Assembly (NCBI GenBank): GCA_025201805.1
Contig: MU619329.1
Location: 3,001 to 67,000, forward strand
Length of the DNA: 64,000 nucleotides
Direction of reading: 5' to 3'
Source: Parasitella parasitica NRRL 2501
Lineage: Eukaryota; Fungi; Mucoromycota
The position numbers were made by a program, and so were the translations under genes. Below, piece by piece: positions 1 through 64,000 of the stretch. The notes under the pieces were generated by a model. The model had not been told where the DNA came from. It was given only the letters and a program-made list of their open reading frames with translations, and did not search any database. Position 1 is the first letter of the stretch; each line of letters opens with the position of its first letter.

Positions 1-93
1 CACTTTTTTTTTGAAGTTCCGCGAAAATTAATAATTTTTTTTTGCGTACTTTTTTTTTCCAAAAGTGCGAACTTAATTTGTGAAAATAGTGTA
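1..93. mobile_element. possible right terminus of a Tc1/mariner-like element running off the window start
   Basis: The minus strand reads TA|CACTATTTTCACAAATTAAGTTCGCAC from 93 leftwards, resembling Tc1-family TIR starts after a TA target site. No partner TIR is visible in the window. Confidence 0.3.
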
Positions 94-205
94 CATGTCG
101 TACATAATGATGATAGGCCTATTACTAATGCAAACATCCCACTGATTATGATTTATTTTAAAGACTTATGATTTAAACTGTCGCGCAACAAAAGGATTTA
201 TAGTT

Positions 206-1147
206 TTAACGGCGGCCACTGTAATCATGGCCGGGCTGACCATGGCCATGCTGGCCATAACCAGGCTGGCCATAACCAGGCTGATTATAACCAGATTGAT
301 ACTGACCATAACCATGACCAGGAGTAGGGTTGTTGTCATAAGCTGAAGAAGTTTTTGGTGGACCATAGCCAGAGGGAGCACCATAAATAGGAGGAGAAGA
401 TTGACTGTAGCCAGAAGTATTTTGTTGGCCATATCCTGAACCGGCATTCGAAGCAGGACCAGCAATGTCTACAGGCTCAATAGTCCATAGCTGATTATCG
501 TTGTTCTTATCTTTACGCTTATACAAAATAACCTCTGTACCGTCTTTGCTAGAGCCGCCTTTAATGTCCAAGACAAGACGAGGATCAGCTAGACAATAGA
601 TAAAACCATCACGAAATCCCCATCTTTGGTTATGAGCCCTGATTTATCACAAAAGATAAGCAGCCAAACTCTATTTCCTTCAGACCAACAACTTACATTG
701 TACATTTACGTTCATATTGAACAATCTGTGAGTCAGACTGAAGGTCTCCTCCACGAATGTCCATGACTATGAATCATCATTATGCAGTTAGTATGTAACA
801 ATGCATGACCCTGTGATGTATTTTAGTATATACCTAATTCGGATTTTTTGTTGATTAAAAAGCCATTATCAGCACGCCAAAGCTACAGTGATAATGTTGA
901 GCGACAATAATACGCATTTCCCGGCGCATAGCAACTTACTTGGTTCTCACAGTCATTGTCAGGCTTTTTAGGCCAGATGATAACTTTAGAGTCGGGCTAC
1001 AATGATTATTATTTAATCTTACGTTTTTACGATAACGCGCGCCCTTTGTATACAACTTACAGTAAGTTCGCCCATGAAGACATCAATACACAAGTTTTTC
1101 TTCTTTGATCTGATAAAAAAGTATCCTTTTTCAGGGAAGCCGTTCAT
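206..1147 (-). CDS. ricin B-type (beta-trefoil, CBM13-like) lectin with G/Y/Q/P-rich C-terminal tail; multi-exon
   Basis: Exons translate as MNGFPEKGYFFIRSKRKNLCIDV / PDSKVIIWPKKPDNDCENQ / LWRADNGFLINKKSEL / VMDIRGG...IVQY / NQRWGFRDGFIY...VLDIKGG...NQLW, giving three QxW repeats. GT-AG introns. Confidence 0.85.
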
Positions 1148-1292
1148 GATGATAAATATTTACACAAATATAAAATTGTAAAGAAAGAAAAACAAAGATT
1201 TGAAATTATGCGGGAGTCTTTAAATACGCAATTAAACATCGCTAGTTCAACTTTAATCAGATTACAATAAACTGGCTACCACCGTTTTTCTT

Positions 1293-3296
1293 TTAGATGC
1301 AATTTTCCATCAGACTATTTGTTTCAGTTTCATCCAAGCAGAGCAGTTTGGCAAGGATTGGCACCATGGCCTACAAAAGAGAGAAAGGGCAATGATATGC
1401 GCAGATTAATGCCAAATGATGATTTAGGCCACTGTCTCGACATTGTACCTGCTTGTTTTCAGACATTAAAAACTTGACAAGCACATTTTTTAAGTACTCA
1501 ACATTCATGTCTTGGCGTTTTTCAAAAGCATCAATTTTTCTATTTTTACGTACGAAATGTTAACAGAAATTATTGTGGAATACTATGTTGACTTGCCTTA
1601 ATTCGTCTTTAAGCACCTAATAAACAAGTCGGTTGTTTTAAGCCATGGCTTGCATTTTATGTCAGCAACATACCTTTTCTTGCGTTTGTAGCGCTGTAAT
1701 CTTATCTTGGCTTTCGTAAAGCATTTCGCTTAATCTTTGCACTTGTTTTTCTAAGCCAGTACGTTCATCTGGTATTTGACGTGACACAAGGGGTGAAAGT
1801 AAAGAGCTCATGGATGCATAGACATCCGGAGGTGTAGTTGTTGTATTAGTCGTAGTGGTCGTAGTAGTAGTGGTGTTAGTTGCTGCTATATTTGAAATTT
1901 CCATGCTATGTTGCTGCTGTTCTGGCAATTCAACGCTTTCGGGATGAGGCAATGTTGGCTTGAATATAGTGAGCTTTTCAATTTCGTTGTCTTTCATCAC
2001 TAGCTGCTGATGTAAGGCATCGTTTGCTTTTTGCAATTCCTGCAAACGCAAATGCAAGGGCTCTAAACTGTTTTCAGAGGATCTAATTTGATCAACGTAT
2101 TTAGACTGTAGTGCAGTCAATTGTTGGGTTGATTGATGGAGCTGCTTGGTCATGGCTTGTAGCTCTATAGTATTAATCAAACATTTTTAGCCCATTTGTT
2201 TCGTGTGAACACAAAGCACTCACTGGTTTCCAAAGTGGCTTTATCAGCCAGAGACAATGTTTCTCGTTTAACAAGGATGTGTTGCTTTGACTCCAATTCA
2301 TTGAGTCGGTCGATTGTTTTTCTAAGATCGTGTTCAAGCAGTGATTGCTGCTCTGCCTTTTCGTGTTGCTCATGTTCGTATTTGGTTTTTTCTAGTTCCA
2401 TCTGCTCGACAAGCATCTGTAATTGAATGATCCGACTAGTATCACTCTGCTTTTCCTTATTTTTCTCAAGTAGAATGTGAGCTCTCTTTTTGTATTGCTC
2501 ATAATCATTTTTAGTTTGCTCTAATTGAACCGAAACTTGCCGATTCTTGGCTTCTAAACGCTTGATTTCGGTTCCATAGAATGTCTTTGTGCTAGTATCT
2601 TCAGTATTCAGTTTCTCTATCATTACTGCAGTGTCTCGAGTTAGTGGCAGCAGCAGCATTAGCAGCAGCAAAATAAAACTTACATTGCTGTGTCTCTGAT
2701 GTTGCTTTGTAAGATTGCTCGCTTTGTTGGCATTCCTCCAGTTCTGTCTTTAACTTGTCAATTTCGACGGTTTTGGACGCAATGCTCACGCGGTAGTTAT
2801 CGATATTTTTGGATGCTTGACCAAAGATTTCTACAGGTACTGTTAGCCTTGGGTCTTGTTCAAGCTAATCTTGCTTTACCTCGCATTCTTCTGAGTTTTT
2901 CCTCATATTCATCTAGCACACGGGCAAAACTTAACTTCAAGTCTATCAAAATACATAGTAATATATACTTGTTTTGGTAGCTAATGTCTCTTGCAGCTTC
3001 GAATGCTCAGCTTTTTGGTGCGTTAATTGGTATTTTAGGTCTTTTACTTGCTCTTGGAGCTGAAAGTTGGTTTTATCTGATTCTCGCATCATGTTGGGTG
3101 AGCTGGAGCCTCCAGACGTTGGCTTCTGCTGTTTTCATTTATTACGTGAATACAGACGAGATCAAAATTGCACTCTTGCTACTTTACTGACCTTGAGTCG
3201 AGATCTGATTGACTCGAGCTCTCTTTCTATTCTCTCGACTTGTTTTTCTGCTCTCAACGCTCGCTCTTTGTCCGTTATTGTGCTATTGTCTGCCAT
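1293..3296 (-). CDS. coiled-coil golgin with C-terminal GRIP domain; multi-exon
   Basis: Long heptad-rich exons; C-terminal NVEYLKNVLVKFLMSENKQ / AMVPILAKLL matches the GRIP motif. ATG at 3296 (MADNSTITDKER). Confidence 0.8.
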
Positions 3297-3451
3297 ATAA
3301 GGTGTATCCCAATCAAAAGGACAATTATTCAGGCTGAACATGTTGAAGTAGGACAGCCACTAGTCATATTAACAAGCCACTGTTTGCATGATCAAAATAT
3401 TTTCTTGAAGGATTATCTTTGCAGGCGTTTTCTCTCTTATAAAACAGAATA

Positions 3452-4287
3452 ATGAAGGCACCTACATCTCAAGATAACATATGGATAGCAGCTGGTAGGT
3501 TTCCGTCTGGTTTGGTATGAATCAACGACTAACACTACGCTAAGGTGATGGCCAAGTTGACCGAGTGAGAGTAAGCGCATCAATGCACATTTATTAAATC
3601 ACGCAGTAATATGTATACTCATACTCCATTTCCAGGAATTGCTAGAAAATGGTGTTGAAGCTGGAGCCCACGACGAGTTTGGATATACTGCTATGTATGT
3701 GCTTACTGCCATTGATCTGATTTTATCCTTACACCTCTTGATATAGGCATGCCGCCGTCTCTTACAACCAAATTGAAATGGTTAAATTTTTAATTGACAG
3801 TAATGTCAACGTCGATATCGAGGACTTTGAGAAAGATACACCGCTCTATGTTGCTGAGAACGTCGAAATGGCACAGCTTTTATTAGACAATGGTGCTGAC
3901 CCCAAACATACTAACGAAGATGGCATCACACCCGCAATGGCAGCTTATGAAGAGGGTTGGGAGGAAGTTGCGCAGCTATTAGCCAGTATTACAAAGGAAG
4001 TTCTCCCTAGCAAAGAACAAGAGATTGACCCTCTGGCATATATTGAGCAAGAAGACGACGAAGCAATAGCAACAGCAACAGAAGTTGAAGTTGAAACTAT
4101 TGCTCAAACAACACAGCCAGACAGCAATATTCAAGACCAAGACGAGATGAGCGAGGAATTATCAAGTAAAATGCAAAATATCATGAAGCACATTGAAGAA
4201 CAAGGTGGAGTAGCAGATGAAGACGAGCTTCGAGAACTAGTTGCCAAAATGCTGTTGGATGAGATGCAACAAAAGCTGGATAAATAA
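3452..4287 (+). CDS. ankyrin-repeat protein with acidic tail (YCR051W-like); multi-exon
   Basis: DNIWIAAG / DGQVDRVR / ELLENG...DEFGYTAM / HAAVSYNQIEMVKFLI...DTPLYVAE are ankyrin repeats. Confidence 0.85.
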
Positions 4288-4789
4288 AAACTGTACATTA
4301 TTACTATTGAATCATTAGCGTTGATGTTCTGGCTAGAGCTAATGGGAATGCCGCATAATACACATAATTGCGCTTGGAGGTACACACATCTATGAGCATC
4401 CAACCAAGATAACCTCAGGAGGTTGAATATTGCTTCAAATTTTAAATGCGGGGCTTCTACCTAAAAAGGAGTGAAAAGGATCATTGCCATCTGTAATTGC
4501 TTAGGTAAATGCTTTTGTCGTATATGTTTGTTGTATCACTACATGAATGTGATATAAAGACATGTGAGTGAGTAATATGACTCTGGATATTATTATTACC
4601 AAACGTTTGATGTATATACTCCATCATTTAAATGTAGCGTAAATGAACATTGCTGCTTCAACGGAGTCTCACAGTGAAAAAGCACATGTAAATTTTTATT
4701 CCGTTCTTTTTTGTGCTTCTTCTCCTTTTCTCTTTTACCCTTTTCTTGTGCATACATAAAAAAACAAAAAAAAAAAAAGAGCAAAAGCA

Positions 4790-6294
4790 ATGGATAAATA
4801 TCAAGTAAGATTGGCATTTGATAGCCATGTATTTAACTCTACTAAATTCTAAGATATACACATAGAAAATTGAAAAACTTGGAGAAGGTATAGTAAAGAA
4901 ATTATAACAAAAAAAAGCACAAAGAGAGGCTCCAGCCTAACATTCTTTTTTTTCTACAAAGGTACCTACGGCATCGTGTACAAGGCGCAGAACCGCGAAA
5001 CCAACCAAGTTGTCGCTTTGAAACGTATACGTTTGGACAATGAAGAAGAGGGCGTAAGTCTGCTGCTTTCACTTATCTCTTTTCGTATCTCGAATACTGA
5101 TCTTACTTTTTAGGTGCCATGTACAGCCATTCGAGAAATATCTTTACTAAAGGAATTAAAACACTCCAATATAGTTACGTATGTGTGAAGAGGAGATAGG
5201 GCAGGATTTTAATGAATGTATGACTAAGCACCATGTAGATTATACGACGTTGTGCACACAGAAAAAAAGCTGACACTTGTATTCGAATATATGGATTCAG
5301 ATTTGAAAAAGTTTTTGGATTCGCATGGTGGTGATATTGACATTCAAACCGTCAAGGTATTTATTAGACAGAGTCTTGCCATTGTAATTGTGGTCTAAAC
5401 TTCAGCGCTTACTGTAGCATTTCATGTATCAATTGTTGGAAGGAATCGCATTCTGTCACTCCCATCGAGTTTTACATAGAGTAATATCTTCACTGGACCG
5501 CGCGAAAAATTCGAGTCATGCGCGCTAACCAACTATCATATAGGACTTGAAACCACAAAATCTTCTAATCAGCAAAACAAATACAGTAAGTTTGGTTGCA
5601 ATCGAGAGAGACCCAGGAAAAGAGAATAACAACATTGTTCTATCGCTGTAGAAGGGCGAGTTGAAACTGGGAGATTTTGGACTTGCAAGAGCATACGGAA
5701 TTCCAGTCAGAAGCTACTCTCATGAAGTTGTAACCCTGTGGTATCGTGCGCCTGATGTGTTGATGGGTTCGCGTCAGTATTCGACGTCTATTGATTTATG
5801 GTCTGCAGGATGTATTTTTGCAGGTAAGAACATGTGGTATCAGTGCTTGTAAGTAGTAATGTATTGACTAATTCGGTTACTCGGCATAAACTCCAGAGAT
5901 GGCGTCTGGCAGACCTTTGTTCCCTGGTAATTCAATTTCTGATCAGTTACAGAGGATATTCAAAGTATTAGGCACCCCAACAGAGGAAACGTGGCCCGAA
6001 ATATCACAACTTCCAGAGTATAAGCGTGATTTCGAAATCTTCCCCAAAATACAGTTGGAAACACTGCTACCTAAGGTGAATCATCTCGGTATTGATCTTT
6101 TAAAACGTCTGCTTGAATACCCACCCAAAAAGCGTATCTCAGCAAGCGATGCACTGCAGCGTAAGTAATAATGTTGTCAAATTACAACGACTCACTAATA
6201 TAAGTGCATATTAGATCCTTACTTTGATGAGCTGCGGAAAAAAAAGTCGACATCTACTACAACCGCTTCCACAACTGATAATCTAACAAAGTAG
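4790..6294 (+). CDS. cyclin-dependent kinase, CDK5/Pho85 clade; multi-exon
   Basis: MDKYQ / KIEKLGEG / TYGIVYKA...[14 protein letters not shown] / [15 protein letters not shown]; [27 protein letters not shown]. Confidence 0.92.
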
Positions 6295-6375
6295 TAGATT
6301 AGAAATATCAAGTATATGATTCTTTATCCCCCCTGAACAAGCTTTTATATTTTTATTATATAATAATAAACGCAC

Positions 6376-7702
6376 TTATGAACGAATCAAAGAATAAACA
6401 TGTTCTGCAATTGCGAGCGAAGATGTCAGACCAGGACTTTCAATACCAATCAGTGTGAAAAAGTTGTCATAACCAGAATCGCTCTCTTCTTTGATTATAA
6501 AATCTTGGAATGGTTCACCAGGGCCGCTCAGCTTGGGTCTACGATCAGACATATATTATTAACATCTGATCCAAGTGTTTACATGTACGTCTATCTTTCA
6601 ACGTGATGTTTACCTAATGCCCGAGTAATCCGCATGAAGCTTATCCTTACTCAAGCAAGGCAGATACGAATTGATTGCATCCACAAAGGCTTCTTTTTTC
6701 TGGTCGTCGTCTGGCACGCTGTAATCATAAGGGTTATCAATATACTGGACATCTGGCCCAAATTTGATGCCACCTGCCATATCTAATGTCAAATGAGTAC
6801 CGAGGCCAGCCAAGTTTTTTTCAGGGCAAGGATAAATCAAGTGATTCACCTGCAGTGGAGCATTGTAGGCGTAGTAGTGGCCTCTGGCATAATATAATCT
6901 GTGTGGTCTGGCCAATGGAAGCATATTACTCACTTTGTCTGCGTGTAGACCGCCAGCATTGAAGACTCTTCTAGCTAGCACGGTGGTGGTTTCACTAGGT
7001 GTTGCCAGTTCTAGCACAAAGCCATCTCTGGAAGCTTTTGAAATCGATTTAACAGCTGTGCAAAGTGCAACATTCCCAACAAGAGATATCTTCTGTTCCA
7101 AGTAACTCAAAAAATGATGCGAATCAATGATGCCTGTAGATGGGGATACCAAGGCAGAGTGCAGCCTAATATGGGGCTCCTGTGCTCTTGCCTGCTTCTG
7201 ATCGATAAAGTAGGTTTCGATGCCTAAACGACGAGCCTTGTCATGTACGCCCTGCAAATAGCAATGCTGCTCTTGATTTTGGGCAACAATCCACTTGCCT
7301 AGCTTTCGATGAGGGATATCTACAGTCTCAAACAGTTTGTAGAGCATGCGGTTGCCTTGAATGCAAAGCTTTGTCTTTAAACTATTCTCAGGGTAGTATA
7401 GACCTGCATGAATCACTTCACTGTTTCTTGCACTTTTTTTTTGTTCGTATAAGTCGATCAATCTTATGCGGCACCCTTTTAAAAAAATACCTTGTCTCTT
7501 CTCCAATACGTACATTTTTCTCGACCACAAATGTAGTTTCGTTGGGTCGTTCTCGAGTTAATTTCTCGCCAATGGCTAACCCAACAACACCAGCACCTAT
7601 AACTATATTATCAACTTCAAGTTCGGGCGTCCGTATAGTAGAGAAGGCTCTCCAAGGAGCACATAGTGCTGCAGGTTTTGCCAGGCGATAGATCCTTTGC
7701 AT
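6376..7702 (-). CDS. L2HGDH: L-2-hydroxyglutarate dehydrogenase (mitochondrial FAD oxidoreductase)
   Basis: IVIGAGVVGLAI Rossmann motif, ETS/ARNSEVIHAGLYY, GLGTHLTLD, FGPDV, last exon GIESPGLTSSLAIAE; two introns. Confidence 0.9.
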
Positions 7703-8735
7703 ATCAGATAGTGTAATATTATACCAATGTGGGTAATTGGGTACTTTGCAGCAGGAAGCGAACCGAAATATTTCAAATAACGGTATCTTAAGAAACTAGT
7801 GACTGATATGATTATACCCCTCTTTGATATGCGATTTCACGACACATCCGTACATGACATTTTATCAAATGTACATACACTGATCAATTACTGTATCAGA
7901 GATTTTAACGTTACATAATTTTTATGCTTGACAAAAGTAAATGCTTGCACAACAGAAACTTTGCATTTCTCTCCTTACGTAAATATCAGTTCAAAGTGTT
8001 CCATTATGACACATATTTACCACTTGTATTATTTAATTAAGGTGTCATTTTTTAGTCGACAATCACATTTGCTTTAATCATTGTTTACTCGGGATAGATG
8101 GCCACAAGTTTCTCTAGACTTTGTATCAATAGGTGAACAATCAGACTTGTTAGATTCAAGTTGCTGAAATAGTATCAAACAAATCGAAAATTTGGGTTTT
8201 TTTTTATTTTTGTTATCTCAAGACAACCTAATACAAGTTAACTGGTAATAACGAACATATAACATAACGTAAGCAGAGCTGCAAGAGATTATGAGGTCTC
8301 CATTAGGGGCCAATTCGCAGGGCAGCTCATGATTTAGAATTACTATGCTCTTTCGTCATTTCTTTATAAAGGTAATTTAAACATTATTATCTTGTCTATC
8401 AACTTATGTATGCCCTATCCAAAGAAATAACAAATGAAACTGTAGAGCACTAGCTAAATAGACGCCCACACAACTGTATCTTGCATGTCATCATTAGAAG
8501 ATCCATAGATACAAACAAATCGCTCCACAGCATACGAATATTTAAATTTTTTGTGAGGATGATCCGATTTATGCATATTAAAGTTCTTTAAATGTCATAT
8601 TTTATTTATGGAGTATTTTTACTCTCATGGCTGTGATAATGCAAGCTTGATCTTTGCAAAGACTTTGGGGAGTATAAATGTGATATGAAAAAAGTCAAAA
8701 AAAAATTTTTTGCCTTTTTTTTTCCACTCCACATC

Positions 8736-10155
8736 ATGTCAAAAGATATCAAGACTACCATGGATGAACCCATCAATGAGGCCGAAGCCTCCCAAGTTGC
8801 CTCCAATACCCAGCCTGTCATTAAGGACGAACCCATGGAGGAGTTACCGTCCACTGAGGCTACATCTCCCATTGCCGATGATACCGAGCAACCTCCTAAT
8901 GTACATCAAGTACTTCGTCAGCTCTTGGCTATTTTTGATCCTGAAAATATAAAAAATGACAACTTTTTCAGGGAACTAGTTGAAAGAGACCCTGAGCATT
9001 GTAAGGTTCCAAGCGCAATTTATCAGCTAGTTGATTTTATTAACTTGATTTGATCAATGACAATTTAGGGATTCCCATCAAGAAGCTTTCAATGATTAAA
9101 CGTTTCAAAGAAATAATTGATGGCGATGCTAGCTTATTTGCGAAAGCTGCTGCTCTTGCTCCTCAAGATTTTGAAATTGACGAAAACAAGACTAAATTGC
9201 GTTGTATCAAAAAGGAAGAAACAGAGATTATTAAGAAAGATGGTCATGCAGAAGATGCTGATAGAAAAACTGCTCATAACCGACAAGTCATAATTGATCA
9301 TTTCGAAGCTCAAAACAAACGCTCCATCTATTCCGTAAGTGTCGTCTGAACTATACACGCATGTTATAAAGTTTATTCATCTGCTATCGATTTCAGAAAG
9401 GTTTCCCTGTGGATCCTGAGCCAAGCGAGACCGAATTAAGTAAATTTTATGGAAAATTTGGTCGAGTTTTATCTCTTCGACTTCGTCGTGAAGGAAAGGG
9501 CAATAGACGCAACGAAGGTGCGTTCAAAGGCAGTATTTTTGTTGAATTCGAAACGCTGGAGATCGCACAAAAAGCGGTGGACGAAGCAAAAGAATACAAT
9601 GGCTCGGAATTGTTGAATATGATGAAGGCGGATTATGTCGAGATAAAGCGTGTAGAAAAATACAGTGATTGTACATTCAGCTTTTCAAATGTTGCTCACC
9701 GCCATCTTGTGGAATACTCTAATGCAGAAGAATATGGATTCAAGGATATCAAGGAGCTTGTTAAAACTGTGGCTAAAGTAGGTCGGCTAGAACCTTTGGA
9801 CAAGGAGGGTTGCGGTGTATTCGAATTGTTTAAAACAACTCCTGAAGAATTTCTGGCATCATTGAAGGACCAGAAGCTCGAAGACATCAATTTTTGTCTT
9901 GTAAGCGCTGCTGCCCGTAGTCATTTCAACAAAATTCAGAAAGAAGCTGCCAAAAGTGGCCGAGGCGGTCGTGGTGGCCGAGGAGGTCGCGGTGGAGGGA
10001 GAGGAGGACGAGGTGGTCGTCATAGTAACCAAAAAGCAGACAATAGGGATGGCAGAAAAAGGGGTAACGATAACCCTAACAATGTTGAGATCAATAAACG
10101 TGCTAGAACTGTTGTTGAGATTAAAGCAAGCGCAATTGCACCACCCACCCGATAA
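8736..10155 (+). CDS. La-related RNA-binding protein (divergent La motif + RRM + RGG tail)
   Basis: QVLRQLLAIFDPENIKNDNFF...IPIKKLSMIKRFK (La motif), RSIYSKGFP (RNP2), FKGSIFVEF (RNP1), RGG repeats; two introns. Confidence 0.8.
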
Positions 10156-10605
10156 CAAATAGATTTAATAAAACTGACACTTTTAATAATGTAGCACGAT
10201 CCCTAATTTTTCTTTCTTTCTCTTTATATATTCCCTTGCAAATGAAATGAAATGTAACAAAACTAGTCCTTTTGTATGAAAATTAATTACGCAAAACTTT
10301 GTAGCACCAAGCCTTTTTGTTTTGCGTTGATTTGGTGTAACGAGATCCTCAAAATATAAACCAAGATTAGGATTAAAATGTCTGAGTATATGTGTGCATA
10401 CAAAAAAAAAGTTTATTGCAGTTTAGTATTTAATAGTATATATATAGCATTGAATAAAGTGTGTGAATGTATATAAAAGTACATATAATAAAAAGAAAGA
10501 AAATAAGTCGTGAAGAATCATAATTTAGAGAACGAAAGAAAATGAGAGAAATGCATATACATGTAGGGATTATTTGACAGCGTATAGAGAAAAGGTTGAA
10601 TTTTT

Positions 10606-11178
10606 TTAGACATATTCTTGATAATAAGCAACTGGTTGTTGGTTGATCCATTTACTATTAATAGTATTTAGTGGAGGAAGAGAAATTGATTGTTGGTATT
10701 GAGGAGGAGGAGGAGGGGGAGGGCTTCCACTGCCACAGCTGCTGCTGCTATCAGTGCTAGAAGATGAAAATGAAGATCGACCTCTTCTGCTTGTATGTTT
10801 CAATGGATATAAAGACAGGGATCTTTCTTGTGTATAATAATTATATTGACATTCTAATGGCTGTTGTGAATATTGATGATAATATTGATAATGGTAATGG
10901 TGATGTCTTGATCTTGATGACATGTGGGTACGATAATGCTGCATCATATTATCTTGACGAGAGAATCGACTCGGGCATCCAGGATACAAGCAATGAAAAT
11001 TTTTTTCGCCTGTGTGAATACGATGATGTCTTGCTAAATGGCCACTTGTAGTGAAGCTCTTTTGACATCCAGGCTCTGAACAATGATATCTTTTCTTTTG
11101 TGGCTGCTGTTGATGTTTTGATGAATCATCGTTTAATAGATTGACTTGTCTTCCTTTAGAGTTTGTGATAGAGAGCAT
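10606..11178 (-). CDS. C2H2 zinc-finger transcription factor, Nrg1/Nrg2-like
   Basis: [53 protein letters not shown], the two-finger signature of the Nrg1 family. Confidence 0.88.
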
Positions 11179-11618
11179 GGCTTTCGATTGGTTTTTTTAA
11201 TTGAGAGATATAAGGATAGAGAGAAGAAAAAGTAGCAATCGATTTAGATGCTGTATTTATACACATTTCCCCTGTGTAGCATAACTAAATGTTTTATCCT
11301 CCCACCACTCACCCCCCCCCCTTTTTTTTTGCCCCACTTGTAGAATTGGTGTATAACAAACCTAACAATATTTTGAGTGCCAACTCCCTTTCATCTAAAA
11401 ACAGAGTGTGCACGCACTGATCTCAGACTTGTATAAAAACGTGGTTGAAAACATGTATTACAAAAGTAACCCTGCAGAGCAAAAAAAAGGAGATGGTTGA
11501 TTCCAAGAAGCTTTTTAGCAATGTATAAGATTAAAAAACGTGGAATATAGAATGCCACGTTTTTTTATTTTGTATAGTTTGCCCATATTGATGTATTTAT
11601 GGACATATGTGCACGGTA

Positions 11619-11621
<3 letters not shown>

Positions 11622-11696
<75 letters not shown>
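11622..11696. repeat. poly(T) tract, 75 nt
   Basis: Uninterrupted T run read directly. Confidence 0.95.
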
Positions 11697-12248
11697 CGTT
11701 ATAATATTAAAATGGACAGTAATTGCCATTTCGTTTATTTAGAAAAAACCAGGATTTGGAGACATCCATAACACATAAATCTTGGGAAAAAAGAGAAATA
11801 TATCACACAACAGTTAATATGTACCAACATGTAAATAAATGTGCGTAGATTGTTTTAATCGCGATCAACTAAGGGTCTGACAGACAACAAATTCCAACAC
11901 ACATTTCGAGTACATTTATGTCACATATTAAAATAACCTTTTTTGTTGCTTTTTTTCTACCCTTACATGACATTATTGTTATGCCCACGCGATATATAGA
12001 TACAAAGCCTCCCTATTTGCATGTATACCAAGATAGCAACTTGCCTGCTCCCTGCTTTTTGCGGTTATTTTTACACTTTATTGAAGCAAAAGCAGGCGGG
12101 CGCAAATCAAACACTCATCATGATGCCAACTTTAAGCCAATGGTATGTATTCGGAAATGTAAATAGATGACGTTTGCCTGCAAGTTGAAACGTAAAGAGC
12201 TTCGTATACTTTTCACAGCTTTCATCTATACACATAAAACGATAAAGA

Positions 12249-13305
12249 ATGGCCTCAAGACAGCAAGCGCAATCACAACAAGGGAAAACGTACCAGTTTA
12301 AGCTGGTTCTTTTAGGTTTGTATGAATGCAATGATCAAATGTAGTGCGTATTGATGTATTATGTCATGTAGGTGAATCAGCTGTAGGAAAGTCAAGGTAT
12401 GAGATAATAGATGCTGCAATGTGAAAAACGGGTTGAAGTTAAACATACAGTGCGCACGCATACACACAGTTTGGTCATGCGGTTTGTAAAAGATCATTTC
12501 GATGAGTATAGAGAAAGCACTATCGGAGGTATGTAAAACGGTGAAAGCTCACAAGTAAAAAGGCAAGATACCAACTGTTCAATTAAAATATGTATATAGC
12601 CGCCTTTTTGGCACAAACAGTTACATTGGATGATGATAAAATCGTCAAGTTTGAAATCTGGTATGTATTACATGTCGGTTTGAACGATGCTTTGCTGAAA
12701 ACCATTGCTCTGGATACTGAAAGGGACACTGCTGGTCAAGAAAGATACAAGAGCTTAGCTCCCATGTATTATCGTAACGCTAATTGTGCGGTAGTCGTCT
12801 ACGACATAACACAAGCTGTGAGTCTTGCTTGCATTATCCACATCAATCACTCATCCTCCTGTTATAGTCTTCCTTGGAAAAAGCAAAATCCTGGGTGAAT
12901 GAATTGCAACGTCAGGCAGATCCCAACATTGTCATTGCATTAGCAGGGAATAAACTAGATTTGGAAGCAAAAAGAGCCATCGACACCAAGGTTTGATAGA
13001 GACATTAGACGTAGAGCATTATTTTCATGCATCGTTTATAGACTGCCCAAGAATACGCAGACGAGTGTGGATTATTATTCTTTGAGACGTCTGCAAAGAC
13101 TGCGCATAACGTAAATGAGCTTTTTGATGCCATTGCTAAACGCATGCCATTGGATCAGCTGGCGGATAGTTCCCGCAGACGAGGCGGATTGGATACTCAG
13201 GGCGTTGACTTGGGTCAAAACGAAGCTGCTAGCAATTGTGCATGTAGGTTGAACAGTCCGATGTTTGTGTTTACACACATATTGATTTCTGTGTGCATAG
13301 GTTAA
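12249..13305 (+). CDS. RAB5: Rab5/Ypt5-family small GTPase; multi-exon
   Basis: [55 protein letters not shown]. The C-terminal CAC prenylation motif is completed by a tiny last exon at 13301-13305. Confidence 0.93.
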
Positions 13306-13491
13306 ATCACGCCGTCTGCTGCTCGCCAAACCCCCAAATATCCCCACTTTTCTTTTTCAATAAATCATCATCTTCGTTTTTATTACAATGTAGATTACAA
13401 TCATCTTGCAGGAACTTTAAAAAACCAACAATGTACAAAAAGGGTTTCTCCCCTTCCTCCCTCTCTTTTCTTTTCTCTCATCCCTTGTTAT

Positions 13492-16400
13492 TTACCGTTC
13501 AGACGATGTGGATCCACCCATCTGCAGCACTTTTTTACCTCGGATTTGACCACGCAATCTTGCACGCTCCTCCGCAGCAGCTAAATTACAACCATTTCAG
13601 CCATGTGTGCATATTGCATGATAGTAGCCCTTACCTTGACGTGCTGCTGCTGCTTCTCTTTCTTCGTAATTTAAGACCAGTTGCTTCAATTGCTGTTGTT
13701 CTTCTCGCTCTGCTTCCTGCTTTGAACGTGTGCTAACGGCCAAAACCGAATCTGATGGAACTTCCATTATCTTGGTCTAAGTGGCGTTAATTTTAGCATT
13801 TTTCTTTGTTGCAAAGATAGATTTGTACCTGTTGGCGGTTTCCTTTCTTTGTCAATAAGGTAAATGCCATTTTGCCTGTTTCGGGTTTGCTTGCGCCTTG
13901 GGCTAGTGTACGACGATCTGCTTATTTGGTTAGTCTCATGGTTCGGCCGTACATGATGTGATAAACTCACCTTGAGATCCCCTCAAGTTCATTGGAATGG
14001 GTACATCCAGCATCGCTCCCTTCTTTTCGAATTTACGAGAATCGATACTGTCGCTCATCATCTTGCTAAATTCTCTTTCAAATTCTTCCTCTTCCTCTCT
14101 GGAAAGCTGCTCTCTTTTATTCTTCAATACCACAACATCTTGGTCTTCTTCGTCTTGATTATTCGTATTGTTGGTGTCTGTGTCCTCATCTTCTCGTTGT
14201 CGATCTTGGGGTAAAAGATCGTCTTCGTCTTCCTCGCCACCGCTCAACGAAGAATCCGACAGCTCGCTGTCTTCGAAGCCATCCTCCAACAGTGCTTTAC
14301 CCTCTGTTGTACTCTGCACAGTCTTGAGCTGCTCCAGCAGCATGCGATCCACTTCTTCGTTGGCTTCTTCGTACGAGCTCAATACCTGCAATTGAGGTCG
14401 GAGCATCTCCAGCGTATCGGTAATCATAAAATCAACGTCCATAGGAGGCTTATTTTTACTTAGCACGTACATCTAGTAGTTAGGTTAGTTTTTCAAAGAA
14501 TCAGGATTGATCGACTTGCAGCAGCTTGTGTTACCTGGAAAAATGTCAAAAAGTTGTCCAATTTCTTTTTTGAGCTGCCTCTATCAAAACACATGCCACA
14601 TGTATCAAGTAGGGTGCAACACAGACGAATACGGAAAAAATCATTAGGGGCGTCGATAGAACAGTATCTTTCTCTAGCAGGTCTGCCAAACTCTATAAAT
14701 AGTTTTGCATGTAAAATTAAGTGTTACTGCTTCAGTCGACAAAAATTAAACTAACCATGACCAAACGTAACAATCGAGTACAACGTATCGAAAATAAGTG
14801 GCGATTCAATCATGCGGTAGTTGTACAATTCGCCTAAATACTTGGCCACTGCAATTCTCCGTTGATTGTGTTTGAAGATGTTTTGTTCCAAGCCGATGCG
14901 AATCTCCTCAACAACGCTGTCGATAATCTGCACTCCAAAATCACTGTAATAGCGGTTTAATCCACTAGCTAAAATCGCCATGAGATGAATATTGCCAAAC
15001 TTGATGTTCCAAATTTTTTGGAAGATCTTGGACATGATCGCTCGAATTGAAGCGTCCTCCCAATGCAATTTACGCAGTTGTTTCAAGACCTTATCCAAGT
15101 GCTTTTTGCAGAGGTCTTCGTGGATGAGTTTGCGTATGTACATTTCCATACTTGATCTTTCTTTGATTTTGATGGCGGGCTTGTCAGGAGGATTGGCTTG
15201 ATAATACGCATTTTCAACCATAGTGGCATATCTACTATCCAAATGTTGCACTGCCTTTTTGCGCATCACAGTTTCCAGCATGCCACTCATTCTGGCACTG
15301 GTTTCAGGGGATTTCAGTAAAAACCGACCACATGTCTCCAACAGGTTGCAAACAATGTCGATGTTGTGGTTGGTAAAGTCGTCTAAAGCAACCTTGAATG
15401 AGTAAAAAATGGTATGAGCAGGTGCTACGCGGAATTTGGCAAGTTCAGATAAATAGCGAATGTTCTTGATTCGAGTTTCGAGTAAATTGTGGGTCTTTTT
15501 TCGCTGTAACCCCTTAAACTCATAGGTCAATGCAGTTAGAACCATTTCTCCTACATCTGGAAAGTAAGTATTCAGCGTAGCGATCAGTCGGGAGTAGTAT
15601 GGTAGTAAGTCTATGCGCTGACGTTGTACACCAAGTAAAGTCTTCACTAGTCTCTTGCGAGCATTCTTGTTATTCATGTAACAAAAATCTACAGCCAGAC
15701 TATCAATCAGATCTCGATTACCACAGGTAGGCAAACGAGCAAATAATCCATCCAGTTGGACATTTTGCGTGCTAGGCTTGTTCATATCGTCTCCATCTTC
15801 ATCCACGGCAACTTCAAGAGCTTCATCTACGAGATCAGTAGCGTCCTCTTCTTCACCTTCCTCTTGATCAGGCTGATGTTCACTTGTCGCTTCCTCGTGA
15901 TCAATTTCATCATTTGAATTACGAGGAGAAGATATGTTGCTATCGTCGGCAGTATCGGTCGCTATATCCTCTTGCTCTTTGCTACCAACATCCTGAGACT
16001 TTGTAAGATTCACTTGTTGAGAATCCAAAAACACATCAGGCACCAGAATTCGAAGATCAGGTAAATCCTCATAGAATTTTCGAGCATCATCATCTTCCCA
16101 GATACCATTACCCAAGTTTTCTTTACCGTCATTGAACATATTTCCTGTATTGGCACTGACGATGGATTGTTTTGCAGCAGCTTCGTCAGAAGGAAGATCG
16201 GGCATATCAACATCCAGCGCATCTGATAATGTTTGTGTATGGTTCAATAGTTTTTCGTAGGCTTTGGTGGCTTTTTCCTGTCTTTGCTTGTTTTCTTCTG
16301 ATAATTCACCACGAGCAAAGAGAACTTCATTATTATGGCGTTCCATCTTTTGTATAAGTTTATGCATTTTGGTTAAATGAATGCAAACAGATTTGTAATA

Positions 16401-17407
16401 GGTTTCGAACAAGTTGGTCAGCAAGGCATGGGCCTCTGGTGTCACAACTGACTCTGCATCGAAGGTGGATTGTTTGTGCAGTTGCTGTGGTTGAGGCTCA
16501 CCTTCTATTTCTACTATTGCTGCAACTCGCTGTTTACGGGGTATAATACTTAGCACACTCGACCCATAATTCTTCAAAAACGAAGCAACCAAAGGCAAAT
16601 TGATATGATCGTTATCGTTCGATAACAATTCCTTTAATACTTTGTATAGAAAAGGCTCTTTGACATGGTTTCCTGGTTTTTTCGTTGCTGATTGTTGAGA
16701 TTTCGTTTCGCCTATTAATACAGCAACTACATCGCGATGGCTAGTTTCGATACCACCTACATTTACAGACGACAGCGCTGGGATACCATCTTCCACATAG
16801 CGTAATACATTCACTAACCAGAGTTCACAAACAATACGTAAATAGGTACGTTGCTTAACGATACGCGCTGACTCATCCTTCTCCTTTTGTTCCACGGATA
16901 GAGTTGCTAGGTATTGTTTACTCGGTGGTTGTAACACTTTGGCGAGTTGATAACTTAAGAGTAAGGTGAATGTATCTGGGAATCGTTGATGTAAAGCCGA
17001 GATAACCTTTTCATTTCATGTTTGTTTAGAATATACACGATGCATACACTTTTACAGACAAAAAATAACCTACTTCTACGCCCGCAGCAATGTCTACGTT
17101 CGTTTTGCATTTGAGCAAACCTTCCATCACACCACTCACAATTTCATTGATATACTTTTCCAAGCTAAGTTTGTTGATATCGTTCAATAGTTGTGCCTTC
17201 ATATCTGCGCCTAGCAAGGTTTTGCATTTATTGATGAATGTTGTGTTTTTCTTGATGTTGCTGTCGAGATTCTTAGGGATTTCTGAAATGTATCTCGTTG
17301 ATTTTCACGCTTTTAACTAAGAACAAGTATCAAAAATACTTACCACTCTTCCCTCTTTCCCATGCAAGTTTGTTCAAACATCGAAGCTTTTTTTTATTTT
17401 CTTCCAT
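13492..17407 (-). CDS. UPF2: nonsense-mediated decay factor Upf2 (three MIF4G domains); multi-exon
   Basis: NLDSNIKKNTTFI, IWEDDDARKFYEDLPDL, DLLPYYSRLIATL, NQRRIAVAKYLGELYNY, acidic linker and Upf1-binding C-terminus. The start codon is approximate. Confidence 0.93.
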
Positions 17408-17899
17408 TGCTGATACCTTATTGTGATGAAAAGAGTGAAAAAAAGCAGCAAACATCTGTATTCCGTAAGGGGTGACGTTTTTTCACCGAATGGCTAGAAT
17501 CTCCAATGTAATCTATCAGGCGTATGTCTATTAATGAAAATTGAAGACACTACGATTAATCTACTACGCCGGGCTCTTTTACATAAAGAACTATTTTTAA
17601 AATTTATTGATTCAACATGTATTTATCTGCGTGCTGTGTATTGTTTGGTAACCACTGGCATTTGGCAGTTACTACAGTGCTCATATATAAAAAATTAATA
17701 AAACCACATCCTAATTTTAGCAACTGACATTTTCTCTCTTTGACCCTTACAAATATTTTCTGCCATGCAGTAGCTTAGAATAAAACACCATGTATACAAT
17801 TCTATTTAAATACTGTAACAGTATATCAAGCTAAATTCCGAAAGAAGAAACAGATGATTTTGGTTACTTTTTATTAAACAATTTATAAATGATAATGTC

Positions 17900-20800
17900 A
17901 CTTACCCAGTAGTATTAAAAGGTCAAAGTCAAAGATGCAGCGCTCAATTAATATTGAGCTATCTCCATGTTTTATATTTGTTTAATAACCTTCAAAGAGT
18001 ATTGCCTCCATCGAAAGGCGAGCCCAGTATCTGTTTTCTGTACAAAAAAGATAGGGCTAAATTGGTGCGCTTGGCAGTGGCGGGGTTTGGGTCGAAGCAG
18101 GGGAAAGTTACTCCAAACAAAAGGCAACCAAGACCAGCAAGACCAATTGCAAGTGCTGAGACTTGGTCCCGGCACATTGTCTTGAAAGCATTGGGGCATT
18201 CGGGATTTAAGCAAAGAAACGAACAGCCTGTTCGTTGTATTTTGCCATTGAGAGCAGCCACAGGATGAGAGAGCTTGTGGAAGCAGAAAACACACGTTTG
18301 TGTATAGCGGCCATGTCGCTGCTGTTTCCAGAACCCATCAAATTGTCTGTGTCCCTTGATGCGAGAGCCGAATCCGTGTCCACGATCACCGACAAACATA
18401 ATCGGCCTCTTTGCACAAGAACTCTTTCTCTCGTAAGCTGCTAGTCTGTCAAAGTCTTTTCTGTAAGAGAGTTCCAGCCGTCTTCTTCTTTTTGTCATGG
18501 ATTGGTTGTACTAGAATGAGCGCAACAATGCGCGCGCATTAGTGTGATGCGAATAGGCTTGCTCCAAACCATCAGCTGTTGAGCATTGATAAAGGCTATT
18601 TTTTCCAAGATCCATTTCCATCTCCAAAACTGTATACCCGTCTTCTGTGATCTTCTTTTTTCGACTCAACGAATTTGTAAAACTAGCCAAGCCGGTATCT
18701 TGATTAATTTGCTTGGAGCCCAAAGTGAGAGCGTGAGGTAGAGTCAAGTGTTTAAAAATATCAGCTTCATTTGTATTTGAACCATCAGCATTGTCTGCAT
18801 CTTTGGTATCCTCTATAGGAGGCAAACATATTTAGAATCAGTTCCTTTAACTATATACATATGTGTTCAAAGGCATTGAGTTACATACCCAAGATCTGAA
18901 ACCTATTGTACAGCTTCAAGTGTGATGCGAAACAATCGATATCAAAAAACACTGTCTCGGTAGTCTTTATAATGCCATTATCCGTGCCACTGAACACGGC
19001 TGTTGTCATATCCATGTCTTCATCCAGCTTACATTCCTCTACCTTTCTACAGCATCCCTTGCTACCCACAGTAAAGGGCTTAAATGGTATTAGATTTTTC
19101 AAACCATCCACCAAAGGTTTTCCATATTCATAAATCTTCCGCCGCAATGACGGAAGCATCTCCTTTGTATCTCGAATAGCTACCATTAATCTTCTCTTCC
19201 TTAACTTTACTGCTTCCACATTCTGATAGCGCTCGTCTTTTTCTTCAACTTTAGCCTTCCAAGTCTTCGTAAGATCAGAAGTTTTGTCCCTTTCTTGGGC
19301 ATCTACGACTTTCTCATAACATTGTTTTTGTTCTTCAAAGTTGGTTCTCCAAGCTTTCTTGAGACCACGGACACTGTCGTTGTCTTGAAGAAACTGATAC
19401 AATTCGTTTGCGCGATCCCTGAGTGACTTATCGAGCTCCTTCTTTTGAGCCTTCATAGCTCGTAACTGGTCGTCATCGGTATGATGGCTCAGCTTGCTTT
19501 TTGTTTCTGGGTTCCTGCGACTACACTTGAAATGTCCAATGCTGCCACACAATCTGACAGTCTTCGATCCTGGTAAGATGTGTATTCTATTTACGAACTC
19601 CATCCCATAGCTTGATGGCACGCTTTTCAGTTTGCCAATGTTAAAGAAACTGCTAAAGACGGCGTCTTTATGCTTTACGTAATTGCCTTAAAAGTCTCGA
19701 AGATACATCCGTTTTGAAAGTTTGCTCAAGCAGAAAAGTGCATACAGGGTCGTTGTGTCGATAAGAAGTGCATGCAAAGTAGTGGGTCTGACTATTGGAA
19801 TAATTTAGCAACTTGGCCTTCATATTCGATTGAGCGCAGTAGTTGGTTCGCCATCAAGATGAACTTGAGTTGGCATGGAAGGAGATGATAAGTATCGCTT
19901 GATGCTATGTATGGCTGAACGAAGCTAGTAATTTTGATGATTGTTGCAGATTCTTGTGTAGTGATGTGTTCATCCTGATCTTGGAGGTATGCGTCTGTGA
20001 TATCTTGCGTGGCAAACAATGCTGATCTTGCAATGTTGACTAACTGCCTGATTCTTTTTCTAGATACATTAGTATTGTTCCCTTTCTCGTAGTCCTCTCT
20101 ATCATCAGTATCGCTTTCTTGGCGCTTTTCTTGCTGCTGCTGCTGCTGCTGATGTTTTGGATTTCTATCCCTTTCCGCTTGCTACATACATTCCGAGTTA
20201 TGACACTATGTCTTCCTTTAAAAACCAGACGACTCCTACCTCTCTACAAAGTACTTGCTCATATGTACCGATTTTCATCTGGCACATGTCTGCTGCCTCA
20301 TGCTTTTCTTTCTCTTCATACTTGGCTTTTCGCTTCTTTTCATCGGAAAACAGTTTTTGTCTTCCATTTCTTGTCTTGATCAGCACTGAAATTTCTGCCA
20401 TTGGGATACTGCAATTTGTCGCTCTTTGTCTGCCTTTATAGTTTTTTCGAAGCTTGGCCGATTGTCTTTCAGTCTTCTTCGTCTTGATAGCGTGGACTTA
20501 ATTGGGAGATAAATGTACAAACAACAAGAAGTTCAAGAGCTTTTTAAGTAGCTTGTTGACAATAGTATTCTCGGACCACATAATACGAAGATTCGTGTAA
20601 TACTGTTGGCGAGCCATCTTCATAACGTGGAAGGACAGATTTTGATGTGGGTTGGCTTCATCACGGCCCAAAACGTTTACAATTGCCTTTTGGAGAGGCG
20701 ACTTTTTAAATTTAGACTCTTCAATACCCATTTGACCATAATATGTTGAGTGCATTTGTTCCAAATAGGGTTGTAGAAACAGCGATTGATAGTGAGCATT

Positions 20801-22152
20801 GAACTCGTCATTCTCGAGAGAGCTGGAATTTAATGGCTTTGGTACAGTGATATCTTCCTCTAAATACCCTTCTGGCAGTATTGACGCAATGCTGTTTCCA
20901 CCATCGTAGACAAGTTCAATTTTGCCATCATTAGATTCAAATGTATACTTAGCAAACAACAGAGCGACTTTGAGAGCCTGCTTGCTAAAGTCAGACGATT
21001 AATTAGATACTTTCTCAATGGTAGCACCGATTGTATTACTGAATAACGACATGATATGTCGTCTGGCAAGTCATCTCTGAGCACTTGACTTAAGAAATTG
21101 AGCATGCGCAAAATTTCTCAGCGTCATCTTGAATCGCTCCGTCATTGTCTTCATCTTCGCTATCTTCACTCTCTTTATCATCATTGCTACCATCATCCTT
21201 TTCTGGTAAATCCAAAGAGATTGGAAGTTCTTCTCAACAAATTCTGTCCAGTATTCATGATTCTTCTTTCGAATTCCAGCCTTTTTATTCTGTGTATACA
21301 CGGTGCTCAACATCGTTGTGATTTTTCCTGGATTTGCAGGAACCATACGAAAATAGCATATAAACGCTGATAAGCTTCGATAAAGAGCAGAATAAACACT
21401 GTCGCATACGCCATAAGAACAGGCATGATCATCGCTATCTGAGCATAACTTGATTTCCACTGGGCAATGTCTCCATCAAACGTTTTTCGGTTTTTGATAT
21501 CGGAGTTCGAAAAAATCACGCGTTGTATGGGTGTGCTTGTATGTTCGTGCTAACGCTAAAATTGGAGCTATAATTACCATTATTTATGGTCATCGGTCTC
21601 AAAAGCAGATTTTAAATCAACACAAATTCAACTTAGTAGTATAAAATCAGATCATTAAATATTTTTATATTTCAGTTCGGATTGTGTAGTCGATATAAGA
21701 TGTTAATTAAAAAATGTCGACTTTAAAAAAATGTATTTGATTTTGTCGGACCAAGCTCATACCAAGTTTGTAAAATGCTTGACAAATCAAGCCAATATTT
21801 GTATAAAGTTAGCTCAAGTTAAGCTTGGCAAGAGCTTGATATAGTTTTTCAAGCTTTGAAATGGCTGAATTTAGTATGTAAATAAGAATTAAGCAAGACA
21901 AACATAAGCAAGAAGGAATGGATTTAGCAAATGCTCTGGTTGGGGTTTTCAGTTCCATTCCAGTGTGTTGATTTTTGAGAAACGGCGTTAAGCCAAGCAC
22001 ATCTTATTTTCAAAAACTAATAAAGACTTTAGAAAATAATAAGTAAAATATGTGCGTATAAAGAGAGTAAATAATGTTGAAAGTCGGGCGAAAAAGCTTG
22101 AATCTCTCGAAATTGGATATGTTCTAATTGAAAAAGGCGATTTTTTAAGCTG
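17900..22152 (-). mobile_element. Fanzor1-carrying DNA element; 5' end TA|CAGCTTAAA at 22152, 3' end approximate
   Basis: Contains the Fanzor pseudogene. The 5' terminus is defined by homology with a second copy starting TA|CAGCTTAAA at 43830. No transposase ORF was found inside. Confidence 0.65.
17992..21313 (-). pseudogene. Fanzor1 (eukaryotic TnpB-like RuvC RNA-guided nuclease), frameshifted and with nonsense codons
   Basis: Collinear fragments: SQVLRDDLP; YYTNLRIMWS..KLLKKLLNFLLFVHLSP; PIVRPTTLHALLIDTTTLYALF..KDAVFSSFF; RuvC-I-like FSGTDNG (D at 18980-18982); FVGDRGHGFGSRIKGH; Zn finger CVFC...CLNPEC; RuvC-III-like RDQVSALAI (D at 18166-18168). In-frame TAG at 18511-18513 and several frameshifts. 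Confidence 0.85.
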
Positions 22153-22846
22153 TACACTTTGTTCTATTTAATAATATGTATGTGTAAATACTTATTTTGG
22201 TCTGTTACCAGATAATATGAAATAGAAAAACGTATACATTTAGGTTAGCATAATTATTATCTCACAGTTTACATTCTTTTTCCAGTCCTTGAAAATGAGC
22301 AAAGCAGCGATTGTTTATGATAAAAGATGTGTATAACAGTTATGAAGGCTTAATTTATCAGGTACAAAACTATTGAGGTTTATTGAACTTGATAAGAAGC
22401 TGTCTATTTATATGGAAATCAATCCACATAAATCAATCTGTGAATTCAATCAGATTATGTTTAACATTTGATTGTCAAATAAGATTCTTATAACACAGTA
22501 GTAGTCAGAACAAGACCTATTTCTACAATTTAAAAAATGTAGTCAAATAACAATTTCATTAAAACAATCTTGACCTGCTTGAAATCCCCACTTTTCAGAT
22601 CATTCATAACTCACTAGAGAGCTGGTATTTCTCTGCCTTGATTCAGGTATAATTCTATTTTCAATGCCATCTTTTACATGGCTTTCGAAGGATGTTCAAG
22701 GGAACTGTTCCTTCATTCTTTGCATAAAGATGAAAGATTGTCACGAGCATGGCTTATCATTTTTTCCGCTTTTCTTCTTGACTTCTCTCATTCCAAAATT
22801 TAAAGTTTTTTTATTTAGACAGCTTACATCAAAAATTTGATTAGCA

Positions 22847-25784
22847 ATGGGTAAAGCTAGAGAGAAGAAGAACTCCAAAGGTAAGAAACTGAAACTACAA
22901 AGGATATCGACTTTGGATTTAGAGAATTGTTTGAAAGCTGATCAAGCCTATCTTTAATCACTATAGGACGTTTGGATAAATACTACCATTTGGCCAAAGA
23001 ACAGGGTTACCGTGCTCGTTCTGCTTTCAAGCTTATTCAACTCAACAAAAAATACAATTTCTTGGAAAAGTCTCGAGCATTGATTGATTTGTGTGCTGCT
23101 CCTGGTGGTTGGTAAGTGTTACTTTTTATTTATTTTGCACCGCATCCGATGTTGATCCAAAGAATTTTTGCAGGCTTCAAGTCGCAACAAAGTACATGCC
23201 TCAGTCCAGTCTAGTTATTGGTAAGCCCTGATCTTTGAAGCAAACTTTTTCTTAAAGCCTGTCATACTAATAAACATGAAGGTGTCGATTTGGTTTCAAT
23301 CAAACCTATTCCCGGTGTAATTACTTTCCAAGATGATATTACAACTGAAAAATGTAGGCAAAATCTTCGACAAGAAATGAAAACATGGAAAGCCGATGTG
23401 TATGTAGTGACAACGATGTCATCTGTCCGGGTATTAATATCGCTCACATCGTATTATATAGTGTTCTACATGATGGTGCTCCCAATGTTGGTAGAGCTTG
23501 GGTTCATGATGCTTTCTCTCAATCAGAGCTTGTACTTGTGTCGTTGAAGCTTGCAACTGAATTTTTGACGAAAGGTGGTACCTTTGTTACCAAAGTTTTC
23601 AGATCCAAAGATTACAACAAATTACTTTGGGTTTTCCAACAACTTTTCCGTAAAGTAGAAGCTACAAAGCCTCCCTCATCTCGTAATGTTTCTGCCGAAA
23701 TTTTCGTGGTATGCCGTGATTTCATTGCTCCTAAAAAAATTGATCCTCGTATCTTGGATCCCAAAGCTGTATTTTCTGATGTTGGCGCCGAGGAGCAAAA
23801 AAAAATGACAGACATTTTCAAACCTGATAAGAAGAACAGACACAGAGATGGATATGAGGATGGTGATTATACTATGCACAAGACACTCGATGTGATGGAG
23901 TTTGTCCGCACAAATGATCCCATTACTGCTTTGGGTTCTTACAATCAATTTACTTGGAATTCTGACGAGTCAAGAGAGCTACTCAAACGCGATATTACTA
24001 CTGAAGATGTCAAGTTGAATACTGAAGATTTGAAGGTTCTCGGTAAAGGTGATTTTAAAGCTCTTTTAAAATGGAGAGCTACTCTCCGCGAAGAATACAA
24101 GATGGATAAGAAGGAAGAGCAAAAGGCCAAGGCTGCTTTGGTTGAAGAGGAACCTATGGATGAAGACGAATTACTCGAAGCTGAGCTTGCTAACTTGACT
24201 AAAGAAGAAGCCGCCAAGAAGAAGAGAGAGAGGAGAAAAGCTAACGAAAAAAAGATGAAGCTGATTCAACGTATGCAACTAAATATGATTATCCCTACCG
24301 ACATTGCTTTAGAAGATGGAGGCGTGGCCGATGAGGAGGTTTTCAACATTAAAAAGATCAACAAGGACGATTCTCTTACGAAACTACATGCTGGTGACAT
24401 GTCAATGGCTGACGAATTTGCTGATGATGACAATACAAATGATATCAAGGTAGACAAGAACCTCCGTGGTCGTGTGAGAGAAATGGATATGGAGATGGAC
24501 GAAAACTTGGACTCTGACGAGGATTACGACCGGGATCTCGAGCAACAAATGGACGAAGCTTACAGTCGCTACAAACAAAGCAGAGCAGAGCGTAACGCCA
24601 AATTCAGAGCTAAGCAAGCTCGTGATGAAGACGATGAATGGAATGGCTTCGATGAAAAGAAGACAAAGAATGAAAATAGGAACAAAACTTTTGATTCTGA
24701 TTCTGATTCTGAGTCCTCTAGCTCAGAGTCTTCCGATTCTGAATCTGACAGCGATGACGATGACGATGACAGCGAAGATGACAATGCTACGACCAAACTT
24801 GTAAAATCTGGAGTTCCCAAGGAAAAAAAGCTCAAGATCGCCACGAAATCATCCAACTCTCTCATGAACGATCTTGGTGAAAAAGCTGCACTGTCCAAAA
24901 AGACTGCCAATGGTCTCACAACTGCTGCTTCCATGTTTTTTGATCAAGATATTTTCCAAGATGTTGCTCTTGAGGAGCTTGTTGAAGACGGAGAGGAATC
25001 CAGCGACGACGACGAGTTCATTCGTGAGCAATCTCGCAAGAGAAAGAGAAGTCAAAAGGATGTCGATGGCATTAACGATGGAGAAGAACAGCAAGATGCT
25101 GATACAGACTTTGAAATCGAAGCTACTGAAGATGCTGTTCCTTCCGATGAAGAAATGTGGGATGGTGATGAAGATGAGAATTCTAAGGACATGAAGAAGG
25201 CTTTAGAGATTGGTCTGACTACTGCTGAAGCTATCACCATGGCTCGTCAATTGGCCAATAAAGAAAAGACTCTTGAAGATTTTATTGATGATGGTTTCTC
25301 CAAAGAAGCTTTTAGAGATAAGGATGGTCTTCCTGACTGGTTTCTGGATGATGAGAAACACCATAACAAGCCCAATTTGCCCGTCACTAAAGAAGCTATG
25401 AACCAGCTCCGTGAGAAGCTCAAAGCGCTCAATGCTCGTCCTATCAAGAAGATTGCGGAAGCCAAGGCTCGCAAGAAGTTCAAGGCCGTGCAAAAAATCG
25501 CCAAAGCCCAAAAGAAGGCTACTGATATTGCGGATAACCCAGATATGTCCGAGAAAGAAAAAGCAAAGAACATTGGCAAACTGCTGGCAAGAGCAACCAA
25601 ATCAAAGCCCAAGAAGGATGTCAAGATTGTTGTTGCTAAGGGCGCTAATCGTGGTGTCAAAGGCCGCCCCAAGGGCGTCAAGGGCCGTTATAAAATGGTG
25701 GATGGTGTCATGAAGAATGAACGACGTGCAGAAAAAAGAAGAGAAAAGAAGGCAAAGAAGAGAAGCGGCAATGGTCGTCGTTAG
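22847..25784 (+). CDS. SPB1: pre-rRNA 2'-O-methyltransferase Spb1/FTSJ3; multi-exon
   Basis: [58 protein letters not shown]-terminal [16 protein letters not shown] and KGRYKMVD. Confidence 0.96.
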
Positions 25785-26090
25785 TCTCGCTATATTATAG
25801 ATTCCCTTTTATTTCTTATTTCATACAACCTTTTTTTTTTCACATTTGTCATTTCTCTTTAAAAGATTATTATATTATTAAAGCTATTTTGTAAATTACC
25901 ATGAAAAAAATATAAACCAAACTTTAATGTGTCTCAATGCTGGACCATCACGCTTGCTAGGCTTTTCTAAGGAGCATTTTGTAGCTCTAATTTGTGCTTA
26001 TGGCCAAATGAAATCATCTCAATCAGAAACTTTTCATCACTTTTCTCGTTATTTCTCGTTGTTTCTCATTGTATTATGATATAAAATTAT

Positions 26091-26236
26091 GTGCTCTCTA
26101 ACCTGAAGAAGAGTTTTTGGTTGATAAACTAGTTTTGAGAGCGTCAGTTAACACAGGAGGTATTGTATCGGACCCCTCAATTGATAAGCTCTTGTAACGA
26201 GCCAACTCCGATGTAATTAGCTGCTTCCCTACAGCG
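26091..26236 (+). ncRNA. candidate box H/ACA snoRNA in a probable 5'-UTR intron of the AP-2 mu gene
   Basis: Hairpin 1 GTGCTCTC(26091)/GAGAGCGT(26137); ANANNA-type ACAGGA at 26153; hairpin 2 TTGTATCGGA/TCCGATGTAA; ACA at 26231. A polypyrimidine tract and CAG acceptor follow at 26271. Confidence 0.45.
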
Positions 26237-26289
26237 ACTCTGTTAAAATCTCTCTTTTCTTTTCTTCCCAGCAGGTTTGTTTTTAGGCA

Positions 26290-27933
26290 ATGATAAGTGC
26301 TTTCTTTATTTATAATCAGAAAGGCGAAGTGCTTATATCTCGTTTATATCGCCATGACCTCAGGTAAGTGATAAACAAAACAAGGAGTGGTGGTTTTTAC
26401 TGAGCAAAAAATACACAATTAGACGCTCAGTAGCCGACATATTTCGCATCCAAGTTATCTCCAATACGGATGTCCGTTCACCCATTGTCACTTTAGGCTC
26501 GACTTCGTTTTTCCATGTTCGTCACGAAAACCTGTACATTGTTGCAGTTACAAAGTGGAATGCCAATGCTGCTTTGATTTTCGAGTTTTGTTATCGAGTT
26601 GTGAATATCGGCAGAAGCTATTTTGGAAAGTTTGATGAAGAGGCGGTCAAGAATAACTTTGTGCTAATCTACGAATTACTGGATGGTAAACCACTAGAAT
26701 ATATTCATTGTACATTTGATTCACTGTAAAAACAAAACACATTCACAATTAGAAATCCTCGATTTTGGCTATCCTCAAAACAGCGAAACAGATACACTCA
26801 AAATGTACATTACAACTGAAGGCGTCAAATCCGAAAGAGCAGCAGAGGATTCCAGTCGGATTACGATCCAAGCAACTGGTGCTATATCTTGGAGAAGAAA
26901 CGATATCAAATACAGAAAAAACGAAGCCTTCATCGATGTCATTGAGAGCGTAAACTTGCTGATGAGCAACACAGGCACCATTCTAAGAGCAGATGTAGCC
27001 GGCCAAATTTTGATGAGGGCATACTTGTCTGGTACTCCCGAATGTAAGTTTGGTTTGAATGACAAGTTGCTGCTGGATAAAGATTCGTTGAATCGTACCA
27101 CGTAAGGTGACAGGAAATGCTGATTGCCGTTCGCATGTTTAACCAGGGTGATTTTTAGAGCTCGACGAGCCAATGCAGTTGAAATTGACGACTGCCAGTT
27201 CCATCAATGTGTCAAGCTGGGCAAATTTGATAATGATAGAAGCATCAGTTTTGTGCCTCCGGATGGTGAATTTGAATTGATGAAGTAATGAATACACACA
27301 TTAGCAATAATGCGCATTTGTATAACCCAATAACTCCTTCTGTAGATATCGCACAACTGAAAATGTAAACTTACCTTTCAAGGTACATCCAGTTGTTACT
27401 GAAATCGGAAATACACGTGTGGAATATAAGATCAGCGTCAAAGCCAATTTTTCACCAAAACTGTATGCCAATAATGTGGTATTGAAGATTCCCACTCCTT
27501 TGAATTCGGCAAAGGTTGAAGTGAAAGTAGGATCAGGAGGTAAAGCAAAGTACGCACCGTCTGAGAACTGTATTATTTGGAAGTAAGTTCTTTTCTTGTG
27601 TGCTTTAAATCATTCTGATTTTGTTCATGATGGATTAGGATCCCCCGCTTCCAAGGTCAAGCAGAGTTTAATCTAAGCGGCGAGGCAGTGTTGTCCTCAA
27701 TGACACATAAACGTGTCTGGTCAAGACCTCCAATATCTATGGATTTCCAGGTTTTAATGTTTACTTCTTCAGGTTTGCTAGTAAGATTCTTAAAAGTGTT
27801 TGAAAAGAGCGGATATCAGTCTGTCAAATGGGTGAGATATATGACAAAAGCAGGATCTTATCAAATTAGAGTAAGTCATTCTAACAAGTGCAAAACAAAA
27901 CCCTGACTAATTGATTTGCGTTGATAGTTTTAA
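26290..27933 (+). CDS. APM4: AP-2 adaptor complex mu subunit; multi-exon
   Basis: [81 protein letters not shown]. Confidence 0.95.
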
Positions 27934-28139
27934 TCAAGTTTTTAAACCAAATCTAACGTATACTTACCATACCCTTTTCACTTGATAAATTAAAACCTTA
28001 TTTTCAAGGGAAATTGGACACCCGTCGCGAACATCTACTTGATACGTTTAAAAAATTTTCTAGTCTCTTGAACATTTTGCTCCTTTTTCTTGCATTAAAG
28101 TATAGATCTTTCGACCTTCCATATTCTTAAACTCCATTA

Positions 28140-30013
28140 ATGAAAGATATATACTGCATGTCGACAACAGATATTGAAGAATGCGTTTATAGTAAACGAT
28201 TATACCATTCTGACCAATATCATTTGGTATCAGAAAATGAAAAAATTAGAGTTCAAGAGCGATTGTTAAAATGGTATCAAGCAGAAAAGAGAACCAACAT
28301 GCCATGGAGGAAAGAAAACGATGAAAGTTGGGATGCCAAGGTATTGCTTTTCTCCCCAAGTAATTCTTTGATTTAACAATCAAATATATGATTAGGCATT
28401 AGGACAAAGAGCATACGAAGGTAAAAAGAAAAAAACAGGTACAACTGTCAAATTCCACTTGTTAATTTTTTTTTTTTTTTTTTTTTGGCAGTATGGGTTA
28501 GCGAAATCATGCTTCAGCAGGTATTATTTGACAAGCATCCAGAGGAAATACAGGCATTAGGCTAATTGATATATACAGACACAAGTAGCTACGGTTATTG
28601 ATTATTACAATCGATGGATGACAGCATTTCCAACGATTCAGAGTCTAGCAAATGCGGATATCGAAAAAGTGAACTCATTGTGGGCAGGATTGGGGTATTA
28701 CTCTAGAGCCAGGAGACTTTGGGAAGGTGCTCAAAAAGTGGTGCATCAGTTAGGTGAATTACTGCCAAACAATGCCAAGGAGTTACAGAGTGAACTACCC
28801 GGCGTTGGCAGATATACTGCAGGAGCTATTGCTTCAATTGTATTTGGTGAGGCAACGCCTGTTGTTGATGGAAATGTGATTCGGGTCATCGCAAGATGGA
28901 GAGCAATTCATGCAGATCCCAAGAAAAGCAAAACAGTAGAATTGTTTTGGTAAATACATACTTTGTTCTAACAAATTGCCACCGTGCTCTATTGACCTTG
29001 AATTAAAATTAGGGACATTGCTGCTAGTATTGTACCTGCATCGAATCCTGGTGATTTCAACCAGGCAATGATGGAATTAGGTGCTCAAATTTGTACTCCA
29101 CAAAATCCTGACTGCGTCAAATGTCCCATCGGAAGCGATTGCAAAGCTTTAAACCAGTTGAAGCATGCACAGGAACTATCAAAAAATGGTTTTTTTGACG
29201 AGAAAAAGAAAAAGAGAAAGGCGGTAGACAATGAACATAGTGAGATCCATTTAATAATGTACGCAATGACGATATTCACGCATTTTTAATCTAGATTGCT
29301 CTGCCTGTCACCAACTGCCAAACGATTTGGAAGAAGATGCATATGCAGTGACAAGATATCCTTTAAAAATCGACAAGAAACCACCCAGGGATGAAGGTTA
29401 GTTTCTTTGTATCTTTTATTCATGAGTAGCCTACTCAAAAGTCTACGGCTTGTAGAATGCGCTGTTACGATCGTAGAAAGGACAATATCCGAAGGCACCG
29501 ACTCATTATACCTAATATCCAAAAGACCAGAAACTGGCCTCTTGGCTGGTCTTTGGGAGTTTCCCAGCCTTGAATTAGACTCGTTAAACACTGACTATAA
29601 AGAAAGACTGAGGAAATCAACCGAATTCTTAATAACGAAATACCACTTGGATTTGAATCAGTCAGCTAGACATGATTTGGGAAACGTTATACATTTGTTT
29701 TCACACATTCGAAAAGTGTACCATGTTGAATGGATCCAATATAAAGATGACTTGGACTTAATGGACATAGATGAAAGACAAGTCAAATGGGTGACCTTGA
29801 CAGAACTGAAAGCATCTCCAATTCCCACTGGGTTGAAAAAAGCTTTGAAATTACTAGAAAAATTCAAGGTAATGAGGCTCTTTTAAAACATATTGATTCT
29901 TAACTAATACACATCTCAAGACTACAACATCTATACCTCTGACGAAGAAAAGTGTTGTTAAAAAGACTATAAAGACCGCTGATATAGGCTCATTTTTTGT
30001 GAAAAAACCTTGA
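28140..30013 (+). CDS. MUTYH: A/G-specific adenine DNA glycosylase; multi-exon
   Basis: [23 protein letters not shown], Hh[15 protein letters not shown], Fe-S cluster [22 protein letters not shown]-like [10 protein letters not shown] and HLFSH. Confidence 0.95.
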
Positions 30014-30294
30014 ATTTGTTAACATTCTTTTGAATCATATTATTTATTAAAATCTCATTGACTGTGTTGCGATATCTCATCTTAGATTAACAGATGGGAT
30101 TTAGCTGCCTGAGCTTGTGGCCTTGCTGAATTGCAGCTGATGTTTTGCTTTATTATATCTGTGAGGGAGAAATGCCTCACTTGACCGGGCGCTCAAATGC
30201 TTGGATGATCGTTGTGACCTTCTGGCATCCATTAACAGGAAGAAGGAGACCGTCTATTTTCTACTAATCTCAAGTTTGATAACTCTATTGCACA

Positions 30295-32424
30295 ATGGAA
30301 CAAGAAAATACAGGTACAATCAACCAAAGATAATTACAATGCCAAAAATCCTTACATGTTTACTTCAGTTAAGGTGACACGCCTTGTTGTGTTTGCTTTT
30401 TGGAGTGTTGTGCTATTAGGCTTGCCCTTCTGGTGGAAAACTACGGAAGTCTACAGAGCTAGTCTGCCTTTTTCAGAAATAGATTCATGGCAAATCAAAC
30501 AGGCAAGCAGTATTGAAAGCTGCACAATTGTGTCTATCTCTAATCAAATAACCATAATTAGGCTTGTGATTTTGTTATGCCAACCAAATTCACCGTTTTT
30601 ATACCTTCCTCTTTTCAAAAATCAATTGATAACAATCAATTATCAACAGAAATCAAAGCCAAATTAGCGGATAAACTATCCAGCTTCAACTACAAAGATA
30701 ATTTTCCCATCGATATTTCTGTTCATGAGCAAGGTTAGATTCCAGAGCAGTCAGATGTTTTGTGTTCTCACCAACAAACATGTGTTTAGTGAAAGTGAAG
30801 GGCCATGAGGAAGCAACTATTGGACATTACTTTATCTACGTTGATCAAGCTGACAAGATAAGCCTTGGAATTGGGAGTGAGAGGTCTAGTTTTCTTAAAG
30901 TCAACGACATGACAACCAGTAAATATGCAGTAGTTGACTTCGGCAGAATACTGTATTTACATTCAATTTTTAGGTAGTATCGCAAGTACGCTAGCCACTG
31001 TAATTCCGCCAGTGTATTTGAGCGAATATGAAGATTTAGGAAACATGGCATGTCATTTTGAAGAAAAGGACAAGGTATATACTTTTGCAGCTAGAATAAT
31101 GCAAGTTACTAAAGAAGGCACGACAATAGAATGACGTTTCGAGCATGCGAGCCTTCAAATACTCTTCACAATACGAGACTACATTCAGTCTGATGAATAA
31201 TAACCCTGAAAACATGAAAATGGACTGGGAGATTCGCGACGCTGTCAATTCATACCTTTCTTTGTTCTTGAAAGAGGTCTCAATTGTCTCAAATTTCACT
31301 ATTGATTCACAGGTATAGGCTAATGAATTTGTATTATATTACCAGTAGCTCATGTCGCATTGCTATAGATCCAAAACTATGCGCCACTATCACTGAAGCC
31401 TTATTTCAAAGCAAGAGTAGGAAAGCCCGATTATTATTTCTTTGAGCCTCAACATTTGCCTCATTTTGTGAATTCAGCTGAATGGAATTTAGGTGAGAAA
31501 TTTTATCTACAAACAATTTACAGCTATGCTGAATCTTTCAAAAACAGCATCTACAATCACTTCATACCCTAGTATAAATTTTATACTGTACGTACCGTCT
31601 GCAGAAGAAGCACCCCTTCGCATACATGACTCTAAAGGTAAACATCACTCTGATCAACACGGCCGGCCAGATACTGATACTTTAGTATAGGCCAACCGTT
31701 ATTAACAAGCGCATTTCTCATTCCTCGCTGGGGTGGTATTGTCATAAAAAATCCACCAAAATCAGCTACAGACGAGTACACATTTACCAAGAAGGATCTT
31801 CAACCTATCATGAAGATATTCCTTTCCCAACTGCGAAGTTTGATTGGTATTCATGATCTACAAAGCCAGATTTCAAACAAATTTGTAAGTAGCCTGCATC
31901 TGGACTGATTTAAACCTTGTATATTTATATTTGTATGTAATCTCATGCAATTATAAACATAGCCTGCCAATTATCATGTAACATTTGAGCCTGCCACTAA
32001 GTCTGGTATTACAACATTAGAAAAAGACAACCTGATTCGCTCTAGAACAATAGAAAACGTTGTCAACACCATCTCCACATTAAAATCCTTGGCGCAATTA
32101 GTCGATGAGATTCCCAACATGGTTGTGGAGGATCATATCAGTATCAAGGTGCGCCAATCTCTGGATGCATTGGATTCAGTAAGTATGGCTTTGAGTAAGG
32201 TCAGTTATATCGAGGCGCTGCAGAGTTCAATTGAAACGGTTGAGCTGGCAGAGAAGGCCTTTTTTGACCCCACTATGGTTTCGATGCTTTATTTCCCTGA
32301 CGAGCACAAATACGCTATTTACATGCCATTGTTTGTGCCCATCTCGGTCCCCTTGATTATGGCTTTGTTGAAGGAAATCAAGAAGTTGAAACAGACAAAA
32401 AATATCAAAAAGAAGGAAGAATAA
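30295..32424 (+). CDS. GPI17: GPI transamidase subunit PIG-S/Gpi17; multi-exon
   Basis: LGLPFWWKTTEVYRASLP, LPHFVNSAEWNL, FLIPRWGGI, AFFDPTMVSMLYFPDEHKYAIYMPLFVP. Confidence 0.93.
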
Positions 32425-32825
32425 ATTTCATAGATTACGGTCCTACCATTATTAGGTTTTTGGGGAAGCAATACTACATACATTGCTACGCTAATTTTGC
32501 TTTTAATTCGATTTTTTTGAGGATTGAGCTTACCGTCATTGAATTACTTGTTTTTTGGGATAATGATATTTGGCTTATCTAAATGATATGAAAAATGCAG
32601 CAGTGCAATACAAACTCTGATCTTTTTGTAATTACATCAAATCCTGTGTCAAACGAAAGCATAAATCATATGAGAATAACAGGGTTCATATATATTTATG
32701 TAAACAGTTATAAAAATGTCATTAGTACACGTGAGAAGAAAGAAAAAAGGTTTTACAGGAAGAATAAAGCAGAAAAGAAAAAGAAAAAAGCAAAAGAGAT
32801 GGATCTATGTCAAGAAAATTTTAAG

Positions 32826-34925
32826 TTATGCATCCTTTTTTGTGGGTTTATAAACACCAAATCTATAGTCGAGATCTAACAACATCTTAAGTGCATTTGT
32901 GGAGCGAAGAGTAGCTCTTTGTTCAATCGACCGCGTCGGATCAGCAGAAGAGGTGGTGGCAGTTGAAGCAGTGTTTGCAGCAGTTCCATGACCAGGAAGA
33001 GGAAGCATTTGATGTAAGAGTTCGTACACAGTCAAAGTAACACCAAATTGAGGAGAAGAACGGAAAATACGAGCAGGTCCACCTTTGAAGAAGGCCTTGA
33101 AACCTTCCTCTGCAAAAATCTTTCTAGCTGCATCAGCGATACCAGTATATGTAGTTTGACCTTTACGAGCTTCTACTTGCAAACGGGTCTTGATAACATC
33201 GGCAGGAGTTGTGAAATAAGCAGCGGGCATACCAGCAATGGCACCAGCCATCAAAAGTTCAGAAACGGCAAGCTTATGATCGGGACCCTCCTTGAAGAGA
33301 TCCTTTTTCAAATGTGCATAGGCAGGAAAATAGATAGCAGAAAATGGCACATCTCTCAAAAGACATGCAGCAACACCCTTATACAAACCAACAATACCCA
33401 AATGTTTGACAATCCAAACTGCAGATCTTCGAGGAGCAGCATCAGCAGATAAGTTCTTTGCTTGTTCACCCTGAATTTGAAGGCGGATTTTAACAATTTC
33501 CAAAGGATTAGTGAACACAACTTGAGAAGCACCAGCAGCACCACCAGCAGCCATTTCTTGCCAAAAAGTAATTTCTCCATTTTGTTTACTAGTAAATCTG
33601 CTGCGAACAAAATCGTTTACAGTCAATTTGATAGCTTTCTCAGGAGCGACACCCTATGCAAAAATGATTTTGTAATAATGAATAACCCATTTCTCTCTCT
33701 CTCTGTTACACATAATCTTTTTCAGCACACTTACCACAAGCTGAGGACCGAGGCCTCTGTATAAACCAGTAAATCCTTCGTTTTTCAAAACTTTCTTGAA
33801 ACAATCTAGACTGTTTTTGTACAAGAGCTCGCCAACAACTTTTGATCTTTGATTCTGCATACGAGTTTTGACCAGATCGATGGGGTATACGGCAGTCGCA
33901 CCTACAGCACCAGCAATGGAGCCGAGAGTAAAAGAATACATGCTTTCAACAAGCTGCCAGATAGCACCTTTGTTTGGTTGCTGTGGGTGATCAACGTGGA
34001 GATCCTTGGTTTTATCCAGGTCCTTTTGCAAGACAGTCCAACGAGGATCCAAAACACGAGCAAAGTCATCCAAGCCGAGCACACCAGAATCATCGTCTAC
34101 ACCAGCAAAGTGGAAAATAACGTCAACTTCCATAGGGGTAAATGCGGTATATCTGCTGGCTTCATGAGCGTGTTTCAGAAAGTCTGATTTTGTAATCTTT
34201 TGGTTGGCGTTATTTTCGATAGCTTTGCGAATGACCAATTCAACCATATCAATATTACGGATAACATTGTGGAATGCAACTACAGAAGAGAAGCTAATCT
34301 TGTTGCCACTGTATAAATTGCACAATGTAGGTAAATGGTCAATAACATCATCTGATAGTTTGTGTTTTGCGACGTCCAAAATGATCTTTTTGAAATCCTC
34401 GGGCTGAATGAAACCAGATTGCTCCTTGTCATAGTGCTTGAATTCTTGACGAAGACGCTCACCTTGTAAACCCTTGATCAACTGTGTAAACTCTTGATAG
34501 CTGAGTTCATGATGACCTTCCCTGGACCCAATGTACAACTTTAACCAATCGCAATCAAAATCAAAAGGAACGGCGTCAGCAGGCATGTTGCTCGAGAGGA
34601 CACTTTTAAACTGATCAAAAGTAACTTTGCCAACACCATTCACGTCAAACACACGGAAAGCCACCTCGTATTCGGCATCAGGCTTCGACAATAAATCTTC
34701 AAATATAACAAAATCATCAAATGAGACAAAGCCTTTACTGTTTTTATCAGCCAATTTGTACAGAAGCTCGAATTGTTCACGTTGAATCTTCTTGAAATCT
34801 TCTCCAGGTGCAATAGCAGACAAAAAGTCATCCTTGGTCATAAATTTCTCACCTTCCTTGTCCAAGGAGGCATACATATGATATGTACGGCGATAGTGTT
34901 CTAAACGACTTACTGTATCTGCCAT
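32826..34925 (-). CDS. AGC1: Ca2+-binding mitochondrial aspartate/glutamate carrier (aralar/citrin type)
   Basis: N-terminal EF hands, then three carrier repeats ([30 protein letters not shown]; RSSPQFG); one intron near 33655-33733. Confidence 0.95.
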
Positions 34926-36051
34926 ATTCTCGAAAATTAGGGGGCTGAAAAAGGTACAAAGAAATGAAAGAAAGAAAGAAGGGAGGAAAAGAAGAAAGAA
35001 AGTTTTTTCGTTACTAATACGCTTCACAAGGACTCACACTTGCACTACAAATTTAAAGGTACACAAAGAGGGGGAGAGCCCAAAAATAACCATGAAATTT
35101 TTTCGTGCACGGAAACATCGGAGGGATGACAAACACACACCAATAAAATCTATCATCCAAAAGCGACATCAAACGCTTTAAACTAATCCATGATTCAAGA
35201 TACATTGACTGATACTCAATGGATTTATATTCTGGAAAGAGCCAATTGCTATGACAACTGGATAGTTTTTTTTTTTTTTTTTTTTCAGTTGTGTCGCCAA
35301 CATATATAAGATACAGAGTATGAAGGAACGAGCGGCTACAGGAGCATGTGAATATGCTATTCAAAAACAAGTGGGGAAATCAAATAATCTCCCGAGTAAC
35401 CTTAAAACAAAAGAAAGCTCCTTTTGATACATGTATTAGTCAAGAAAATACCACTTTGTGGTTTATGAAAAAAAGATCATCAAATATCTGTATGACCAAG
35501 ATATTCCGGAAAAACTCATCAATTATCATAATTTTACCGTCTTGAACGTAAAATGATATACTTTTACTGATACACGTGGCAAATATCGGGTAACTAGACC
35601 ACGACCCCATATGACAATGTTTGACATTTTAAAAATATCTCTTTTTAATAGATGAAGACATTCTGTACCTGAAATTTCATGTAAAATAGGTTTGATATTG
35701 TTACAGCAAGTTCCTGTCATTGTTTGTTTTCATTTGTGTGTGCTTGCATGTGGAGTTTGCCCTGATTTTTTTTTTTTTTTTTTGTTTCTGTCATGTAAAA
35801 AGACCTTCTTATTTTAGTATTGAACCCTTTAGTAAGTGAGTGAGTGGTGCAAGATACTTCAGAGTACATTCATGAAAGCATGGTCTATATTTTAAAAACT
35901 CAAATGTGCTTTGTTTGTATATACAGAGATTATCACAACCCAGTGGGCTCAGACAATGAAAATCAGGAGTGTAAAAAAATTACTGCCCAAAGGGGAAATG
36001 GTTACAATTGCACCCGAGGAAAGCAAAGAAAAGGTTTATTTTAAGGGTTGA

Positions 36052-39000
36052 TTATTGTCCCTTTTTAGGCATCTTTTTCTTGTCATCAAGGTTGTCCAAA
36101 TCACTCTCTTTGTAATAGTGCGGGGCAACTAAAAACACATCAGTCAAAGCAAATCTTGTATTCATTCCAATCAACATACCATCTAATAGCCAAGTAGGTT
36201 GAATTTCCATGACCTGTCTCATATATTCTTTACTTGTCAGAACCAACTCGAAATAGACTACCCATTTGGGCTTTTTCTCCAGCATGCCACTGCTGGGATG
36301 AATATGAACTGTTTGATTCTGCTTCACCGTACGATAAGAATCGCCAGATTTGTTTAATCTTGCAGAATTAAAAAAGAAGCCAGATGTAATAGACTGTGTT
36401 CAGAACATTTAGTTTACTGTCTAAAGCATTCATAATTTTTTCTCACCTTCTGAATGGAAACAGGGTCGTTGGGATTAGGATTACTGACCAACTTTACTTC
36501 CACACGATCCATCAGCTGTACAAGCTGATCACGCACATTACGCACACGCTCTAAAGTCTTGACTTGCACAAAATTTTCATAGCACCATTGAACCGAAAAA
36601 TCAGTTTCAACCCATTGATTCCAGATATTAAGTAATGTCAAATGATCTCCACCTGGTTTCACTAAGTTTTGATGTGCTGTATCCGCAAGAATTTTCTTAT
36701 CTTTTGGTCGGTATAACAATGAACTTTGCTCTGATAACATAGCACAAATGGAGACAACTTCATCTGTACACTCATATTTTTCAGCAGCTACAATAGCCTT
36801 CGAAAGACATGGATCCATAGGAAATTCAGCCATTCTTCTTCCTAATTTCGTCAGTTCTGCTCTATCATTTAAAGCGCCCAAGGCATACAATTGACTGAGT
36901 GATCGTATCATAGTATCTTCAACAGGTGGGTCCAGAAAATCAAAATTGACCAGATCATTAATACCCAAGCTCTAGCATCAACGGGTTTAGCATGTATCAT
37001 CTTTTTGGATTTATCATGTAAAACCAACCTTTAGTAGCAAGACAACATTGGATAGATTGACTCTTTGAATTTCAGGCACTGTATTTTCCTCCATTTCATT
37101 GTAAAATGCCCATTGTGTAAACAGACGGAAGCATTTGCCAGGGCCAGTACGACCTGCTCGACCTGCGCGTTGTGTTGACGATGCACGAGAGCAAGGCACA
37201 ACTGTCAAGGCTTCCATACCAGTTCTTGGGTTAAATGTCTTTTGCTTGTTGAATCCAGGATCAATAACAAACGATACACCATCCACCGTAATTGAGGTTT
37301 CTGCAATATTCGTAGCCAAGATAACCTTACGAGCCCCTTCAGGTGTAGGTTCAAAAATTCGAGATTGCTGTTCAGAAGGTAAATTTGCATAGATCGGACA
37401 AATCATAAGCTCTGATATCTTGCTGCCTAAGGATTTGCATGCTTGAGTTAGACCTTCCTGTGCTGCTTCAATTTCATCTTGACCCTAAACGTCCTTATGC
37501 ATGAGACGATTGTGTATGCGTATTTATATAAAGAGATTAAACTTACAGTTAAAAACACAAGAATATCACCTTTGCCTTGAGTGACATGGATGGTCAATAC
37601 CTGAGTAATAGCAGCACGCAAGTAATTTGCCTCGGGCGCTTTTGTGTAGTAAATTTCAACAGGATATGGACGGCCTGGAATATTGAAGATAGGAGCATCA
37701 TCGAAATACTCAGAAAACTTTTGAGCATTCATTGTCGCGCTAGAGATCAATAATTTCAAATCAGGCCTGAAGCGAGCAATATCTTTGATCAATCCAAACA
37801 AGATATCAGTGGAGAGCGTTCTTTCGTGTGCCTCATCGATAATCATGCAACTATAAGAGGCCAAATCAGGCTCTGTCATGAATTCACGAAGAAGCATACC
37901 ATCTGTCATATATTTGACACATGTCTTTTCCGATGTGCAATCTTCAAAACGGATGCTGTAGCCAACCTCTTGACCCATCAAGACTCCCATTTCTTCAGCA
38001 ACACGAGCAGCTACGCTCATAGCTGCAACACGCCGAGGCTGAGTGCAGCCAATCTTTTTGCCATGTTTTGTCAATCCGTGTTCGTACAAATACTGGGGAA
38101 GTTGAGTTGTTTTACCAGATCCCGTTTCACCCACAATAATAAGAACTTGATATTCGTCGATAGCAGCCAATAAGTCATCACGGTATTGGTAGATGGGCAA
38201 TGATTTCCTAACTTGCTCAATGGATTGAGCTTTTCTTTCTGCCGCATCAATACGCTCTAGTAACTCGATATCCTTTGGATCAGGTTCGTTTAATTTTGCA
38301 GCCATGACAAAGTCAATTTTCTGATCTTCGTCAAAGACATAATCGTACTCATCCTCTACATCTTGTGCGGCTAAATTTTTTGCGGTAGCCTTCTGGATTT
38401 GAGACTTTTCCCAGATGTCATGTTCTGTTTCAAAATTTTCCTCTTCTTCGTAACGTTTATACAAGGCACTTTCCTTCTTTTTGCGATCAATTTTGCCTTT
38501 TTCTGTGATATAATCTTCGGGCATCATGTAGCCATCTTCCTTGGTATCGATATTCATGCGGGCCTTTGCTAGACGAAGCACTTCTTTCTTGTACTCTAAA
38601 TCCTTGATCTCTCGTCTAGTCATTTTCTGTCCACTAAAGAAACGCTCTTCGTCAGCAATTTCTTGCTCTAAAAGCGCCAATTGCTGCTCTTCACGATATT
38701 TCAGGTACTGTTGATTAGATCGAATTCTCAATTCAGGTAATGCTTCTTGTCGAGCTTTCTTGTCGTCGGCCAAATTACGGCGCTTTTGCGCTTCACTGCC
38801 TTCTTTGGCAGATCTGTCCTCTACAAGCTTTTTAGTTCGCTCCTTGTCCTTATCTTTGAGTCTTTGTGCCAGTTCGTCACGCTCTTTGATGTCCTGTAAA
38901 CGCTCTAATTCTAATTGTCGTTCTCTTTCCTCCTCTGAATCTTCGTCTTCATCTACAGGACAGTTGGTAACGGTTACATTTATTCAATTTTCAGACACTT

Positions 39001-39578
39001 ACGCTTCTTATATCTGCTGCTTTCTGTCATCTTTACTTCTGTGTCATCATCGCTTAAATCGTCCTGTCTTCTCTTTTTGCGAAGCTTCTTTTCCTTTTTA
39101 CGAATACGATTCTCCTCTTCATCTTGTTCTTGTGAGTTCGCAGGATCTTCCAAAACAACTTTAAATGCTTCGTTGGCTTTACGAAGTTTAGCTTCTTCTT
39201 TCAACTCTTTTTTACGCTGTGCTTTCTCTGCTAATGCGGCAGCGGCGACAGCGGATTTACTTTGCTTGCGTGGGACTTTGTTGAATAATTCGAATGCGAA
39301 TTGTTGTGTGGCAGCATCGCTTGGGGCACCTGTATTGACTAGTTTTTGATACAATTCTTGTGGAGAAGAAGCCTTTTGTGCTATTTTCATGCAATTAGCT
39401 TTTATTCGACGGAGGCTTTCTATCCATTTTACCTGTGGCAATGATAAAGTCTACTATGGTAGTCTCGGACATACCTAAAAGCTAGAAACGTATAGCTGAG
39501 TTGTATGCTTCAATAATTCTTCTACGCATTTATTATTACCTTCATGGTATTATCAGATACCCAAGAGTGTAAGTCCAT
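36052..39578 (-). CDS. PRP2: pre-mRNA splicing DEAH-box helicase Prp2/DHX16; multi-exon
   Basis: N-terminal [62 protein letters not shown]2 and OB-fold exons. Confidence 0.92.
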
Positions 39579-39946
39579 TTTCTTTGACTGATCCTTAAAA
39601 GTTAAAAAGTAAAGACATTGCTAACTTGAAGTTATCACAAGAAAACCTTTCTCTTGCTTACAGTGACTGGCTTAAAGGCATCTGTAACTGCGGTCGTAAG
39701 CTGTCAAAGCATGGAAATGGCATTATGAACATCACTTTATATGAACATGCAAATTCCATTGATAAAAATTAACTTCTGCATGTAAGAGAAAGAACTTAGA
39801 CTGTCCAAAAGTATTGAAATCGACGCTTATCAGGTAAGAAGATCTTCGTCATACACTAATATCAGATGCGAAATGTTTATATAAAGAATGAAGCTCCTAT
39901 CCTGCTTCTGCAAAATTTATTCCTGAATATGTACATGTTGTCAAAC

Positions 39947-40929
39947 TTACGCTCTGATCTTTTTATTTGACTCTTGCCCTTCTTCAGCATTGCTCTTGCG
40001 TTTCATCATCATACTGCCCATTTTCATCCCACTTGAGGCTGTTGTTGTGGTTAAGGGAGATGCAGAAGCTGATTTTTTGGCGAGTGCTGAAAGACCAGTT
40101 CTTTTCTTCATGCCTCCCATCATCATCTGGGATCCTTTGAATTTAGGCGCTTCCGCCGCGATAGTTACTGGCTTCATGCTCAGGCTTAATTTTATAGGTT
40201 GTTCTCCATCTCTTTTCAAATCTGTTGCTTCCGGCTCTACAATGCCACGCTCTTCAGCTGATTTTGTGGCTTTCTCGATCTGTTCTTTTAGTAATTCCAA
40301 CTCTCTTTCTTCGTCATCCTTCTTGGCTCTGTCCATCTTTTGAATAGCAGCCTATACATGTGTATGGTAAGCAATCAATTTGGTATTTCTCTTTATCAAT
40401 TCCTTAATGCTACCTGCTTGGCAAGTGCTTTTGGGCTATTGTCGACCCAAGTAATATATAGTCCTCTTTCCGCTTCATCGACTCGCAGAATGCCTTCTCT
40501 GCCCATTTGTTTGCAGAATTCGCTTAATGAATTCCATTTCGTAGCGTTCATATGAATATGCTCCTTGAAAGCTATATACTCTTGATACACCTTGTTTGCC
40601 AAAACTCTCTTGGTACCATGACGGCGAGATAGAATACCCAAAAATTCCTTTTTAAAATCTGAAGAATAGTTGTGGATGAATCTACCAGGATTCGCAGCTA
40701 CAAGCAGCATTTGTCGCTGATGAGATTCGGACATGGTATGGCATTTGAAGCCGTTTTCGTCACGGCATTGTTTTTCACAAGCCTGGCAGTAAAAACGCAG
40801 CTTTTGAAGACCTTTAGCCTGTAGGAATGTGAGTTGATAATCGCAGGTACTTGTGCTCAATTTGACTCATTATATTACCTTCATACGGTTACCAAGATCC
40901 TTGGGCGACATGAACTCTGCTTTAGCCAT
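39947..40929 (-). CDS. KIN17: Kin17/Rts2 zinc-finger and winged-helix protein
   Basis: MAKAEFMSPKDLGNRMK/AKGLQKLRFYCQACEKQCRDENGFKCH..SESHQRQ, HIHMNATKW. Confidence 0.93.
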
Positions 40930-41126
40930 TTTGTATTGATTATTTCTTGATAGTGAAAACAGTAAAAGAAAAAAGGAGATGAACTCGATAATTGCATTTT
41001 CTTGATAGAATGATTGGTGCAATAGCTATGTTGCTGCGTGACTCCAGTCTGAATACTGTACACATTCGTATTTGGTATGAGAATAATTCGCTTTAACTCT
41101 TTGTTTTTAAATAAAAAAAGTCTATA

Positions 41127-42488
41127 ATGCCCTGTCCTGCATGTAATAGTGACAACATAGACTCTGATGAAGGTGTAACTGTATGCGCATCCTGTGGAAC
41201 TGTGATTGATGACTCTGTTTTTCAAGATAATGATTTCAGCTATACTCAAACAAATTCAGAATATCTCCAACCGAAAACCAAAACTCGGACTGGAAAGGTA
41301 AATGTAGTTAGACAATATGTTGTCCATGAGTTTTACGCTAACCACTATTGACCGGTACAGCATAAAAGCGCTCTAGCGAATGTTGAAAAAATAGCTACAT
41401 ATTTCAGAATACCTGAAGACTCGATTGCTCAAGCTAAACATTTAATCCTGAAGCACAGTGAAGATCTCTCAAATCGAAATCCTTTGGAGACAGCATTGTT
41501 CGTCACTTATTTAACTGCTAGAGACCGGATATCACCTTGGTCTATTGAAGATTTTATAGAAAACTTTCCTATTCCAGTCAATAAATCAATAGTCCGGCAT
41601 ATCAATTTCACTTTTGCCAAAAAATCCAGCTTGTACAAGTCTATCCAGTTTGAATCCTCTCAGAACGAACCAGATATATTTTTGGAAACTATCATGCCTG
41701 GCATCAAAAAGCAGTATGGTGGATCACATAAAATGCCCAAGTCAACGACAATACAGCTAAAGCAACGAACAAAAGCGTTGATCAACTTGGGCGACTTGTA
41801 TGGATTAAATACTGGCCGAAAAGCTAGGCCAACAATCATCGCCACAGCTATGATCGCCTATGCTTCACTTCAAATACAAAGCAAATCTAGTAACTCCAAT
41901 ACAAAATCATCCAAAAAACTTAGTCTATACCAAAATCGTCGACTTGATTGCTTTAAAAAGTATTGCACTTTTAGCAATAAGATTATACAAAGTAGAATGT
42001 ATGACTATATGGATTTCCTTCATGCTTGTGCTATTAATATTTCATGGATACCTAATCCTGATAAAAAGTTTATACATTACTTTTTGCAGGATATTCTCGA
42101 TATGTATAGCCAGCAGAATGGCGCAGCTCCACATTTGAAGCTGACAGACGAGCAATACACTATCACCGTAATAAAGAAAAATGCTGCCTTGTCCAGCCAA
42201 TTCGAAATCTTGATTAATTCTGCCCAACGACACATTGACAATAACAGTGCACCCAGCGACTACCGATCACTAGAATATAGCATTTTTTACTTGATGACAT
42301 TTGGATTGACAAGAAGCGATATAATGCAGTGGTCAGAACGATCAATACGAGGCATGGCTGATTCTCTGCAATTCAGATCAAAGTATGGAACAAACGCAAG
42401 CCTTGAATTAGACCTGGATAGAGAAGAATTGGACGACAAAGACATGTTGGATCAAGAAGTGGATGTTTATATACAGTCAATAGAGTAG
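41127..42488 (+). CDS. TFIIB-family factor, BRF2-like (Zn ribbon + cyclin folds + C-terminal TBP-anchor-like motif)
   Basis: CPAC...VCASCGTV Zn ribbon; intron ~41298-41360; TGRKARPTIIA in cyclin repeat 2; SRMYDY..LHACAINISWI..DKKFIHYFLQDIL; C-terminal DDKDMLDQEVDVYI. Confidence 0.7.
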
Positions 42489-43152
42489 TGTGTAAATATG
42501 GATTCTATTCTTTTTACTTTACTGGCATCGAACTTGGATAGATACTGATCTATCAGAATGAGAAATTATTCAAATAAAACGGTCGTGAATTAATCAGGTA
42601 AAGATCTCGTTTATTACATGAAAAAATGATGGTTTATATACTAGTGAAGCTAAGTGGACTGATGGGAGGATAAGATACAAGTGTGAGACATGGTGTGATT
42701 TAGAGAGTGGAACGGTACATTGTATCTATCGTCCATGTACATGTCATGTTGAGTTATAAATAAGGAACATGATCCATTGGGATATGTTCCTGAATTGTGT
42801 TCAGGATTGAATCTACTTGAGTTTGACTTCCGGTTGGGAAATTGACACATCAGATACCACCCAAATTGATCATTACAGAAAAGCTTTAAGTTGATGTGAT
42901 CAAATGCTATGTACTCGACATAACTTGAATTTGTCTCTAAAGTTTAAATCGGCTTTTATATTAGACAGCATGCTGAGATTTATAATTTTTTTTGTGCCAG
43001 GTATGCTACTGCGGCAAACGATTTGGTTGATACAGCTTACTTTCAACTTTGAAGGTATGTTTATTGTAAAATTAAGACAGTTAACTATAGAATCATGATA
43101 ATTAATGATCACGGATCAATAAACGTAGTATAATAATAGTATAAATCCCAAT

Positions 43153-43615
43153 TGTTATACGTCTTTACTGCGCACATTACAGTACATGTAGTCTATATGA
43201 TCTGCCATAATTATAGACAGGAGATCATGGCAATGTACTTCAATTGAAGATTGAAGATTGTCCAATGATGTGATGTGATACGCTTGTGTAAATTGGCGAA
43301 TAAAGTCTCTGTTTCAAATCAAGAAGGTTATTCCTGTAAGTAACACAGATCTGAGCACCAGGATAAAGGTTAAGGCTCTGTCAGATCAAAGACATGTAGC
43401 CCTTGCTGTATAACCTCATATCGTACCCTGTCAAGTAGATTGTCACTGTGAATTAATCTTGTCAATTAGTAATCTAAATAAGTCACCATAAATTTATGTA
43501 GTTGTAAAAAGTATAAATAGCAGATGCAATTTCGATCTTAAATAAAGTATCTTTAAGTTTTCGTATCTCGTTAACATTTGGCTTTTGTTATCTTTTTTAA
43601 CCCAACACTAGTATA
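43153..43615 (+). mobile_element. probable solo LTR
   Basis: 463 bp starting TGTTATAC and ending ..TAGTATA (partial inverted termini), flanked by 5-bp direct repeat CCAAT (43148-43152 and 43616-43620). TATAAATAG at 43512, AATAAA at 43541, then a T-rich U5-like tail. Confidence 0.5.
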
Positions 43616-43829
43616 CCAATTTAAAATAATTGGCTGAATCAAAAGTGGACAACAAATCATTGAAATAGGAAATTTATTTCACAATAACCAATGAATACTT
43701 CAATTTTTAAGCTCATTTTTATCAGAAAATCATTGAGACTTTACAAAATAATTTAAACAATACTCCTCCGCACGCTTCATACCAACAAGACAAACTTGAT
43801 CCAAGAAAAACATTACACAGGAGACCATA

Positions 43830-44320
43830 CAGCTTAAATCTGAGTTTCAAATATTACAACTCCGAATTTCGAAAAATTCGCGCGACCGATTCATGGGAAA
43901 TTTGACAATATCTACCATAACATACCATCTAAGAGACATCCAAAGCTGCAAAAGAGTCAACGCTTAGCTTTTCAGGTTAGGTCATGGTTCTACGGTCATT
44001 TTAGCAAAAGTGGTGTGTAAATATTTGATATTGATGATAAATATTGAAAAATAAAACTGTTTTTGTGGATAACTTTTGATAGAGACATTTCCCAGTGGAA
44101 ATCAAGTTATGCTCAGATAGCGATGATCATGCCTGTTTTTATGAAGCATAAAACAGGGGTTATATTGCTCTTTATCGTAGCGTATCAGTGTTAATATGCG
44201 ATTTTCGTATGGTTTCCGCAGATAACTTACTAGATTTAAAAAAATCATACAAATGTTTTCGCCAAATAATAGCTCCAATTCAACGCTGAGTTTTCCAAGT
44301 TAGATCACGGTTCTACGGTT
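43830..44320 (+). mobile_element. non-coding relative of the Fanzor element (5'-end sequences only; 3' end not defined)
   Basis: Starts TA|CAGCTTAAA..TTTCAA..TCCGAATTTCGAAAAATTC, like the reverse complement of 22100-22154. 44075-44215 matches the reverse complement of 21340-21485, including 47 identical bp (44091-44137 = rc 21418-21464). Confidence 0.75.
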
Positions 44321-45401
44321 TGTGTAGTAGAACGAGCAGCTATTGGAATTTTATAGCAATTGGTCTTTGATGAGAGTTATCATATGCATGCAATTGTCGA
44401 AACACATATAATATGTCCAACACAAACATTTAAGTTCTTTACATCAAATAATTATTAGCTCTATATCTGACTCAAAGTAGCAATTATTTAAAATGATTAA
44501 AGGAAACAGCATAGGTAGTGAAATATAGCTCATTAATAATACGGTACATTCTCTTCTGATTTAATTATAATAATCTGCTAATAAGTCAGCATTGATTCTC
44601 GGATCAATGCTCCACTCAAAAAAAGCTGATACACAACAAACCCAACTTTTATAAAAGGAAGATGCCTTCACTTGATGTAATATCCAACAAACACTTTAAT
44701 AAATATGAAGAAGCCACAACTTTTTTGCAGACGTATACATTTTACATTTATTCTGATTATTTTGTGGAAAGGGAATGTATCCTTACCCTTCACAGAAAAA
44801 CAGATTGTGAGGCAATGGTAGTAGAGTACCTTATTGAAACTGCAATTAGATATATTACACTAATGTTTCTTTTTATTCCATCACAGACAGAATCAATATT
44901 TTTTTTGAATACATCTTTTTACAGATGCGTCATTTTTTATGGGGAACAAAGGCACTTATCATGGTACATAATTCATGAAATCTTTTAGAGATTGATGAGA
45001 TGAATATAGAAAATATGACCAAGTAGTAGTGTATGAAGAAGTGCGCTGAAAAGTTTACGAAAATGGGAACAATGGTGAATAAAATAAGCGTATAACTAAC
45101 TTGACTTCACTCATGTCAGATACTAGCGTTCTTTACGTGAATAAATTCGCTCGCTTCGTAAGTCAGTCATTAAGTCCTATAATGCAAACAGCATTTCATA
45201 CGCTCATTTTGCCGGCATGCTCTTTATTTGTATACGAAGAATTATAAAAGACCATCATGATTCAGGCTATTTTTCTTGTCGCATTTCGAAGTGTTCAATG
45301 TTGAGAGCGTTAGTATTCCGGTTAAGTCACAATAACGAACATCTGTTCATTTTTTCTTTTCGTTTTTACCTCTATAATACTTTTAAAAAGTTTACAAGCA
45401 A

Positions 45402-46022
45402 ATGAGACTTGGTTCACTTAGTGCAGAGTTAGATGCCATCACAAGAGAGTTCGACTACGGTATTGTGCCAGGGTCAGCAACTGTATTTGTGAAAGATGAA
45501 GTAAATGGAATCGGCCGTCTTGACCTCACTTTATTGGAAGGTGTTATGATTGTGTTGGAAGTTACTGACGAAGGCTACAAGGTAATAGAGCATAGAATTA
45601 AAGCAAAGCAAGCAAGATGAACAAGCAGTTTGTAGGTCACATCCTGCTCTCCTCTTTGCAATGTAGATCCTGCGCTATCCACTGCACATACTGTACAAGC
45701 TCACCTTGAAAAACCATTTGAAAGCATGGAGAATTTATTAATGACCATATCGCCCATGTTTCGAGATAGATTCCAACAAGAACTTTACAGTAAACTCCAA
45801 AGTGTTCAGCAACAACAGCAACAACAACCTTTGCATCCTACTTCGTTACATATAAATCAATCATTAGCATCATCACAACCTGAGTTAACCAATCAACCTA
45901 ATAATATTTATACACCAATGAACACAACCACAGGGGCAATCACATCAACATCATCAGCACCTAATACAGACACTCATTCTGATTTAAATGCGTTTGATAA
46001 TTTAAACAAATGGATAAATTAA
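45402..46022 (+). CDS. GSKIP (DUF727)-domain protein
   Basis: LDLTLLEGVMIVLEVTDEGYK/V and PFESMENLLMTISPMFRDRFQQELYSKL match the GSKIP-domain pattern; one intron. Confidence 0.8.
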
Positions 46023-46073
46023 ATCAAGACATTCTTTATTTGTAAAAACGAATCAATTTTTGCTTTTTCATTT

Positions 46074-48178
46074 TTAGATGAGACTTCTAACAGTACCCAT
46101 TATGCCCAAAGAAGCTGCAATAAACAACAAGAAGTAGCTTAATGCAATTTCTTTCGCAGACATGGTATTCTTGAATAGTTTTAAATGGCACATCAATGGG
46201 AATATACCGGAAATAATAAATGAGAAGAGTGCCCCTAACAATGACATGATTTGATCGAAGTTGGGTAATAGAATGGCTAGCATGACGATGAATGCAGATG
46301 TCAAAATAACGCCTCCAGTTTTTATAACAGGCTTTCTCCAACTTGACCTGCTAAGCCAATCGTCAATAGCAGGATAGCTTGTCAATCCAATTTGCCAGCT
46401 CAAAACCACAGGATTTAAGGTTAACCCGTATTTTGCGATAGGGTTTAGAGCTATAAGCCAGACAGCCAATCTATTCAGCATTTGATTATACTCTGGAATT
46501 GTAACCAGATTTTGTGTAATCTATTTTAAATTATTTAAATCATAAATTTGTACTCGGTAAATATATCTCACGATTATTTTATTACCTCCTGCATGGTATC
46601 TGATCCAAACATTGCATATCCACTTGCTGCTACTGTCATGTACACAAAAGCTGTGACAATATAAGTGTAATTCACCATCTTCTTATATTCTTTCGGTGAT
46701 TCCATATCTCTGTAGATTGTCGGGAAGACAGCATGGCCAGCAAAGCCCGCCATAATCAATCCAAAACTCATTGGAACGGCCATCCAATCCTCGGGAAGTA
46801 CAGAAGCATCCTAAGAAAATATACAGAAGGTGTGTGAACAAACAGAAAGTCTATTACCAAATAAGGTTTTCAAATGAAGAAGATACGTTACTGCTGCAAA
46901 TTCGTGTAGACTTCCAGGAGCATCTGGTTTGGATAAACCATCGTATAAGATCACAGCGAGCAGACTAAATACGCTCAAAATACCAAGCAGGCTTGTGTAA
47001 GATAAATGGCGTACGGGTATAAACAGTGTAGGTGTCAATATCAAAAAGGAAATACAACGAATCAAAAGAGGATCGTGCCCTGGAAATAAACTTTCGATGC
47101 CATCGCTCAATAAAACAACCAGTGCAATGCTAATATTTTGCTTTGTAAATCAGTTGTTAAGTGGAATATATAAGCAATTATTTACCTGCAAGTGATTAAT
47201 TCTGTAAGAAATAAAAATGAGATAAATATTCTGCCCCTGACACCATAAGCATTAGCTCCCATATCACCGTATGTACGAGAATCGGGATCAGTGTCCAAAC
47301 ATTTCGCCAACAATTTAGCAGTGTAATTGGTAAGGCCAAAACAAAAAATAAATACAATTAGCCCGATAGCCCATCCAGCGTTCTACCCTAAACTGTCACT
47401 TGATTGCAATGTTATTTTTTCTATAAAAAAGATTTACCTTAAATCCTAATGGCAATGCTAAAATCCCTACACCAATCAAGATGTTGATAGAGTTGAAAAT
47501 GCTCTGCAAAAAAGAAGACTTTTTTGGGATCACATGTTGTTGCGGGTAGCTGTCAGCCACTGTCATGACACTTGCACAAGTATCCACCTTCTGTAGCGAT
47601 GGAAACAAGAGCGGTGTTCTCTCATGAAGAGTTCCTTCTGAGTTACGCCTTGATGAAGACTGATTTTGATATCTGAAGAGTAACAACACAAAATAGAGTT
47701 TGAGAATCCGCTTTTTTTTTTTTTTTCTAGTTTCTTTTAGGGAAGATTCTATGTTGTACAATCTGTACTAATGGGAGGGGGAAGGGAAGGGATGACAAGA
47801 AAAAAAGCAGGAGTGAAGGGTATCTAGTGTGTAGACATACCTTGGTAAATAACTAGAATGAGCAGAACAAGCATCATAGTCATCGTCATCATTCGTCTAT
47901 TTGTAATTTGTTTAAATTTTTTGATCCACGAAAGTACAATGAAAGAAACTTACCATGCCTCCTTCAGAAACCAATACGTTTTCAGCCATGTGCATCATTG
48001 AAGTTCTAGAGTACGAGCCAACAAATGTTTCTATACGATCTTTAAAAGATTGGCTCAGTTGAGCATCTGGATCTTGAAGGTAGCCATTGTTTTGACTAGG
48101 AGACCCATCTTCTGGTAGCATTCCTCGATGCTCAGGATGTAGATTTGGTATATGTAAGCTACTGTTTTTATCTGTCAT
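46074..48178 (-). CDS. AVT1: vacuolar amino-acid transporter, Avt1-like (Aa_trans family); multi-exon
   Basis: SSFLQSIFNSINILIGVGILALPLGF, TYGDMG, GLIMAGFAGHAVFPTIYRDM, LNPIAKYGLTLNPV. Confidence 0.88.
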
Positions 48179-48209
48179 TTCAAAATAAATTTGTAAGTAT
48201 AAATAATAT

Positions 48210-48213
<4 letters not shown>

Positions 48214-48273
<60 letters not shown>
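48214..48273. repeat. poly(A) tract, 60 nt
   Basis: Uninterrupted A run between the MED21 3' end and the AVT1 start codon. Confidence 0.95.
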
Positions 48274-48276
<3 letters not shown>

Positions 48277-48347
48277 GGCATGAGCTTATAAATCTACCTG
48301 ATTACTTTATTTGGTAAAAAACGAAAAACTGGCTTGTAAAAAAAAAT

Positions 48348-49053
48348 CTAGCCTTCTATTATAGATTGACTTTGCTCATCCGCTATTGCTCGTAGCGATT
48401 GATTTATCTGCTGCTTTACCATTTCTACGGCATAACAATATTAATTTCATGGTAGACAGCAATTTCCACGATGACATACCCATTTCTTTCACTGCTTCTT
48501 CGTATTCCTCGCTTGCAATTCGATTTTCTTCTTCAAGTGATTTCAATAGATTGATCTATGTTAATTGCATTGCATAAATAATTCCATTTGCATGCATCAA
48601 ACTCAAGCTTTCTTCACCTGCTCTTCTTCAGTTTGCTGAATGCCCGGTAAAACTTCTATAAGTGAGTCGATTTCTTTGGCTTTTTTTACTAAATCTGTTG
48701 CTAGTTCTCGCATATTTTCTATTTACGATTGAACATCAGGATCTTTTTTTTTGCATCTAGATGGTTTAGTACCTTGAAACACTTCAGGCTCATCTGCTTG
48801 TACTAGAAACCGAGTAGAGCTGATTAAATTAATGTTATTCGGCTTTTTTTTTCTATGTATATACTTTTAGGTTGGGCCACTGGTATATTTTGGTTGAGCT
48901 CTGCCATGCCAGACTTTTCGTGAACGTAATATATACTATTTGTAAACATTCTTGCCATCTATTTAATTGCTCAATCATAATGTGCGCGAAGGTAGCTATT
49001 GGCTTTACACTTACGGCGTCGATGGCATCTTGTAATTGTGTTAATCTGTCCAT
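48348..49053 (-). CDS. MED21: Mediator subunit 21 (Srb7); multi-exon
   Basis: MDRLTQLQDAIDA / MARMFTNSI... / ELATDLVKKAKEIDSLIEVLPGI..TEEEQ / LKSLEEEN. Confidence 0.92.
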
Positions 49054-50080
49054 GATTTATATATTTAAAAAAGTGGAGAATACACAAACAAAATTTTCCT
49101 TGTAGTTTGTTGTTCAAATTCTTAAATCCCAGCAACCTTGTCAGGCATTTGGGTTGCTCAAAGTTGCATCTTACTGTACCGCATAGAGAAGGAGACGTTA
49201 ATTGTCGGATGGTTCTATCAGGCATATTCAAAGGTGCCCAAAGCTACATCTTTTTGAATTTTTAATAGATAGATTATATTGAACTGTTAAATTATGTTGT
49301 ACTTAACAGATACTTTTTTGTTTTCATCGTACCCTCAAATATTGGCTCTCCATAATACACAGTAAATAGTTTATTTTTATCAATAGAGTTGCCTTGACAA
49401 CCTAAATATGTCACCAGAACTACAGGATCAAGCCATTGAAATCATCAGAAATATAATCGTAGCAAAAGTTCATATCTACCCAATCCTTAAAAAAGACATT
49501 TGCTAATTATTAAATCACGCGATGAAGATTGGTTCATGAAACACAAGCCCACATAGCTAATGTCTTCATCAACTAATCCTTTATGGAGATGCAAGAGCCT
49601 GTCAAACATTTTAAACACTCCATGCATTATATTTTGAATCAAATCTTTTCTTTCCTGGATTGTTAATAGTCTTCAATCCTTATTGCGTACATGAGTATCT
49701 TTAAGTTCTCTTTTTATTCCTCTGAGTTTCTGGACATCAGATAGCAGAAATCAGAATGAAAGGCAATTCTTCTCATGAACAAAAAGTATGCATGATTACA
49801 GAGATTAATCGAATATACCCTTAGGTCCATCAAGTTTGTTGGATGACCAAAATCAGGGTTTGTTTCATTGGTTAGTTTGCTTGTTTTCTTGTATTTTCAG
49901 CTATTTTGAAAACAAAAATCTACCCATCTAACTGTTCTATTGACAAATACAATTACGGTTGCTTAAAACTGCAAAAAAAAAAAGGAGGGTGTGGAACAAT
50001 GCTAATTCTAATCTTGAGTATACACATTAAGCTATACAAAGTACAACAGTTCGCATGAGATCTATGCCGTACAGCCCATA

Positions 50081-50540
50081 AATAATCATACTTCCGACAT
50101 GTCTTTGTGCAATCCTCCCATGCTGGGGGCATGCATTCTGTTTTACTATGTGTGGATATATATTTGGTTTTCCTAAAGGATGTCTTCCCTACCGCTTGAG
50201 GCGCCCTTTTGAGCGGCATTGTCACATTTACTCTAGTGAGGAAAATGAATCTTGGTCATTTCATTAGAAAAATATCAATCAGGAAGCAGGAGACATTTGG
50301 GGCCATGTCAATTGTCATTAGCCAAGGAGGATTCAGGATAGCTTTCTTGATTTATGTCTGTCCTCTTCCTTGGGAAGTGCCTAACGTTATCATGTCACTT
50401 TGTGATGCTGTAAGCTTCAAAACTTAATGTTCGGTGGCTTTCTGGTTTCTGTTAAACCAGGCATAGAAGTATGGGTTGAGTCGCAATTAGCAACGTTAAC
50501 CGACGCCATTTTGCCGCCTGAAGCACATAGGTTGCATTGG
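50081..50540 (+). pseudogene. TVP38/TMEM64 (VTT, SNARE-associated) family pseudogene
   Basis: Frame-switching fragments NPPMLG / FTMCGYIFGFPKGCLP / GALLSGIVTFTLVR..GGFRIAFLIYVCPLPWEVPNVIMSL..VSFKT* / KPGIEVWVESQLATLTD..LPPEAHRL follow the VTT-domain pattern. At least three frameshifts. Confidence 0.65.
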
Positions 50541-51094
50541 TAAGATAAAGGGAAATATCTTGAGAAGCTCTGCGTAGTAAAATAATTAACTCCATTGCTG
50601 ATAACAGTACTGAATAATTATAGTAATAGGTCAGCGAGGTGATGAACATATTCTCATTCACTGAATACAGCACCTAATTCCTCGGATGTAAACTTTGCTA
50701 AACAAGTACTGTATTTTTGTTGTTTAAAAAGTAAGCATGATTTGAAGAACGCAACTTGGAATTTCTGGCTTTGCATATATTGCGCTATCCCTCATTTCTA
50801 GCATTAAAATGTCTTATGGGATGTTTAAAGTGGAGGAAGTACCCTTTTGTCTTGTAGAAACACATCATTAATCAGTCTTTCATTAGAATTATACACATAG
50901 AGAGCTTGGTACATGTTCCCCCTCCGGATAGGAAGTTATTGACGAAAAGGATAAAAGTTAACCCCAAACCTTTTATGAGGAGGTTAAAGTGCAGCAGCAC
51001 GCGCCAGTATTTATACAAAGGTATTATACTTTTTCCACAGTTACATAAATCTCACCTATGGTGGTAATAAGCTACAATACGTTTTAAATCATCT

Positions 51095-53096
51095 ATGACT
51101 AATTTCAACGCACCCGATAGTTCAATCCAATTCCAGTTAAAGAAGGTTTTCTTTGTGTACAATGCACATTAGCCAAGTAAATAGCTAATTCTTTAGTTGT
51201 ATAGCTCAAGATTTTATTGAATTTGTCAACAAGTCTCCTTCTCCTTTTCATGCTACTTTTGAGGCCTCAGAAATTCTCAAGGCTGCTGGTTTTAAAGAGA
51301 TCAAGGAGCGTGATAGTTGGAATGATGGCCTTATTCAGCGTAATGGTAAATATTTCTTTACTCGAAATGGCTCTGCCCTTGTAGCTTTTGAAGTTGGTGG
51401 CAAGTACAATCCTGGCAATGGTTTCTCCATTATTGGAGCCCATACTGATTCTCCTTGTCTCAAGGTGAGCTATTTCACTTAAATTTTGGTTGTCGCTCAT
51501 GTTAGTGTTATCACTCGGTAGATCAAACCTATTTCCAAAAAAGATAAATCAGGATATCTTGAGGTTGGTGTACAACTTTATGGCGGTGGTATCTGGTAAG
51601 ACGAGAGAAAAGGACAGTAGACGAGTGATATTCATACACACATCTGCTTATTAGGCACACTTGGTTTGACCGAGATTTGAGTGTAGCTGGTCGTGTTCTT
51701 GTTGAACAAGAAGATGGTACCTTTAAGCATACTTTGGTCAAAGTTGACAGGTAATATCTTCGAAGTGTAACCATCAAAGTAGCAACAAAAAAAAAACTAA
51801 ATCATGCCGTGATAGACCTATTTTGCGCATTCCTACCCTAGCAATTCACTTAGACCGTACTGTTAATGAAAAGCTCACATTCAACAAGGAAACTCAATTA
51901 GCTCCCATCCTTGCCACCGCAGCAAAAGCGTAAGTAGTCAAAGCGTATCATGAAAAAGTACGATAATGAACCCTTATTGTAGTCAATTATCTGGTATCGA
52001 AGCTACCGAGGATGCTGAAGCTACAGCAAATCACCATCCCCTGTTAATTCAGATTTTGGCTGATGAAATGAACGTTAAGCGTGAGTCTTTCTCTAGTAAC
52101 TGCTCCATTTGATGACTCATATTTCTTTAAAACAGCTCATCAAATCCGCGATTTTGAATTAGCCGTCTATGACACCCAAAAATCTGTAATTGGTGGTGCC
52201 TGCAATGAATTCATTTTTTCTCCTCGTCTCGATAACCTGGAGATGTCCTACTGTTCAATCATTGCATTGACTCAAGCCAAGGATATTGACAACGACAGCA
52301 ACATCCGTATTGCCGCTCTCTTTGACAACGAAGAAGTTGGATCCTTGACCGCCCATGGCGCTGATTCCAACCTTTTACCTGTTACTCTACAGCGCTTAGC
52401 CAATACACATGTCATTGATGCTGTCAAGAATGTATCGTTGACAGCTTTTGAGGAAGCCATCCACAAGAGTATTCTAGTTAGCGCTGACATGGCACACGCC
52501 ATTAACCCCAACTACCCTGATAAACATGAAGAAAACCATCGCCCTGAGATGCACAAGGGCACTGTCATTAAGGTGAATGCTAACCAGCGTTATGCTACCA
52601 CCGCCGTAACAAGCCTGGTATTAAAGGAATTAGCAAAAAAGCATCAAATCCCAATCCAGGTACCGATCACAAGAACAAAGAAATGAGCATGCTTACTAAA
52701 ATTTCAAGTGTAGGAATTCGTTGTGCGTAATGATTCTAGCTGTGGCTCCACTATCGGTCCAATGTTGAGTGCTAAGCTTGGTCTCCGTACAGTTGGTAAA
52801 GTATATTTATACATATATATTAAAATCGAGGGAGAGCAATACAAGGGGAAAAATTCTTGAGATTTTTTTTTTTTCTTTGCTGATACGTGTTTGTAGATAT
52901 TGGTAATCCTCAATTGAGCATGCATTCGATCCGTGAAACTGGTGGTACAGAAGATGTCAAGCATGGTATTGATTTGCTCAGAGTAAGTTTGATCTACATA
53001 TGCTCTCTAGAGTAACATACTGACGCAGACATTGCATTTAATCAGGTATTTTACGAGGAATTTGCTGTATTGGAAGAAAAGTTCATAGTCGATTAA
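51095..53096 (+). CDS. APE4: aspartyl aminopeptidase (M18 family); multi-exon
   Basis: [72 protein letters not shown]. Confidence 0.95.
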
Positions 53097-53312
53097 TTTA
53101 CAAGGAGGTGTTTCTCCATATGTCGTATAACATGGTAACATCGCATAACGCACTGAGTTCCAATGCACAATGAATAATAAACACACTATTATCTGGATCA
53201 TGATGAGGCTTTGACTGATTTTTCTGGCTATTTTATCTCTTTTACTTTTTCTTTCCTTGGACCCTTTCTTCCTGATAACGGTTTTTCTTTTCTGCTCAAC
53301 GTATACATTTAT

Positions 53313-54816
53313 ATGGAATCTACTGATACGAGCAACAATCTATATGAAACGCTTGGCATAACCAAATCAGCTACTGCTGATGAGATTAAAAAAGTAAATC
53401 AAAAAATTTTGATACACATGCCAGTATTGACTGACATGCTCGAACAATGTTAGGCCTACCGAAAATTAGCATTGCGTTACCATCCGGACAAAAATCCCAA
53501 TAGCACAGACAAAGTGAGTATAGTGCCATAGTGTCTGTCTAAGACTTGCCATACTGACGTCTCTTTCTAGTTTAAAGAGATCAGCCACGCGTATGAAGTG
53601 CTTGGAGATGAACACAAGAGAAGAGTGTATGATAAGTATGGAGAGCTCGGTCTGCAGATGATGGACACTGTGGTCAGCCCTTTATTTGATCCTCAAGTCG
53701 AGTCTATGCTGTGTACTATATTGATGTCAGCGTCTTTACTATTCTCGCTGGTCATCATCTTCCTTGCGTTCCTGACGGTTCGCATTGACAATCTTGTTTT
53801 GTGGTCATGGTCGGTTGTGTGGATCCCGGCGTGGATCTTGAATGTATTCGTATTCTACTGTCTTGTTCAATACATATTGAAGCGCACAGAGAAGCAGGAA
53901 AATCAAGAGCAAGAGAACGGAGAAACAGAAGAGCATGCCAGTCGACTCAAACAACATGAACAACATTTGAAAATAGCCAAGAATACTATTCTCATGGTGA
54001 ATTTTGTGCTGGCCCTTTTATTCCAGATCTTTATTGTGCTACGACTAGATGGCAAAGTGATGTGGGCAGCATGCCAGGTGTTCATCCCTTATTTTGTATA
54101 TGAAGGGATTCGATTTTGTGTCGATTGTATCAAAGCATTGGTGGGCTGTTTAGCACTTGTGTCATTGAAGGAATTAAGCCGAATGCCGTCATTCTTGTTC
54201 AAGCAATTCTGGTTCAGCGCCTTGAGATTCTGCTTGTTTTTGCTTATTCCTTTGCGTATTGATCAAATCATACAGTGCTCTTGGGGTGTTGTGTTTATTC
54301 CACTTTATCTGGTCGGTATGAAATGGGCCCTGGAACTAGTGTATCGTTATCGAGTGTATTCAAAGATGACTCAGCCCGAGGTTGCACATCAAGGCAAAGT
54401 GACAGTACTGGCAGGAGCAGTTTTGTTTTGTATCGTGAGTGCCTTGTTTTATGCTCTGGTTGGGTTGATTGCGACAAGATTGGATGGATATCTATTTATA
54501 AAAATGGGCAACGTGTTTGTGCCATTATTTATTGTTTTCGTAAGTGTTTCGAGTAGAGTATTATACAAATACACAAATACACTAAGTCTGCGCACATGTA
54601 TAGTCTTTCTTTTTATGTTGCTCCGGGTGCTGCCTTCCGTGTCTTTTGCAAGTATCAGCTATCTCTGACTTGGAAGCCCATGAAACACAAACCTTGGTAG
54701 ATGCAAATAGACGTATTACTGCATCTGGTGAATCCTATGCTATTAATGAATCCAGTACTGCTACGGCTTTTACGGCAACAAGCCCACCCACAGTAAGCAG
54801 TAGCCTGGCTAAATAA
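53313..54816 (+). CDS. DnaJ-domain multi-pass membrane protein (J domain + TMEM185-like repeats)
   Basis: LYETLGI..EIKK/AYRKLALRYHPDKN / FKEISHAYEVL..YDKYG, followed by repeated hydrophobic units (RID..W..VWIP, RLD..VFIP). Confidence 0.85.
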
Positions 54817-56037
54817 TAAGAGCAGTTTTCAATCCTTTTGTATTTTTAATAATTTCTTAATATATACACTCTCATACCATACATCTGTTAAAAAAAATCT
54901 TTTCATTTTAAATCACATCATATATATCATGCATACTCTTAGTAGTATTATGAAATTGTCATTATATGCTAGATATACGATGTTGTCGTCGTGCGTTAAA
55001 TATTCCAACAGCACCATGTTCATACTGTTCGTTTGGTTCATTTTGAAAAATAATGTGCATATTCGAAGGTGTGTACTTGACAAGCCGACACCAAACGTCA
55101 ACTAGTCAAATTTGCGGTTCCAAAGCTATCCATTTCAAATCGATCTCTTGATTGAGTTTTTTGTAAGTGATTGGACCCCCTAAATTATTCCGCCCTGATA
55201 ATGGCATTGTATTGAACAGCGCGTATATCAAGAATTTTTCGACCCCTTTTTCCACCTCTTGAAATACAAGTAGACATGTACTTGCGGGATTGAGAGAAGT
55301 ATAAAAGCCGTCGCATTTACTTTTCTTTGTGAGCTCTGTTGATGTTGAAACATAGTGGTCATCTGCCGTTTCCTGATACCAGAGTTCTCATTGTCATGTT
55401 GATTTTTTAGCTGTTCATAGCATTTTACTAAACAAACTAGTGCCTGGTCTATGGTCCTATGGAAGAACATAATCAGTGTTGTCTGAATATTTTTACCAAA
55501 GGAATGATAAAGAGCAATGGATTGGTGTCACCAATTACAATAACATCATTATCCGAGAAGGGTTATCTTCTACATGCTTAATCTTTGACGACAATTTATT
55601 TCTGCTAAACGGAGATCACAGGCGGATAGAACAGCATATAATAGATATGCATAGTGGTGATCAAGAAGTAAATAGTAGTGATCCGTTACAAATTTTTATT
55701 GTGAAAACCTAATTATTAATCAAGTGTAATACTAATGGTCAATTTTCGCACTGAAGCCTTATGGCTATAGCATTATGTAATATGAATCACTGCGTACAAC
55801 AAGATAGCGCTTAAAATAATAGTTGTTTCTGACCTCAGGTTAACTGACAGAGAAATTCATTCAATACGTTCAAACGCCATACCTAGCAATGCATTCCACA
55901 GGTCATGTAATCCCTAATTTTATGTGTGCAATCTGAATTTCTGTATGCGTGCAAAGTTTTCCTCCGTCTGTGCAATAATTTATTAATGGTAATAGTTTAG
56001 ACTGTTCGCTATATGTACAAATGCCCAAGTTTTGGTC

Positions 56038-57026
56038 TTAATTACTTGCGCCAGCAGCCATTTCTTGTGCTTCTTCGTCGCTTTCATTGATAAATGATGC
56101 AGTTGGCATTGCCGCTGTTGATAATTGTTGGAATCTTTGTCTCAGAGACGCAATTGAATAGGCCTCTGGCATATTACCTGGCAAAACACCAAGACGATTT
56201 ACAATTTCGCTTTCAATTTGGGGGTAAATTTCGTCACTTGTTTTGCCTCTAACATTCACAACGATATGCTGATAATGATCTAATAAAGGGGATGCCATAG
56301 CGTGATGCTGGTCTAGACGTACTTTGAATACTTCGGGTGTGTCATCTGGTCTCTTGGACAAAGGCTCGCCTGTGATATCGTCTAAACCTGGTACGCGGGG
56401 TGGATTGTAAGATAGATTGTAGACTCTACCAGAGGGAATGTGGACCCAGCGATCCATGATCCTCTGCAAAATGACGTCTTCAGGCACTTGTAAATTGATG
56501 ACTAAGTTTAATGGTTGCATTAATTTATTCAACGTAGCATCCAAGGCCTCTGCTTGGCCAATTGTTCTAGGAAAGCCATCCAATAGCCAGTTCTAAGCGA
56601 CGTCGTTTAGAATATGTTGATGATGAGCATCAAAAAAATACTTACTGTGTTGCCAACATTCAACAGCTCAGAGTCAATCAAAGAAGTGAGCAGGGCGTCT
56701 GGCACTAATTTTCCATCTGAAACGTACTGTTGAGCCTTTTTTCCCAAGGAGGTTTGGTCTGTAATGTTTTTTCGAAGCAGATCGCCACTGGATAAATGAG
56801 CAACACCAAAGTTCCTTTCTAATTTACTCGACTGGGTTCCTTTACCAGATCCCTACATATTCACAGTTACTACATAGGCAACATTTTCCCACAGAGATTG
56901 TGCAGAACTTACGGGACAACCTATCAACAGCAGCCGTAAAGGCTGGATGGCGTTTGTTGGGCAATCATAAAAAGCACGGATTTGCTTGTTGGAGAATTTG
57001 ATAGATCGACTTATATTGCGCAACAT
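56038..57026 (-). CDS. mitochondrial adenylate kinase, AK3/yeast ADK2 type (GTP:AMP phosphotransferase-like)
   Basis: Presequence-like N-terminus, GCP/GSGKGTQ, SSGDLLR, WLLDGFPRT, lid RWVHIPSGRVYNLSYNPP. Confidence 0.9.
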
Positions 57027-60000
57027 ATGAAAGAGAGATTTGATGAAGAAGTAAAAACCAGCAGAAAAAAGGGCAACGGAATATAATTTATCTTTTCGAT
57101 ATGACTTTATTTGGGCACAAAGATAAGATCAAAAAGGCGTTTTTTTTTTCACCTAATGATCCTTATGTAACCCACTAAAAAGAATTTGTACTTGGTTTTC
57201 GGATCTTACCATTTAAATTCCAGACGCTTGATAATACAGCGGTTCCATTCTGAAAGTCCTTTTTGGAATCTTACATTGTGTCTCGCAGCTCAAAGCTCGC
57301 TTTTTTATTGACAAACAGCTAAAATTCATGTGAAAAAAAAACAAAAAAAACAAAAAGCAAAACAAACTTTGGGAGTGGAGTGGAGTCGCTGTAAAAACTG
57401 TCGCTAATCCACATTTACTATAAGATTGGTGTGTCTGAACACCCGATGAGTCTTACATATACCGTTTGTACTCTTTTTGAGTCTTGATGGATTCTATTTA
57501 CAAAGCCATCCGGAGCTGTTCAATCTGCTACAAAAGAATATATAATATATCACGTTTCAAAATCAATTGAAATAAGATCATCTAGCTTTTTCAGTGAGTC
57601 CCAGAAAATGTAATGAGTTGCAGTTACTGTACTAGTACGGTATTAGAATGTATTCTCTTAGCTTGGGATCCAAACAGTTTTTTTTTTTTTTTTTCAGTGA
57701 AAGCACCTACATTCTCTGTAAATTAAACTCATAGTGTGAACCAAACAATCTATCACATCAATACCTACAAGTCGATATGCTGATCACATCCGTAGCTCTG
57801 CTGTTTCTGATGATGATTGAAATCTCGTGGCGACTGGAATGGATCCCTACCGTTTGTTTCCTATGGTTGTAGGGGTGGAATAAATCATCAACTTAAATCT
57901 GAAGCGTTTTAATTGAATAAAAGTAGAAAATATAGGTTTTTTAATGAAAACATGATTATACATTTCGAAAAGAAAAACATCATGTTTATCATCGTTGATG
58001 TAGTGCATTTCATTTTTCTTCTGCCAGAATATGCACTATAACCACCGCGGTAGAAAAAAAAAGGTAGACACGGTATACGGGTAAAAAGGCAAAACCTATT
58101 TTTTCCTTGGGAAATGATTGATTTATCAGAAAAACTTGATAGGAATTGTGGAATCAGTATAATATGTTTTATAGGTTTACTGAAAAAAATCAAATATAAA
58201 ATCAATAAATTACAACTTGATAAAGGCATAGGTTTTATTATCAAATCGACAGGTGTTGCAAGATCTCGTTCATCTACTGGCAAGGTTGATGAACCTTTAC
58301 ATACTTTAGCTAAGGTTAAATCTTCTACTCTCGTAATTTAACATGTACGACAGTTCTGATTAATTAGCACCTTAACTTTGTGCTAACTGACATATCAGCA
58401 GACTAAAGATAACTTCAGTCTATCTAGGTGAATAAATGGACTTTACCCTAAGTACCCTGAGCAATCTTCTATACGAAGATTATTAATTGGTATTCATCTC
58501 AGCATATATCGGTATATGTAGCATGTCTATAGCATTGTACATCTTATTAACTGTGCACATTTGTAGTCTATATCAATTTGAGGTAACTGGATGAATCTAA
58601 AAGTAAAATGCAGATTATCATAGTGAATGTATTTCACATCAGCTATCGATTCATATCAAGACATACCCAAGTTACTTCGTAGATTCATGCTTTGCTCTTC
58701 AATTGAAAATAAGTAGGTACCCTTATTTACAGCGAATAAAGAGGCTGTTGATTGAATCTCAGCACTGTGTTTCCATTTGGCCCAGCTTTTTTCGCATAGT
58801 TCATTGCTGGATATCTCATAAACGCAATAGGTATACCGGATATGCGTACCAAGTGTTTTATAACAAAAATTAAATTCTGCATCCAATCATATAAATTACA
58901 AGGGTATAAAAATATCTTTTCTTATTGACAATTTTCAAATATTCAAAAAACGCCTTTTTTGATAGTTTTTAAGTAAAATCAAGCATATTTTGAGCACACT
59001 CAGCTCTATAAAGTTGACCAAACAAACCATAATCTCAATGCCTACGCATCAATATTTTTTACGCAGCTGTAGCTCTATTATGTCTGCCAAAAATCAAAAT
59101 CTTGTGGCGATCAAAATGAATCTACGATTTTCCGGCCCTATACTTAGAGGGCCAAAATGAACCCATTCAAAAGGGTAAAAATCAATTCCGTTTTTCGAGA
59201 TTTTCTCGCTCAAAAATTGGTATTTTTTGATCAAACAAAAACTATTCCGTAGCTGTGTTGTAGCTCTATGTTTATATTGCTATATCATGTATCTTTAAAT
59301 ACTATTTATTGCTCTGAAAGTTGTGAAAATATATGAAGCCTCTGCTAAAAACCAATACGTCTAGTAGAAAATTAAGTTTCAAAAAGATTTTAATAATCAC
59401 TCAAACCAAAGTGTCATAGTAGCTTTTTGAGAAACAGGTGGACAAAGTTTGACGTAAAAAGACAAAATTGGCCCAAGCTTGTCGAATTCGAGATCACGTA
59501 CGACATGTTTTATACCAGTACGTGTACCAAAATGTGCTTTATTATTTTACTTAGGAACTTGAAATTGGTTTAGTTGCAAAATATGGTACTTGTTATAGGA
59601 ACATATGCTGTAAAATTTGGAAAATCTGCAAAATTTGGTTTTGGGAATATCTCGACAGCAAAGATAGATAGCGAGAATCGGAAGACGTAGTGAGGTACAG
59701 CTATCATACTAGAATTAACCTTTGTTCTTAGTTTGGACCTCAAATTCGTACCTAAAAATGACCCTGAAGGTTGACCCAAAGTTGAAAACTGAAAATCGAA
59801 TATGAGGTTTGGGGTCCAAACATAGCAAGATCTAAAAAATGGCCAGAGGTTCATAGAACTCGGACATGTTGTAAAATGCTGCAAAAAAAGAAGAATTTAG
59901 CTGAAGGTTGTGTTTCTATCGCATAATAGTTTGTAAAGATATCAGAGATTGTAGATTATGCTTTTAAGCGGGGGAAAAGGTGATGGTTTAGATTGTATTG

Positions 60001-60801
60001 CTATTATTTTGGCCATAAATAAAAGTATAAAAAAAAAACTTAATGCTATATTTTGTGGCATATCAATTATTTATATATACCAAGGTAGCTTTATGTTGCT
60101 TTTTGAATCAATGCCTTAATCCTATATTGGAAGAAAATGCAATAATGCAACGATGACTGTATACACAGTAACTCGAAACTCAGCGGGACGTTTGCGTTCG
60201 ATTTTACATCAAACCCTAGGATATACATACAAAATGAGCATGCTGCAAACTCAAACTTTGTCGGGAAAAAGGTTTTATAATCTAACAATTGCACTGAAAT
60301 TAGATCACCAAAACTATTCGGAACCTACAGTCATTTGTGCTTTAATATGTCCTTCATCAAAATTTGTATGCGTTTTCATAGGATCAATTGTGTGATTGAC
60401 TTTGAGGATACACAAAAAGCCAAATTAAAACATCCTTTACTAATAAAATAAAAATCCTTACAAAAATATTAGGAAAACATACAGAAATCGTGAGCATAAA
60501 AGATCTTGTATTATTTTTTGTTTAATGAAATCCTATACAAAATCAATCCTTTGACAGAAAGAGCTTAATACACACGTCCCATTGAGATGATACTTGAAGG
60601 CTGAAAATACTTATACGTATCAGATGAGAAAGAAAAGAGTTATTCATGTTGTATAATAGGTAATTCATAAAAAAGAGAGACGTGTTTATTGCTTAATTAT
60701 ATCATAGATGAGTTTGGTACATTCCGCTACATGATAGTTCTAAAATGACTAGTTAAGCATTCTATTATATCAGTTTCAAAATTACTCTCCATCAACAATT
60801 T

Positions 60802-62224
60802 TCAACTAATAGGGAATGGCTTTATATTTAAATTACCATTCTTCTGTATGAGATCAATCACAAAGGAAAATACAGCTTGCATATTCTTCTCGTCGTTTTG
60901 TTTTATTGCCTGTTGGATTGCAGATTTAATCAACTCAATAACTGGGTTGAACTGGGGTGTGTCGCCTTGTAAGCTTTGAATTACTTTGAGGATGATGCCC
61001 AAGATATAAATAGCATCAGGCGCTGATGCCGCAGGTGTTGATGTTTGTGTAGGCAAAGATAAAGAAGGAAACCTTGCAGATGTTGTGATTGTTACTGTAG
61101 ATATTACTGACTGACTAGAAGTTACTGTTGCTGTAATTGTTTCTGGTCTTGTCATCTCGTTGGTGATTATAACGGTTTTTGTGATGGTATCTTTACCCGT
61201 ATTATTGCTGCAGAGTTTACTGGAAATAGAGCCAGGAACGGCAGTTTCAGTTTGGAAGAAATTATCCCAAAGACATCCCAATGTCTTTGTGATTGTCGCA
61301 GTTGTCGTTGACGTTGATGGGGTGGCGGTTACAGTTACATATTCTTTGCTAGGTATTGATGTTACAGTAACGTATTCTCTACTGGGAGTAGATGTTACAG
61401 TAACGTATTCTTTACTGGGAGTAGATGTTACAGTTACATATTCTTTACTGGGTGTAGATGTTACAGTTACATATTCTTTACTTGGCGTAGATGTCACAGT
61501 AATATATTCCTTGCGAGGTGTAGACACAACAGTAACGTACTCTTTACTTGGTGTAGCTACGACAGTAATATATTCTAGATTTTTTTGAGTCGTTGTGGAA
61601 TTATTGAATACAGTTGTAGTGTTGAAAACAGTAGTTGTTTTCCTTTGTCCAAAAAAGTCGAATCCATCTGTTGTAATTGTCTTTGTGGATGTGGCAGTAG
61701 TCGTAGTAGTCGTAAGAGGAATTGTTTCAGTTTTAGTAGTCGTGATAGTATATATGCCGAATGGGCCCGGCGTTGGCATTACAGTTGTTGTATACACAGA
61801 TGCTAAGGCGCTACATATTTCTGGCATTACCACTTGTCAATGTAAACACAAATGGTTGAGGTGAGTATTATGTTTTGGCAAAAACACAATCGTTTGGGCA
61901 TTTACATCTTACTGGGGTTTGTGCACTGGTCGCTGGAATTGTTGCATCACTCAATAGCAAAGATGGCGAGCTTGGGTTCCAGGGACCACCAGATAAGTTA
62001 TCAGGGTTTAGGGATTGCAATACTTTTGCTGAAACGCTACTAAAAAATTGATCACCCGAGCTTGAAAACTAATGAATGAATTTAATATGAGATTAATCCA
62101 TAAAAATTACTGTTCCAATTCATATTACACTCTGAGTATAAACATTTCTCAATGGTACCCTAGCAGCAGCAAATACAGAGCATTTGATCTGTAATAGAAA
62201 ATGCAATAAAAGTAGCATCTTCAT
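60802..62224 (-). CDS. putative secreted Thr-rich protein with 11-aa tandem repeats; 5' exon structure uncertain
   Basis: 343-aa Thr/Ser-rich ORF 60802-61833. Upstream signal-like exon MKMLLLLHFLLQIKCSVFAAA (ATG 62224) and a second open exon near 61913-62068. Confidence 0.6.
61312..61575 (-). repeat. 33-bp coding minisatellite, 8 copies (EYVTVTSTPSK)
   Basis: Read directly from both the DNA and its translation. Confidence 0.92.
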
Positions 62225-62914
62225 GCTTGTAGACAACTTCAACACAACAAAAAGGTTACGAAAAGAGTAGCATCCACATACAACGTATTAGAACTTTAAA
62301 TAAAAGCCAGAATGTTTGGATCTTGACCTACATTCTTTGGTATTGTTTCCATACATATCTCATTCTAATATATTTTATATATTTACATATGACAGAGATA
62401 TCTTCTTGAACATACGTATAATTCCGCCTTTCAGATTTAAAGACATTCTAGTATCAATGCTATTGGTTCAACTCCGTTTTATCACAATAAGTAATTTCAG
62501 TTACTTGCATTGATTGCTAGTAAATTCAACATTTTTTCGTCGTTTGTTCATTTCGTGCTTTTGTTGTTATCAGCGACTTTTAAGAGTCCATACTGCTATT
62601 ATTTTTGAAGATTTAATGAGGATATCGCAGGTCAAGCAGGGTTTGCACTTGAACATTTAATGATAAAGGATTGACATAAGAAATTTTCTTTCTGTGAATT
62701 TTTTGTTCTAATATCATCTAAGTTGTATTTTATTCATTTTTGTAAATAAACTTTTGTTGTTGTATAAAAAAAAAAAGTATAAATACGAGAGTTTCGATTT
62801 AATTAATTTACGTAGAGCTAAAGAAAAGGAAAAGCTTTTGAGAATATGTGAAATGGAATAGAGGAAAATGTGAAAGAAGAAATTATATATATATAAAAAA
62901 GAAATCGAAGATAT

Positions 62915-64000
62915 TTACAACTTGACATTCTTTCTGAGTGTTTCCTTGTATTCAGCAATGGAACCAGAGAAAGGTTCAACTTTTCCGTTTTCACAACGCC
63001 AAATTTGCTTTGCAACTTGAGAAATCAAACGGAAATCGTGAGAAACAAGCACTACACCACCGCTGAAAGCGTTGATGGCATCGGCGAGGGAGTCAATGGA
63101 CTCCATATCCAAATGATTAGTAGGTTCATCCAACAAGATGATGTGAGGACGGAGAACAGATAATTCTGCAAATACAAGACGAGACTTGAGACCATCAGAA
63201 AGAGTACTGATGAGAGATGTTTGATGAGAACCACTCAAACCAAAACGACCGAGTTGAGAACGCCAGTGCGCAATATCAGTGGAAACACTGGGGAACTTAT
63301 CACGCATGTAATCGATAGGTGATTTGGTTTGATCGAGTTGGTCATTAGAGTGCTGAGAGTATTTACCAAGCTTCAAAGCAGTATGAGGTTGAACGCGACC
63401 ATCCGTAGGGTGGAGCTCCTTGTTCATCAGCTTAAGCAAAGTAGACTTACCAGCACCATTAGGTCCGACTAACGCGACACGGGAATCCATATCAAAACCC
63501 AATTCGAGATGTCTGTAAAGACAGTTAGCCATATTACCATCATAAGAGAAAGAAACATCCTGGAAGGCGAGAACAGGGGGAGGAAGTTTTTCGACATTAG
63601 TGAAGGTAAACTTGAAAGGCAACGGATTCTCGACTTTTTCAATGAGACCGGCAGCTTCCATCTTATCGATGATCTTCTGCTTGGACTTGGCTTGTCTAAC
63701 CAAGTTGGCATAAGTACCGGCAGAAGCAATGAATTTCTTAATATGAGCAATTTCTTCTTGTTGCTTAGCATAAGCTTTAGCTTGGTTGACTTCATTTTCT
63801 TCCTTGGTCTTGATAAACATATCATAATTACCACCGTAGTAGTTAAGCTTACGCTTATGGGTCAAGTGCATCATGTTGGAACAAACACCGTTCAAGAAAT
63901 CTTGAGAGTGAGAAACGATAACAAGAATACGATCATAAGTTTTCAAGTATTCTTCAAGCCAGACAGTGGCTTCCAAATCCAAATGGTTAGTAGGCTCATC
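62915..64000 (-). CDS. ARB1: ABC-F family ATPase Arb1/ABCF2, 3' part; 5' end outside window
   Basis: DEPTNHLD, VSHSQDFLNGVC, KFIASAGTYANLVRQAKSKQKI, GPNGAGKST, LSDG, LLDEPTNHLD. Confidence 0.95.
   Translation of the reverse strand, partial: DEPTNHLDLEATVWLEEYLKTYDRILVIVSHSQDFLNGVCSNMMHLTHKRKLNYYGGNYDMFIKTKEENEVNQAKAYAKQQEEIAHIKKFIASAGTYANLVRQAKSKQKIIDKMEAAGLIEKVENPLPFKFTFTNVEKLPPPVLAFQDVSFSYDGNMANCLYRHLELGFDMDSRVALVGPNGAGKSTLLKLMNKELHPTDGRVQPHTALKLGKYSQHSNDQLDQTKSPIDYMRDKFPSVSTDIAHWRSQLGRFGLSGSHQTSLISTLSDGLKSRLVFAELSVLRPHIILLDEPTNHLDMESIDSLADAINAFSGGVVLVSHDFRLISQVAKQIWRCENGKVEPFSGSIAEYKETLRKNVKL

What the first reader, a model, noticed from the sequence alone, without database searches (positions are those of the whole stretch)
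17992..21313. Hidden Fanzor1 RNA-guided nuclease locus between UPF2 and SPB1
Seen: about seven short minus-strand ORFs join collinearly into a ~1,050-1,100 aa protein. It has a RuvC-I-like G-T-D-N-G motif, a G-x-G-S-R-I-K-G-H segment, a C-x2-C...C-x4-C zinc finger and a RuvC-III-like RD-x2-SA-x2-I motif. Established: this domain order defines TnpB/Fanzor (OMEGA) nucleases, and Fanzor1 is known from Mucorales transposons. Inference: this is a decayed copy of an unusually long Fanzor1 family, and intact siblings elsewhere in the genome could be programmable nucleases.
Basis: partly seen in the sequence, partly recalled or inferred. Interest (0 to 1): 0.9.

Follow-up and report, generated by a model that had tools for sequence, protein, structure and literature searches.

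The report
Dead copy of a Fanzor1 transposon
This stretch is a broken, non-functional copy of a jumping gene that once encoded a long Fanzor1 RNA-guided DNA cutter; the family has been known in Mucor-type fungi since 2013, so the locus is real but ordinary.

Summary
Window 17810-21332 (minus strand) is one copy of a roughly 4.4 kb repeat found at more than 70 places in this genome, which appears to be Parasitella parasitica. The copy lacks about 850 bp at its 5' end.

Its pieces align in order with relatives and form a three-exon gene. Two of the "breaks" are conserved GT-AG introns. The real lesions are three nonsense codons, four frameshifts and a 33-bp in-frame deletion that removes the RuvC-II catalytic glutamate.

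Pfam finds nothing on the pieces themselves. A profile of homologues hits the solved Fanzor1 SpuFz1 (E 3e-7). A folded homologue matches SpuFz (Z 15.9), PpFz (15.2) and TnpB (11.5).

The closest published relative is MCi-8 of Mucor circinelloides (Bao and Jurka 2013). That paper already lists Mucorales Fanzor1 proteins of 1067-1375 aa, so the length is not new.

All eight readable near-full-length siblings are broken. Other copies are withheld, so intact siblings in this genome remain untested. Intact relatives exist on contigs from other samples (1,148 aa). Reads could not be checked.

The scan has reported relics of Fanzor elements elsewhere in this genome before.

The parts
17810..21332 (-). 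5'-truncated copy (3,523 bp) of a ~4.37 kb multi-copy Fanzor1 element
   Evidence: Own-genome DNA search: 77 matches with shared limits at query 408-3933. Full-length siblings span about 4,370 bp. The 3' end was fixed from 19 aligned tails.
20255..21332 (-). Remnant of exon 1 (N-terminal domain). Start codon and about 850 bp are missing. Frameshifts: -1 near 21217, -1 near 21091, +2 near 21057. Nonsense TAA at 20500-20498.
   Evidence: Alignment to seven siblings. tblastn of P0085 and P0054.
20182..20254 (-). Intron 1 (73 nt, GTACTT...TGTAG)
   Evidence: Present in all siblings. Two intact relatives have a GT-AG intron at the same place, with matching phase.
18889..20181 (-). Exon 2. Carries a CAG/poly-Gln tract, a coiled-coil region and RuvC-I. 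Lesions: -1 frameshift near 19804, nonsense TAA at 19690-19688, and an 18-19 bp deletion near 19670.
18974..18988 (-). RuvC-I motif G-T-D-N-G (Asp codon 18982-18980)
   Evidence: The equivalent D396 of homologue P0036 lies at the start of the stretch that superposes on SpuFz 374-633, which contains catalytic D383.
18813..18888 (-). Intron 2 (76 nt, GTATGT...TATAG)
   Evidence: Sequence read directly. The Mucor gene model P0009 reads across the junction. Relatives L052, L053 and L054 have an intron at the same place.
17992..18812 (-). Exon 3. Carries the Gly-rich Fanzor1 motif, the site of the lost RuvC-II Glu, the zinc ribbon (TNB) and RuvC-III. Lesions: nonsense TAG at 18513-18511 and a 9-bp deletion near 18065. 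Stop codon at 17994-17992.
18349..18396 (-). F-V-G-D-R-G-H-G-F-G-S-R-I-K-G-H, the conserved Fanzor1 glycine-rich block
   Evidence: Invariant or nearly invariant columns in A1 and A2. Aligns to the GD...G block of SpuFz1.
18300..18301 (-). Junction of a 33-bp in-frame deletion that removes the 11 codons P-T-L-I-T-K-E-H-N-T-S, and with them the catalytic RuvC-II glutamate and the [TS][TS] of the Fanzor motif
   Evidence: Siblings keep the segment; only this copy and the C181 copy lack it. The Glu aligns to SpuFz1 E541 and is nearly invariant in the family (E597 of P0036).
18196..18294 (-). C4 zinc ribbon: C-V-F-C at 18283-18294 and C-L-N-P-E-C at 18196-18213
   Evidence: Weak PF07282 (Cas12f1-like TNB) matches at this place in four distant homologues.
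18145..18171 (-). RuvC-III motif R-D-Q-V-S-A-L-A-I
   Evidence: Aligns to the N-R-D of SpuFz1, residue D606.
17810..17991 (-). 3' tail of the element. It has a hairpin after the stop codon, a conserved G|GTAAGT at 17905-17900, a pyrimidine tract, and the terminal ...ACCGTTACAG|TAT with AG at 17814-17813.
   Evidence: No RNA evidence was obtained here.

Best explanation
Window 17810-21332 is a pseudogene. It is a 5'-truncated, mutated copy of a non-TIR, ~4.4 kb DNA element of Mucorales whose only gene has three exons and encodes a ~1,150-1,300 aa Fanzor1 protein. Fanzor1 is the eukaryotic TnpB-type RuvC nuclease guided by an omega RNA.

In intact relatives the protein has a family-specific N-terminal region of about 500 aa, a long coiled coil, and a C-terminal RuvC/TNB module. 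That module carries the D...E...D catalytic triad and a C4 zinc ribbon. By analogy with the solved SpuFz1 and PpFz1, an RNA from the 3' end of the element would guide it to cut DNA next to a short motif (inferred, not shown).

This copy cannot do that. It has no start codon, three nonsense codons and four frameshifts, and it has lost the catalytic glutamate. Most lesions are shared with a 98%-identical copy on contig C181. The ancestor was therefore already dead when it was duplicated, so it was copied passively. Whether it was mobilised in trans or duplicated some other way is not known.
For: Repeat family: 89 protein and 77 DNA matches in the genome, and a full-length unit of about 4.37 kb.

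Family identity: a profile of 20 homologues hits SpuFz1 (8gkh) first at E 3e-7 over 240 residues, including the GD, DEYxTS, CxxC, CxNPxC and RD blocks; Cas12f follows at 0.026. A profile that includes the window's own ORFs also hits SpuFz1 first (7e-4). The AF2 model of homologue P0036 has pLDDT 85-97 over residues 380-700. Foldseek gives SpuFz 1.3e-8, PpFz 1.4e-5, Cas12f 3e-4 and GtFz 3e-4. VIA gives Z 15.9, 15.2 and 11.5 for SpuFz, PpFz and TnpB. P0036 aligns to the window at E 4.5e-31.

Published relative: MCi-8 shares GDRGHG, ITNEYNSSQTC, CRDQVSALAIGLAGL and the N-terminal strings.

Lesions. Introns. Intact relatives with D, E and D retained: L053 and L054.
Against: Pfam and NCBIfam give no significant hit on any window ORF. 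phmmer of the window ORFs against PDB sequences finds no Fanzor. The link to Fanzor therefore rests on profiles and on the fold of a homologue, not on this copy itself. The model of the sibling's last exon alone was poor (pLDDT 48). Reads were not available, so the lesions were not verified against raw data. No omega RNA, TAM or cleavage activity is shown for any member of this family.
Confidence: 0.9

Rival explanations
1. The locus is an intact, expressed Fanzor1 gene, and the breaks are sequencing or assembly errors plus unrecognised introns.
For: Two of the apparent breaks are indeed introns. Reads could not be inspected.
Against: All three nonsense codons, two of the four frameshifts and the 33-bp deletion are shared with an independent copy on another contig (98.0% identical). 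Random errors would not repeat in that way. The 5' end with the start codon is replaced by unrelated sequence.
Confidence: 0.02
2. The protein family is not Fanzor1 but another RuvC/zinc-ribbon lineage, for example Fanzor2 or a recently acquired prokaryotic TnpB.
For: TnpB, Fanzor2 and Cas12f also match the model with Z 11-13. Pfam shows only a weak TNB signal.
Against: The best sequence and structure matches are Fanzor1 proteins, SpuFz and PpFz. The family includes entries that Bao and Jurka placed in the Fanzor1 clade: MCi-4, -5, -7, -8 and -10. The relocated glutamate in the NE..TSQTC block is the Fanzor1 arrangement. The gene has spliceosomal introns and lengths above 1,000 aa.
Confidence: 0.03
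3. The relic has been co-opted. Either the ATG-initiated 168-aa C-terminal ORF (17992-18498) or the 3'-tail RNA is still expressed and has a host or regulatory role.
For: The ORF is open from an ATG to the natural stop. The ORF end plus tail folds better than shuffles (z -3.15). Internally deleted derivatives that keep this end are numerous.
Against: The ORF lacks RuvC-I and the catalytic Glu. Its ATG follows an internal stop by chance. The copy diverges from its siblings at the neutral-looking level of 2-12%. No expression data were obtained.
Confidence: 0.05

Closest known systems
MCi-8 Fanzor1 of Mucor circinelloides (Bao and Jurka 2013, Mobile DNA 4:12, Additional files 1-3)
   Same: Same protein family. 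The shared strings are GDRGHG, ITNEYNSSQTC, CRDQVSALAIGLAGL, FPCFD, and N-terminal blocks such as YWxEFVExxF, SDFSxQVLKxALxF and MWSxxTIxNKLLK. The length class is also above 1,000 aa.
   Different: MCi-8 was listed as a single copy with undefined ends, 1067 aa and 2 exons. The family here has more than 70 copies or fragments and defined ends. It has three exons and, by exon lengths, about 1,150 aa (L053) to about 1,300 aa (Parasitella copies). The window copy is dead.
SpuFz1, Spizellomyces punctatus Fanzor1 (PDB 8GKH, 9CEU-9CEZ)
   Same: RuvC plus TNB module, the D/E/D triad positions and the zinc ribbon. It is the top hit by profile (E 3e-7) and by fold (Z 15.9, 247 residues).
   Different: SpuFz1 is 633 aa, has a single exon, and sits in a 2.1 kb element with 33-bp TIRs and TA duplications. 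The family here is twice as long, has a conserved N-terminal extension and a coiled coil, has introns, and shows no TIRs.
PpFz1, Parasitella parasitica Fanzor1 (PDB 9CF0/9CF1; Xu et al. 2024)
   Same: Apparently the same host species and the same protein superfamily. Fold match Z 15.2.
   Different: It is a different Fanzor1 lineage. PpFz1 was not among the shown sequence matches of either PDB profile search (one search showed the best 60 of 86 at E <= 10; one search went to E <= 1). The published N-terminus is unrelated. PpFz1 carries the FRI insertion that binds cyclophilin and has the TAM ATN. Nothing of that kind was tested for this family.
TnpB of IS200/IS605 (ISDra2, PDB 8H1J) and Cas12f
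   Same: Same RuvC/TNB core (Z 11.5-12.8). Weak PF07282 matches.
   Different: These are prokaryotic proteins of about 400 aa, with the canonical position of the RuvC-II glutamate and no introns.

Membership tests
Fanzor1 (motif of Bao and Jurka 2013: D-X(125,275)-[TS]-[TS]-X-X-C4 zinc finger-X(5,50)-RD) | RuvC-I aspartate in a GxDxG-type strand | tested here: met
   GTDNG at 18974-18988. Conserved as SGTDxG in the family.
Fanzor1 (motif of Bao and Jurka 2013) | [TS][TS]-X-X-Cys 125-275 residues after the Asp | tested here: not met
   Met in siblings (T-S-Q-T-C, 210 residues after the Asp in L046, counted exon by exon). In the window copy the 33-bp deletion leaves Y-T-Q-T-C.
Fanzor1 (motif of Bao and Jurka 2013) | C4 zinc finger followed within 5-50 residues by RD | tested here: met
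   CVFC ... CLNPEC, then RD 8 residues later.
Fanzor1 | Conserved catalytic glutamate just before the [TS][TS] (E536 of SPu-1-1p, E541 of SpuFz1) | tested here: not met
   Deleted in this copy. Nearly invariant in the family (E597 of P0036) and aligned to SpuFz1 E541.
Fanzor1 | Significant sequence similarity to an experimentally validated Fanzor1 | tested here: met
   Family profile against PDB: SpuFz1 E 3e-7. Profile including window ORFs: 7e-4. Single window ORFs give no hit.
Fanzor1 | RuvC plus TNB fold | tested here: met
   Shown for homologue P0036, not for the window copy itself. Foldseek SpuFz 1.3e-8; VIA Z 15.9.
Fanzor1 | Carried by a mobile element (multi-copy, defined ends) | tested here: met
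   77-89 matches in the genome. Shared 5' and 3' limits with unrelated flanks.
Fanzor1 | Intact reading frame | tested here: not met
   5' truncation, three nonsense codons and four frameshifts.
Fanzor1 | Omega RNA from the 3' end, and RNA-guided, TAM-dependent DNA cleavage | not testable with these tools
   Only a fold z-score of -3.15 for the ORF end plus tail and no Rfam match. No RNA reads.
MuDR-, Mariner-, Harbinger- or other TIR transposon carrying Fanzor1 | Terminal inverted repeats and a target-site duplication | tested here: not met
   No inverted pair joins the two ends of the full-length copy L048. Both ends instead carry the same 8-mer TACAGTAT in direct orientation, with no variable duplication outside it.

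The most novel reading that the evidence does not exclude
The family's 3' tail may be a terminal intron. A G|GTAAGT donor lies about 90 nt after the stop codon, and the acceptor ...ACCGTTACAG| lies three bases from the element's last base. Splicing of read-through transcripts would then join the conserved scaffold after the stop codon to the flanking host DNA, which could be how the guide part of the omega RNA is made. The donor is kept in all five lineages compared. The terminal motif is kept in four of them: the Parasitella family, L052, L054 and the published MCi-10. In L053 it is altered. The rest of the tail has diverged. Earlier agents of this scan reported RNA-contig support for such splicing on other pieces of this genome. 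I obtained no RNA evidence, and the window copy itself is dead.
Probability: 0.35. Interest if true: 0.7.

Novelty: new member of a known kind. Interest (0 to 1): 0.25.

Why it matters
The locus itself matters little. It is one more dead copy of a Fanzor1 family whose Mucor relatives were catalogued in 2013.

Its use is as a pointer to the family. This long, three-exon, TIR-less Mucorales lineage is distinct from the characterised PpFz1 of the same species, and by structure it is as close to SpuFz1 as PpFz1 is. No member has been tested biochemically.

Intact members exist on contigs L053 and L054, and possibly at the withheld loci of this genome. They would be the ones to test for RNA-guided cleavage, for the role of the roughly 500-aa N-terminal extension, and for the unusual conserved intron-like right end.

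Tried and rejected
Pfam and NCBIfam on all window ORFs and on longer sibling ORFs gave no significant family. phmmer of two window ORFs, and a profile of close homologues (A1), against PDB sequences found no Fanzor.

The AF2 model of the sibling's last exon alone had mean pLDDT 48 and was unusable.

The 'open frames' of 1,251-1,458 aa reported for siblings are artefacts. Those stretches are withheld and read N/X. I therefore could not judge whether intact copies exist in this genome.

A profile search led by the 1,081-aa P0116 returned only its Mortierellales kin (1,066-1,686 aa) and no Parasitella protein. I prepared a second such alignment (A5) but did not send it, because it was poor.

The ESM Atlas gave no usable hit for the N-terminal piece. 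Rfam gave no match.

I considered and rejected a TIR-type transposon, identity with the PpFz1 family, and assembly error as the cause of the breaks (lesions shared with the C181 copy).

All searches were done exon by exon or ORF by ORF, and exon phases and lengths were checked by arithmetic only.
Full report
**What is there.** The minus strand between the stop codon at 17994-17992 and about 21330 carries a chain of short ORFs. The C-terminal ORF (17992-18498) finds 89 matches in the window's own genome. The DNA of 17400-22400 finds 77 matches. Their common limits are query positions 408-3933, which is window 17807-21332.

The locus is therefore one copy of a repeat. Alignment with siblings shows that they continue for about 850 bp beyond window 21332, and that full-length units measure about 4,370 bp. 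The window copy is truncated at the 5' end of the gene and has lost the start codon. The 3' end of the element was fixed at 17810 from 19 aligned tails, whose flanks all differ beyond ...ACAGTAT.

The host appears to be Parasitella parasitica. Database homologues carry that name, and one sits on a contig of 204,885 bp, the length of contig C52 here.

**Gene structure and lesions.** Distant homologues align to the window collinearly, with tblastn E-values down to 5.9e-35. Two of the frame changes are introns.

- Intron 2 is at 18888-18813 (76 nt, GTATGT...TATAG). A Mucor gene model reads across this junction (P0009). Three relatives from other samples have an intron at the same place.
- Intron 1 is at 20254-20182 (73 nt). 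It is present in all siblings and again at the same place in the relatives.

In relative L053 the three exons have matching phases, GT-AG introns of 64 and 67 nt, and a total of 3,447 coding bases, which is 1,148 aa. This was checked by arithmetic and exon-by-exon translation, not by joining the exons.

The real lesions of the window copy are these:

- Nonsense TAA at 20500-20498 and at 19690-19688, where siblings have CAA.
- Nonsense TAG at 18513-18511, where siblings have TAT.
- Frameshifts of -1 near 21217, -1 near 21091, +2 near 21057 and -1 near 19804.
- In-frame deletions of 18-19 bp near 19670, 33 bp at 18301/18300 and 9 bp near 18065.

All three stops, two of the frameshifts and the 33-bp deletion are shared with the copy on C181, which is 98.0% identical. 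These lesions are therefore inherited mutations of an already dead ancestor, not assembly noise.

**What the protein is.** Pfam, NCBIfam and phmmer against PDB sequences see nothing in the window's own pieces. An exhaustive phmmer search with the intact last exon of sibling L046 found 407 proteins at E <= 1e-3. Several of them are 700-1,081 aa long.

Four of ten long homologues give weak, sub-threshold PF07282 (Cas12f1-like TNB) matches at their C-termini. A profile of 20 long homologues hits the solved Fanzor1 of Spizellomyces punctatus (8GKH) first. The E-value is 3e-7 over about 240 residues, covering the GD...G block, DEYxTS, the CxxC and CxNPxC cysteines and the RD motif. Cas12f follows at 0.026. 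A second profile that contains the window's own ORFs again puts SpuFz1 first (7e-4).

The AlphaFold model of homologue P0036 is confident over residues 380-700. P0036 aligns to the window at E 4.5e-31. Foldseek returns only Fanzor and Cas12 structures at the top: SpuFz 1.3e-8, PpFz 1.4e-5, AsCas12f and GtFz 3e-4. The second-look aligner gives Z 15.9 for SpuFz (247 residues, model 387-685 on chain 374-633), 15.2 for PpFz, 11.7 for Fanzor2 and 11.5 for TnpB.

**Catalytic residues.** The catalytic residues of SpuFz1 are D383, E541 and D606. In the profile alignment, E541 (residue 935 of the MBP fusion) pairs with the Glu of the family block ...TNE(Y/H)N(S/T)SQTC, and D606 pairs with the RD motif.

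The window copy keeps RuvC-I (GTDNG, 18974-18988) and RuvC-III (RDQVSALAI, 18145-18171). Its 33-bp deletion removes exactly the segment with the catalytic Glu and the [TS][TS] pair.

**Comparison with what is known.** Bao and Jurka (2013, PMC3627910) defined Fanzor1 by the motif D-X(125,275)-[TS][TS]-X-X-C4-X(5,50)-RD. Siblings of the window copy fit it: 210 residues from D to TS, and 8 residues from the zinc finger to RD.

Their protein file contains Mucor circinelloides entries with the family's strings. GDRGHG occurs once in that file, in MCi-8. MCi-8 also shares ITNEYNSSQTC, CRDQVSALAIGLAGL, FPCFD and several N-terminal blocks with the window's pieces.

Their table lists Mucorales Fanzor1 proteins of 1,067-1,375 aa with 2-4 exons: MCi-2 to MCi-10, ROr-4 and PBl-3. 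The length is therefore unusual only against the 600-700 aa majority. It is not new.

PpFz1, the characterised Fanzor1 of the same species, belongs to a different lineage. It does not appear among the shown sequence matches, and its published N-terminus is unrelated. Its fold matches as well as SpuFz's does.

**Siblings.** All eight readable near-full-length copies are broken. The 'open frames' of 1,251-1,458 aa come from withheld stretches that read N. The visible ends of those withheld copies are 97-100% identical to each other. That points to a young subfamily, but its coding state is unknown to me.

Intact relatives exist outside this genome.

**The element.** No terminal inverted repeats join the ends of the full-length copy L048. 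The 5' end begins TACAGTATCATAAC..., with variants at one base in two of the four visible junctions. The 3' end is ...CCGTTACAGTAT, so both ends carry the same 8-mer in direct orientation, and no variable duplication lies outside it. I cannot say which transposase moves the element.

Several loci hold the same internally deleted arrangement of three blocks (query 3835-3933, 1271-1369 and about 410-974). This arrangement recurs, so a non-autonomous derivative has itself been copied.

**The 3' tail.** The 182 nt after the stop codon contain a hairpin, then G|GTAAGT at 17905-17900, then a pyrimidine-rich stretch, then ...ACCGTTACAG|TAT at the very end.

The donor is kept in all five lineages compared. 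The terminal motif is kept in four of them: the Parasitella family, L052, L054 and the published MCi-10. In L053 it is altered. The rest of the tail has diverged. The ORF end plus tail up to the donor folds better than shuffles (z -3.15).

Earlier agents of this scan reported, on other pieces of this genome, that such a tail is spliced so that a scaffold comes to lie next to flanking DNA (s1-688513, s1-697294). I confirmed only the sequence motifs and their conservation, not any splicing.

**Verdict.** The locus is a dead, truncated member of a family already described in Mucor, so its own interest is low. The family is uncharacterised biochemically and has an odd, conserved right end. It is the more interesting object.

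Noticed in passing
window 17810-17991 (minus); also L033:7795-8009, L052:1647-1881, L054:3939-4173: The 3' tail of the element looks like an intron whose acceptor is the element's end: G|GTAAGT about 90 nt after the stop, and ...ACCGTTACAG|TAT at the terminus. The donor is conserved in all five lineages compared. The terminal motif is conserved in four of them, including the published MCi-10, and is altered in L053. The sequence between donor and terminus has diverged.
   Followed up: partly
L048:3469 and 7850; L032:3398 and 7870; L033:3437 and 7993; window 17810-17817: The element has no terminal inverted repeats. Both ends carry the same 8-mer TACAGTAT in direct orientation, and no variable target-site duplication lies outside it. 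It is unclear whether the 5' copy is element or preferred target.
   Followed up: partly
window 21344-21480: The sequence abutting the truncation point is not part of the Fanzor element. It is a separate short repeat (77-84% identical) that recurs near other copies of the family: C55:127524-127628, C20:198239-198318 and L048:488-626.
   Followed up: partly
window 43830-44320: Another first-stage note calls this a second, ORF-less member of the same element family. blastn of two full-length siblings against the whole window (E 1e-5) finds only the 17.8-21.3 kb copy.
   Followed up: partly
G000 loci C61:61657-62379, C106:13606-15106, C8:341236-342128, C122:55583-56380, C62:33929-34439: The same internally deleted arrangement of the element recurs at several loci (blocks 3835-3933, 1271-1369 and about 410-974 of the query). 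This suggests an amplified non-autonomous derivative. NCBI gene models P0004 and P0008 are built on such copies.
   Followed up: no
window 20498-20500 and 19688-19690: Two of the three nonsense codons are CAA to TAA changes, that is C to T at CpA. Both are shared with the C181 copy. The mutation spectrum of the family was not analysed.
   Followed up: no
window 20120-20160: A CAG (poly-Gln) microsatellite inside exon 2 varies in length among copies, from about 8 to 20 repeats in the alignment.
   Followed up: no
P0116, P0159-P0166: Entomortierella parvispora and Gryganskiella (Mortierellales) encode many relatives of 1,066-1,686 aa, all named hypothetical. The long Fanzor1 lineage therefore extends beyond Mucorales.
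   Followed up: no
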